A DNA stretch of 64,000 bases from Microbotryum violaceum (GCA_001244265.2 CDLV01000007.1:1302001-1366000), one strand, 5' to 3'; shown: positions 1 through 64,000, counted from the stretch's first letter. Made by a program: numbers and translations. Notes: generated by a model not told the origin, from the sequence alone.

Positions 1-309
1 GGCCGCGGACGACGCCAACGAGCCGGACTTCTTATTGCGAGCTCCCGGGGGTCCCCTCGGCTTGGGTGGCAAAAGCTTGGGAGCATTCGTCGTAGGTGCC
101 GAAGCGGCCTCGTCGCCGGAAAAGTCGGGCAGTTGACCGTCGTAGCCGTCCTCGTCGTCCACGGTCGCACCGTTGCCGGTGGAGGGTGGGGCAGCTTCCG
201 CAGCGACGTCTTGCGCTTGCGGAGCAGATGAGGTCGATGCCGTGGCCGATGAAGTGGGATCTGCACTAGTCGAGTGCTCGGATGTGCGCGGTACATCTGT
301 GAATGCCAT
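1..309 (-). CDS. 5' part of a gene running off the window; low-complexity N-terminus, product unknown
   Basis: ATG at 309-307 opens a stop-free frame to position 1 (MAFTDVPRTSEHSTSADPT...DDEDGYDGQLPDFSGDE...KPRGPPGARNKKSG); divergent from the next gene. Confidence 0.5.
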   Translation of the reverse strand, partial: MAFTDVPRTSEHSTSADPTSSATASTSSAPQAQDVAAEAAPPSTGNGATVDDEDGYDGQLPDFSGDEAASAPTTNAPKLLPPKPRGPPGARNKKSGSLASSAA

Positions 310-440
310 GATTACTCCAAGGTACGATGGTGGAGTCAAGAACGAATGTTTTCTCATGTAAAGGCGCTCTCGCGCGCGGCCTGATGCGCTCGGACCTCCT
401 CCACGTCGCGTGTCCTCCTGTCCCCCGTTGTCCCCCTGTC

Positions 441-479
441 TTGACGGAGAGGCTTGACGGAGAGGCCTGACGGAGGGGC
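441..479. repeat. Three tandem 13-bp units (YTGACGGAGRGGC) in a divergent promoter
   Basis: ttgacggagaggc ttgacggagaggc ctgacggaggggc read directly. Confidence 0.8.
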
Positions 480-537
480 TTCCGTGGGCTTCCGCTGGCT
501 TCCGTGTTCACACTCGCTCTCTCTCCTCTCTCTCAAC

Positions 538-3500
538 ATGGCGCGTCCCTCCTCCTCCCGCCCCCCTTCGCGCGCCAACACGCCCCACAAGACCTCGCTG
601 CCCGTCGAACTGCTGCAGCTGGTGTATACAGCCGCCCAAGTCCCGCCCGAGAACGACGACGACGAGCACGTCCCGTTGCCGCTCGCACGGGTACGGCGTC
701 ACCTCGATGCTTTGTATGACCCGCAGCGACAGGGCATAGCAAGAGGGAGGAGTCCGCTCGTAGCCAATGTATACGCGTAAGTCTGCGCTGGAGCTCTGGT
801 CCAGGTGTTTCCCAAGCTGAGGAGCTTCGACGACGCGCCGCCGGCACGATGATAGACTCGCGGAGAGGTACAAGGTCGAGGCCGATTCGAATGAGATACT
901 CGGGCAACAACTCGAGTCAACACTACACAGACTATTCCTCGCTTCAGAGAGGGACGAGGGCCTACTTCGAGTGAGCACCGTTCCCGCTCCTTTGAACCAA
1001 CAGCACTACACCCCCTCACGTGACCTCATCCTTTCTGCTCCCAGCCCGACCGAGTTCCCGATGCGCTACAATTCCTTCTCGCTCTGGCTTCCCCACCCAC
1101 ATCCGCAACCTTGGACTATGCCAAACTGTCGTCGCTTCAGGATACCCAACCTACCGCTGCAGCAACAGCTCCGACCCAAGTCGACTGGAAAACTCTGGTC
1201 GCCGGCTACGAGGGTGAACAAGATTGGGCACCACTGCCCTCGGCATACACCATCCCAGCCGAGTCATCCTCCGAAGATGAAGAAGAAAATGGACTCTCGT
1301 CCAGCTCTTCATTCAGCTCGGGCAACGACGACCACGACCTCCCCCTTACACCCGACGCGCCTCGGACTCGAAGGAAACAAACTCGATCACAACCCATCAT
1401 CCTACAAGGCGCTTCAAGCGTGATCCAACCGATCGAACCAGATTTTGAAGCGAGATTGAAGCTCATCAAAGAACAGTATTGGGATGGTTCAGGGCCTACA
1501 TCTCTGGATCCGCACGCCCATTTCAAGTCTAGTGATCCTAGCACGCTGATGGTCGGGCTGCAACGCGTGGGCTTGGAACAGGAATCACATGGGCGTCACT
1601 CGAGGCTTTTTTGGAGCGAGGTTGACCTTTATCGCGATGTCTTGGGAGCGCTTCAGGCGAGAAAGGACGCAGGGCTGTTCGTCAAGACCGCAGATGGATA
1701 TAAGGTAAGCAGAAAGTCGTCCGGACGAGGGAGTTGCTAAAAAAGGTTAAATCACGCCGTTCCGTCCAGGTCTCTCCTCGTGCCCCTTCCTTGCTGCATC
1801 TTTCGACCCAGTCGCTTCATTCACTCCTTGCGTCCTTCACGCCGACGCTAGATCTTTTGAAGATGATCGATAGGTTCCTGAGGTCGACCATCTTTGTACG
1901 ATCCATCACGGCTTCCTCAGCTCGATCAACCTCGATTGATGCGTTCGCATACTCGGTCAACGACATGATCGTGCGACCCTTTCGGAAATGGTGCACCTCA
2001 CTCGAATCGGAACTTCTCTCACCTCTCGAAACCTCGACCATCTCTCTACTAGGCCTTGCAAATCAAGTTCAGGACCGTCAGGAGCCGTTGTTCGTCATTA
2101 CGGATCTGATTCGACGGATCACCTCCTTTCCTGCTTCGACTTCGTCCTCTCTCGTCACGTCCGATCTCCTCGACAACTTGCAAGAAAGGATCGATCATTA
2201 CCGAGCTCTGTCAGCGAAGACGATCGAGGTTACTTTGATTGAGGTATGGTGTGCCACCGCAACGCCCCTATGGGCCTCATTGGGAGCCTGGATCCGATTT
2301 GGTCGACTTGTACCGCGCAGGAACGAACAAACTCGATACTTCTTTGTCTCAGAGAACGAAGAACTTGATGTTATGGACGCGGAATATTACCAAGAGGGAT
2401 ATATCGTCGATCAACATGTGCCCAAATTTCTCAAAGGTTTGGCGCAAGCGATCGTGGGGTGTGGGAAAGCGAAAGGGTTGTCGAAGGTGATTAGCGGGGG
2501 AATCGATGAGGAGGCGCAAGTTTTGGAATGGCCCAACTTGAGGGAGCTCGTCGAAAGATCGCAACATGGACCGATGCCGGACCTGCAGACGACCGCTTTC
2601 GGGAACACGAATTACGACCGCGCCTCGTCACCCCCTCCTAACCTCGTCCCCTTCTCCCAATCTCTCACCCTCTCGATCGAGCAACTATGTCTCCCCACCT
2701 TCGAACAAGTTCACCTGACCTTGCATCGAACCATCATCAACGAGTGTCGACTCGACCAACATCTGTCTGCCGTTCAAGGGGTCTTTCTGATGCGGGACGG
2801 CACTTTAATGGATGACTTTATCAGTGATATCTTTCACAAGGTGCGTACGAATCACATTATCATTACCGAATGGATGGGAGGTCTAAGACCTAGATTGGGT
2901 CTCGGGTCACATAGATGGATCGACGTCTCCCTTGGTCCGATTACCATAGCTTGAATTCAGCGTGGGCGCGAGCTTCAGCTGGACACCCTGCATCATCCTT
3001 CATCTGTGTTCGTTCAAAGACTCAACGATTCAGAACCTCTGGGTTTGGAGCTTTGAAGCGATTGCATCTCGAATACGCCGTCCCATGGCCGCTCAACTAC
3101 ATCATCACACCCTCGACTCTCGACACCTGCTCTCGCATCTTCACTATGCTCTTGTGCATCCAAAGAGCAAGACACGTACTTGACCAAACCATCTTGCTCA
3201 AGCTCGACCCGATCCACTCGATCCAGATCTCTGCCAAAGCACTGCGATCTTATCTCGCACTGAAGAGCCGCTTGGGATGGTGCATCCGTACCCTGCAAAG
3301 CTTCTTCATGTCTTTCGTCATTGAATCGGAAGTCCGGTCGTTGAAGGACAAGTTAGATACGACGAAAGAGCTGGATGGGTTGATCGAGTTGTGGAGAGCG
3401 TCAATGGGGAGGCTAAGAACGGGTTTGCTGTTGAATGAATCGGTAGGTTCGATTGCCGCTTCATCCAGTCAGACTTGTGCTGACTTGACTTGGTAAAACT

Positions 3501-3910
3501 TACGATAGGCGGAAGGATTTCAGGAAGCCTTGTATGCGATTCTCGATCTAGGAGTCGAGTTGTCTGGCCTTTGGACCGAAATTGTCGACCCTCTCGGTAA
3601 GGCGACTACTCGTCATTCAACTACGAAACGACACCGTCGACGCGTTTCAACACTCGACCCCTCAGATGAAGAAGATCAAGCCCCATCAGACGACTCTAAA
3701 CAAACTCCCGCCAAGCGTATTTCCTCTACTCTGAGCTCGGAAAGCTTTGCGGACCGTCTCGTGCGAATGGATCGAGATTTGTCTACTCAGGTCGAGGTGC
3801 TCCGTACTTCGGTGTACGAGTTGACGAAGGAGGGCAAGTCGAGTCCTGAAAGGGAAGTGTTGGAGGTGTTGAGTGGGGTCTTGGAGCAGTGGAAAACTAG
3901 TGTGATGTAG
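538..3910 (+). CDS. Gamma-tubulin complex component, Spc97/Spc98 family, most like GCP5; multi-exon
   Basis: GRIP-domain motifs HLSAVQGVFLMRDG and LHLEYAVPWPLNYII...CSRIFTMLLCIQRA; VPKFLKGLAQAIVGCGK; ORFs 454,1111,1734,2915,3530 joined by GT-AG introns. Confidence 0.8.
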
Positions 3911-4232
3911 TCGATCGGTATTTGTGGGAATGCCAATAGATCGTCTCGGATTGGTTGGCTCGCTACGACACCGATCGCCGAGAGCCGCCGCGGTGACGAT
4001 CTGACAATTTGAGTTCTTGACGGGTCGAGTCGTGCCTGGCGTTGCTCTTGCAATCCGCATCATCCCTCATCCAGGCGCTTTTCATACCTCGAGACCAAGC
4101 ACTTCAAACCTTGCACTCTGTCCTTTGATCTCCCCCTTATTGGCTGCACCACTGGCGCTGCTCCATCTCCGCCTTCCCTGGCGCCACATCGAGCGATCAA
4201 TCTTCCGCTTCGCCACCGCTTCATCAAGACTC

Positions 4233-5696
4233 ATGGCCCGGACGAACAGCTCACCCGCCGCATCAGGAAGCCTGCGATCAACTCGTTCGACGTACAACTC
4301 GCGTGTGACGCTTTATGAAGCTCCCTCCACCTCCACAACGACGAGCACCTCATCCTCCACTTCCAGCCTGACCCCGATCAAACGTCGTTCTACTCGGTCC
4401 TCACCCTTGAAGCAGGAGGATCAAGCCTATCAAGAGGGACAGGAGGAAGTCAAGCCCACTTTCAATCAAAAGATCAAAAAAGAACCCTCCCCAAGGAAGC
4501 CGACGGCTTTTGTGGTCAAGTTGGACAAGGCGCATCCTGAACCCAAGCGATGGAGGGAGGCGTATGAGACCATTCGCGAGCAGAGAAAGAGGGTTCGTTC
4601 TCTCCGAGTCTGTTGATGAAGGGCCTTGCTGGGAGACTGATCTGGATTTCGTTTGGTGCTCTAGATCATTGCACCCGTGGATACTATGGGGTGTGAACAA
4701 GGTGGAAGGGAGAGGGATACCGCTCCGCCCTCGGAGAAGGTGAGCTCCTCTGATCCCATCAAACGCACTCAGCTGCTCATAGCACGTTACACATACTGCA
4801 TCTCAATACACAACAGGACAACCGCCTCTCAATCCTCGTATCGCTCATGCTCTCCTCCCAAACCAAAGACCCCGTCACCCATCAAGCCGTGAAAAACCTG
4901 CGCGAACAACTCCCCAACGGGCTCTGCCTTGATTCCCTCCTCTCCGCCACTCCCGAACAAATCGACGCAGCGATCTGTAAAGTCGGCTTCCACAATATCA
5001 AAACAGCCAATTTGAAGAAGCTTGCGATCCGACTCAAGGAAATGCACGGTGGGGACGTTCCCTCGGATCTGACGGAATTGTTGGCGATCAATGGCGTCGG
5101 ACCAAAAATGGCGATCCTCTACCTCCAAGCGATCGGTATCAACGCCGGTATTGGAGTCGACGTACATGTGCATCGTATTTCGAATCGATTGGGGTGGCAT
5201 AAACCGGTGACGAATACGCCGGAACAGACCAGATTGAACCTTGAGAGTTGGTTGCCCAAGGAGGAGCACCCCAAGATCAACTTGCAAGTTCCCTTTCGGC
5301 ACGGCCGAGATTGAGACCTTCTACAAGCTGATCCGAGATCCCTGTTTTTCAATATCTTACAGGATGCTCGTCGGCTTTGGTCAAGAGATTTGTAAACCCG
5401 TTGGCCCTCGATGCGACTTATGCGACGTGGCCAAGGTGCCTCGACTTTGTCCTTCCAAGCGATCAGTCGTCCCTCCTTCACCTCGCAAGACACCGAAAAA
5501 AGCGGAGGGGGAAGAAGACGACCTGCCACCTCTACCGCACTTGCCTAAGGTCGAGATCGAAGTTGATACCAAAGCCGAGGTCAAGAGGGAGGTCAATGAT
5601 GGAGTGATAGGAGTCATAGCGACAACGGCAGTCAAGGAGACCGAGTTCAGGGCCAAACCCGAGCCTGAATCGCCGAAGAAGCCGCTTATTTGGTAG
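4233..5696 (+). CDS. NTH1: Endonuclease III-like DNA glycosylase/AP lyase
   Basis: MLSSQTKD, helix-hairpin-helix GVGPKMA, GIGVDVHVHRISNRLGW, LVGFGQEIC and Fe-S cluster motif CKPVGPRCDLC...LCP. Confidence 0.93.
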
Positions 5697-5800
5697 ACAA
5701 ATGACAGTATTGCACGTGAGTTTTGTGACAAGATGAAACAGCTATTCACATATGGCACATGCACCACAACAAGAGGCACAAAAGTGTCCGTGTCCCGGAT

Positions 5801-8800
5801 TCAGTGATGCGGGTTGAAAGGGTTGCGGTCCCCCCACCTGACCTTCTTCCCGCTCGCGGTTGTGAAGGTGCTCGTATCGCTATAAGCGCTCGTACCCGTA
5901 TCCTGAGGCTGTAGAGGTGGCATTGGAGCAGGTCGAGAAGGTGTCGGATGAACAACTGACCGATACGATACGTTGGACCAACGATTCTGGTGATGTGAGG
6001 CCTCTTCCTTGGTCCTCTCAAGCTCCTTCTTCAAATCATGTACCTTGATCCCCTCCAACTCATGTGCTTCCCCATCCCTCTTCCCCGATTTATAGTGACT
6101 CGTATCAAACCTCCTCGGCGTCAGAGGAACTGTTTCCATCAAGACCGGATCAACCTCCTCCTCCGCTTTAGGAACGACGGGATTGGCGATGACGGGATCG
6201 AGTTTCTGTAGTTTGAGTTTGACCTCGTGATGGCCTAGATCCAGACCGAAACGTTCGGTCCGTTTACGACGACGGGCTTTGTCTTTACGACGCCACCACC
6301 AAAAGCCGCCGAGGAGGGAGAAGAGGGTGAGGAGGAGGGAGAGCAGTATCCACCACCAAGGAAGCTTTTTCTTAGAGCTGACCGGGGCCGAATCGGCTAC
6401 CGAAACGACGACGAGTTGGGAGAGGCACGCTCCGAAACCAGGGATGACTTGGCACGAGTTTGTGGAAGCGACGCATGCGCCGGATGAAAGGACGGTGTTA
6501 GATCCTGAGGGACAAGAGAGACAATCGCTCGTTCCGGGTCCTGAACATGTTCCGCAGGTAGAAGAACAGCTTTGACAAGAGGTCGACGATGTGTCGTAGT
6601 ATTGCGACGAGGAACACGCGAGAAGGCAACGTCCCGAGCTCAATACCGGTCGGCTGGTGGGGCAGGTCAAGCATGTGGTGAAGGAAGTGCCGCAGGTTGC
6701 GCAGTCGGGATGACAGGCCACGCAGGTCGAGTTCGCTGCGGTATAGAAGCCTTCAGGACAGGAGGAGACGCATTTGCCATTCAAGAGGACCTGGTTCAAA
6801 TTTGCGCAGCTGAGGCATGCGCTCGGCGTACTGCCGTAGCAAGTCGAACATGACGAGTCACAGGCTGTAAGGGCGGTAAGGTTTGTCAGCTCCCGAGAAA
6901 AGCTCCGGATAGTCCGTCCAGATGATCTGAGCTTACGGACGCAAGACGTCTCGTCAGTGGAGACCGCGGTACCATTTGGGCAAGGGTTGTAGCAGATGCC
7001 TTGGTACAGATACGACCCAGGAACGCAGGTCGAGCATGTCACACCGGATCTCAGTGATCCAGAAGAGAAGTTGTCGATGCCACCAGCGCTACACTTGGCG
7101 GGGAGGGCTGTAGAGCATGAGCGTCAGTCCAATGTGATCGCAGCGATGATGTGGTGCGTGCGACTGCGACTGACCGTCGCATTCATGCTTCGTGTTGTCA
7201 AACACCCAAACCGCGTTGGCCTTGTATTTCGTCTCTTGTGCTGAGTTGCACACTCCCGTCTTGGTACTGACGGCGACACACTGCCCATTGAGCAACCCAT
7301 TCGGACTCCTACAGGTCAAACAACCCCCTGTCCCCGTCGTATAGCACGTTTCACACAAAGGATTGCAGTCGATGCAAGATTGCGATGTCGAGTCGTAATA
7401 GGTTCTTGCCGCACAGGTGATGAAAGTGCCGTTTGCAGAGGTGGAAGTGGCGGTGATACACTTGGTGGCGTCCGTAGAGTCGGGTTGGAGCCCTGATTGA
7501 CAAGTCAGGCATGTCCCCGACGGGGAGCTACACGAGGCACAAGATGCGTCGCATGCTGAGCGTCTCGTCCCAAAAGTGTAAGATTACAGATTCATCAGTA
7601 CGAGGTATATATCATTGATGGACTCACCAAGGCAATCCCCGCCATTCGTTTGATAGTATCCCGTCGCGCATGCTCCGCACTGTGTTCCATTGGCCGCGGT
7701 CGACCATCCAGCACTACATGCGCACGTCGCCGAGGAAGAATTGGACGCGCAGATTCCGTTGATGCAGTTACAAGCTGTGAAGCAGCTCCGTCCGATGTCA
7801 GTCAGTCTTCAGAACTCTCTGAGACGAGGCACCGCACTCACTCGAGGGTTGCACGATGCTCGAAGAGCCAACGTCGAGACAGCGGCCTGATCCCGTGACC
7901 CCTTGATCGCAATTGGCGCAATTGGCGGGGCAAGGGAGACAGCTTGATCCGTAATGGCCTGGCTCGCAGATGTCTGAACAATCAAAAATGAAGTAGCTCA
8001 AATCAGTGACCGTAGACCGGTATACAAGTACTCGGGGAGGATCCAAGCCAGACTGACCACACAGCGTCCCCGCCCAGCCCGTCGCACATGCGCACCGCCC
8101 GTCCCCCGTGCACGTCCCTCCGCTCGCACAAGGGGTGGCACAAGCCGAGCTCTGAAGTTGTTGAAACGTGACTTGATTCTTCACAACCGACCGCCATTGC
8201 GATACATCCGCCACACCATCCCATACGACGAAACGCTCCGAACCAGCGTGGAGAATCGCATACACCTCGTTGCTGAGGAGGAGCGAGCTGATCGAACTGC
8301 CTAGTGAGGTCGAGGTGGAATTCGATGCGCTCGTGTTCGTGGCTGGGAGTGCAAGATAGGTTGGAGTGCCTTGGAACAAAATGGATGAGTAGGCAATGAT
8401 CCCTGGTTGTAGAGACACGGTGTATGTCGATCCGAGGGTTCCAGATGACGTGAAGCCGGCAGATGGGGTCGCGGTCGAGGCCGAGGTCGAGGACGGAAAG
8501 GAGAGGAGGGAAGAATTTGCGTTTGTGGATGAGGAGGAAGTATACGTTCCCGGTAAGAGCTTGACCAAGGTCGTGTTTGTTCCATTAGCCCGAGATACAA
8601 CATACACTCCCGCTGTTGTTATGACCAAAGATATTTGGAGCATCAGGCGCCTATGTGTGAATCCGGAGCAAAACAGAGCACATACCTGACAAAGAGTTCG
8701 TCCCCTGAAGACACTGCGTCGCTGTACAGACCGCAGAAGTCACGTTTGTCGAATTGAACGAGGATGGTGTACCGCGCTCAACGAGTGATCGAGCGAACCC

Positions 8801-8923
8801 CTGCGCGCCTGTTGCGGGTGATAAACGCCTTGGTGTGAGCCTGACCGGAGTCAGCTCAGCATGGCCGAGCGAAATAGAGCTGCTGAGAAGGAGCAGTACT
8901 GTCTCGTATCCTCGCAGAATCAT
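5801..8923 (-). CDS. Single-pass type I membrane protein with EGF-like and furin-like (growth-factor-receptor) Cys-rich repeats
   Basis: Signal-like N-terminus (LLLLSSSISLGHA), Ser/Thr-rich region, CASGGTCTGDGRCACATGWAG, repeated CxxCHPDCATC/CDSSCSTC units, TM WWWILLSLLLTLFSLLGGFWWW followed by RRK. Confidence 0.8.
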
Positions 8924-9019
8924 ATTGATATGTTTGGGTATATCAGTATGGGCAGAGGTGTAAGCCTAAAACACTGGCCTGGAGCGAGGGACGGGCTGGG
9001 GAGCGGTGCCAAGCGCCCA

Positions 9020-9130
9020 CCACCTCGAGAACAAAGGGGCGCTCGGTCAGATCGATTCGTCAGGGGCTAATTTGACCGCGCGGGGGCGCGAGCGGCCCAT
9101 GCGCGTCCGCCCACCGCGAGAACAAAGAAA
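9020..9130. promoter_or_regulatory. Duplicated 17-bp element containing the HMG-box site AACAAAG
   Basis: CCACCTCGAGAACAAAG (9020-9036) and CCACCGCGAGAACAAAG (9111-9127), 16/17 identical, upstream of the ATG at 8923. Confidence 0.5.
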
Positions 9131-9444
9131 GTTGGAGGTATCGGCGCCCGCCGAGGCCTGTGCTTACAACGTTCTCTGTTTCGCGTAGTATCAGCGCGCA
9201 CTGCTCTCTGCGGTGATCGTCAGTGCACGAAGGTCGGTGGGTGTTTCCTGAGCTAAGTCATTCAACCAACAACTGGCACGAGTCTCGCTAAGACACCGAC
9301 GCCTTGGCCGAGCACACTTGGGTCCACGCTAGTCTCTAGCTCACGAGAGCCCAAGCGTTGGTGGCCAAGAGCGCGGGTGAACAACCGAATCCGATCCGAA
9401 TGCGAGGTGCTGGTACGGGTATCGTGAGTGTACATTACGCCGCA

Positions 9445-10723
9445 TCACCTCTCGATCCATTCCAACAAAGTTTCGAGTCCCGAAGTTGACCCCACCCCCG
9501 GTGTCGCCTTGTCCTCCTTGACACTCGCCATGGCCCATTCGATCTGAACGTCAAGCTTTTCCCATGCGAACTCTCCCTCAAAGTTGAAAGCACTGATATT
9601 CAACACTTCGGCTTCATCGCTCGGCAGTCCGACCCCGGCGACCTCCTGCTCGAACGGTGGCGGCGCCGTACCAAGGCCGAACAGCCCCATGATCGACTGC
9701 AAGATCGATTGAGAGGTTGCCGACGCAGGGATGGCATCCATTCCTTCCAATCGAGCTCCCGCACGATTCGATGACGTGTGCGAGGCGACTCGCCGTCGTT
9801 CCATCTCGCGGGCGAGCGACTGGCGGGCCCGGTCGAGCGTGAGCGATGCAGATTTGCTCGGTACGAGATCCGACTTGGCGAGCAGAATCAAGATTGGTGG
9901 CGGGTCCCGATGAGTCAAGCTGGACAGTTCCGAGAGGAGGGACAAGACGACATGAAGGTGTCTGCGAACGAGGCAGCGGGATCAGCTCAGCTCGGTGAAG
10001 GATTGGTGGACAACCAGAGCCGAAGCGAGGAGAAGCAGGTTCTTACTCCCCAGTCTCTTGAACGCTCTTGCCCGAGGTACCATTGATGGCGTCGACGACG
10101 AAGACGACCCGATCGGTCGTAGGTAAGAATTGGGTAAGCGATCGAGTGCGAAGGCGAGGGTGACCGGGGGTGTCGACGAGATGGTATGGCCGTTGAAGCT
10201 TTTCGGGACCGAGCTGCGGGTGCTGCAACCGCCGGATGACACTGTTACAGTTTGGCCGAATCAAGCAAATTGGCGTGGAAGCACACACCTCTTTTGCACT
10301 CTTCTCGTCTAGCCCGTCGTTGCTCGCGGTCGTCCACTTGGACTCTACGAGGGCTTCGTTCTCCTCCATCGACGTATGCGTCATAAGATGCTGATTATAT
10401 AAAAGCTGGTTGGTACAATTCCATGTGAGCCTCAAGTCCATGTGTTGTACATTCTTTGTATCGGGGCGTACTTTGTAGAAGAGCGCCGTCTTGCCTGCTC
10501 CCATCGGCCCAGCGAGCACGACCGTGCTGGTACCCTTGGGCTGCGCTTTCCGCTTTGTCGGTGCATTACGAGGCGAGAAGAAGGCGACGAGGAGAAAGAC
10601 GAGAAGCACGGCGAGCGACACGAAGATGCGCATCGGTGACAAGGTGCCCATCGCAATCAATGGGGCTACCTCAGGCGTCGCCAGCGGTGATGCTGCTCCG
10701 GCGACGTGCACAGGAGTGGCCAT
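9445..10723 (-). CDS. SRP102: Signal recognition particle receptor beta subunit
   Basis: N-terminal TM, P-loop GPMGAGKT, THTS, LVDTPGHPRLR, VVFVVDA, ILILLAKSDL, C-terminal LLEWIE. Confidence 0.9.
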
Positions 10724-11077
10724 ACTCGGTGTAGCAAACGTGACTTGTGGCGGTACCTTGCAGTGGGCGAGTGCGCTGGGTCTCTGTGGCGAGTGGGTGG
10801 CAGGGAAAGCTCCGCTTCACGCCGTGGCTCGTCGATGTGGGGGTCAGGCTCTCCCAACGAAGCCGGCAAGAAGCGGCACAGGGTCCCGGCAGCAAGATCA
10901 TAAGCTCGGCTTCTCGCATTAGTTCGTAGTGTGTTGCTCAATAATATTTCAAACTCTTGCATATTAGACAAAGGCAAAAAGTAATGAACCTGAAGTCGAT
11001 AAAAGGCATCTTGGCGAATATTCATAGGACAATCCCTCAGATCTTTAGTGGAATCCTCAAGCTCGGTAGTACGCTCA

Positions 11078-13911
11078 TCAAACGCTGACTCGACCCCGGG
11101 TGAACCCACAATTGGCAAGGTTGGCGCGATCGTCGATAGAGACGCCTCCCATCACGCTGGACGTGGCATACACAGCACCTGCAGGAGGCGCATTCTCCTG
11201 ACGGAGCTCCCCGCCGAGTCTTCCATCATCCATGACCAATGAGAATTCGGCCTCGGGCAAAGGAATCTGGCTCACGCGTCGGGCCGAAGCGTTGGCGGCC
11301 CATAATCCACGATTAAGAGAATAGCAAGGATTAGAATGATCATCTAGTACGTTCGTCTGGGCAGCCACTTCGTTTCTCGACTCGTCCGTGCTTGAACCTA
11401 GTGTGGGCCATACCGGCGCATGACCCGCAGCGTTGTCACCGTAGAAATGTGTAGATGACCGGGGATCCGGCTGGTGTTGAGCCTTGGCATTCCCAGGAGG
11501 GGCCCAGGTAGAGGGGTAACGACGGAAGTTGGGCACCGGATCTGATCCAGCCTCGAACGAATCAGTCGGGCCTCGAGACACCTCGGGGTTCGGAATGTGG
11601 GGGAGGCTTGATGTGCTTGGGTACATGGGAAGCGCAGCATTGAAGTTCGCATACTCGGACCCGTCGACATCACCGTGGTACCTTAGGTTTTGAGGGGGCT
11701 GCGCCCACTGTAGCTGGGGCTCGTGACAATCTTGACGGTCTTGAATGGCTCCGCTCATCGTGTCACAGGAGCTTGCAAAGCTTGACGAGCTCGATGTTCC
11801 TCGATTTGTCGATGGGTAGGATACGGCAGTGCGAGCTTCGTAGCTGATCGAAGCTTGAGCTTGTTGCGGGTAAGCGCCCAAGCTCTCCATATAGAACGCT
11901 TGCAGGCTCGCGAGCTGGGGATGGACGGGCTTGATGGCGCACGACGTCGCGACTGCCGCCGATGATTGAAGTTGTTGCGACAGGGAGTCGTCGCGCGAAG
12001 TTCCGACTGAAGGGGGATCGTACGGCGAGAGGCATTGGTCAGGGAACTTGGGTAAGCCCTGCGAACGTCTTGAAGAACCATCGAAAGCGTAGGCAGACTC
12101 TCGCGAACGAACTTGATCCCGCGCTTCCGTTGACGTCCCTTTCGGGTGTTGCGTCGTATGAGCACCGGAGCCGATTCCGGAATCACCCCGCCCGAGACTC
12201 CCACCGCCATGATCTTGAGGCTCGCCATGTGTCGCAGATCGTGAAGCCCATCCCAGCAACCTCTCCGCGTTTTGAATGGTATTCGTCGTCTCTTCGAAGT
12301 TCTGGTGCTCGCTGTACGGTCCACTACGAAGCTTTCGACGCGTTGTGGCGCCGCGGTAGCGTGGCAATCGACCCCCTGGGACATGCTCACGCCGCACGTG
12401 CTTTGTGAGGGTGATTTTTCGGCAAAATCTGTACAAAGGAAGCGTGGATGACTACTCAGCGAGAGGCCAGACCCTTAGTCGTGAGGAAAACTGACTTTTT
12501 TCCACACTCGGGCACTTCGCACTGGAATGGTTTGGCTCCTGTGCTGAAGCGACGCCCGAGATCCGGCCCGTATTAGCCCGTTATTCACGTCTGCCAAACG
12601 CATCTACTCACTGGGTCCTGCGATGCCGAGCTAATGAGCTCGAGTCACTAAAGGCTTTTCCGCAAGCGAGGTGTGTGCACACGTGGGGCCGCTCGCCGGT
12701 ACTGTGGTCGATCGCCGAACGGTTAGGGCTAAACCTTACGCACATTCAAAGTGACGCCATCCACTGACTGTACTCGAAAATGAACCGTTAAAGCGCTACG
12801 TTGAATAAAATCCTTTTCGCAACCTGGGAAAGAGCACACAAACGGGCTGCGAAGATCAAAAGTTCGGGAAGAGGTTAGTTTTCTGATCACGCGCGCCGAG
12901 CATAAAAGCCCGAAGAGCGATCTCTCTAGCTGAAACCTGCCGGATGTTGGAATGGATATGCGAGTGTCTCAAAAGATCGCTCTTTCTCGCAAACGCTTTT
13001 CCGCAATCGTCGCATTCAAAAAGTTTGTCTGGCACATCTCCTTTGATCGACGAGGTCGTAGAGCGGTCGTGTTTTGCAGCGATCCAATCCGCGTGCGAGG
13101 GGTGCTGGGGAAGGTCTGGCGGGTTCGGGACTTGAAATTGCTGGAAGGAGCGCAGCTGCATCCCACGCCGCTGCTCTGGCGCCTGGGGCTCTGCTTCGCC
13201 GGGAAAGGCATCTTGCTCACTTGTGGTCGTAGGACCGGGAGGTTTTGAGATGTCATATGCAGCGAGGCGAGGTGAGGGTACCGATCCATCATCGAGCAAC
13301 GTGAGCCGAGAGGACGATGCCGAAGGCGTCGGGCTTGACGCGGCGCCGTTTGCCGAGCTCGATCTCCGCTCCGCTCCGCTGTCGACGCACATCATGTTTT
13401 CCGGCCCGGGATGCGCCTCCGTATTCGCTTCCATAGCTTGGAGGCTAGGAGTGAAGTGATTCAATGTACTCGTGCCTGCCGTCTCGCGAGCTTGTTCGAA
13501 GACGACGTCGGCGCCAGCGCAATCGACCACCTTCATAGACGCGAAAGGTGGCGACGAGGGCTGATCTCGAGTCGCATCACCGTGAACGCTAGATCGCGGT
13601 GGAGGAGCCATCTGGTCCACTCGCTCGAAGAAGTTGACCCCATTCGATGGAAGGCCGGCTACGCAACGTTTAGACACCGGCCGAGCGACATCAGCTTTTG
13701 CGGCGGCGGCGTCGGCGGCGTCGACGGGAGCGTTGCCGTCCGAAACAGCGCCTTCGTCCCTCGACATGCAGGCGAGTCGGGCACCTCCAACGAGTCGCAA
13801 CGACGGAGATCTCGAGGCTATCGATACTGGAAGAGACGGAACTGATTCTCGAACAGGCCAAGAGTAGCTTCGGCCCTTCGCAGTGGTTCCGCTAGGGTCA
13901 CGATTCAGCAT
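11078..13911 (-). CDS. C2H2 zinc-finger transcription factor with four tandem fingers spread over small exons; start uncertain
   Basis: [104 protein letters not shown]. Confidence 0.85.
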
Positions 13912-14685
13912 AGCACCGAAACGTAAGCGCCTTCAGAAACGCGCTCGGGCATGCGCGCGCCTAGGAAAAGCGCGGCGCCAAAACACGAGTGCCTCCTGTT
14001 CGACTAGCAACGATGGGAGTCACCGCCCGATAGGAGATCTCCCGCCTCTTTCCCCCGGTGCATTTCCGGGCACTCGTGTAAAGGAAACCGGGTCCTTACG
14101 CCGGCGCGTTTCCACACCAACGCCTCGATCACCAAGAGTCGGCCCGGTAGCCTCGGCCAAGTAACGTGGCAATTAGTCAGATTGCCGGGGTCAGCATGCT
14201 GCCCGAACCCTCCCACGATCCTTCACATCCGCTGCAGCCAAGGGATAGACTTGGGAGTAGTCAGAGAACCACACAATCATCTGTCTCGTTTCTGATTCGT
14301 ATCAAAGAGTCAAGATACGGTGCCCGATGTGGCCGTTTTGTCGCGCGCTGCGAGGAAAGACCGTTGTCTCCGATCGCATACCTCTCCAGCGTGGGAAAGG
14401 AGCCAGTCGCATAGCTGCGGCACAGCGTCGATCGCCGGCTACGCTGCCGAGGTGAGACAAAAGCCAAAGACATCCGGTTACAGAGTCGTTCGAGGTTCAG
14501 GTGACAGAGATTGTGGCTGCCACAGGAATGTCTCACCACCCAAGCCCTTGTGGTTGAACTATCGACCCGCAAGAATCAAGACACCCCGTTCCCTTGATCA
14601 CTACTGCTCGCGTGCGTCGGTTGGCAGGTTTGAGATGCCGCGGCAGCACCCGCGCGAGTTGCTGTCATCAATTTCCGGATCGCGG

Positions 14686-16210
14686 TATTATTCTTTTTAT
14701 TCTTCGGCCTTTCTGATTGTCCTTCACCGTTTTGTAATGCTTCTAGTGCTTAACGAGTTGCAAAAAAAATAAAAATAAAAAAGGGGCAAGGGGCGCTTAT
14801 TCCAGTTTTTTTTTTGCCAACTAAGCGCGAGGGCGACAAACTGGAATAAAAAAAGCGGGGCTGGGCGATGGAATAAAAAAGTGCCTCGATAAGATTATGA
14901 TTGTAAGTTAGCACTTAGGATGCAATACCTCCATGAAAACTCATTGGAAGTGAGTTATGTTACCACTACATGATATGCGCCAAAATATCATTTCTTTTAG
15001 AAATTAGTATTTTTAATCCTAATTATTAGTCGTTGAACCCTTCTTTCCCTAGAAGGGAATCATTAGGCTACAGATTGACTCTGTAACAGAGTAGTTCCTG
15101 CAATCCACCCTGTTATTCGACATACCTCGCGATATGAAGCAGCTCTATATGTACAGGCTTTGTAGTAGGAAGTTAAAGGGGGGGAGTATTAAGGCGTCTT
15201 TTTATTTAAAAATCGTGGGGATCTAGAAATATGACTTAACCATTTCTCATATTTTATTAGTTTCAATCCCATCAGGGGATGGAGCCCAGACATAGAGAAA
15301 AACTGAATGACCGAGATGATATCTTTTGTTGAACTAATAACGAATTGAAAGTACCAGCCCAGCTTTGCTGGGCAGGTACCTTGAAAGCATATAAGATCGA
15401 AGCTGTTCTTTGGAATTTACTCTCTGTTCTAGAGATTAAATTATATTCGATATAATGAAGACTTTAGATTATATCTCTATCGGCATGCTGATAGAGTGTA
15501 GAGTGAGCAACAGGGTGCAGAACACGCCCTTGATAGGCAACCACACCCCGCAAGCCGCGACCTGGCGCAAGCACAACACCCTCTCCCTCCGTCGTTACCG
15601 ATAAGCGGATCGTCTTGGCCGACTGGTGTGTGTTTTGTGTATACGCGGGGGGAAGCAAAATCGGTTGAGTTCTTCATTTGGGGGGAAGCAGGGACCTATG
15701 GGGGAATAAAGGCGATCACGGACAAGATTCCGAGGTTCACTTCTTTTTCTCTTGCGTTTCGTTTGCCCTCTCTAAAGAGCAATCAATGTGCTCCTGCAAT
15801 ACCAAGGGGAGTCTTGAATGGCTTAATAAAAATAAAAGAAAGCAGGACTCCCTCTGGGCTAAATGCAAAAAAAATGACAAAAAGGAAACTAATCTCAAAA
15901 AAACGGGTAAATAGTTAATTTAGCTTTTATTTCGAACCCTGCGAGAAACCAAGCAGGATGATTACGATCGCTAACACCAGAGAAGTCTCTATAGTTTTAG
16001 TTTTTAGGCTAGGCTAGGTGGTTTATGGTCCAGAAAATGCAGAAAGGGTCGTACATGACTTCTGGTCGCGACGCCAATAGCACAGGCAGGTGCGGCAGAC
16101 GTAATACTGTACTGGTACACTCACTGTAGGCGGCCCAGAGGGCCGCAACACAGTCAAAAACAGCGATTTTAAGTACATGGTCACGGATCGATACCTTTTT
16201 TTTACTCGTT
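14686..16210. other. AT-rich island with homopolymer runs and hairpins; possible degenerate mobile-element remnant
   Basis: Visible GC drop relative to flanks, A/T tracts, repeated TGGAATAA motif, no convincing conserved ORF. Confidence 0.5.
14797..14880. repeat. Inverted/direct repeat cluster of the AAACTGGAATAA motif
   Basis: ttattccagttt (14797-14808) is the reverse complement of aaactggaataa (14838-14849); a third copy tggaataaaaaa at 14869-14880. Confidence 0.75.
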
Positions 16211-16284
16211 AGAGTAAAGACCGTCGAACCAGCGGAAAGTTCAAAAAGGAGATCAAACCGACAAGCAGCCCGGATATTATGATC

Positions 16285-18473
16285 TCAACGGAACGCGAAA
16301 GCTTGAGTCGTGCCCCTCGCTTTGGGGACGTATCGTAGTGAAAGCTCTTGGTAGGGCTCGCTGTGACGGAAAAAGTAGAATCTACAGATCGGCCAAAGGG
16401 CAGCTCAATCAGTGTCAGGTCCTCCAAGCCCGAAGTCGATTTCCACGCGCGCACTAACCCTTTGATCTCGCAATTCATCCAGCTCTGGTAGCCCCAATTC
16501 GTCGACGCTTTCTGGCTCCCAGACATTTGGTTGTTTATGCTCGAACTTCTCTCGTGTGGACCATGGGGCCTATTCGAGCCCGTGTTGAAACTGCGCGATC
16601 TCTGACGAGTGCTGTGCCCTTCTCTGGCTTCGGATCCCAGAACAGCCGCGTTGATCGTGTTTCGAATACCTCGACCACCCCAAGCAGCGCCGCCAGCTGG
16701 CGGAGACGACGACATGAAAGAGGAGTTCATGCTATTGTGGCGAGCGGTCGGAAGGGACCCGAAGGACACGTGGCTTCCGAGCGGAGGCGACGAGGGTGGT
16801 GGGAAATCGTCAGCAGTCGTGCCGATCGGCGTCGGGATGCTTATCGGCAAGGGGACATTCGACAGGAGAAGAGTAATAGAATCAGAAGGGCCATTGAACC
16901 TCGAGATGTTACCCGTGGCCCCCAAGTTTGAGCTACCGTGGGAGGCCGAGATGGCACCTGCTTCGGACGTCGATTCGACTTCTTTAGGCATCGCAACGTC
17001 CGAGCTTAACGACGACGACCGGCCGGGGTCAGTCGACGTTCGGGAAGGTTGCGACGAAGACAATGAACCTCGAACAGCGGACGCGTAAGAGAATCCACTG
17101 TTGCTCGCACGTCGTGGCTGAGCTGGTCGGGACAGCGGCGCTCGAGCTTCTTGAGGGCGCGGCGGCCTCAAGCCATCGGCGGACTCATCCTCAAAGACCA
17201 TTTCATGATCGGTCGAGTTCACAAGCATCGGAGATCGAACGGAGCCGAGAGCTGCCGGGGATATCTCGGACGACATTGATCGAGTGCGAGCTGCGCCTCG
17301 GAGGGGCGGTGATGAGGTGCGTACCGAATCCGGGCAGACGTGGGCTCCATCGGCGGGCATGTCAAAGCCGAGGCACAGGTAGTAGAAGCTGTAGGCGTCG
17401 TCAACGCATCAGCGTGTTGAATTGAAACCTGAGACGTTCAAATTGACCTTCACTTTGCCTGGTATGAATCGAGAAACTCACCCAGCGAAGCTTGCGCCGT
17501 GAATATTCTGCGCATGAGACGAGGGAACGACGAACTGCTCCTTCCAGCGCATGAATAAAAAAGGCCGATTCGAGTGCTGCACAACCAAAGCGTGAGTATA
17601 TTGATGAGTCCTCTGCGAAACGCATTGGTTCGTACCTTGAAAGTGAGAGTTGGCTTGATGAGCGTGGACCGCAGGGTTTTGCTGAAAGCTGGAAATCGAG
17701 ACCAGTGCTGCAAAGGAATGATTTTTATTTTATTTTATTTTTTCGTTTTTTGGTCATTAGGTTGGCGACAATAGGATAAGTAGGATGTCCCGCGCCTCAC
17801 CTTCATATCGTCGGCTCTATGGTCGCGCAAGTGGGGCACCGTCATCAGTGTCTGCAGCAATACAGCACTCACGGGGACGGGCACCTTCCCGGCCCTGTCT
17901 CACCACTCACTCTGTAGCTCCCCATCTGCTGGTCAAAAATCCAGTACCGTCACCGATGATTTCTCCCCTGCAGCGTAGTGTCAAGGTCGACGATCAGCTT
18001 CTCCGACATCAGATTGGGCGTGGGGGGGAGGGGGGGGGGGAAAAGGTGAACCCACTCGAAGAAGGTGACGAGGCTTTCCAGCTCAGGCGTGAGGTGACGG
18101 ATTTGCAACATCCCCGACAGCTTCCCCTCGTTCAAATCGACACTGCCCAGAACAGAAACGAAAGAACGTACAGTGGTGTCAGTGTCGCCGCCGAATTGGC
18201 GCGACCCTCCGTCACTGCAGAACTGCAGAGTTGACTCGGAAGCGAGGCGGCGTGATGGCCGGCGCCTCGGACAAGGCTTGTTGATCAGCTCGGCGCACAG
18301 ACTCACGTCGAGATGTCGACCTTGACCTTGTAGACGTTACGACCGGACTTCTGCACTCCTTCCCAGCATGCTCCAGGGTGCAATGGTCCACGATGAACCG
18401 AAGTCGGCGGCGCATCAAAGACGGGCGACGCAAGCAACGGCTCATAGTGCAAGTCGTCGCCGCCGATCGTCAT
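16285..18473 (-). CDS. VID24: GID/CTLH E3 ligase substrate receptor Gid4/Vid24 (Pro/N-degron recognin); multi-exon, start uncertain
   Basis: Spliced reconstruction: LHPGACWEGVQKSGRNVYKVKVDIST|VDLNEGKLSGMLQIRHLTPELESLVTFFE|GEIIGDGTGFLTSRWGATE|ADDMK|HWSRFPAF...FLFMRWKEQFVVP...IHGASFAG|FYYLCL...EIKG|FYFFRHSEPYQELSLRYVP...AFAFR*. Confidence 0.88.
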
Positions 18474-19207
18474 GTTCGAGGGCGAGGCTGGGCCGGAGCC
18501 TGAGAGCGCGTGACCACGGGCAGCAGCACTGCGCCGCTGGCTTTCGGTTGATGAGGTCGAGAATGACGACGAATACCTCGGGGTCGGTCACCGATCCGAT
18601 CCGATCCGATCGGCGTATTCGACTCGAAGTGTGCCGAGTGGACGAGTCGCGGTAATGGGGGTGCTCAGTGCACGGGTAGGCGGGAGAGTGGGAGCGAGGT
18701 GCAAGAATGCGGGGTTTCGGCGGATCAACACTGGGTGCGCTCAGCTGCTCGTGAAGGAGGGTCACAGCTGCGACTAGCAAAGGTGAAGACTGGCGAGGGG
18801 TAGTGTTAGGCTTGTGTCACTAAGGCGAAGGTGCCTCGGTGTCGAGGGATGAGACAGATTGAGGGTGGGACTCAGAGCCCCTCGGCAGGCTGGGCTCATC
18901 GGGGCTGCAGCTCAGCACGAGAGGGCGCGCGCGCACGAACATGTGGGGGAGCGAGGTCATCTTTCTGACAGCCCTCAGGCGCTCAGGCTGGCAGGAGCGC
19001 AAGTGGGGGCGGCCCGGACAGCGGTTATAAAGCAGCAACAGGCATGCAATGATTATCGTGTTCCAGTCCGTGACGTCGGTTGTGACATTTTTCGACTAGG
19101 GAGGGTATCTTCAACTGCAGGTTGGCGAGCTACATTGTAGAGTAACGCGTCGCTAAAGTCAAGGCCGAAGTGTTTCCTGACTTGATGTCGAAACGGCGTC
19201 GACACTT

Positions 19208-19300
19208 AACACGTTTTATTTTGATCAAACACGTTTTATTTTGATCAAAGATCAAGCGCCCAGCTTTTGTTTTTAGTCCTCGCTTTTTTATTCCAGTTTT
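19208..19300. repeat. 20-bp tandem duplication plus an inverted copy of the 14.8-kb repeat
   Basis: aacacgttttattttgatca twice (19208-19247); cgcttttttattccagttt (19281-19299) is the reverse complement of aaactggaataaaaaa(a)gcg at 14838-14857. Confidence 0.75.
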
Positions 19301-19888
19301 TTAGCTTGGTGTGACGGATCTGCGTCGGCGACACGAAAGCTGTGCACTTCGCCGTCGGCCAACGCCTTGAACGGTCATTGACTTCTTGTTGAAGCTAAAG
19401 CATAGGAATGACTGGAGGACGTCCTTACTTTGAATAGGTTGAAGGAAGAGTGAATCGATCGCTCGATGGAACGTGCAGTGGCTCGCTGTGAAAAGATGGC
19501 ACGGCCGCTTGAAGCTCGCCGACAATCTGGGCGCTACTGCGGTTTGTTGGCGCAGCGAGCGCCGGTCTGCGGCCTCGAAGAATTTCTCAAGACTGTGACC
19601 GCGGCTCCGAGGCCGCCCTTACATTTGCCTCAGTAGATATATCTGGCTGAAATCTTGACAATGCTACTACTCTGTCATCCCACGATACACCTCGTGAGAT
19701 GATCAGCCCTTGCGCCGCTATTGGGGTCAACCCGACGCTCGGACCGCCATATCTCCGAACGCGTGCGCGTGATATAGAAGCCTCCCAGCGGCGCGTCACA
19801 CAACCTCTTGCGCAACCGCAGCAGCAACTCATTCGACACCAGTCAGTAACTGGGCGAGCGAACGCCACAGCTTACGCTCACTGCTGCC

Positions 19889-21187
19889 ATGTCCTCCGAG
19901 ATGGTGTCGCGTCGTAACAGTACGATGTCGAGCACCACGAGTGCCCAAGGGATCGCACCGAGCTCGGCCTCAGCATCAACCTCTACTTCGCCGATCCTGG
20001 CAGCAAATCCACAACGCGTCGTACTACCCCTTTCAAGCTCATTGCTCAACCTCGTACCGGATCATCCGATACTACACATGCTTTCCCGGCCTATTTTACC
20101 TAGGATCGCATATCTCGAATCGTTGGTACTCAAGTCGCCGCCGTCGCGTGTGCTTCAACGGATCGTAGGATTGTCACCCTGGGCGATCGTCTTGCTCGCC
20201 AACGTCGGACTGGTCGCAGGCTTAGCGAGGTGGAGAGACCAATGGAGGGTCATGTTGACCGTATTGGGTGTCGCAGAAGGGGTGACCAAGACGTTCAAAG
20301 TCCTCGATCGACTCGACCGCGAGGGGGACAAGGACGATGAGCTATCCAACATGGATCATGAGTACAACCCAGACATCTCGGGCTTGGACTCGGTCGCAAG
20401 ACAAGAACTCAGACAAGAACGCATCGACTCGTATCGCCGCGAACTCAAGCACGTCCTGTCGTTCTGGTTGTTGTTCGCCCTACTCGACGCGACCGAATCC
20501 GTTCGAGCATCGGCATCGACCGTACCCCTATCGACGCGATTAGCGCCTCTCACACGGTCCCTCAAGTCGCTCATGCGTCGACTGGCTCTGCGATACCCCA
20601 ATTCGCTCTCCCGCATTCCCGAAACGTTTATTCCCCCCAGTCTGTCATCGAACCGAACGGTCGCTCAGAAACGTCGACCGTTCCCTCAACCGCGGCGGCA
20701 CGTCTCCAAAACGACCGCCCTTACGACCCCATCTCTCCCCGTCGTGCTCTTCAATTCGGAGCCGCGCTACCGGATTCTCAAGCTCCTTGTCCTCTGGCAA
20801 GGTCTGAGAAGGGATGGTTTTGGCGCCTCGGCCTTATGGGACTGGTTCGTCGGCCCTATCTTCGGAGCGTATCATCGACGAAGATCAGCCCAGGCGCTCG
20901 AGAAAGATCCGAATGGCCTCCTCAAGATCCCTCGTCGGAGAGTGATCAATCTCGTCGTTTCGGAGGAAGAGGAGGAAGCTTACCTCAGGGAAACGACGGG
21001 GGGATCTTTGAGGTCGACGACGACGATCCTTGATCAGGCGTTTGAGCCGGCTCGGTTTTCAACACGAAATGAGGGGACACGATCGACAACGAGTTCGTCC
21101 GCTTCGTCTTCGACGGCAACGTCGCCTTCGTTCTATCGAGGCTCGGGGATCGGAGAAGTAGGCGGTGGCAACCATTTCGACGATTAA
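19889..21187 (+). CDS. TB2/DP1/HVA22 (REEP/Yop1-like) domain membrane protein, divergent; possible premature stop
   Basis: Hydrophobic WAIVLLANVGLVAGL, LGVAEGVTKTFKVL, HVLSFWLLFALLDATE, YRILKLLVLWQ...GASALWDWFVGP resemble HVA22 segments. Confidence 0.55.
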   Translation: MSSEMVSRRNSTMSSTTSAQGIAPSSASASTSTSPILAANPQRVVLPLSSSLLNLVPDHPILHMLSRPILPRIAYLESLVLKSPPSRVLQRIVGLSPWAIVLLANVGLVAGLARWRDQWRVMLTVLGVAEGVTKTFKVLDRLDREGDKDDELSNMDHEYNPDISGLDSVARQELRQERIDSYRRELKHVLSFWLLFALLDATESVRASASTVPLSTRLAPLTRSLKSLMRRLALRYPNSLSRIPETFIPPSLSSNRTVAQKRRPFPQPRRHVSKTTALTTPSLPVVLFNSEPRYRILKLLVLWQGLRRDGFGASALWDWFVGPIFGAYHRRRSAQALEKDPNGLLKIPRRRVINLVVSEEEEEAYLRETTGGSLRSTTTILDQAFEPARFSTRNEGTRSTTSSSASSSTATSPSFYRGSGIGEVGGGNHFDD

Positions 21188-21717
21188 GAAACTGGGGAAG
21201 GGGACGAATCGTACGATTCGATCACATCATCCGCCTCCTCGACGGAAGGATCAACGGCCTTCCCAACACCCAACGTCCCTTTCCGATTGAGATCTTCTTC
21301 CCACCCGATCCAGGCGAGAGCTCATTCGTTCCCTGGAACAACGTCTTCGAGTTACCTTGCGAACAATAATCATGGATCGCCGAGTCCTTCCACACGTGGG
21401 TTTGGAGGGTACGAAGTGGGGAATGGGAGCGCGCTGGGGGCAAAGTGGTCTGATTGAGAGGAGAAGCAGAGTATTGGGCGTGAGACCGGTCTAATACATG
21501 TGAAGCAAGCAGCTCCTCTTGATAACATTGTTCGTAGTACCCACGAGGTCCTTTGATGAACGAACGCAGAGCCCACGTCAAACGCCTCTTGGAGGAATGC
21601 AAGTCCGGTCGGACTCGCTGCAAAGAGCGAAGGCAAAATTATTTGATCTTACAACATCCAAGTAACCCGACAAGAAAAGAAATGACTCGCTCCAACGTCA
21701 CCCATCTTCCTCAAACC

Positions 21718-23196
21718 TCAAACCTCATCCCCTTCTTCGGACCAGAAACTGACATCTTGCTCAGCCAGACTTTGCAATTCTTGCTGCAATCTCTCCTGAG
21801 CCTCAGCTTGACTGCATGAAGATGATGAAACCGTTCGTTGGATTGGCAGTGGTCGAGCGGGAGCTTTGGTCGTCGATGCGGTAGGCGCTGTTGTGGTCGT
21901 CGTCATCACTCGCGTAACTGGGGCCGTAGCCGATTTTGTGGTCCGTGTGACGGCGGCCCTCGCACTCCGCCTCGGTAAGGCTCCTCTTGCGGCTACTTCG
22001 GAGCGCGTGGAGGATGCATTTGGTACCCGGGGCAGTGGCGAAGTGGCCATTTTTGTCGCGACTTGTTTCCCAACATCATGAAGGGTCCGATCCGACCGCT
22101 TCTGCTCCGGCACCGCAGGTTTGGCTTGATCATTCTTGCGCACCGTCGTCGTCCCCATCGATTGCGACGAGATGATGGTAGTAGCATTTGAAATGAGGGA
22201 CTCCTCGTCGTATTGGGAGAGTATGTGTTCGAACGAGTCGTCGCCGTCAAAGAGGTCGTCAAAGTCGTCGCTCTTGGGTCGGGATTCTTCGATAGGCTCC
22301 ACTCGGATCACACTGGTCGTAAGAGCGTTCGTACTCCGTAATGAAGTGTCAGTTACAGATGCTCTCGGGGAGGAGGTGTGCGGTGTTGAATGATTTGCCC
22401 TGGGTGCGACTGAGATGAGGGTGGGAGGCGATCGACGAGCGGTCCGAGCTTGTTGATCCAAGGGTGCCCCCCATGGTGCTGTTTGGTTAGATTGACTTGG
22501 GATGAGTACGACCATCCAAGGCATCTTACATACCAGTCACTAACCTGTTGCTGCTCGAACAACTGCCTTGCCTTTGCTCTCGGTCGTCATCCCCGTCCTC
22601 GCCGAATTGACATTGACCATCCTCCCCGTGCTATCCCTCAAAGGCAGAAAAGGTGCACTATGATTCTGCTTGGCCCCGACCGACTGTCGACTCGCATTTT
22701 CAGCAGCAGCAGCAGCAGCGGAGGACGATCGCGTACTGAATTTGATGGCGAGTTGGCCGACCATTTTGAGCGTTTTGGAATCGACGGCTTGTCCGATCGG
22801 GACGTCGCAGCCTTCGCCGGCTCGCTTCTTCCTTCGTCGGGCGAAGGAGGCTGCTGTTGTTGCCACTGCTGAGGCCGTCTTGGTTGCTGTCGAAGAGGAA
22901 GAAAATGATGGCGGAGGTGATGCATTCGCCGGTCTCTTCTGCCCTGCCAAGTGGGTCATATGACCCGCCGCCGTCGTGGTCGTGGAAGTGGAAGTCGTGC
23001 GAGGTGGGGTACTCGTCGTCGTCGTCGTCGGCATCTTGTTGGGTAAGATGGTCGGGACACCGGACATGATCGACGTCGTTTCCCAGAACACCTCGATATC
23101 ATCCTCTTCGTCCTCCGAGTCAGTCTCGACCTGTTGTCCCAACCATCTTGTGCGGGGCTTGCTCTCGGGCATCGAAGCGTTGAAAGTGGTGGCCAT
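21718..23196 (-). CDS. Uncharacterised disordered protein, two exons
   Basis: ORFs 22540-23199 and 21718-22524 joined by a GTTAGT...CTAAC...CAG intron; short acidic-aromatic motifs. Confidence 0.65.
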
Positions 23197-23567
23197 CACT
23201 CAACCCCCGCTAGCGAGCGGAGATCGGGTGGTCGTCAAGCTGAGCCGTACGCTCCTTCAAGTACGGTAAAGCAGTGATGTCGAGTAGTTTTATCGTGTCG
23301 AGCACTTTCACGCTGATGTAATGCGTTGCGAGGGCATGGCTTGCCGGTGGGCAAAGCAGGTCGAGTGGGGAGAGGGGAGAGCAAGGTCTGCCGAGCTTCG
23401 AATTTCAAATCCGTGGCGCATCTCAGGTGAGTGCGCTTGGATTGACTTTCTCGATACGTGCACTCAAAAACGCTGAGGCTCAAGCTCGGAGGCGTCTGAG
23501 TCGTACAATGCAATTTGTCGCCATCCGCGGGCATTGAAACTGGCTACAACACGTGGTTAAAATAAGT

Positions 23568-25010
23568 CTACTTCTCATACTTGGAACCAGCTTTAGATTT
23601 GGCATTCAACCCAAACGCCCTCTTGATCGACCCCTGTCAAGTCCCCCCGCCCAACAATCGTCAGCTCTTCATCGACGACCGCCAAAAAGCGAGATAGCAT
23701 CACTCACCTGCGTTCGATCCCATTCATACCTCTGCCTAGCAGCGATACTCTGTACCTCCCTCTCGTCCTCACTCTCGTCCGTCCCCGAACCACTCTCACT
23801 ACCCTCATCCCCATCCCCAGCATCCGCTCCCTCCGTTCTCTTCTTCCTCTCCCTCTTCCTCTCCCCCTCTCTCAAACTCTTACTAGACCAACCTTGTCTC
23901 CTCATCTCTTCCCTCCTCTCTTTTCGCTCGAGCGCAATCTTTTGAGCATTCTTGGGTAGTCGATCTACGAGTTCGCCACGGTGGTATAGGGCTATGAGGG
24001 GAAGGTCTTGGAAGGAGGAGGTGACTGAGGTCGAGAGGTCGAGGTCGTAGAAGATTTGAGGGGTCGATTCGGGGGTGACAACACCGAAACTCAAAGTGGA
24101 TGACGCTAGTCTATGAAGAGAAGTACGACGTAGATCTAATTGTCAGCACCTTCGGAACCGGTCCAAAACAACTTCAGTCAGAAGGACTCAACCGATTCGA
24201 CATTCTCGCCAACGTCATCTCCAACTCCCTCGACTTGCGACTCCATTCTACATGGAACAACACCACATACCAAACATCCGACGTCTCCCTCCTCTTTCCG
24301 TAGTCGTCCGCCGTTGAATCTGAGGAGATCTCGGTGATCTTGGCTTCGGATGTGGTTGAGTTTGTGGTTTCGGAGGAGAACTTTGTCATGGGGGGGATGA
24401 TGAGGACGTCTTCGTCGAAGGACTGCGGAAAGAAGGAAATGTATCAGTGGTATTCCAGTATTTGGGTCGATCCACGTCGAACTGACCAGAGTATCGAAAT
24501 GTATCATCTTGGAAGGCCCGAGGTAAGGAGGTTGAGGGAAGACAAAGCTGACGACTGCGAGAACGGAGTCCGATTCAGCTTCAAGGACCGATGACGGACG
24601 GAGGGAGCAAAGACTGACCAAGCCATGCCAACAAATAAGCTCCGACATGTATCCACCCCAACCCTAACCAATTTCTGGTGAATAAGAGGCCAAAGAGGTT
24701 GAAAATCTTCAGGTTCCACGTGACTAGTTCCGTGTTCGTTTCTGAAAGAGCAGTCAACGGCACCGAGTGTGCGGGAGATTAGCCTACGAAGTTGAATGGA
24801 AAGCACAATACTGTTCTTACCTGCTTCTCTACTTCCATCTCTAAGCAAGACCAATGCCACTAGCAGCATGGGGCCCGCGAAGGACAGGCAGCGCACCTGG
24901 AGGCCGGCGTCCGTTGCGAAGATGAGCAGCAGCGGCAGCGGGAGAGAAAGTAGACCGTTTGCAATGTAATGCGGATGAGCAAGTCGTTGGACCAGGTTTT
25001 GTCCCGCCAT
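23568..25010 (-). CDS. Thioredoxin-related transmembrane protein 2 (TMX2)-like
   Basis: LAHPHYIAN N-terminus, TM segments, QPPYLGPSK, WYVVLFHVEWSRKS, SFGVV...DLPLIALYHRGELVDRLP, last exon ends KYEK*. Confidence 0.75.
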
Positions 25011-25274
25011 GGTGCAATGACCACGGCTATTCGCGGATGCAGGCTGAACGCGAGAGCTCAAGCCTGGTCCGAGCGGGCCGTCATGTCGGCGGCCATCCCG
25101 TTCTTTCGGACACCTCAGTCAGGCCTTAGCAATTAGAATGCAACCAAACCGAATAATCCACATGATATCAATTTAATTGCAGCGTGTTTACATCATGCGG
25201 GGGATAAAACGGAAACACTATGGACAGATTTTACATCTCAAGCCCTTTTGTTTTTGGCACTCGAGTTTCTTTGC

Positions 25275-27912
25275 TTAGCACACCGAACTGTGGCCGGAGG
25301 GTTCGACACCCTTTTGGTCCTGTGTCGCAGCCTGCTTCTCGCTGTGGTGAGTAGTGACACCTTTAACCTTGTCCTGCGAAGGGCTTGATTGACCGGCCAA
25401 GAGCTTGACCTCGTCCATCGAGTCCTTGATCAAGTCCTCGGTGATCTCGATGAGGTCAATCACGAGGCGCTCGACGAGATCTTCGGAAAACTGCTCGCGC
25501 ACGACGACACGCAAGATTTCAACGTTCGAGAGATCGGGAGGGAGCTCGTAGTTGGGGATGATCCAGCCCTTGGCCCTCATGAGCGTCTGCACGCTCTTTT
25601 GCTTGGCGTAGGGGAACTCCTTCTTGAACTCGTCTGAGAAGCGGAACGCGACAACGGGCAGCGAGGGCTTGTAGTCCTCGATGTTCTCGCTGAGTCCGAC
25701 AGCCTTGGCCGCCTTGTCGACGATGCCCGCCGACTGGCTTGGCTCGAGCAAGTCACTGATGACGGTGTAGTACTTCGAGTTGTTGAGCGCACGCGCGAGC
25801 AGTCGGGCGTTCTTGGCGTCGTGCAGCGCGATCGCGCGGTAGCCATCGAAGCCAAAGCGAACGAAGTTGTAATACTGGCCAATGATGGGATGCGCGGGAC
25901 GCGAGAAGTTGAGCGAGAACGAGTACTCGACCGAGCCGAGGTACGTGAGCTTAAAGACGAGATCCTCTGGGACTGTGAGACAATCGTGCGGGCTGACTTT
26001 CAGCAAGAATGTCTGATCATGCGGCTGCAGAAAGATCGACGTACGATGAGCAGCATCCCTCCAGATAACCCATCCAACACCGACGTAGGCCTTGCCGAAC
26101 TTGTGGCTAGAGGTGACGAAATCCGCGGGGTAAGTGTTCGGCTCCAGACTTGGATTGAGAAGAGCGCAAGTCACCCGGAAGTGTTGATCGAGCACACGCG
26201 GGGGAGACGGAAGTCCCAAACGTGCTTGGGGTAAGCGAAGGGGGCGACAAATCCTCCGCTGGCAGCGTCCTGATTGGGTTGAGCACAGGGCGTCAGACAT
26301 TGGGACCTTCATGTGGACGAATCGATATTACTCACAACGTGAATGGGAATATGATGGCCAGTCTTTGCCTCGTACTCGTCGAGAAGCTTGGACATCCCTT
26401 CGACGTCCTCGAAAGCGCCACTGGTAGCGTACCAAAACAAGGTCAGCAATTGCTGCGCAGGTGGAGAGCAAAGTATGGCGCCCCACTCACGTGTAGGTTG
26501 ATCCAAGGATGATAAAGATACCGATCGTGTTCTCGTCGACGTATTCCATCGCACGCTCGGGCGACAGGATGTAGTTGGTCTCCTCCGAGACGGGCACGAG
26601 CCTCGCCTCGACCTCAAAGTAGCGAGCGAACTTCTCGAGAGCGACCTGAGCGTTGGCACCCATGACAATGTTGGGTCCTGTAGAAGGGGCACATATTCCG
26701 TCAGTCTTGAAAGTGTAGGTGAAGGGTATCGTGTACCACGCTGCACGGCGTACCAGGGCGATACTCGTCCTTGCCGTCCTTGCGTCGCTTGTCTTGCCAG
26801 CGCCTCTTCATGGCGAGACCGGCGAGTTGAATGGCCTCGGACGATCCGGTCGTGGCCGTTCCGGTCGCGTTCTTGGTCTCGTCGGCGTGCCAGAGCTTGG
26901 CCAACATGGAGATGCAGCGCGTATGGAGCAAGACGGTAGCGGGGTACTCCTAGAAGAGGCGATTTCGGCGGTCAACGGAGTTCAGTTCGAACGAAATTTC
27001 ACAAGTTGTGACTTGCATCGGTGTCGATCAAGTTCTTGGCAATGTTCTCGAAGGTGAGCTTGTCGCCGTACTCATCCATATGGGTGTGGACGAAACTTGC
27101 GAGGTTCAGCAAAGGGCTTCCGTCGAGGCTCAACTCGTCCTGGGATTCAAGAGGTAACACGAGGTCAGCTTCATAAGCGGGACTGAGATCTGACGCGACC
27201 ATAAACGGCTCACGTGGATGAGGTTGTACCTGGGCAAAAGAAGCAAAGAGGGTCAGACCTTTGCGCATCTCGAGAAGCCAGCAGAGTCTTCGGCTGCACT
27301 CACGCAATGACGGGCTCGGTACCTTTGCTCGGGATCGAATGCTTGGGCAACTCGCTCGTTCCATAGTTGGGATGTCTACATCATACCAGAGATAGATCTC
27401 AGCGAACAGGTTTCCTTTGACACCCAAAGACTTGAGTTTCGAGATGAAGACTGACTCGAGCTTGTGGCCTTCCTCACGCTCCAACAGCGAGCGGGCATTG
27501 GTTCGGCCATGGGCTTTGGCCTGAGCAAAGAAGGGTGAGATAGTGTCAGTGATCGATGGTCGCTGAAAATATGATGATTCATCTTGTGAAGTGTGCGAGG
27601 CTGTGGACTCACGTGCTCGTGCGAATGCTGTAACAGCTTCTCGGCGTTGAGTTGGCGAGCGAGGGTCCTGCATCGGCGAGTTGAAAAAGGGTCGTGGGTG
27701 GTCAGATCATTTGCGTGGCCAGGGTAATTGTATACACTTTTGCGGCGAAGTAGAACCCCCACCGCCAATGAGGGAGCTGTGAGGTCCATAGGCCGTAGCT
27801 GCTGCGTGCGACGTGCTGCGGCGGCGATGGGCAACTTGCCGGGGCCTTCCTTTGGCAGCGTCGGAGGGCAAACTCTTTCGAAGAGCTAGATTCGAGCGAG
27901 GCATACTCACAT
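25275..27912 (-). CDS. GAD1: Glutamate decarboxylase (PLP-dependent)
   Basis: [91 protein letters not shown]-terminal SSVC. Confidence 0.95.
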
Positions 27913-28099
27913 GATGTACTCGATTCGGTACAAGGGAGAGGGTGAGGATACGGAGCAGGGAAGAAGAGAAAGAATCGATGAAAGAGCGGTGATTCCATAC
28001 TCGGGGTACGATGTGTCGACGAAAATAGAATGTCAGGTCAGAAACTGCCCCACCCGTGTGTGCCCGAACTTGGGATGACGCTTCGTCGCGATCCCGGGC

Positions 28100-28187
28100 T
28101 TACGTCATGCGCGACGCGTGGCGCACGCAGGCGCGCAAGCCCCCGCCCTCCCGCTGCACAAGCGGCCCCCCTTTATTTTTGACGCGT
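28100..28187. promoter_or_regulatory. CRE-like TTACGTCA and two MCB-like ACGCGT sites in the GAD1 / Rad33-like divergent promoter
   Basis: TTACGTCA 28100-28107; ACGCGT 28114-28119 and 28182-28187; these are short motifs in GC-rich DNA. Confidence 0.3.
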
Positions 28188-28299
28188 GCCCGATTTGACA
28201 TTCGACCACCTCCGCGTCGGAGCGTCGGAGCAGTGCTATACTCGGTTTCAGGTCCAGCACATTCACATTCGCCTATAACTACTGGATCCGCGCATAACT

Positions 28300-29856
28300 A
28301 TGGTGAGTACAACTGCTTCACCACAGGATCTGAACAGGGTGCCCGCTCGAGTCATCCCTCCGCTCACTCCCTCCCACCTCCCACCCCACGCCGTCACACC
28401 TCACCCAGGCGCGACCACGCGTCGCACGTGCCTCAACGTCGGCCAGCAAAGGCAGTGCACTCACTCCGGCTCAATCACGCTCCATTAACCGAGCCTTCGA
28501 CCTTGCCGCCTCGTTTTCGAGCACAAGAACAGCTCAGAGCGGTATCTCATCGAGGACCAAGAAGCGATCCCGGACGACGATCGCGTCTTCTACCGAGGAC
28601 GAAGGCGAGGATGAGTACGATATGGCCATTGATCCGAGTGGAACGTCCAACTCTCGAAACGATGCAATAGCGGAGAATGGATGGCAAGGAGGGGGTGGGG
28701 GGTTTCTGCCGGAAGGAGAAGAGGTAGATCAAGTCAACGGAGAAACGCCGACGACAGGAGGTGGATTCATTGTCGAGGATAACGACCGGGCAGCTTCCAC
28801 CATATCGCCTTACGTTGGTGGTGGCGGTGGCGGCGGCGGGTTCAAGGCGGAGGACAGAGAAATGGTCGATGCGGTTGGGGGCGGATTTCTCCCCGAACCG
28901 GAGGACGTACTTCTACTCGGAGGTGGCTTCGTACCCGAAGACGATGACGAAGGGATCCCAGAACTACCCGATCTACCCGATCTACCCAGCTTATCCAACT
29001 CGAACGACACAACTTTGCCATCATATAAAGATTCGACGAATCTAATTCCACTTCGGTCCATCCCCGTCGCGATCGCTTCGTTGAATCTGCCAGCGTCGGA
29101 AAATGATTTGATGGACCTCTTCAGCGATGTTGCGGTCCCGAATGAGGAAGGAGTTGAATGTGTGGCCAGAGAACGTTTCGTGGAGGTGTGTGAAGCGCTC
29201 ATGGCTGGAATGGACGACGAGGACGAGGATGCACCACCCGCGAGCGACGACGAAGATGATGATGAGGGGGATGCGTATGAAGATCGAGACGAATTAGTCA
29301 AACCGAGTCGAAGAAGATCGAATCGACGGTCGACTCGAGCGAATTATGTACAAGATGACGAGCCGATAGCCCCTCTCCCCGAAGATTGCGCTCTAGAGGA
29401 CGATGATGACGATGACGATGAGGAGTCCGACTTCGAGGATCTCAACGGGTCAGCCTCCAAGGGGAAAGTGACCGCCAGTGCTAAAAAGAGCAAGGGCAAA
29501 GGGAAAGCACGGACGACAAGAGCAGAGAAGCGAGATCCGAATCGGGATCTGTCGAAGCAGGAAGTCGAAGAGGCGCTGGACACGTTTGAGCTTTTCTTTG
29601 AAGGCAGTGTCGACAAGAGGCCGCTCAAGGACCGCGCGATCGCGATGCATGATCTTGAACGAGTGGCGAGGTTGCTGAACGAGGATTTGCCGGAAGATGA
29701 CGTGAGTGTGCCTGCCTGTCGAGATGGTGGATCATATTCCCTAATCCTAGGGGGCGTCCATTTTCACAGATCCGCGAGATGTGGGATTACGCTGCGTCGA
29801 CTCGTGGTGTCGTCGATTTAGAAGCATTTGCACGAGTAATTGCGCAAGCGCTTTAA
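28300..29856 (+). CDS. Centrin/Rad33-like protein with two degenerate EF-hand lobes and N-terminal GGGF repeats
   Basis: ATG|GTGAGT first exon; IPLRSIPVAIASLNL...VARERFVEVCEALM; EEALDTFELF...IAMHDLERVARLLNEDLPEDD|IREMWDYA...VVDLEAFARVI. Confidence 0.65.
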
Positions 29857-30050
29857 TGTTACCTTTCCATCGTGTACCGCACCGCCACCGAATCGATACC
29901 GTCTTGCACAACAAAAAAACTATTTGACATCACATAGAGAAAGCCGTTCCGAGGTCGACCGCCTAGAATAGAATCCGTAGAAGTACTCAGAAGAAACAAG
30001 CGCGTGAGAACCAGATCACTCCCAATTGTTCACCATCAAAGTCAACACAA

Positions 30051-33000
30051 TCAATCTTCATCCATCTCGTCCGAGTCCGAGTCAACCGCTTTCCGTCTCC
30101 GCGACGCTCTCGTCGCCCCCGGTTTGTTCTTCACTTCCGCCTCGACCTCGACCTCGACCTTACTCCCCCTCGTCCTCTTGGCCCGAGCCGAAGTCGGTGC
30201 CGCCGAATCCGCACCCTTCTTTTTCGGTGTCATCGCCTTCTTCCCCTTCCCATCCCTCAGAGGGGACTTATTCTCGACCTTTTCCTCCACCTCTTCTGGC
30301 TGTTCCTCCATCTCCTCATCCTCATCCTCACTCTTCTTCACCCCATTCGTCGACCGCAACCCCTTCCTCTCATAAGCCGGCCTCGCCTTGGGCGGGCTCT
30401 TGACCCTCTTATTCTTCCTCTGCCCATCCACATCCAGCTCCGCCTCCTCATCACTCGATCCGACCTCTTCATCACTCTCCTCTTCCGCAGAGGAATCGAA
30501 TGAATCCCGCTTCGGCTTCTTGGCCTTCTTCCCTCCCGTCGTAGAAAGCGCCTTGAGCTTGGGCGACGCCTTGGGTTTAGGACTCCTCCTCTTCTTCGGT
30601 ACGGTCGCAGCCGGCAACACGCTTCGGATTTTGATCGTCGGCCTCACCGAAGCCAACAGGTCGTCGGTGAGGTAAACGGTATCCATCACCTTCTTCTGCG
30701 TCGCCTTGTCAGGCATCAACTTGAAAATATCCGAAGGCATCGTCACCCCATGAGGGAACGTCGGTAAAGGCCAACCGTACGATTTGGCGACATTTTTGAT
30801 CAGGTGTTGCGCCAGTTCCGAAAGGAGGTAGAGGTTGGTGTTGTAGGCGTCGGAGTGGGCATCACGCATGGTCTTGACTTTGAGCGCAAGGTGGAACAAA
30901 TAAGGAGCGTTCTCCTTCGTCGCGAGGCACTCGAGGTAGAATTCGATGTATCTGCGTGACCAAGATCTTCTTCAGCACAAGTACAATGTCAATGTCAGAC
31001 CACGGGGTCCTTCGGACTCACTTGGCCATCGTAGCGATCTCGCCCTCATCATGTTCCTCGCCTTCGAAATCAGGATGATGCGCCAAGAGATGCAACAACC
31101 TCACAAAAGGATGTTCAAACTGCGCCTGTCGCGCCGCCGGTGGGATCGCGTTCGCCCTCGTTTTGACAAAGTTCTGCACCGAGAGGCGCAACTCGACTTC
31201 GGGGTCATGCGCCGTCAAGAACAAAACCATATTGTACCTCGCTGCAGTGGTCGAGATTCGGTTCGAGCGCAAATACGTCAACAGCTTGTTGATGAAGCCC
31301 GATCGAACCTCGTAGCATTCATCCTGGGCCGTTCTGGCCAGCAACTCGAACGAACGAGCGATCGAGCCAGAATAAGCGGTGCACGTCGCGAGCTTAAGCA
31401 TCGAGTGCGCCGCCGCCAGTCGTAGTCGCGAGGCCGTCGAAGGCGTGTACTTGCTCGTGTCTTCGTCGTAGACTTGCAAAAGCGGCCATAGCATCTTGAA
31501 CACGGGTTGAGCGACTTGTTCAGCCGAGTCCGTATCGGCGTTGGCGAGGCATCGGTTCGTGAAGAGCTTGACGACGAGTAGGCGCGCTTTCGCGAGCGGG
31601 TTGAGCTGATCATCCTCGACCCAGTTGAGGTCGTCGTGAACTTCACCCGGTACGATCTTGCGGTTGAGGATCTCCAAAGCCAAAGAGGTGACGTCCTCGC
31701 TCTTCGTCTCGAACGCACCAACGGCATGGCGCACCACCCGAGCCAAAGCCGACAGGTGAGCGACCAGCGACTTCCCCTCGGCTGCCCCAATCAAGTCGGA
31801 CAAGTCCTGGACGAGATCATCGGCGGCTTGTAACCGCGCCGTATCGAGAGCGACGATCGTCGCTGCATGCTTGGCCTGACGCTCTTTCTCCGATCGTGCG
31901 AAATGAGCCGCTCGTTCGGCGAGCTTCTTGTCGATTGAAACAGAGCGTTCCGTCTTGCTGATTCGACTGAGAGCGTGCAAGGCGATCTCGACGAGCTTGT
32001 CATCCTTGGCCGTCTCGCCAAACAGAGCTTTGGTTAATTCAGCCACGTGGGCCTTGTAAAGTACCGGTCTGTTGGCCGAGATGTACTCGAGCACGAGTGC
32101 GGCGTTGTTCGACGTCGTCTGGCCGTCGGGTCCTGTGCGAGTCCGCAGCCGCTTGAGCAGCGTCGGAATCGACGATCGATTGATCAAGAGATAAGCGCTG
32201 GATTGGATGAACCAGTTGAACGTCTCGACGATACTCGAATTGATCTGTTCAATCCGGCGCGCATACTCTCGTTGACACTTGAGCATCGTCTTGAGGTCCG
32301 ACTGAGGGTCGAGGAGCTGCTTCGTCAACTTGTACAGTTGGCCTTCGTTGGCCTTGGCGAATTTTTGCAGGTCCTCGGCTGTTTTGGGCGGGTCCCCGCT
32401 CAAATTGGCGATGGCTTGGATGATGACCTTGAGGCGACCCCTGATCTCGTCTTCATCCTTGTCAATGACGCCACCGTTGTACCTCTCGCAAGCGGCGATG
32501 AAGGCGTCGTGGGCCGAGGGCCGACGAGTCGCCAGCTTGGTCATACTCAGGATCGTCGCGAGCTGGTCCTGCGTCAGGGCGCCCAAGACGAGCAAGAAGC
32601 GATCGACCCACGCCTGCTCATCCTCTTCCTTCTTGGGTTGAGGTACGATGTAGTGCAATAACGTCGACTCGATCAAAGCGCGCACCGAGTTTTGCAGGGG
32701 CACATCACCGCCGGTCTTGATCAGTTCAAGCAGGCTCCCCGGGATCCACCCAAATTGATCGACCGCGTTCGCATCGCGCGATTCGATCTCGGTGTACGAC
32801 AAATCGTAGAGGCGACCGAGGCAACGGAAGGAGAGCGCTCGGATTGCCGGTCTGCGATCCCGGCAACGTTCGCTGAGGGCTGCGAGCGTTGTTCGGTCGA
32901 CGTGGTGAAGCGCCACTTCGTACTCGATCGTTTCAAACACTGCGACGGCAGCATATCGCACCCTATCGTCGGCGTCGAGCATCACGTTACCGATCATGCC

Positions 33001-34546
33001 TACAAAATGAAGGGACGGATGAGTATACTTGTAACGGGGTGGATACGATGTAGAGACCGTGACGTACCCCCTAGTTCCTGAGCCAATTCAGGGTGTTGTG
33101 TCCAGATCGGCTTGAGATGATCGATCATGGCCAACCTCACCGCCGGTGCCATATCCCTGGACCTCTGCAACCACATCTTCCAGGTCTGCGGATACTTTCG
33201 CGCGACATCACCATGCCCAATCGGTTCTCCCAACATGTGACCCAACGTGTTGGTTGCGAGCCGTCGGTATTCGGGCTTGTCGGCCGTCAGCTCTTCTTCG
33301 AGCAAGGGGACGACGTTGAGCAGCAGTTGAGGGACGGTGCGGTTGATGGACTCGATCAGTTCATGAGCAGCGACAAATCGAGGCGGCAACTCGACCTTGT
33401 CGAGCATCGCGGAGGTGAGCTTGTTCGAGTTTGACGTCGCCGGCTTCTTCTTCTTTTGCAGTTGCTTTCTCCGCTTCTTCCTCTTGACCGCCAAATCATC
33501 ACTGTCATCATCGTCGTCGTCGTCCGAATCATCTTCTTCATCGCTATCATGCTGACTCGAATCGTCACCGTTCGCACCGGAGATGGTCGAAGTGATAACC
33601 TCGGCAAAGTATTGGCAGACGTAGCGCTGCAACTTGTCGGCCGCTCCGGTGCAAACGTCGACGGCCAACCGATGCGCCGCCGAACGGGCCTTGACGTTTT
33701 TGGGCAGGAATTGCGAGACAATAATGTCGATGACGTCCGAGTGCAGCGTCTGCGCCTCTTCGAGCAATTGCATGAGGATGTCGGCGACGCAGATTTCGAC
33801 ATTTTTCGGCGAGTTGGAGCTAGACGGAAAAGGGGAAGGGAGTACAGACCAGATTAGTATGGAACATGTTGAAGATCGAGTCACAAAAAAAAAAAAAATT
33901 GAAACCTACGTGATGGTGTTGAAGCACTGCTTGAAGATCTCGGCCATGAGCTCGTCGCCCGAGTCGAGATCGCAAATGAGCACGATCGACTTGACGTTCG
34001 ACAGCGAGTCGACGAGGTAAAAATACTGCGACTGATGCGCGTCCGAGGGGTCTCCGACGTGCTTGATTTGTTGAAACAAGAACTGGAACAGATCCTGGGG
34101 GAGACGGGAAGGACAGGTGGTCAGTACGGTGTCTAGCTTTGAAGACTCTGCGGCCCAAAGTGGAACCACGTCGCCGGGGTGTGGTGCATCGTGGGGAGGC
34201 GGCTACGCCGTGCGCCGGAATCTAGTATACCCCAACAAAACAGTATGCGCTTCCTCACCTTGAGCTCATCCTGGGTATAGGGTGCCTCGGGAGCGTACAG
34301 ACGCAGGATGTCGGCCAAGCAGCACGCGAGGTACGCCTTGGAGCCCCGGTCCTTGTGCAGGAGCAAGCTCGACGAGATGAGTTCTTTGGCGACCTTGTCG
34401 AGCGAGGACGTGACGATGAGGTCCTGGTCGATCTCGGCGAGTTCGTTGTGGAGCGTACGCAGTCGTTTCTGCAGCTCGGCGGTCGAACATCCCTTGAGCG
34501 ACTGGTTGAACTTGAGCCGCACTTGGGAAGGCGTGCCGCGGGCCAT
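30051..34546 (-). CDS. PDS5: Sister chromatid cohesion protein Pds5
   Basis: LLLHKDRGSKAYLACCLADILRLYAPEAPYT, QYFYLVDSLSNVKSIVL, LQRYVCQYF, FGWIPG, RLRLAAA, RLLHLLAHHPDF, LYLLSELAQ. Confidence 0.95.
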
Positions 34547-35092
34547 GGCGTGTTGCAGTCGAGTGGAGCGACTTGGCTCTGGTGCTGCGGACAGCCTTCG
34601 TTGAGAGAGTGTGGGTGGTCTGTGGAGCGGTGGAGCGGTGGAGCTGGTACGCTACAGCGGCGTGTACGTTGTAGGTCGCGTCGAGAGACGGGTAGAGACC
34701 GGTCAGGCCGGTCAGGCGCGTCGCCCGTCTCGGGTGTCGACGCGTCGCTCGCAGTCGGACGTCGGACGCCTTCAGAGCTCGATTGTGACATTTGTAGTTC
34801 TTGTAATTCCGCGCCAGGACTATCTGCCGTGATCAGGAATTAGGTGCTCCTTAAGTTACCGAGAGGACAGTGTTTTTTTGCTGTAGCGTCAAAGAGCAGG
34901 TCAGGCACCGACTTGAGGTGCTTGAACACTGTTTTTGACACACTCTGGATTACTTGCTTGCTGTCCTCCGTCGCGAAACAGTTTTCCATTACTGCTCCGA
35001 GTCGTTTCCGCAAACTTGCCACGAGTCCGCGATCTGCCATCGGCTCGGCTCGTCCTGCCTGTCTTACCGTCTTTCTCCTCCTTCAGCCGGCC

Positions 35093-35135
35093 TCCCTCGC
35101 CCTCGCCCTCGCCCTCGCCCTCGCTCTCGCTCTCG
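35093..35135 (+). repeat. (CTCGCY)n hexamer microsatellite upstream of NAT1
   Basis: ctcgccctcgccctcgccctcgccctcgctctcgctctcgc. Confidence 0.8.
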
Positions 35136-35198
35136 CACCCGAACCCGCACTCGCATCCCGCATCCGCGGTCCGTTCTCCTGCTTCCACCCAAAGCAAG

Positions 35199-38100
35199 AT
35201 GCCACCCCGTCGCAAGCCCGCCGCCGGCAAATTGTCAGCCAAGTCGACCTCGACCGCGGCTGCGACGACCGAGCTCAACGATGACCCGCCCACGACCGTG
35301 CAGAATCGAGCTTTACCCAAGAGGGAGGCCGAGCTGTTTCGTCAGGTGTTGACGCTCTATGAGAACAAACAGTTCACCAAGGGTTTGGAGACCGTCGAGG
35401 CGATTCTGAAAGGTTTTCCTGAGCATGGAGGTGGGTGTCCGGGGGAAGACTGGCCGTGGCCGTGGCCGTGCGACGGACTTGGCTCGTTCCTCGGCCATCA
35501 CCGGGAGCTAACGAGCTTATGCACTGCCCATCTTTGCAGAATCACTGTCAATGAGGGGTCTGTTCCTGTCCTGCATCGATCGCAAGCCAGAAGGATACGC
35601 CGAGGTCGAGCGAGCGGTCGAAAACGACCCCGGATCACACATCGTATGGCACGTCTACGCCCTCATGCTCCGAGCCGACAAGAGGTTTGAACAAGCCCTC
35701 GACTGTTACCGTAAAGCTACGACGATCGAACCGGCAAGTCCAGAACCGCAGAGACGCCCGAGCTCGTCTCGCAGAGCTCCTTCGCTTACCTACGATCTCG
35801 GCCTGCAGGACTCGCTGAACCTGTTGACGGACATGGCCATGCTTTTGGTCCACCTTCGTCACTACCCCGAATACGCCCAAGCCCGACTGGCGATCCTGCG
35901 CACCCAACCTCGCTTACGCAAGAACTGGATCTACCTCGCCGTAGCCCAGCACCTCGCCTCGCAGCACGCCGAAGCCGATCGTACGCTGACCCATTTCGAA
36001 AACATGCTGCGAGAGGTCCCCGACGGCGAATTCGATCGTGGCGAGATTTTGCTCTACCATGCTCAGGTCTTGGAAGAGGCGGGCCAGTTTGAGAGGTGTC
36101 TCGAGTTCTTGCAGGAGAACTCGGGCAAGATCGTCGATCGCACGGCGTATTCCGTGCAGCGAGGTCAGTCCAAGTGAAACCGACGGATCAGAAGCAGGAC
36201 ACTGATACCCCCTTCTTCCCCAATAGCCCACCTTTTACTCAAACTTGGACGGAAAGAGCCAGCAGAATGGGCTTGGGACATCTTGCTCGAAGAGAACCCC
36301 GACAGCTACGAGTTCATCCGAGCAAGCGTGCTCGCAAGAGGGGCGGATTGTGGTATGCTGCACGAGATTTTCTACAAATGTAGATGGTTACTGACGTCTA
36401 GTCCGTCACCCTCAGATTCGAAAACGGATGAGGGACGAACAGCCGCGGTCAAAGTGCTTGACCTCTTGGCCGAAAAGCACCCTCGATCGTTGGCCATCCG
36501 GCGATTGGGACTAGATCTTGCTTCAGGTGAGATGTATCCATTATACCGAGGAATAGTGGCAGGCGCTGACAGAACTGAGATGTGCCCGTCACCACAGGAA
36601 AGGAATTCGAAACCCGAGCCTCTCGATACCTCACCGATGCGCTGTCCAAAGGCGTACCCTCCCTCTTCGCGGACATCAAATCGCTCTACCCCGACGCGAC
36701 CAAACGAGCCCAAATTGGCCAACTTGTTGAAGCCTACAAAACATCGCTCGAATCGTCTTCGACCTTTGGCCTCGCCTCCGATTCCGATGACCAAATCGAA
36801 TCGACCGCCGTCTACCTCTGGGCTTTATACTTCTTAGCCCAACACCATTCTCAAAACGGCGATCAAGAGAAAGCCCTTTCCGTTCTCGACGCCGCCGAAG
36901 CGCATACACCTTCCCTCCCGGAACTCTCCATGCTCCGCGCCCGAATCCTCAAACGTTCGGGCGACCCCCTCAAAGCGATGCAAGCGATGCGTTCGGCCCA
37001 ACAACTCGATCTCCAAGACCGATTCCTCAATTCCAAATTCTCCAAATACCTCATTCGTGCGGATTCTTTGACCGAGGCGGAAGAAATTGCGGGACTGTTT
37101 ACAAAGAAGGATGCGCCGAGCGCTATGAGTGATTTGGTCGATATGCAGTGTCTGTGGATCTTGCAAGAGGAGGCGGAGAGTTTCTTGAGGCAGGGGAAGG
37201 AGGCGATGGCGCTCAAGAGGTATCATCAGTTGTTTGATGTGAGTTTCATTTCATCGGCGTGGACTCTCCATAGAATTCAGCATGCTCATGGTCGTCACTT
37301 GCTTGCCGCCCAGATTTTCACCGAGATCGAAGAAGACCAATACGACTTTCATTCGTACTGCATTCGCAAATCAACGCTGCGAGCCTACATCAACATGCTG
37401 CGCTTCGTCGATTCGTTGAGGTCCCATCCTCGTTACGTCGCTGCGGCCAAGGGGGCGATTCAAGTGGGTCTCATTATTAGTCCTGCTTTTCACCTGCTCA
37501 TCGCTGATCGAGATCTACCCTTCGTTGTAGATCTACCTCCACCTCCATGATGACCCCTCGGCATTCCAACGACCCGCTTTGACGAACGGAGCCGCCGAAG
37601 CCGCCGCCGCCGCCGCCGAAGCCGAAAAACAACGGCAGAAAGCCGCCATTGCCGAAGCCGAAGCGGCCAAAGCGAAAGCTGAAAAGGAAGCAAAAGAAAA
37701 GGAGGAGCAAGAGAAAGTGGTCAAAGCCGCTGCTGTTACTGCATCCAAATCCAAAAAAGGAAAGGGGAAAAAAGACGATTCCTCTTCCACCACGACGAAG
37801 AAAGACGATGACAAAGACGACAAGGAAGATTCGACCAACAAGGCGGATGAGGATGAGGATCCGTTGGGGGAAAAGTTGCTGGAGAACAAGGAGCCTTTGC
37901 AAGCGGCGCTCAAGTTCCTGAAACCACTGGAGAAGGAGGCGGCGGGCTTGGTCGAGACCTGGGTTTTGAGTTATCAGGTGTCGATTCGAAGGGGTCAGTC
38001 TTTTTGCAGCCCGCTAACACCCCAGTCAGCAGACAAAGCTGACATTCCATTAGTCTCTTTCGCCAAACAGGCAAATACCTCCTCGCCCTCGCAGCCCTAC

Positions 38101-38722
38101 GAAGAGCCCTATCCCTCTCCCCTCTTTCACCTTCCATACTCCCCCTCCTCGCTTCCTTCCACAAACTCACCACCACCACGACCTACCAAACTACTCAAAC
38201 CCCCTTGGTCCAAAAAACCATCTCTGCAACCCTTCCTACCCTCTGGGGAGACGCAGGCTCGATCGAAGCGTTCCTCGATTCGGTTCTTCAACATGGGGCT
38301 GAGAAAGGAAGGGGTGAGAGGTTGTTGGCTGTTGCACAGGCGAAGATCAATTTGGCAGGGCCTGGGGCGAAGGAGGAAAGTGATAATTTGGTGATGCAGA
38401 TCTTGAAAGGGGAGGAAAGACCTAGTCTCGAGGTAAGCTCTTCTGTCAAAACCAAAAACACCCGTCTTTGTTTACGAAACACGCGCAAGAAATTGCTTGA
38501 CTGACCCCGTGCTATTCTACATAGATCACCACTCGAGGCCTCGCCTACTTGACCGAACAAAATTCGACTCAAGTGGACGCATATCGGACCCAAGCGCATG
38601 CCCTCTGGCCCCGCGCAAGGGCGTTCAAAACAGTTTCCAAGATCGAAGCTGAGGACCGGGAGGTGGAGGAGGAGAGGAATCGAAAGGAAGGGGAGAGGGA
38701 GAAAGAAGCGGTTATAGATTGA
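35199..38722 (+). CDS. NAT1: NatA N-terminal acetyltransferase auxiliary subunit (NAA15)
   Basis: LYENKQFTKGL, FPEHG, SHIVWHVYAL, LSKGVPSLFADIKSLY, HTPSLPEL, LDLQDRFLNSK, DMQCLW, EDQYDFHSYCIRK, DEDPLGEKL. Confidence 0.95.
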
Positions 38723-38936
38723 ATGTAGAGATCTCGGAAATTAAGGACGCAATATAATTCACCAAGAGCCGAACCGATTCGTGGGAAGGGAGGAACAAAA
38801 ATCTCTCATACGAACACCAAGCGGCGTTGAATGTCCTTGGAGCGTTCCAAATTGAAAACGAAAACAAAAGAGGGACCTGAAGCCCCAATCCACCATGAAA
38901 AGAAATCCAACATGCATACACGCTCCCCGTCGTCCC

Positions 38937-41593
38937 TCAAAAATCCCCCAACAGATCCTCAAATGCATCCTTCTTCTTCCCTGTTTCCTGACCACCCTCC
39001 TGATTCGCCTCCATCGGCAATTGAGGTAAAGGTGGACTATTCCCATACATTGCCTGTCCGCCAAACCCTCCTTTGCCCGTAGAGACGGCCAAGGAACTTT
39101 GCCCACCACTCACATTTCCTCCTTGACCAGAACCCGAACCAAGTTGGATCACACCTGATTGACTGGGTGTTGAAGCCCTGGGGATGGCGTTGGAGGTGGA
39201 GGGGCTGGCCCAGGAGATGGGGGAATTGCTTGTACCTGGTGGACTATTACCGGAACCGTTCGCATTTGAGGAAGCTTTATGTTGCTGTTGTTGATATGTC
39301 GGGTTACTGAAGAAAAATCCTCCTCCACCGCCGATCCCATTGTTGTTTGAAGTGGGCATCAAAGCTCTCGGCGAGTTGGTATTTGACGAAGACGAAGAAG
39401 GTGAATTGAAAAAGCTCATCGGGTCGACTTTGGGTTGTTGTCCACCCTGCTGAGATCCGAAAGGTTGAGCCGAGGTGGGGCCACTTGCGAAAGCGGACGA
39501 GGAATCGGCTCCGACGCCCAAGAAGAGACCGGACAATGCGGATAGATCGTCCATGGGGTTCGAAGAGGCCGGTGAAGAATTCGAGGCGCCAGCTCGGGGT
39601 TCGTCAAAGTCGAAATCGATCAACGACGTTTCGACCTTTTTGCTTGGTTTGCCGCCCGACGGTCCCAGTCTGCAGGAAACACGCGCACAAGCAGGGTGTC
39701 AGTATTGTCATAAATTGGCGTGGATTGTCGAGTTCAACTCACGCAGGATCTATCTCCGCCACTGCTGTCCGGTCTCCAGCTTTGAAGGCCTCGTATCGTT
39801 TCAGGATGTTGTTGATCAGATCGTTCATCATCAAGAGCCGATCTGAGACGAACAAATGACCGTATCAGTCATTCAAAGCCACATTTCTCGCCATGGGTCG
39901 AAGGCAACACACCTATTGCCCCCGGATCGTTCTCTACGCTCTCCTCGATCCACTTTTGAATCTTGGGTTGAACATGTCTACACTTTTGGGCGATTTGCTG
40001 TAAAGCGTATACATCTCTCAGCGCTTTGTGCCGATAGGTCTCTCCCAACTTGCTCAACAACTTACATCATAAGCATCGCCCTCGACGAAGCGTTCCTTCG
40101 GCTTGGCGTTATTGAGCATCTCGTTGAGCAGGAGGATGCGCTGCTGTATCCGGTCGAGCTCCTTCTGCACCTGTTGCTCGTAGTCCGGTCGTTTCTCCGG
40201 TTCCTAATCGATTGAAAGGATGATGTTGGATGAGCACTCTCCCCTTTTTCGTTTGAGATCTAGAATTCTGACGAAGCACTCACGGCTCCAGACATGATCT
40301 TCATCAACTCCTGCGCGGCGGCCAAGTCCTTGGGTGTACCTCGTCGAATCAACTCTTGCAGTTTCTAGAGTGGAAAAGTTGAGTGTTGTGCATGAGTTCT
40401 CCCTACCGAGTCAGGTTCTGTCAAATGTGGCCCCAACTCACGGCCGCTTGGGCAGCTCGATCCTCTTCCTCCAATTCGTCGGGCGTTTGCAGAGTCTGCC
40501 CCGAAACGGTAGGCCAAGTTCAGCACCCTCTCTGCGCTGTCTACACCGCTCCACGTGGAGCTCACCTCTGAAGGATTGAGCACCGAATGGGCTCGCTTAT
40601 CAAAATCCGGAAAGCGATATCCTGTGCAAAGGACCGTAACCCTCATCAGCTCCCGTTCCCGTTTCCTAAAACCTTACCCGACCTCCCCACCTGTCGGTGA
40701 CTGACCCTTATAGCTCAGTAGCCTATGCATATCCCTGATATGGACAAAATCCTCTTTATGCTTGCTGTGCACACAAAGCGTATTCTTCCACTCGTGCACC
40801 AACTGCAATATCTTGGCCATGGGGGGAGGGGCGAATACGGGGGGTCGTTCGGGGAAGCGCCGTACGAGCTCGTTGAGGAAGTCCTTGGTGCTGATTTGCA
40901 GGTGGAAGGGGTAACCGCAGTTTTTGACGAGAATGTCAAGGAGCTGTTGGAGAGAAGAGAGGTGGAAAAGGTGGTGGTCAGTGTGGTGCTTGAGAATTGT
41001 GGGTTGTGGGTTCGGTGGCCTGCAGCGGCGCGGCGTCTGGACTCGGGACGGCTGACTTGCATGAAGTGCGAGCATGGCGACATGCGCATTCCGATGGTTG
41101 GCCAACCGAACCAGCTCGACTGCGGCTTCCCTCGGTCTGCGAATCAGAGACCAACCTTAATGCGTCAGTACGCTTCTTCTCGCGGAGCACGTCACCTCTG
41201 TGCACTTTCTCGCTCGGGCTCGGCGGGCGTTGATTAACCCAGCGACAGCCCGGACTTACGTGTTGGCCTTCTTGTGGTTGATCAATTCCGCGATCTCGAG
41301 GTTGAGCGATAGGTTGGGTTCACGTAACAGCGGATCACACGCTCGATCTAGGTCCCCCCGCCGCATCCGACCGCGTCAATCAAGGGTCGAGCACCGTACC
41401 ACCGCCCAAAGAGGCCGAGCGTAATTGAGCAGAGTCGAGGCGAGGGGTGAGAGCGCGCATCTGCATCAGCTCAGCTCGGTGCACGTTCACCCCTCGACGA
41501 AACACAGGGTGTCGACTGACCAATGTAAGCGGCCAAGGTCTCCTTGGTGGTCGCATACGCCGACACGTTCCAGCTGCTGTGGTGCGACGACAT
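38937..41593 (-). CDS. GGA-like VHS/GAT adaptor protein with no GAE ear domain evident
   Basis: DRACDP..EPNLSLNLEIAELIN, LLDILVKNCGYPFHLQISTKDFLNELVRRFPERPP, HKEDFVHIRDMHRLLSYKG, RRGTPKDLAAAQELMKIMSG, LIDFD clathrin box. Confidence 0.85.
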
Positions 41594-41787
41594 TGACAGC
41601 TCAGGCTCTCGTTGGCCGGGCGACGATGAGGCGGCAGAGCGACAGAGAGAAAGAGAGAGAGCGGAAGTGCCAGCCAAGGTCTCGGCCCTCAGCTCTCTCG
41701 GAGTGACGCGTGGATCAAACTGACCGCTTCACATGAATGATACATCGGGCGAAAAATAATATTTGTATATTTTCGATCTACGTTGCA

Positions 41788-42987
41788 CTACTTGAGATGT
41801 TCACGCACACTACTACTCGATAAAAACTTGGCCATCTTGGGCTCGACGAACAAAGCTCTGAGAGCGGGCCATATGGAACATCAGCCACCCATCTCGAACA
41901 AACTCCCCACATTAAAACTCACTCGGCTTGTACCAATACCATTCCCTCCAAATCCTCGATCTGTCCTTTGACCCAAACCTTCCTTCCCTCCTGTCGCACA
42001 AACTCGGTCCGGATGACCACGAACTGGTCCGCGAACGTCGGCTTCTTGTACGACAACGACAGCGTCGCCGTCACGCCGATATTACTCGGTAACAACTGCA
42101 AAGCCTGCGAGATGACCCAACTATAGAGTTCAATTTCTGTTTCGACCGATTGGCCCGGAGAAGGGAGTCCTTCGCTGACTGACCGTCCAAGCCAAACTCT
42201 CATCCAAAACGGTCGCCAATAAACCCCCATGCACGACCCCTTCATGACCGCACAAACCCCTCCCCAAATGCATCAAAAACACCGCCTCTTTATTATCCTT
42301 GCTCGTGAACGCCAAAGGAGGGATCGCGAATTTGCTCGGACCCCTGAGCGTGAAACCCGAGAGTGAATGAGGTCCTGCATTCGCCGCCGCGTAAGGACGT
42401 GATTCGCGGTATTTAGGCGCGAGGGAGCTATCTCTCGGCGGAGCTCTATCCGCAATTCCAGTGGGGGACGTCTCGACGTGCGTAGGGAAAACGTCTTGCG
42501 CGATCAGGGGGTTCGCGTACCCTTGTGCGGCGGGCACTTGGGCTTCCCTTAATTGCTTGACGATGGGAAGCGCTTGAAGTTCTTTCTCTATTCGTTGGGT
42601 TTCTAAGCGGCCTTCTTCGGAATCGGCGGCGTGAGGGAGAGGTGTAGGGTTGGGGAAGATGAGGGACAGGAGACGAGGTCGAGGTAAGGTCAACGCGAGG
42701 GCGGAACCGAGCACGAGTCCCGTTGCTAGGCTGAGGAACGTCCGGGAGGAACTTGGTCTTCGGGGAGCGAACCTGGAGGATGTCGAGCTTGGTGAGGAAG
42801 TAGAAGTCGACGGAAACGGGTGGGAAGACGTGGCCAGCGATCGAGCTCGGAGTTTATGCGACGACGTCGACGTAGCCGAGAGCTGTGCTCGTGCTTCGGG
42901 GTCATTACCCGAGAAGAGCTGTGGCCGAAGAGCATGTGGCTTCACCATCGACGGTCCAAACAGAGTAGCATTTCGACGAGCCGACAT
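41788..42987 (-). CDS. HotDog-fold thioesterase (THEM4/Fmp10-like), probably mitochondrial
   Basis: HSLSGFTLRGPSKF, HLGRGLCGHEGVVHGGLLATVLDESL, GVTATLSLSYKKPT, GRKVWVKGQI, ALFVEPK. Confidence 0.88.
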
Positions 42988-43181
42988 GGTGAAAATGCGT
43001 CGGGAAAGGTCCGCGGGTTCGTCCGTTTTGGTGCGAAAGTAAGTGTCAAGAGCCAAGGAGCGATCCACTCGGCTCCGGTTCGAACCCAAATCCGAGAGGG
43101 GATAGATCGACAATTCCCGTGGTCCGCGTGATTAGCAATTTGTAAATTCAGATAGTAGACTGGCAACTTGGCAGACCGTAT

Positions 43182-44480
43182 CTAAGGAATAACCTTGTTC
43201 GAAAATTCTACAATATCCAATGTCTCTTGCTGACCCAAAGAATGCGCGAGACCTATCAAGTTGGCGTTTTTTTTTTCTCATCGCCTCTGCGCCCTCCTTC
43301 CCCAAAGTATGGAAGATCCACTTCCGTGAGACGTACGCAATAACCGCATCCTGATCCCCATGGGCCATGAGCATGGGAATATTGCGCCCTACATCCGTGG
43401 CGAGCGTGTTGATGTGATTCTCGTACGTCAACGCCAGGTATCCCGAAAGTGCCAAGGTCCCAGCTAGGGGCCGAGTGCTCGTCACCGTCGTCAAGATGGA
43501 CAGGACCGAGCCTTTATCAAGCGCATAATTCGTATTAGTCAGAGACGCGCTCTGCAGTGGATCAACTCTCCACTCCGTACGTACCCTGCGAGAATCCACC
43601 GACGAGGATCCGACCGGGGTCAATCCCATTCGCGACCTCGATCTCAATCAACTGCTTGATCGTCTCGACCGATTGCAGCATCCCTTGCGAGTCCTCGTCT
43701 TGCGGTGGTGCGTTGCGTGATTTGATCTCACCTACGTGATGCGTGCAGAGAAAGGATCAGGTTGGGAAGGGGAAAGGATTTTCGTCGAAAGGTCAGAGTC
43801 CTCCCAGTCTGTGGAGGTAGGACTAACCAAGATGGCATCGACTCGTCTCAAAGCTTGATGTATCTCCGTGGTCTAATGCCAGGAATACGTCATGTCTTAG
43901 CTTCGCACACAGATTAACGTCCTCCGTACGTGCTGAGCGCCACCAGTGTAGACTTGGGTGAGCCGAGTTCCCCGACGACTTGCGGACCTACGCATTAGTG
44001 AGAATCCACTTGAGATGCGGGAACTGGGGCCACAGATCTTTTGCAAAATCGAGCCATCCATCAGCCGTATCGCCTAGGCCACTGCAGTGAGCGAGAATAA
44101 GGATACGGTCCGAGTCAGCTCACGGCCTGAGAGCATACGCTGCAGTGCACTGACTGGCTGAAGATGAGGGTGGCGGTGTGCGTGTGCTTGTTCTGAGCTG
44201 TGACGACCAGCGGGGTCTTGCCCGTGAAGGGAGGAGGCGAGGTCATCGTGGGCGATGAAGTCGCAGGTGTGGTCCGAGTCGCAGTGGTGCCGGCGGAAGT
44301 GGGGGTCGTGCCCTGGATTGAAAGTGGAGGTGCCACTGAGGAGGGGAGGAAGTGGTAGTATGCCCAGCAGGAGATGACGCCTACGAGGACAGCACAGGCC
44401 GAACGAATTGCGGGAAGGGAAATCGTGTTGGGGAAGACAGGGTGAGATCTAGGCCGGAGGAGGTGCACGTAGGAATGCAT
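43182..44480 (-). pseudogene. Acyl-protein thioesterase 1 / lysophospholipase homologue with multiple disabling lesions
   Basis: HTATLIFSHGLGD, MPSW, RILVGGFSQG, LSGYL, AHGDQDAV, GLAHS all present, but with an in-frame TGA at 43848-43850, a frameshift at about 43730 and broken junctions at 43250-43340. Confidence 0.7.
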
Positions 44481-44687
44481 GCAACACGTGACAACCGCCG
44501 GTGTGCTCGCCCGTGCTCGGTGCGCTGGGTGTGGTGGGTGTGCTCGGTGAGCTTGGTGCGCTCGGACCTCTTTTCGGATTTGGGCGCGACGGAGAAGACG
44601 GAGCGGAGCCTCTTCGCACACGATCGATCGCGTTGGCTGGCTGCCCACCGGCCACCACTACCGCTTGCACCGATCAACTCACGAGCG

Positions 44688-46544
44688 ATGCAGGACGATC
44701 GACCGACGGCAGCAACGGCCAACGATCAGGAAGAGAACGAGGAGGACGTCTTGCCCGACTGGAGGCAGTTTGCCAAGTTTGCAACGTCAGTACACGGCCC
44801 AGCGCTGCCATCACGAGGAGGGACCCCGTGACCGGACCGCCGAGCAGCAGCAAGCTCAGCTCTCCGGATTAGTCTCGGCGCTATGCCCTGCGCTCTTCTT
44901 CACACGCGCTAACGTCTTCCTTCCCGTTCACGACCCAACAGTAAATTCACGACCCAAGACGACAGCCACGGCGCCCCAGTGCCCTTCATCCCCAAACGCG
45001 GTGAAAAGGACTTTGAGCCCTTGCCTCCCTTTTCCTCCCTCCCCGCCTCCAGCGACCTAGCCACGCTCTCCTCCCACCAGATTTCCCAACTGAACGAATC
45101 CCGTGCAGCGCTCTTCAGCGCGCTCTCCACTGGCTCACGACACCACAGTTCAAAGGCGTACAATTCGTTCACTTGGGATCCACAGTTGGCGCGAGCCGCG
45201 CTCGATGGCGATCACTCATTTGGTGTTCATCTGGGCTCGATGGGCAGGCATTCGAGTGAGAGAAAGAGGCTGGAATTGTTGCCCGAGGAGGCGTTGTACC
45301 TCGTCGAAAGAGGCGCGATCGAATTGTGGACAAAGCCGACGGGCACCCAAGACGACGAAAGAGGACCCCGAGTGCCGATGAGCGTGCAACACGCGTGGGC
45401 AGAGTTGATTGGCGCGGACGAATTGACCATTGAGAGGTATCAGGTGCGTCCACTATTTATACCGTTTACTGTATCACCAACTGATCACATTGGCAGTGTC
45501 TCCGCAGGTCTACGCGAACCTCCGACGACTAGGCTTCATCCTCAACCGAACCAGGGCACCCAAACCTCGCTCCACCTCCAAACCGACCCGAGCGCCCACA
45601 CCGCCAAGATCCTTCTCGCCTCGAACCGTCATTCAATGGATTGCATGGCCTCTGATCCGATTCCGCGAGCTCGTCGTCCACTTTGGTCGATGGTGTTTCC
45701 CGACACCTCTGGCCCCCCACCTTCGTTTGACGGTGACACGCGCGTTGAAGCCTATGCAAGGTCGGGTGAAGAGCTTGATCTCGGGCCATCGATGGACGAC
45801 CTATGGTCAGTCTACTATTCTCCCCTGTTCACACCTTCCCATAAGGCGGTTGCTGAGCCTCCCGATCGTCGCACAGAACAAATCTTCTCTCGCCTGCGCA
45901 TCGTTCCGACAGGGCACGACACCCCCCTACCTCGACGAGCCCTCCCCCGCCCTCCCTCCATACTCACACCGCTAGACCCCCTCCCCCCCACAGACCCTTC
46001 CCCCTCCCCCTTCTCTTCGTTCCCCCCCTTCTCAACCCACCCTTACCAACCCTTCTTCAACGTCTACAAGCCCATCACCAAATACCGCAAAACGGATCCC
46101 CCACCCCCCGACTTTCAACTCGTCGTTATCAACGCCGCCACCACCTCCATGCCAGATCTCTTTGAGTTGTTCGACATGTTCGAACAAGTTCCGCTCTCCA
46201 CCACGGAGGATCTACTGGGTCCGCCTCCCAAAGTCGTGCGACATAACCTAGCTCCTAAATCTACTCGACCTCCTCGAAAGACCTTCACTCCTCGAAGCGC
46301 AGATTCCACCTCCACAAAAAGTTGGCACTCCTACCTCCCCTGGTCCCCCAAACGGCGCGCCGCTTTCGAACCTTCGGCGGTCCAAAAGATGACCAAAAAG
46401 GGATCGAGCATCTATCCTCGTCTTAAAGTGGGGAGGAGGAGTATCTTGATCGCGGTGGTGGATAATGGGACGATTTCAATGATGAGGTTTAGTGAGAATG
46501 AGTTTGGGAAATTGCCTTGGATTGGACTAGGGAGAAAGGCTTGA
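44688..46544 (+). CDS. SEN54: tRNA-splicing endonuclease subunit Sen54
   Basis: DVLPDWRQF, IPKRGEKDFEP, LLPEEALYLVERG, PMSVQHAW, YQVYANLRRLGF, FNVYKP..YRKTDPPPPDF, LKVGRRSILIAVVDNGTISMMRF. Confidence 0.92.
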
Positions 46545-46687
46545 AGGGGTGGATGGTCAATATTTTTTGCAACGTCGAGTAATAACATTACATTACCAGC
46601 AAAAAATACCCAAGAACACCTGAAAATGGGTTGTGAAACAACACATAGTGAAGACTAAACTGGCCACAGAGCCATCCGGTCGTTCCT

Positions 46688-48062
46688 CTACTCCCCTCCC
46701 CTCCCCCCCCACCCTCTCTCCCCACCTCTCGACCTCTCCTCCCTCCTTCTCTTCTGCTCACCCCACCCACCACTCCCGCTCCCACTCTCACCACCACCAC
46801 TACTCCCCAAACCACTTCCCCCTCTCCCCTCCCGCCACCGTCCCCTCGCATCCCTCGTTTCCTCCCTATTAAACATCCCATACCCCTGCGCTCCAAACTC
46901 GCTCCTCGCAGGCGTCGAAGCGACCGATCCTGCATCGGATCCTTGTCGTTCCTTTTTCCGAGCAGCGATGACGGCTAAAGCTCGAGCGCGTTCAGAAGAG
47001 ACGCGACGGACAGCTTCGGTTCGTGGGTCGAGGGTGGGATGAGAGGAAGTGGAAGGGGAAGTGGAAGTGGAGGGGTCCGAGTGGGATATTGGGGAGGACG
47101 GGGCAGGTCGAGATCGAGGTATGGGATCACCTTTCCTTCTCTTGGGAGCAAGTAAGGAAGTGATGATGGGGGACAAGTCGCCTCGTTCTGTATCCGGTGT
47201 TGCAGGGGTTCGGAACCTCGTCGACGAGGATGATGAAGCGGCTTTGGAAGAATCGAGGACCTGATCCCTTCGTTTGAGGTAGGATTGCATCAACGCCAAA
47301 GGGTCCGTAAGGCGTTTGTTCTCCCCGTCCTTGTAGCTGATCACAACAATGAGGAAATTCAAAAATTAGTGCTTTGACTCCACCAGCATAATGGGACCTT
47401 CACCACCGAAACCACTCACGCCCTCTCCAGCCTCATCTCATCCGACAGTTTCCTCTCCTTCTCCGTCTGGCCATCCTCACTCGCGTACCATCCCTTCATA
47501 TCCCCCTCCCCCTTCTTGGCGAGGTACACCTTGGTCAGCTCGTCGACTTTTTGTTGTTCGACCGCTTTTTCGAGTTTGCGTTCGGCGTTCTCGAAGGAGT
47601 TCGGTTTGGCCTGATCGGGGAAAAGTTCACTTAAAAAGCGTCAGCGTTTTTTCGCCTCGTCGAATCCAACACCACCACGGTCCCCTGAACTCATCCAACC
47701 TTTGGACTTACCCCAGCTTCGAACTCTGCCCAAAGAGTGAGATGCCCCTTCCCATCCGCTCTATTCCCCTCTTCCTTCCCCTTCCCCTTCCCCTTCCCCT
47801 TCAACTGTTTCTCCAACCTCTTCTCCGCCTCGCCTCCCTCCTCACCCCTCCCCCTCTTCCTCCCCCCTCCTTTGCCCTCCATCTCCACCAACCCCATCCG
47901 TGCCCTCATCCTGCCCAACCTAGCCTCCGAATCGGCGACCGTTCCCCTTCGTTCGTTCTCCTCCCCTTCCGCTCGAGCGAGAGCTTCGTCCCGCGCGACC
48001 CGCGCGACGTTCTCCGCCTTGTAGACGTGGAACGATTTGTGGTGTAAGAGTTTGAGCGGCAT
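46688..48062 (-). CDS. Cir_N domain (LENG1-like) splicing-associated protein
   Basis: MPLKLLHHKSFHVYKAENVARVARDEA, GHLTLW, DPLALMQSYL, YGMFNREET. Confidence 0.8.
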
Positions 48063-48799
48063 GATGAGGTAGATGGGGAAGAGAGAGAGAGAGAGAGAGT
48101 CTACCGTCTTGTGTCTTCCGGGGGAGGAATGGGGTTTAGACGGTGTAGGTGGGTGGGTGGGTGAAGAGGGGGGATTTGTTCGTGGGCGTGGGGGGATTGA
48201 CAAGGAGGTGCGCCGAGAAGGGTTAGGCTGATGAGAGGGGATAGAGCGAGCCTTGGCGGTGATGTGATGATGATACTACCACTTGGTTGTAATGTCGCCG
48301 GGTCGGGTTGCAGACGGTCAGCCGTGTCGTTGACGACGCACAATCAAAGGCCACGGGATCAGAAGGAGAGAGGGAGAGAGCGGCGTCGGAGAGCAGACTA
48401 CATCCCCGAACTCCGAGCGACTCGGGCAATAATTCCCGGGACGCAAGCGAGTCATCAGCATCTCATCTGGGTAGATCTTCAATACGCCCATGAGTCACAT
48501 CTCGCGCCAAGAGATCAGAATGATTTCTTCAAATTAGCCTCTCAACACCAAAATGACTATTGATTTGGCTCCTCAATCACATCAACATTGCAGCTTTTGG
48601 GGGATGAAACGTCGAGCGAGAACACAAAGACCGAGAGAGAAAAAGTGACCGCAACGTTCGAACAAACCGAGGAAAGCCACCGGGAACAAGGGAGCAGGCC
48701 AGACGAAGCGAAGAGCCCCATGCCACCAACCATGACTTGCGCCGATTGTCGTAGTTCCAAAGTGTCGCAGACACGCACCACCCGTTCGATGGAGTGCGT

Positions 48800-50206
48800 T
48801 TAGACCTGTGAGAAACAAGGCGATGAGGTCAACTTCCTGTCCCTCTCGATCACGATAGACAAGCGACCGCACCTTGAAACCACGCGACTTTCTGCGACCA
48901 CGACCCTTCTCCTCCTTGCGCCCCTTGCTGATCGTGTAAGGCTTCTTGTTCTTGTGCGGGCCCATACCGAAATGCTTGACCGCCTCACGCGCGTTCTTGG
49001 CACCCCTCAACAACAACGTGTTGGCACCGGTCGGCTTGCGCAGAGCAAGCTGGTCCAACGTTAGGCATTCACCACCGGCGGCCTCGATGCGGGCTCGCGC
49101 CGTCTTGGTGAAGCGGAGAGCGGCGATCGAGAGCTTGGGCACCTCGAGCAAGCGAATGTCGTCGGTGATGGTCGCAACGGCGACGACGGTCGACGACGCG
49201 GCGTTGGACTTGGACACCTGTCGCGAGATGCGCGAAACGGACAAAGGGGGTCGGTTGATGCGCGACATGTACAAGCGGCGGAGGACGACCTTGTTGAACT
49301 TGGAGTCGGTTCGTCGGGCCAAGAATCGGTATAACTGTTTGGGAAGAGGAAAGGAACGGGTTAGCGCCGGGGGGGGGGATGGCCGGCCGAGTCGATGGCT
49401 GCCACTACGGACCTTGACAAGCAAGAGGAGGTAAGGGTCTTCACTGCAAGGAGCAGTGCGGTGTCCCTTCTTGGCGTGGTGGTGTTGAATGTCGATTCCC
49501 TGGGTGAAGAAGCGGGTAGCGGTCAGTTGACGTGTGTGGAGCGTGCTAGGCTTCAAGGTACGGCAGCCAGCTGCAGTGTGGATTGTCGTATCGTGTCGAG
49601 TATAGACGTCGAACTGAGTAGGCTCGATATGCCGTGCATATTAATTTAGAGAGGGCTGTGTCGCATGGGCGTGCGTGCGAGCATCGAATGGGCGCGGATG
49701 CGTCGTCGTCGTCGCCGGTGCTCGAATGGTCGCGACAGTACTGCGTCCCCGAAGCCATCGGCCTCTCCCCCCTCCTAGCCTGGCTTCATTTCCCGAGGTC
49801 TGGGTGCGCAGCGTGATCGACCTCCTCCTGGACCAGATGCTCATACATGGCTTCCGTCGCGGTGGTGTGCGCCTGGCCCCGAACGATGGCGGCCCCCCCT
49901 CGGCTGGGGCGCGCGCACCAACTTTTTTGGCGGGCGTGGATGATGCACCGTCGCACCGTCGCACCCAGCCAGCCAATGGCCCACCACCGCCCGCCGCCCG
50001 CCGCCAGCCCAGCCAGCCGGCCAGCCTAGCCCAGCCCACAGCCAACGTCGCGCCCTCGCCCTTGGTCGCACCGTCGCACCTGTCGGCCCTCCCTCCGTCG
50101 TACGGTCGTAGTGGGCGAACAGTGGTCGAGAGTCGGCGGTGGGTCGAAGCAGGTCGTCGATCCACACGGCAGCTGGCACGGGTGAGGTGTAGTAGTCTCT
50201 TACCAT
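48800..50206 (-). CDS. RPL18: 60S ribosomal protein L18 (eL18)
   Basis: ATG|GTAAGA, a 704-nt intron, then GIDIQHHH...[32 protein letters not shown]...[10 protein letters not shown]. Confidence 0.96.
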
Positions 50207-50482
50207 CTTGACGGTTCCTAGAGGTGCGCACGAAGAGGGCAGAAGAGCGCCTGGAGCGCACCTCGTCTGCACTCGTTGGCCGGCTCTCGCGGCGGCGCGC
50301 GGCCAAAAGCCTTACCAAAATCCCTTCATTCCCTCCTAGCGGCCATAATCGACCTCGCCCACTTTATTTCAGCCCGCATTTTGACCACGACTGCGATTGT
50401 TTCCTCGGAGCGCCCACCGGCAATTTCGATTCGCTCATCACATCATCCCTCGTTTTCCGCTCGCTCCCGCCTTTCACCAACC

Positions 50483-51512
50483 ATGTCCAACCACGCTGGC
50501 GATTCGTACGCACAAGAGGACGCGCCCATGCGTGCCATCTCGGGTCACTACGACGACCAGGAACCGCCTCGCCCACGCTCCCGCTCCCGCTCACCGTTGC
50601 CTCCTCGCTCGCGTGATGGTGCGAGTGCACGACCTCGTTCCCGTTCTCGTTCACCCCCACCTCCCAGGTGAGTCATGTCATGGTTTCCATGTTTTTTACT
50701 TTTCTTTTCTCTTGGAAATGGTGCTCATCCACTTTCTCCTCCCTCCACAATCGCAGGCGCTACGAACCTCCTCCCCCCGTCGACCGGCGCATGCTCCTGT
50801 GAGTCATCTGGCAGTGCACCCCCGACCCGATAGTGAACCCCCAAGCTACAGCCTAGCTGACTCTATCAGTCTATCCTTCTAGGTTGCCGAACCCAGCAAC
50901 GTGCTCGGTGTGTTTGGTCTCTCGATCCGCACGACCGAGCGCGACCTCGAGGATGAGTTCTCGCGTTCGGGCAAGGTAGAAAAGGTCGTGATCGTGTACG
51001 ACGCCCGTTCGGATCGATCGCGCGGTTTCGGCTTCGTGACCATGGCCGATATCGACGGTGCCGACAGGGCCATCAGTGATCTCAACGGCATGGATTTGCA
51101 CGGTCGTCGTATCCGCGTCGACTTCTCCGCCACTAAGCGACCCCACGACCCGACCCCGGGACAGTACCGCGGCATCAAACGTGACGAAGACGACTTCCCC
51201 CCTCGACGAAGTGGTGGTGGAGGTGGAGGCTATGACGATCGCTGGGGTTCTTCGCGAGGTGGTGACGATCGTTGGGCTCCTCGCGCCCCTCCTCCTCGCA
51301 GGGACGACTATTCCCGACGCGACGACCGCGACGATCGCTACTCGTCGCGTAGGGACGACCGTGATCGCGATGACCGATCGTCCGGACGAAGGGACTACGG
51401 TGGCGGAAGGGATCGTTCGAGGTCGAGGTCGCCCCCTAGGAGGCGTCGTGACTCGCGCAGCCTTAGTCCTCCTCGTCGTGAACGTTCGATTCCTCCTCCC
51501 CGCGAGTACTGA
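50483..51512 (+). CDS. TRA2: Transformer-2-like SR/RRM splicing regulator
   Basis: N-terminal RS repeats, [18 protein letters not shown]...[15 protein letters not shown]...[23 protein letters not shown]-terminal RD/RS region. Confidence 0.88.
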
Positions 51513-53571
51513 ACGGTTCTTTGACGCATCTTCACCGGTGAGTGCAGAAACACGATAATTAGAGCGTATCGTGGTTCCGTCGCTGATCTACCTACTTTTC
51601 TCGCCAAAGGAAAGCCGGCTCTTCCCTTCACGTTCGAACTGTCCCTGGGACGTTGGAAAGCAATCGGCCATTAGTGACAAAGCTTGGATGAGTTTAACGA
51701 GGACCAAAAGAAGCAGTCGTATCCCGAAGAAAGTCCCACAAAAAAAAGGCGAATCGTCCCCCCTCTCTTGTCGTATTCTCAAATCCCCCTCAAAAATCAA
51801 AACAAAAGAAAACACCGCGTGAAACGTAACTCAGCTGTCATATCGGAGCAAGTCTCGTAATCTCAGCCCTTCCAACCTTGATTCGTGGCGTGCGTACAGA
51901 ATACAATAGACGAAAAGCGCAACGTTAAACGATCGTACCGGGTGAAGCAATCCCTGAAGACGCTTGATTCGTATGAGATCAAAAAGCGCAAGACTCCGTG
52001 CCGAGGATCTAGACAGTCGCAATAAAGCACAAGCCTCGTCGGCGTCTGAGCTTGCGCTCGGTCCACAGGAACCCTCTTCTCTCGGTGTAGAACGAAAGAG
52101 GGCTCTAGTTCAGAAGCTCACCCATGGCGATCATGAGCTCCCGGCAGCTGACGCCCCGGCGAGCTGTTGGTTCGGCGAGGGAATTTTGCGCCCCCAAAAT
52201 TTCGTCCTGCCCGCCTTCCAATAACGATAGGTGAGTCTATGCCAAAATTCAAAAATTGACGCTATTGTTTCGTTCGTTTGCACAGACTTGCCGTCGTGCG
52301 AAAGAAAACCTTCAAAGCTCGTACGCCATCTCACACTTGGCTCGTCGGCACCTCTTTGCAACAAGCTATGTTACTCAGAAGTGAGTGTTTGTTACACCTC
52401 GTTTCACTAACTTTTCTGTGCCCAAATCTTGATCCCCTTGTGTGGATAGCTGCCTCTGAAATATGAAAATATGTACCATTGAAGTGATGACGTTTCTTTT
52501 GCGCCGAGAAAGGCATCAACGGTTGCGAAGAATTGTCGAGCGATTGGACCTCTGTACTGCAACTCTCAGTATCGCCGAATTGACCGTGTTCGTTCGCCAT
52601 CGACGGCCGATGCCCAATTTTTTGTTTGTTTAACTGGGCTCATAAATTACGATCCTTCGGATTGGCTAAAATCGCTACAAAAAGAGCTAAAAGAGGTAAT
52701 AAAGCAACGACGACAAGCAGCTGGGTGAAAATCAAACCCCTGCGCGCAAAGAGCGCTGCGCAGATCAAAGCCCGCCGAGCACCTAACGCGGACTCCAACG
52801 GGCGGTGAGTACTGCTGCCGCTTCACGTCCCAAGCGCGGGAGCGAAGATACTCGAAACCAGGCAAGAGCGCCTAGAGAAAGAAGGAAGAGAATATACAGA
52901 AAGTCACAAACGGGAACACCGAGAAAGGAAAATACTAAAACAAGGGGAAAGGAGGGGGAGGAGGGGGGGACACACCCGAGGGACCAAGAAAGGGGTCGAA
53001 GCCAGGGATAGAGGTCCCCAAAGACTAACAGGCCGCAGCCAAGCCCCAGCTACTGGTCACCCCGACAACGCCCGATGGCCCTCCTTGGCTGAGTCTCGAG
53101 TGCTGGCTGTTGAGCCGTCGGAAGTCGGGCAAAAAAACGAATGTCGGGGACGAACTTGCGTCGAAGCGATTCGTTCGAAAGCCGTGGGATTGGGCTGTGC
53201 TTTCGCTCGTCGCCGAAATGGATCTGGATCTACCTCGAGCGATCGCTTTTTGGTCGGCGACGATGGGATCGTCGATTCGTACGGACGAAAGACATTTTTT
53301 TCGGATCAATTTGTGACAGAAAAAGAACTGCTCTCAAGGAAGCGAAGGGCTGCTGAATGGTTTTTAGGCGGTTGAACGATGTTGGTTTTGTTTTTGGATA
53401 TATGCAAATGTGACACATAGAGAACCCCCCCTTTGACCCCCGAAGAAAACCGAGAGCTTCCGGTGTAGAAAAGGAGAAAAATGAATAAAGACAAGTACGA
53501 GTGTTGAAACATGATTCGGCGAAGTAACGTGAACAAATGGACATAAAGCAAGACGGGGTCAAGTACGTTCT

Positions 53572-55994
53572 TTAAGCCTCGACGCGCTTGATGGACGACG
53601 AGTCGGGGACCTGAGCAGAGACACGCACAAGAATCAGTATGCAGGACATATTTCGATCACAGAGTACAACTAGGGACCTACACCGGGGAGGGGGAACTTC
53701 TCGGCGAACTCGTTGACGTCCTTGGCGAGCTGCTGCAGCGCCTTGCGCGACTCGCCCTCGCCCTCGGTAACGGTCTTGACGAAGTCCTTGAGCAGCTTGG
53801 AGCCGCACTCCTTTTGGGCCGAGAGCTGTGCAGAGCCCCCACGATTGGAGTGGGTCAGTCGAAGCACGTTTGAGACAAATGACCTCGGGATGGTACTCAC
53901 AGCAATTTGAACAGCACGGTGAAGGAACTCGGCAACGACCTCCATCTCGGGTTCCTTCATGCTCCTCGACGTAAGCGCGTTCGTACCCACTCGCACACCA
54001 CCGGGGACGGTCGCGGACTTGTCACCGGGGACCGAGTTCTTGTTGAGCGTGATGTGCGCCAAGTCGCAGATCTTCTCAATCTTGGAACCGGTCAAGCCGA
54101 TCGGGCGCAAGTCCCAAAGGACGAGGTGGTTGTCCGACCCGTTAGTCTGGAGCTTGTAGTCGTGCTCGAGGAGCTTGGCGGCGATCGCCTTGGTGTTGGC
54201 GACGATCTGCTTGGCATAAGCGAGGAACTCGGGCGAGGCGACTTGCTTGAGCGTGACGGCGATACCGGCGATGGTCTGTGAGCTTTGAATGCGTCAGCTC
54301 GGGCAAACCAGTCTGTCTCATCCAATTCGATGATCTCACGTTGTTGTGGGGTCCACCCTGGCAAGCGGGGAAGACGGCGTCATTGATGCGCTTCTCCATG
54401 TCGGACTCCTTGTCCTTGCGGAAGAAGATGAGACCAGCGCGGGGACCACGGAGGGTCTTGTGGCTGTGAGATATTAGACAGGTAGCACGAGTGTCAGGCC
54501 AACGCGATGAGCAAATATCGCTCATATTCATAAAATACTGACGTGGTGGTGGTGACAACGTCGCAGTACTCAAAGGGGTCGTTAAGGACCTGAGCGGCAA
54601 CAAGACCAGAGACGTGGGCCATGTCCATCCTGTTCGAGCGCATCATGTCAGTGTGATGTTCGAAATCTGAGAAACAGTACAAAGCCAACTCACATGAGGT
54701 AAGATCCATTGATGTCGGCAATCTTGCGCAACCTCGCAAAGTCAAAGTCACGCGGGTAAGCCGAGGCACCGCAGATGAGGATTCGGGGCTTGAACTCGGT
54801 CGCGTTCTTCTCGAGCTCGTCATAGTCGATCAAGCCGGTCTCGGGGTCGACGCGATACGGCATCGATTGGAAGTAGATGGACGAGGCCGAGATGTTGCGC
54901 TTGGGCGTGAAGGCACCGTGGGTACTGTGGGCCGATATCGGTCAAAGATGGCAATCAGTAAGTGAACAGGTTCAAGCTCAGCGTGACGATAGCGCAAACT
55001 TACAGGTGACCACCATCGGCAAGACCGAGACCCATGATTCGATCCTGGGGTTGGATCAAAGCGGTGAAAGTGGCAAAGTTGGCGGTCGAGCCGGAGCTGC
55101 AAAATGTTTTTCGACAAGAAGTGTGAATTTCTGTTGTGCGTGGCGGAGGGGCTGCTCCAAAACTGACTAGGGCTGAACATTGACACCCCAGGTCTTCTCA
55201 TCAAGGTGGAACGCGGTGAGGGCTCGTTTCTGGCACAAGATCTCGAGCTCATCGACGACCTCGTTACCTGTGACAAATGACAGGTGGGAACGGTCAGCTT
55301 TTGACGTGAGGTATATCCAAGAGCGGAGCGTAAATCGTACCGCCGTAGTAACGAGCACCGGGAAGACCTTCCGAGTACCTGTCGGAAAAAGGACGCGCCG
55401 GTAAGTTTCGGTTGTTCATGGAATGCCTCAAAAGGCAAAGTGGGGGGAGGAGGAAAAAAGAGCTGAACTTGTTGGTGAACATGGAGCCGTTGGCCTCCAT
55501 GACGGCGAGCGAGGTCAAGTTCTCACTGGCGATCAGTTCGAGGCCACGGAATTGGCGGAAGGTCTGTTGTAATGCATGGCAGTCGTTAGCTCTGTGCGGC
55601 GACGGGATGCCGACGGGATGCGAAGTTGGGGGAGGCCCCACAACCAGCGTGTGATACTCACCTCGCGATCGACGAGTTTCTGCACCTCGGGATCGAACTC
55701 CGCCAAAGGCGTGTAGAGATCGACATTCTGTTGGTGAAGGGGTACGCAGAGGGTCCCGGTCAGTGAGGCTGCATAAAGCGGTGGTGGGTCGGAGGCGGAG
55801 TGGCGACGGAGATAGGAAGCACACGAGCACGACGACGAGGGACTGACGAAATCTCCTTTCTGAACGGCAGCCATTCTGGACGAGGTGAACGATCGCAAGG
55901 ACGACGAAGTGAAGAAGGCGGACGGTCGCGCGGCGAGGCGGGAGCGAGAGACGATGGAGGTGGAAGAAAGTAAAGAGCTGAGCGAGCGCTGCAT
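53572..55994 (-). CDS. SHM1: Serine hydroxymethyltransferase
   Basis: [80 protein letters not shown]. Confidence 0.95.
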
Positions 55995-56084
55995 CAACAC
56001 ACACGAAGGAAGCACGTGAGGAGAGCAAACCGAGAGCCCAGAGCGACCGCGGTGGGAACGTGGACGCGCTCCGCTCTCTTCCTC

Positions 56085-56270
56085 CGCTGTGAGCGGCTGT
56101 GCGGCTGTGAGTGGCTGTGGCTGGCTGTGGCGGGCTCGGGCGGGCTCGGGCGCTAATAACGGGCTCGGGCTGCCCGGCGCGCGATGACCCAGCTTCAATT
56201 TAACTCGGTTGCCACGACGGTGCGCTCAGCTCAGCGCTGAGCGCTCAGCGTGGGCCAGCGTGGGCCTTCG
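56085..56270. promoter_or_regulatory. Repeat- and palindrome-rich bidirectional promoter between SHMT and GRC3
   Basis: GCTGTG x5, CGGGCTCGGG x3, palindrome CTCAGCGCTGAG, CAGCGTGGGC x2. Confidence 0.5.
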
Positions 56271-56414
56271 CACGGAGCACTGATCGCAGGCATTCTCGAC
56301 GACCAAATCAGCAACGCGTCAACTGCACTCCGTACATCTATTGCTCACGCGGCTCGGATCAGTCTTTCGGCGCTCAACAGGCAGGAGTAGACGCTTCCGA
56401 GCTTCTGAAATACC

Positions 56415-59212
56415 ATGGCAGCTACGGTGGTGGATTCGCCGAGCAAGCGACGCCGGACCGACTCGACTTCGGACTTGTCATCGTCGTCAACGTCGACCCC
56501 GGTGGCAGCAGCGCCCATGTCGGCCGTCGCAGCGAGGAGAGCAGCAGCGCAGGCTCAACTCGATGCAGCAGCGGCAGCAGCTCTGGAGCAACCAAAAGCA
56601 TCTACTTCGAAGCTCGAGACGAGTATTCACCAGTCTTCTGGAGATGACGACGACGACGACGACGACGATGCCGATTTGCTGCCTCAAGTGCTTTCCTCGG
56701 ACGACGACGACACCAATGACGATAATGGACAACACTCGAGCTCTACCAAATCAGCGCGATCTTTCAATGGCAAGGTCGTTCCGGAAAAGAAGAAGAAAAT
56801 CTCCAAAGCCAGAACGGCGACCAAATCCACGCGATACTTTGCAGCAGCAGCATCCACCTCGAGGTCCGATGACGACGGCCCTGCAGGTGACAGGGGTCTC
56901 GCTGCGAAAAACAGCCGCAAGGAATCCACTTTCGTTCCTTTCGATCCAATGGACGAATCGGCCGATGATGCAACTCGAAACAGCGCCAATCAGGCCCGAG
57001 CATATCGAGGCAAACGGCGTCGGGAGAAAACGTCAGTCAATTTGCTCGATTCTCGGCCACCGCTACTCGGAACTGACGCGTCATCGTGGTCCTTGTGTCC
57101 ACAGTGCATTTATTGATCCGCTCTGTGCTTCAAATTTCGCCCCTGAGCTCAACGTCAACGTATTTCGTGTATCTTTGACCACCGAGCACACTCGAGCTGA
57201 CGCCGAGCAAGCACTGGTCTTCTGCCTGCGCGCCGATCAGGTGAAGATGACCCCAGTGTTGAGTGTTGACGCGGCCTCCATTATACTGAATCGAAGGGTT
57301 TTCCACGTTCATAGATGATCGTCGTCCACGGTGTCTTGATGGTGACCCCTATCTATGGTGCTCTCGCGATCCTCAACTCGAGTCTACCTGCGCCAGAACC
57401 ATCATCGGACACGATCGATATCAGCATCGCCTTCTCTAACAGCACCCACCACCCCATCTTTGCCCCCTCATCCCATCCCCTTCCTCCCATGAGCCCACGA
57501 CCCTACCCGTCACGGTCCCACATACCTTCTTATTTGCTCCTTCCAACGGGACAAACGGTTGATCTCTCGATTTTCGAAGCCGCTTTTGTCGTGCGAGATC
57601 ACCATTCCGGCGTAGAAGGGATCGAGCCCCTGCTCAAGCTCGGAGGGCTAGGTTGCGCAGCGGGAATGTGGGACGTCGACCACCCACAAGGGCCTATCAA
57701 GAGAACATCCGAGTGCGATGGCAAGACCTGGAAGTTGGTACGTACCTTTCAAGCTCATTCAGGCGTTCAGGTCCGACCTAATTTGTTGTGACGTCTCGTG
57801 TGCAGGTCGTCGAGCCAACACCTTCTCTCACGCTGATCCGATCCGTCGACGGCTGGGAAGCGACCTTGGCTGCTCTCGCGACACATCTTGACCCGGCAAG
57901 TAAGAGAATCTCGGACGCTGAGGACGCTGAGGACGCTGACGAAGATGACGAAGAGCTCGCCTACGCGATCCCCACGCCGTCTCCTCGCCTCTGCCTCCTC
58001 GTCGAAGGCCCGAAGCGAGTCGGCAAGTCGACCTTTTCTAAACTCGTCCTGCATCAACTTCTGTCCCGCTTCATGGCCGTCGCCTACCTCGATACCGATC
58101 TCGGTCAACCCGAATTCATGCCACCGGGTTTCGTCTCACTCAATGTTATCACTTCTCCTCAGCTGGGACCGAGTTTTACCCATCTTTCGGTTCCGATGGC
58201 ATCCTACTTTATCGGTCAAACATCTCCAGCGAACGATCCCACAAGCTATTTGGACGCGATTCACAAATTGTATCAACTCTTTGAACACGAAGTGGAATAC
58301 GCGTTCGCTGAGGAGACCCGCTCGACTCGTCGAAGAGGTCCCCAAGCCCAAAGCTCGACGTCGAAGGATGGGACGAAAGCCACCGATCGAATCCCTCTCC
58401 TCATCAACACCCACGGGTGGAAAAAAGGACTTGGCGCGGATCTATTGAGCAAGTTAAAGATGAACGTTCAACCGACACACATCTTTGCCTTCGATCATGA
58501 CCAAGAGGACGATTTCCCAACCTCGATGGGAACGAAGGGTGGACCGATCGTGCATCGGATGAAGGCTGCTCCACCTAGTCCATTGGATTCGAAATGGTCT
58601 TCGTTTGATTTAAGGATCCTTCAACTCGTTTCATACTTTAACGCCGTGTTTCTAACTTCGACGAGTGACTCGTCAGGCTCGACTTTCGTCGCCTCGTGGG
58701 ACTGTTTGGAGCCCCTCGTACGTCGACGACCAATCGTCCTCGATTGGACGACGTCCCTTTCCAACGTGATCATCTTGGACTCCGAAATCGACTATGACCA
58801 AGCCCTCTACGCGCTCAACGGATCACTAGTTGCGATCGTCGAGCCCTCCGAAGTAAACGACGAAGACGTAACACCCAACTTGTCTTCGAACTTCCCTTAC
58901 GACGCTCATACCTCGATCACCTCCACCCGAGCCCACGGCCTGGCCCTTGTACGATCCATCGACGTCCCCTCCAAATCCCTCCACCTCCTCACCCCCATCC
59001 CTCGACCACAGACCGATCGTATTGCTCTAGTCCGAGGCATCGAGCTCGACATCGCCGTCGGACTTTTGATGGATCCCTTGACAACCGGCGGTGTCGAAAA
59101 TGGTGTTGCAGGCGTGGGGTGGAAGGACGTGCCCTATCTCAGTGTTGAGGGTGGGCAAAGTGGGGGGAGAAAGAAAGTGAGGAGGAATTTGATGAGGCGC
59201 GGTCAGGCATGA
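56415..59212 (+). CDS. GRC3: Polynucleotide 5'-hydroxyl kinase Grc3/NOL9
   Basis: Walker A GPKRVGKST, YLDTDLGQPEFMPPGFVSL, PLLINTHGW..GLG, ALNGSLVA, GLALVRSID, C-terminal VRRNLMRR. Confidence 0.92.
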
Positions 59213-59425
59213 GGTGTTCGAATCCTCCTGAGGATGAGGATGAATAGGGTTGTGTAAATGTTGCTCGGTACTGCACTTGGAAGATTACTCAAGACTGTAA
59301 CACGACCATAGGGAAGTAGTAAGACGCGTACTTCTTAGAGCCCAAGTACGATGTACACCCTACCACGCCTCCTCTAAGTTGACTCTAAGGTTTGTCGGCC
59401 AAAGGTTTTTCACCCTTCTCACCCC

Positions 59426-60637
59426 TTAACTCCTCGCCTTCGCCCTCACCCCCGCCCAACTCGCACAACTGATCGCTCTCACCCCAGCCGCGATCCCGAA
59501 CGTCCCCGCGCTTCCAATAGTCCGCACCAACGCTCCCGCACACAAACCGCCTACAAAGATCGACGCACATGCCATCGCTCGATGATCCCTCGATTTGACG
59601 CCCCCAAAGACGAACAACTTTGGATCACAGACGAGTTCGACCCAGATCGTGGTGAGCACGACGGAGGTACCGTATTGGGTGTTGAGCCGTTTGGCGGTGA
59701 TGGCGTGCAGACCTAGGGAGGCGGAGGCGAAGCCTAGCGCGGTATATCCGAGGGGTGAACGCCAGGAGGGGTATTCTCGGACACTGCGCAGCGGCATCAG
59801 GGGGAAGATTCGTTGCGGTCAGAAAAGGGACGGGCGAGCCCGAGAGCTTGCGCATGCTTTCTAAGTACTCACGTAGCCACACTCGAATCCCCCGAAAAAT
59901 GTACACACACCGCCGCCGCGACGAGCAGAAGTGCTTGTACAAATGTCGCGAACATGACCCATCCTCGACGCTTGGCTCCGAGACGATCTCCGAGCCGGCC
60001 GAGGAGTGCGGCACCCAAGAGGAATGAGAGGAGCGAGGTCAAGGCTTGCTTGTCACTCGTTTCGAAACGGAGGTCGCGGGGTTGAGGTCCAGAAAAGAGA
60101 CGAGAGACGGCGATTGAGAGCTGAACGAATCCACCGGCTGCAGTGAGTGATCGGTCGCGGTGGGCCGGCGGTCGAAGGTAAGGGCGGAAGAGGAGGACCG
60201 AATCCAGGCATTTTAGGTACGCGGAGTCAGTACAAGGTAGCCGAAGATTTGAGATTTTAATGGTATACTCACTCTGGAATGTAGGCCACAAGAACGTAGC
60301 GGAGAAGCAGATGGCCGAGATGAAACCTGGGCACACGAGGGCAGATCACGTGGATCAGCCTCTAGTCAACGGCGATGACCTCACACCTACAACCCATGCA
60401 AAGCACAAGCCGCTGCCACGAACACCCCAAAAGTGTGTAGCGCTAACCTGTGAGGAAGCAGTACAGCGTGACCTGTAGCATCGTATCCTCGGTGTCGAGC
60501 TCTTCCATCAGAAAGTTCCGGAACCGATGCTGCCGCGGATCCTTCTGTAGGCGAGCATCACCGAGCGAGGACGCGGAGCCGTGGTCCAAGTCTACGGGTG
60601 AACTTAATGTGGCATGTTTGAGGTCCGTAGACGACAT
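59426..60637 (-). CDS. DUF1275 (YoaK-like) multi-pass membrane protein
   Basis: LYCFLTG|FISAICFSATFLWPTFQ, ALTSLLSFLLGA, RRGWV, SASLGL, TSVVLTTIWVELVCDPKLF, SRDHR, FVGGLCAG. Confidence 0.85.
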
Positions 60638-61079
60638 GGGAAGATGGAAACTTGGTTCTGGAGGGGCAGACAGCGATAAGGAGGGGGGAAACGCGGGATC
60701 GCCCCGCCACTGGTCAGGTCGGGATGCAGAGCTCTCCCCTTCGCAAAGACCAATGGCGCAAGAGCAAGCGCGGGGGCGTGATAGTGGTGGGGGTACAGCC
60801 ACGGTCGGAGCTGGGCAACTCAGGGCAAGTCGGCCGCGCTGTACTCAGCGTCGGCAGGAGCCAGGGAACCGAGAGTTTTTTGGCACAGTATGCTGCTGAC
60901 TGAGTCGCTCGAGCTGTAACACGAGGGAAATTGGGGAAAAGAGACGACCAACACCGAACTGATTGCATATAGTTGTGATTTTAACAAAACCGCTCTCCTT
61001 TCTGACGAATCTACCCCGCAAACAAGCCCACTGCATATATTCACCTCGAGAGGATCACGAGAGGATCACTCGCATGCGA

Positions 61080-63043
61080 TCACCAGAGACTGTTCATGAG
61101 CTGCAACGAGAGCTCGACACCGAGCTGCAAGGAGACGAGTATCAGTTCGAGTATCGCGACGTTTGAAAAGGCACTGCGAGGCGAATGCTTCATCAAAACG
61201 TACGAAAGTGGCAGCGTTGGCGGGAAAGGCCTGTGAAATGACCGAAATGAAAGCTTGGAGTGAGATTCGTGCATTAGATACTAATTGTGCAACTATGGGA
61301 CAGGGCTTACGCGGAGCATGGCGGGACCGAAGCCTGTTTTCAGGACGAAAGTTTACGACAAGTCAGCTCCGTGCGGAGACGCAGACACACACCCAGATCA
61401 GACCAAAAACGGGACTGACCCTTAAACAAAGCACCAGCACCATCGTTCTTGACCGTCTTCATCGCGCAGTCCACGAAGCCCTTGTACGTGCCCTCGGGCG
61501 CTCCTTGCAATCGCGATTTGATGACCTTTCCGCCCGGATTGACAATCCCACCAATCAGCAAGGTTCTCTTCCAATTCAACGGGTGATTCGTTAGTTCACT
61601 CACATCAGGGGGAATAGCAAACGTCCACATGGTCACACCGGCGAAACCACCAGCGACGACAACCGCTGAGAGCGAAAGCTGAGCCGGGTCCTGACCAGCG
61701 GGAGTGAGCTTCTTCTTGATGGCCTCGTACGCAAGGAAGTAGCTGTTGAACAAAAGAAGACGGGGACGTGATTCCGCGTCAGCAGCTGCCAACAACATTT
61801 GCACACAGTGAGACCGAACTCCGAGCAGAGCACTCGGTGGTGGTCGATCGCACGACTTACGCGGCCGAACCAGGTCCATCACGGGCAAGGGTGGCACCCG
61901 TTCCTCGATAGATCGACTTGATACCACCCTGCTTGTACAACTGAGTGACGGCATCGAGCGGGCCACTGTACATCTGCTTCCCTCCTTGACCTTGCATCTG
62001 CGGACGACGAGTGACCGAGCACCAAGTGAGCGAGTGCCCATATGAAAGTGCGCACCCTGCCTTCGATCGATACTGACCTGGAGAAGAACCTTGACTCGCT
62101 CGACGGGGGTTGCGACAAGGGTCGTGGGCACGGCACTGAAGAAACCGGCAAAGGCGAGCTCGGCGTTGGACAAAGTCGGCGACGTTCGTTCGGGCGTGAA
62201 GCTGTAGACAATCTTCTTTCCCATTGCGTATCCCTGAAGAATGGGGGAGTATACCAAGTGCAGGCAAGGTAGAGAAGAAAGGTAAGCCGCCCGATGTGGG
62301 ACATATCGGTGGTGACGTATCAAAGACTTGCCCAGAACGAAACCGCGAACATGGGGGTGACACCGACAAGGGGCGGACCCATGCCTCGGTAGAAGCTGTG
62401 GAGAGCATATATATGTCAGATCAGGCACGGGACAGGATGACCAGATGAATCTGGGGGCAGGACTGACCCCTTCAACCCGTCTCGTGCGATCGTCTGCTTG
62501 ACGACATCGACCATACCCGTGTACTGACCGGGTGCAGCGGTTTGCAACCTCGTCTTGGTCAGATCAAAGGGTTGACCTGCATGTGTGGCCCGGGATAGGA
62601 TGAGGTCAGTCTTGCATTCTGGTGGAACCTATCGAGGCGGCTGGGCCCTCGCAAGCGGGGTCGGTCGTCGACGTCCGGCTATGTCTTGCGCCGTGATAGC
62701 CCGTGATTCTTGCGGCCCCGGGACGGACGACACCGGCGACGACAATCAATCAAGCCGGGGGAAAAGCAGCAGGAACAAGTCCAACGCACCAACCAAGACG
62801 GAGCAGACACCGCCGAATCCACCGGACAAGAACGACTTGACACCAGCACCCTTCTTCTGAGATACATCCTCGGACTTGGCCGCTGCCGGTGTCGGCGTGG
62901 ACGACGACGGTGCAGGAGCAGATGGCGCTGGGGTGGTCGAGGCGGGTGTCCCAGAGGTGGTCTGCAGGGGGGCAGAAGTTCAGTTTTTCTTCTCGTGTTA
63001 GTACGTGCCGTCGTGCCGTCGTGCTACTCACAGAAGTTGCCAT
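61080..63043 (-). CDS. CRC1: Mitochondrial carnitine/acylcarnitine carrier
   Basis: KSFLSGGFGGVCSVLVG, PFDLTKTRLQT, PVERVKVLLQ, GTGATLARDGPGSAAYF, AIPPDVIKSRLQ, AFPANAATF. Confidence 0.92.
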
Positions 63044-63489
63044 CGTGAGATCGGATGCGGAAGCGGGTGTGAAGAGACCAAACCCGAGGCTGAAGCGCTG
63101 AAGCCTGCAGCGGTTCGGGACTTCTTCAAATTCAAGATCTTCCGTCCCCGGCGCAAGAGCCACTGCACTGCACCAGCGCACACATCACCAAGTCAGCGAT
63201 GCACTCGGTGATCACGACGTCCGGATGTTGGCCTGCATCATTTGGTGTGCTCGATATCCTACTTCCAAAAGACCATGTACCGAACCGACACCTTTGAGAC
63301 CTCATGCAGTGCTGAAATGATTTTCAAGCGCGACAGCTCACGTGATTTCGCGTCGCCTGCGCCCGCCAGCGCCCGCCCGCCCCCACTGCGATCAAAACGT
63401 CATCGCTTCGGAAGTGAGCGATCTCATCATCCTTCCCTCACCACTCTCCTTCTCTCAGCTCGTACCGCATCCCTTAAACTCAAGCCAAC

Positions 63490-63880
63490 ATGTTCTCACT
63501 CATCAACCGATCCGTACGACTGGTTCCCACGTCATTCACGTCAGTACTCCGTCCGCCCGTGCCCCAGTGTTGAAGCGACCTGCCACGAACGATCGATCGA
63601 TCGAACTGAGCGACACCCCACCTTGTCCTCCAGTCGTTCGCTCACCACCACAAGCATCCGCAACGATGCGACTTCCCCCTTGAAAGAACTCAAAAAAGAA
63701 TCCGCCACGATCTCGCACCAAGATGCCAAGAAGAACGAGGCCGAGGCCGAGCAGAAGAAGAAGGCGGATTCCGAGGTCTCTCCCACCAAGTCGAAGAAGG
63801 CAGGGGAGACAACCAAATATGGGACGACGGAGAAGAAAAAGACGGTTGGAGCTCCGAAAGGTGGAAAGAAGAGCCAATAG
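63490..63880 (+). CDS. Small (98 aa) Lys-rich protein with a predicted mitochondrial presequence; two exons
   Basis: ATG 63490; intron 63540-63633 (GTCAGT...CAG) gives MFSLINRSVRLVPTSFTRSLTTTSIRNDATSPLKELKK...GGKKSQ*. Confidence 0.65.
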
Positions 63881-64000
63881 GCCTCGGACGAGGGATGTCT
63901 CGCACTAGGTCGAGGATGTTTGCGCCGAGGCGACACACCGGCTCGATGCTGTGCGGGGGTCTGTGCGTCCATGAATGTACTGTTGGAAGCTGTACAAAGT

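What the first reader, a model, noticed from the sequence alone, without database searches (positions are those of the whole stretch)
28622..29856. Centrin/Rad33-like protein carrying five XPA-like GGGF-acidic motifs
Seen: five motifs in the N-terminus (GGGFLPEGEE, TGGGFIVEDND, GGGFKAED, GGGFLPEPED, GGGFVPEDDDE), followed by two degenerate EF-hand-like lobes split by an acidic/basic linker. Known: the ERCC1-binding peptide of XPA is TGGGFILEE, and yeast Rad33 and centrin bind Rad4/XPC in nucleotide excision repair. Inference: this protein could bridge Rad4/XPC directly and multivalently to ERCC1-XPF (Rad10-Rad1), an NER wiring I am not aware has been described.
Basis: partly seen in the sequence, partly recalled or inferred. 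Interest (0 to 1): 0.7.

Follow-up and report, generated by a model that had tools for sequence, protein, structure and literature searches.

The report
Basidiomycete centrin with XPA-like repeat loop
This is an unstudied fungal relative of the small adaptor protein centrin that carries, in a long inserted loop, five copies of a short motif resembling the one the repair protein XPA uses to recruit a DNA-cutting enzyme; the same motif sits on the tail of many fungal Rad4 damage sensors, which hints at an undescribed but still untested shortcut in fungal DNA repair.

Summary
The five GGGF-acidic motifs are real, far beyond chance, and conserved: 157 of 162 family members carry at least one. It is a divergent, probably calcium-free centrin paralogue found in all three basidiomycete subphyla, present beside a normal Cdc31-like centrin. 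The motifs are not an N-terminal tail: they lie in a ~165-residue insertion in the loop of EF-hand 1. The C-lobe keeps the four centrin-2 residues that bind XPC. New here: the same GGGF[LI]P[ED] motif sits just behind the centrin-binding helix of Rad4 in 120 of 120 ascomycete and 83 of 119 basidiomycete Rad4 proteins examined, but not in Microbotryum Rad4. That ties the motif to the damage-sensor complex. Rad33 orthology was not shown (no PF08730 match), Rad14 keeps its own motif, and no binding is shown. Best reading: a Rad33-like Rad4 partner whose loop pre-loads Rad1-Rad10 (about 0.4). I found no description in the searched literature.

The parts
28300..28302 (+). Exon 1 (start codon only)
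   Evidence: Gene model; joint 28301>28408 GT..AG in contigs of X10 and X11; spliced product identical to P0166
28303..28408 (+). Intron 1 (106 nt, GT..AG)
28409..29701 (+). Exon 2 (residues 2-432)
29702..29769 (+). Intron 2 (68 nt, GT..AG)
29770..29856 (+). Exon 3 (residues 433-460 and stop; EF-hand 4)
28466..28540 (+).
   Evidence: AF2 pLDDT about 90-95; model range 19..269 aligns as one EF lobe, 6tj7_A Z 8.9, rmsd 1.9, 67 aligned
28559..28579 (+). Basic stretch KKRSR at the start of the insertion (possible nuclear localisation signal; inference)
   Evidence: consensus PxxKRR in alignment A2
28694..28723 (+). Motif 1 GGGFLPEGEE (residue 97)
28757..28786 (+). Motif 2 (T)GGGFIVEDND (residue 118); contains the exact XPA core TGGGFI
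   Evidence: XPA motif from PMC3488251 and PMC2034474
28832..28861 (+). Motif 3 GGGFKAEDRE (residue 143); degenerate
28877..28906 (+). Motif 4 GGGFLPEPED (residue 158)
28919..28948 (+). Motif 5 GGGFVPEDDD (residue 172)
29042..29206 (+). Rest of the N-lobe (strand, helices B, C, D; residues 213-267)
   Evidence: conserved columns
29207..29554 (+). Disordered acidic/basic inter-lobe linker (residues 268-383), with RRSTR conserved in Microbotryomycetes
   Evidence: pLDDT mostly under 50
29555..29850 (+). C-lobe, EF-hands 3 and 4 (residues 384-459, crosses intron 2); L396, F397, L424, M436 correspond to centrin-2 L112, F113, L133, M145
   Evidence: residues from PMC3737541

Best explanation
A basidiomycete-wide, divergent centrin paralogue that does the job Rad33/centrin-2 does in nucleotide excision repair, with an added docking loop. 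SHOWN: four-EF-hand, two-lobe centrin-type fold without canonical calcium loops; a ~165-residue disordered insertion in the loop of EF-hand 1 with five GGGF-hydrophobic-acidic motifs; conservation of both across the family; the same motif on fungal Rad4 tails. INFERRED: (a) the C-lobe pocket grips the W-x2-L-x3-L helix at the end of Rad4 (about 0.65); (b) each motif makes the Gly-Gly-Gly turn that fits the V-groove of the Rad10/ERCC1 central domain, as XPA 72-76 does (about 0.55-0.6 if a holds); (c) the array therefore holds Rad1-Rad10 near the lesion from the recognition step on and hands it to Rad14, whose own motif competes for the same groove. In Microbotryum the motifs of the sensor complex would sit only on this subunit, because its Rad4 tail has none.
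For: Centrin-2 tops the solved-structure hits of the 110-member profile (74.5 bits, E 1e-19) ahead of calmodulin (63.4 bits); best fold matches are Cdc31 (4wpx_D Z 10.1, rmsd 13.9, 150 aligned over both lobes) and centrin-2/XPC peptide (2ggm_A E 1.2e-3). The genome also holds an ordinary centrin (L009), the same two-protein arrangement as yeast Cdc31 plus Rad33 (PMC3737541 passage). XPC-binding L112/F113/L133/M145 are kept as L, F, L, M in 90, 102, 100 and 71 of 110 rows (12 rows gapped at the last). Own Rad4 keeps the helix (RWKKLILGL; W649/L652/L656 pattern in PMC3575800). Motif in 157 of 162 family members; 431 of 456 motifs in alignment A2 lie in the EF1 loop. The only protein of another family among the best 150 of 540 profile hits was a Rad4 (Ascobolus, P0065). 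All 120 of the best 120 of 359 hits of that Rad4 carry the motif; 117 of 117 with a detectable helix have it downstream (median 44 aa), 362 observed against 2.1 in shuffled tails, with nearly the same logo as the family. 83 of 119 basidiomycete Rad4 have it there too (98 against 0.56). Own Rad10 keeps Q107, N110, L141, S142, R144, Y145, H149, Y152, R156 (groove residues Q107, N110, L139-S142, R144, N147, H149, R156 from PMC2034474). TGGGFI is essential for ERCC1 binding and was found in no other mammalian protein (PMC3488251). Centrin-2's N-domain already helps link XPC to XPA (PMC3737541 abstract), so an N-lobe that reaches to later factors has a precedent.
Against: No match to the Rad33 family (PF08730) for the query or among the families listed for 32, 110 and 14 members, and the N-lobe profile did not find yeast Rad33 among 20 solved sequences at E<=10. 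The pocket residues also serve centrosomal partners (PMC3737541), so they do not single out Rad4. Own Rad14 keeps its motif (NSKGGFLLENEEDD), so no missing function needs replacing. Published order of events has Rad33 clash with Rad14 on Ssl2 and Rad4 leave when Rad2 arrives (PMC8184850; PMC11445577), which argues against a lasting bridge. Yeast Rad14 also binds Rad1 surfaces (PMC13578500), so the groove is not the only route. The commonest fungal motif has Pro where XPA has Leu77 (46% family, 65% ascomycete Rad4). The single basidiomycete Rad4 motif has another flavour (GGFLT[GT]ADD) and may do something else. One full-length member (Coprinopsis cinerea P0141) has lost the motif. Motif placement is not strictly either/or: five Rhodosporidiobolus Rad4 carry 2-4 copies while a Rhodosporidiobolus EF protein has 8. 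Two groove positions differ in own Rad10 (F140>Y, N147>L).
Confidence: 0.4

Rival explanations
1. It is the Rad4-bound Rad33 analogue, but the GGGF-acidic motifs dock on another repair factor (a TFIIH surface such as Tfb2/Tfb5/Ssl2, Rad23, RPA or Rad7-Rad16) or act as multivalent stickers, and the likeness to XPA is convergent.
For: The motif sits where Rad4/XPC C-terminal segments are known to touch TFIIH (PMC8184850; XPC 889-916 and 930-940 built next to XPB/p52/p8 in PMC13394385). Pro at +2 differs from XPA. Rad14 keeps its own motif.
Against: The invariant part (G-G-G-F-hydrophobic, then acids) is the part that defines XPA binding to ERCC1; GGGF[IL] occurs in 108 of 162 family members and 105 of 120 ascomycete Rad4. 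It does not fit the Tfb1-PH pattern (aromatic, two acids, valine; PMC3575800).
Confidence: 0.25
2. A centrin paralogue with a non-repair job (spindle pole body, TREX-2/nuclear pore, cell cycle), its C-lobe binding Sfi1-, Sac3- or Kar1-type helices; the Gly-Phe repeats would then be FG-like or a convergent motif.
For: The same pocket binds centrosomal partners (PMC3737541); top fold match is Cdc31 of a TREX-2 complex (tied within 1 Z with generic EF-hand proteins). Two ACGCGT (MCB-like; label recalled) sites lie just upstream of this gene and two upstream of the ordinary centrin gene, none in the Rad4 or Rad14 loci fetched. No Rad33 match.
Against: Does not explain why the motif recurs on Rad4 tails right behind the centrin-binding helix. 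An ordinary centrin is present for these jobs. FG-nucleoporin repeats are F-G ordered and poor in acidic residues (own knowledge), unlike these.
Confidence: 0.2
3. The motifs do bind Rad10, but the protein is an adaptor that brings Rad1-Rad10 to another pathway (recombination-tail removal, cross-link repair) through a C-lobe ligand other than Rad4.
For: Rad1-Rad10 is steered by pathway-specific adaptors (Saw1, Slx4, Rad14; PMC13578500); the C-lobe ligand is not identified here.
Against: [quoted passage not shown]
Confidence: 0.1
4. The repeats are functionless low-complexity Gly/acid sequence in a drifting loop.
For: Copy number varies from 0 to 10 and spacers do not align; single GGGF-hydrophobic-x-acid DNA matches in the genome are near chance (24 against 18 for the control pattern).
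Against: 0 of 20,000 shuffles approach five copies; the motif is kept in 157 of 162 members at 23-45% identity while spacers diverge; this gene is the only clustered set among the 24 genome matches.
Confidence: 0.05

Closest known systems
Human centrin-2 (CETN2) in XPC-RAD23B-CETN2
   Same: Four EF-hands in two lobes; C-lobe is the best sequence and fold match; XPC-binding residues L112, F113, L133, M145 kept; matching W-x2-L-x3-L helix in own Rad4.
   Different: 460 aa against 172; ~165-residue insertion in the EF1 loop and ~115-residue disordered linker; no canonical calcium loop; N-lobe too divergent to match centrin by profile; a separate ordinary centrin exists in the genome.
Saccharomyces Rad33 (Pfam PF08730)
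   Same: Divergent second centrin-like protein beside Cdc31; C-lobe overlays the Rad33 chain of 7m2u (Z 7.3, rmsd 2.1, 61 aligned, 18% identity), though that chain was modelled on centrin-2 (PMC8184850).
   Different: No PF08730 match and no profile match to Rad33; I know of no GGGF array in Rad33 (recalled, not checked). Orthology is open: analogue or very distant orthologue.
XPA/Rad14 ERCC1-binding motif (XPA 67-80, TGGGFILEE)
   Same: G-G-G-F-hydrophobic followed by acids in a disordered region; motif 2 has the exact TGGGFI core; receptor groove conserved in own Rad10.
   Different: Five copies instead of one; Pro often at +2; carried by a centrin-type protein and by Rad4 tails rather than by XPA; binding not measured.
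Fungal Rad4/XPC C-terminal tail
   Same: Carries 1-14 copies of the same motif, the first a median 44-45 residues behind the centrin-binding helix.
   Different: Absent from Rad4 of Microbotryum, Rhodotorula, Sporobolomyces and the three rust Rad4 listed; I found no published mention of this motif in Rad4.

Membership tests
Centrin/calmodulin EF-hand superfamily | Four EF-hands in two lobes | tested here: met
   AF2 helices 21-45, 216-226, 232-242, 255-271 and 384-398, 414-423, 430-440, 449-459 with lobes at pLDDT about 90-95; both lobes align to EF-hand proteins
Centrin/calmodulin EF-hand superfamily | C-lobe closer to centrin than to calmodulin | tested here: met
   Profile A2: five centrins first (72-74.5 bits), best calmodulin 63.4; among eight own EF-hand loci the centrin L009 scored best. 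No tree was built.
Centrin (Cdc31/CETN) | Canonical calcium-binding loops | tested here: not met
   A PROSITE-like EF-loop pattern (recalled, not from a call) matches nowhere in the query and in 15 of 162 members anywhere in their sequence; no EF-hand Pfam hit for the query, weak EF-hand_7 in 39 of 110 members
Centrin (Cdc31/CETN) | Hydrophobic target pocket L112/F113/L133/M145 | tested here: met
   L396, F397, L424, M436; conserved in 90, 102, 100, 71 of 110
Centrin (Cdc31/CETN) | Being the genome's Cdc31 orthologue | tested here: not met
   A separate gene with ordinary centrin sequence lies at G000:C9:1298812
Rad33 (PF08730) | Match to the Pfam Rad33 profile | tested here: not met
   0 families for the query; not among families shown for 110 members (first 25 of 64 shown) or 14 N-lobe pieces; genome search with PF08730 empty but its control rang nowhere
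Rad33 (PF08730) | Structural likeness to Rad33 | tested here: inconclusive
   7m2u_E at rank 34, Z 7.3, rmsd 2.1, 61 aligned; that chain is a homology model on centrin-2
Rad33 (PF08730) | Binds the Rad4 C-terminal helix and is needed for efficient NER | not testable with these tools
   Pocket and helix are both present; binding and UV phenotype need experiments
XPA-type ERCC1-binding motif | Gly-Gly-Gly-Phe-hydrophobic core followed by acids | tested here: met
   4 of 5 motifs; the third lacks the hydrophobic residue
XPA-type ERCC1-binding motif | Lies in a disordered region | tested here: met
   Residues 59-175 mostly pLDDT under 50, no secondary structure
XPA-type ERCC1-binding motif | Receptor groove present in the same organism | tested here: met
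   Own Rad10 exons align to ERCC1 107-142 and 143-201; Q107, N110, L141, S142, R144, H149, R156 kept, F140>Y, N147>L
XPA-type ERCC1-binding motif | Direct, Phe-dependent binding to the ERCC1/Rad10 central domain | not testable with these tools
   Needs a binding experiment
Tfb1/p62 PH-binding acidic motif | Acidic string with aromatic, two acids, valine | tested here: not met
   GGGF motifs do not fit; a look-alike ESDFEDL in the linker occurs in only 2 of 163 proteins, both Microbotryum (0.47 expected)

The most novel reading that the evidence does not exclude
In many dikaryotic fungi the damage-sensor complex itself carries ERCC1/Rad10-binding motifs of the XPA type: on the Rad4 tail in filamentous ascomycetes, and as an array inserted into the first EF-hand loop of a dedicated centrin paralogue in basidiomycetes. 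Rad1-Rad10 would then be recruited or pre-loaded at the recognition step, multivalently and partly independently of Rad14, an NER wiring that differs from the human and budding-yeast scheme in which the XPA peptide is held to be necessary and sufficient and unique.
Probability: 0.38. Interest if true: 0.8.

Novelty: new variant of a known kind. Interest (0 to 1): 0.6.

Why it matters
The XPA glycine motif is described as the single, necessary and sufficient handle that brings ERCC1-XPF into excision repair, and as unique among mammalian proteins (PMC6320978, PMC3488251, PMC11445577; passages read). Finding look-alike copies on two subunits of the fungal sensor complex suggests the order of recruitment is not universal. 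It also gives a candidate for the Rad33/centrin-2 role in basidiomycetes, where the family is annotated only as hypothetical or EF-hand protein, and a rare case of a long motif array inserted into an EF-hand loop. The claim is cheap to test with peptides and one deletion. If the motif binds something else, it is still an unreported conserved motif shared by Rad4 and a centrin paralogue.

Tried and rejected
Complex prediction: residues 92-182 of P0003 against a stand-in ERCC1 central domain from an unnamed metagenome locus (L064, 49% identical to own Rad10 exon 4; no intact fungal Rad10 frame was available): no verdict (score 0.07, mark 0.34, alignments not used, controls not folded); not counted for or against. 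The lobe/Rad4-helix pair was not modelled. Pfam: no family for the query. Single-sequence search of solved structures: centrins only at E 0.7 and 3.2. First model with 32 sequences had a weak C-lobe and no Foldseek match under E 0.08; replaced by the 110-sequence model. N-lobe profile: nothing better than E 0.47 in solved structures, no Rad33. Atlas: only unnamed basidiomycete clusters at 0.91; nearest named cluster an ascomycete 'Calmodulin' at 0.75, a lead only. Either/or placement of the motif (Rad4 versus EF protein): 17 species pairs gave Spearman -0.50, p 0.04, but the pairs are phylogenetically dependent and Rhodosporidiobolus has it on both, so not used as support. Motif on own Rad2/XPG: none in the + frames of the 9 kb fetched. 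Tfb1-PH motif: not conserved. Genome census of GGGF-hydrophobic-x-acid: 24 matches against 18 control; 4 in this gene; of the other 20 none had a second motif in its frame. No run on record as RNA was listed; the spliced contigs come from runs of unrecorded kind. Earlier findings of this scan: none. Literature: ten searches found no paper on this family, on five of its locus tags, or on GGGF motifs in Rad4 or centrins; only open-licence PMC and bioRxiv main texts are covered, supplements were not searched, and one search listed 40 of 75 and 20 of 31 papers.

Full report
THE GENE. The frame that holds the motifs is open from 28334 to 29821. An ATG at 28300 followed by a GTGAGT donor and an acceptor at 28408 puts a start in frame, and a second intron 29702-29769 adds a last exon ending at 29856; the product has 460 residues. 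Contigs of 2 of the 4 runs laid (X10, X11) skip exactly these two introns, the other two (X1, X6) are unspliced; the kind of these runs is not on record. The spliced protein is identical to database protein P0166 (MVLG_04763, Microbotryum lychnidis-dioicae) and differs at 3 positions from P0003 (M. silenes-dioicae). The gene is single-copy in the genome and lies between a pyridoxal-dependent decarboxylase gene and PDS5, both on the minus strand.

THE MOTIFS ARE REAL. Five GGGF motifs start at residues 97, 118, 143, 158 and 172. None of 20,000 shuffles of P0003 gave more than three GGF, and none of 20,000 shuffles of residues 73-185 more than two GGGF. All 32 close relatives carry 2-8 copies of [GA]GG[FY]. 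In the merged set of 162 family proteins (the 32 and the best 150 of 540 hits, without the Rad4 P0065) 157 have at least one GG[FY][ILVFM]; of the five without, four look N-terminally cut by my reading and one is a full-length Coprinopsis cinerea protein with GAGFIVED. The pattern was defined after seeing the family. The consensus over 663 motifs is (G)GGF[LI][PVL][DE][DE]. Named members come from Pucciniomycotina (Microbotryum, Rhodotorula, rusts), Agaricomycotina (Coprinopsis, Kwoniella, Phaffia, Lentinula) and Ustilaginomycotina (Kalmanozyma); their annotations are hypothetical, uncharacterised or EF-hand protein, apart from two apparent mis-annotations or merged models.

THE FOLD. Pfam has no family for the query. 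A profile of 110 members finds centrins first among solved structures (centrin-2 74.5 bits, E 1.1e-19; best calmodulin 63.4 bits), through the C-lobe. AlphaFold2 with that alignment gives two confident lobes. The N-lobe is made of helix 21-45 and residues 213-267: model range 19..269 aligns as one EF-hand lobe (6tj7_A, Z 8.9, rmsd 1.9, 67 aligned) and the whole model aligns best to Cdc31 (4wpx_D, Z 10.1, rmsd 13.9 because the lobes are free, 150 aligned), within 1 Z of generic EF-hand proteins; Foldseek ranks centrin-2/XPC-peptide first at E 1.2e-3. So the motif array is an insertion in the loop of EF-hand 1, not a tail: 431 of 456 motifs in the alignment lie between helix A and the next strand, in 100 of the 101 rows that have helix A. 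No canonical calcium loop is left (pattern recalled). The four centrin-2 residues that are critical for XPC binding (L112, F113, L133, M145; PMC3737541, passages) map to L396, F397, L424, M436 and are kept in 90, 102, 100 and 71 of 110 rows; the same paper says this surface also binds centrosomal partners. The genome has a separate ordinary centrin and a calmodulin.

RAD33. Not shown. No PF08730 match was seen for the query or listed for its relatives (one search showed 25 of 64 families), the genome search with PF08730 was empty with a control that rang nowhere, and an N-lobe profile of 14 sequences did not find Rad33 among solved sequences. The Rad33 chain of 7m2u overlays the C-lobe (Z 7.3), but it was built as a homology model on centrin-2 (PMC8184850, passages). 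I therefore call it a centrin paralogue that may work like Rad33, not a member of that family.

THE SAME MOTIF ON RAD4. Among the best 150 profile hits, 161 of the 163 proteins in hand had the family's N-lobe; the two without were a mis-modelled family member and P0065, a Rad4 of Ascobolus immersus with 14 motifs behind its centrin-binding helix. Of the best 120 of 359 relatives of that Rad4 (mostly filamentous ascomycetes, one Lipomyces) all 120 carry the motif; in the 117 where my pattern found the helix, all have it downstream, the first a median 44 residues away; 362 motifs against 2.1 in shuffled tails, with consensus GGGF[LI]P[ED][DE]. Of the best 120 of 515 relatives of this genome's Rad4 (basidiomycetes), 83 of the 119 with a detected helix have a motif behind it (98 against 0.56), in Agaricomycetes usually one copy of the flavour GGFLT[GT]ADD. 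The 26 closest rows (Microbotryum, Rhodotorula, Sporobolomyces and kin) have none, whereas five Rhodosporidiobolus Rad4 have 2-4. Own Rad4 has the helix (RWKKLILGL) and no motif in its tail. Both sets are top-ranked hits, rich in close relatives, and do not include budding or fission yeast. This recurrence, next to the very helix a centrin would hold, is the main reason to place the protein in excision repair.

THE RECEPTOR. Human XPA binds the ERCC1 V-groove through 72-GGGFILEEEEEEE-84 (PMC2034474, passages); TGGGFI is essential, F75A abolishes binding, and the motif was found in no other mammalian protein (PMC3488251, passages); it is called necessary and sufficient for recruitment (PMC6320978; PMC11445577; passages). 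Motif 2 here contains TGGGFI exactly. Own Rad10 aligns to ERCC1 107-201 without gaps and keeps Q107, N110, L141, S142, R144, Y145, H149, Y152 and R156, with F140>Y and N147>L. Own Rad14 keeps its motif, NSKGGFLLENEEDD; own Rad2 has none in the frames read. In the genome, single GGGF-hydrophobic-x-acid matches are near chance (24 against 18), and this gene holds the only cluster.

MECHANISM. Most likely (0.4): the C-lobe grips the Rad4 helix without calcium, and the N-lobe displays a flexible loop whose motifs catch Rad10, keeping Rad1-Rad10 near the lesion until Rad14 takes over the groove. Fold, insertion, conservation and the Rad4-tail motif are shown; both bindings and the hand-over are inferred. 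Against a lasting bridge: Rad33 and Rad14 clash on Ssl2, and Rad4 is released when Rad2 comes (PMC8184850), XPC and XPG do not coexist (PMC11445577), and yeast Rad14 also binds Rad1 surfaces (PMC13578500, abstract and passages). In favour of an N-lobe that reaches to later factors: centrin-2's N-domain strengthens the XPC-XPA contact (PMC3737541 abstract). Rivals: Rad4-bound but another motif partner (0.25); a non-repair centrin (0.2), for which two MCB-like ACGCGT sites upstream are a weak hint; a Rad10 adaptor outside NER (0.1); functionless repeats (0.05).

NOVELTY. Ten searches of the held library found nothing on this family or on GGGF motifs in Rad4 or centrins; a 2026 review of fungal repair mentions Rad33 only for the budding-yeast scheme (PMC13451438, passages). 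PMC13394385 and PMC3575800 were read as passages. The original Rad33 papers (den Dulk 2006, 2008) and Tsodikov 2007 were seen only as citations. Subscription papers and supplements were not searched and could mention the motif. The parts are known kinds (centrin, XPA-type motif); their combination and the Rad4-tail motif appear undescribed. Verdict: new variant of a known kind, interest 0.6; 0.8 if Rad10 binding is shown.

Noticed in passing
P0065, P0314-P0432 (ascomycete Rad4) and P0220-P0313 (basidiomycete Rad4), C-terminal tails: A conserved GG[FY]-hydrophobic-acid motif lies about 45 residues behind the centrin-binding helix of fungal Rad4 (120 of 120 and 83 of 119). Worth a study of its own; not found in the literature searched.
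   Followed up: yes
window 28114-28119 and 28182-28187 (also 28417); L019:224 and 238; window 34740: Paired ACGCGT sites (MCB-like; label recalled) just upstream of this gene, the only pair within 250 bp in the window, and upstream of the ordinary centrin gene; one upstream of PDS5; none in the Rad4 or Rad14 loci fetched. The window total (19) is at chance.
   Followed up: partly
window 28300-28302: The first exon consists of the start codon alone.
   Followed up: yes
window 29770-30100 and beyond: The spliced contigs of X10 and X11 are 5.9 kb long and run on past 30100 towards the convergent PDS5 gene, which suggests overlapping 3' ends; a contig does not show a single transcript.
   Followed up: no
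window 29408-29452 (linker, residues about 335-349): DDDDEESDFEDL resembles the Tfb1-PH-binding pattern but occurs only in the two Microbotryum proteins of 163 checked.
   Followed up: yes
L048:1252-1950 (G000:C11:1010761): One genome match of the motif pattern is GGGFLCDEMGMGKT in a SNF2-type helicase that looks like Rad16 (recalled); it is helicase motif I, not a disordered motif.
   Followed up: no
P0039, P0179, P0045/P0433: Database models join family members to unrelated neighbours (a long coiled-coil protein in Pseudohyphozyma; Mlh1 in a Cystobasidiomycete) or misname them (chloride channel); probably annotation errors.
   Followed up: no
P0194-P0226 and P0314-P0432, last residues: Rad4 proteins end in conserved short motifs (often EWLMSD in ascomycetes, [FY]GFE[YF]E[SD] in Sporidiobolales), perhaps the counterpart of the XPC end that touches p8/p52.
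   Followed up: no
L064, L065, L068-L070: ERCC1 sequences from unnamed, apparently non-fungal metagenome loci keep the XPA-binding groove residues; if some come from lineages without XPA (as recalled for plants), another motif carrier may exist there.
   Followed up: no
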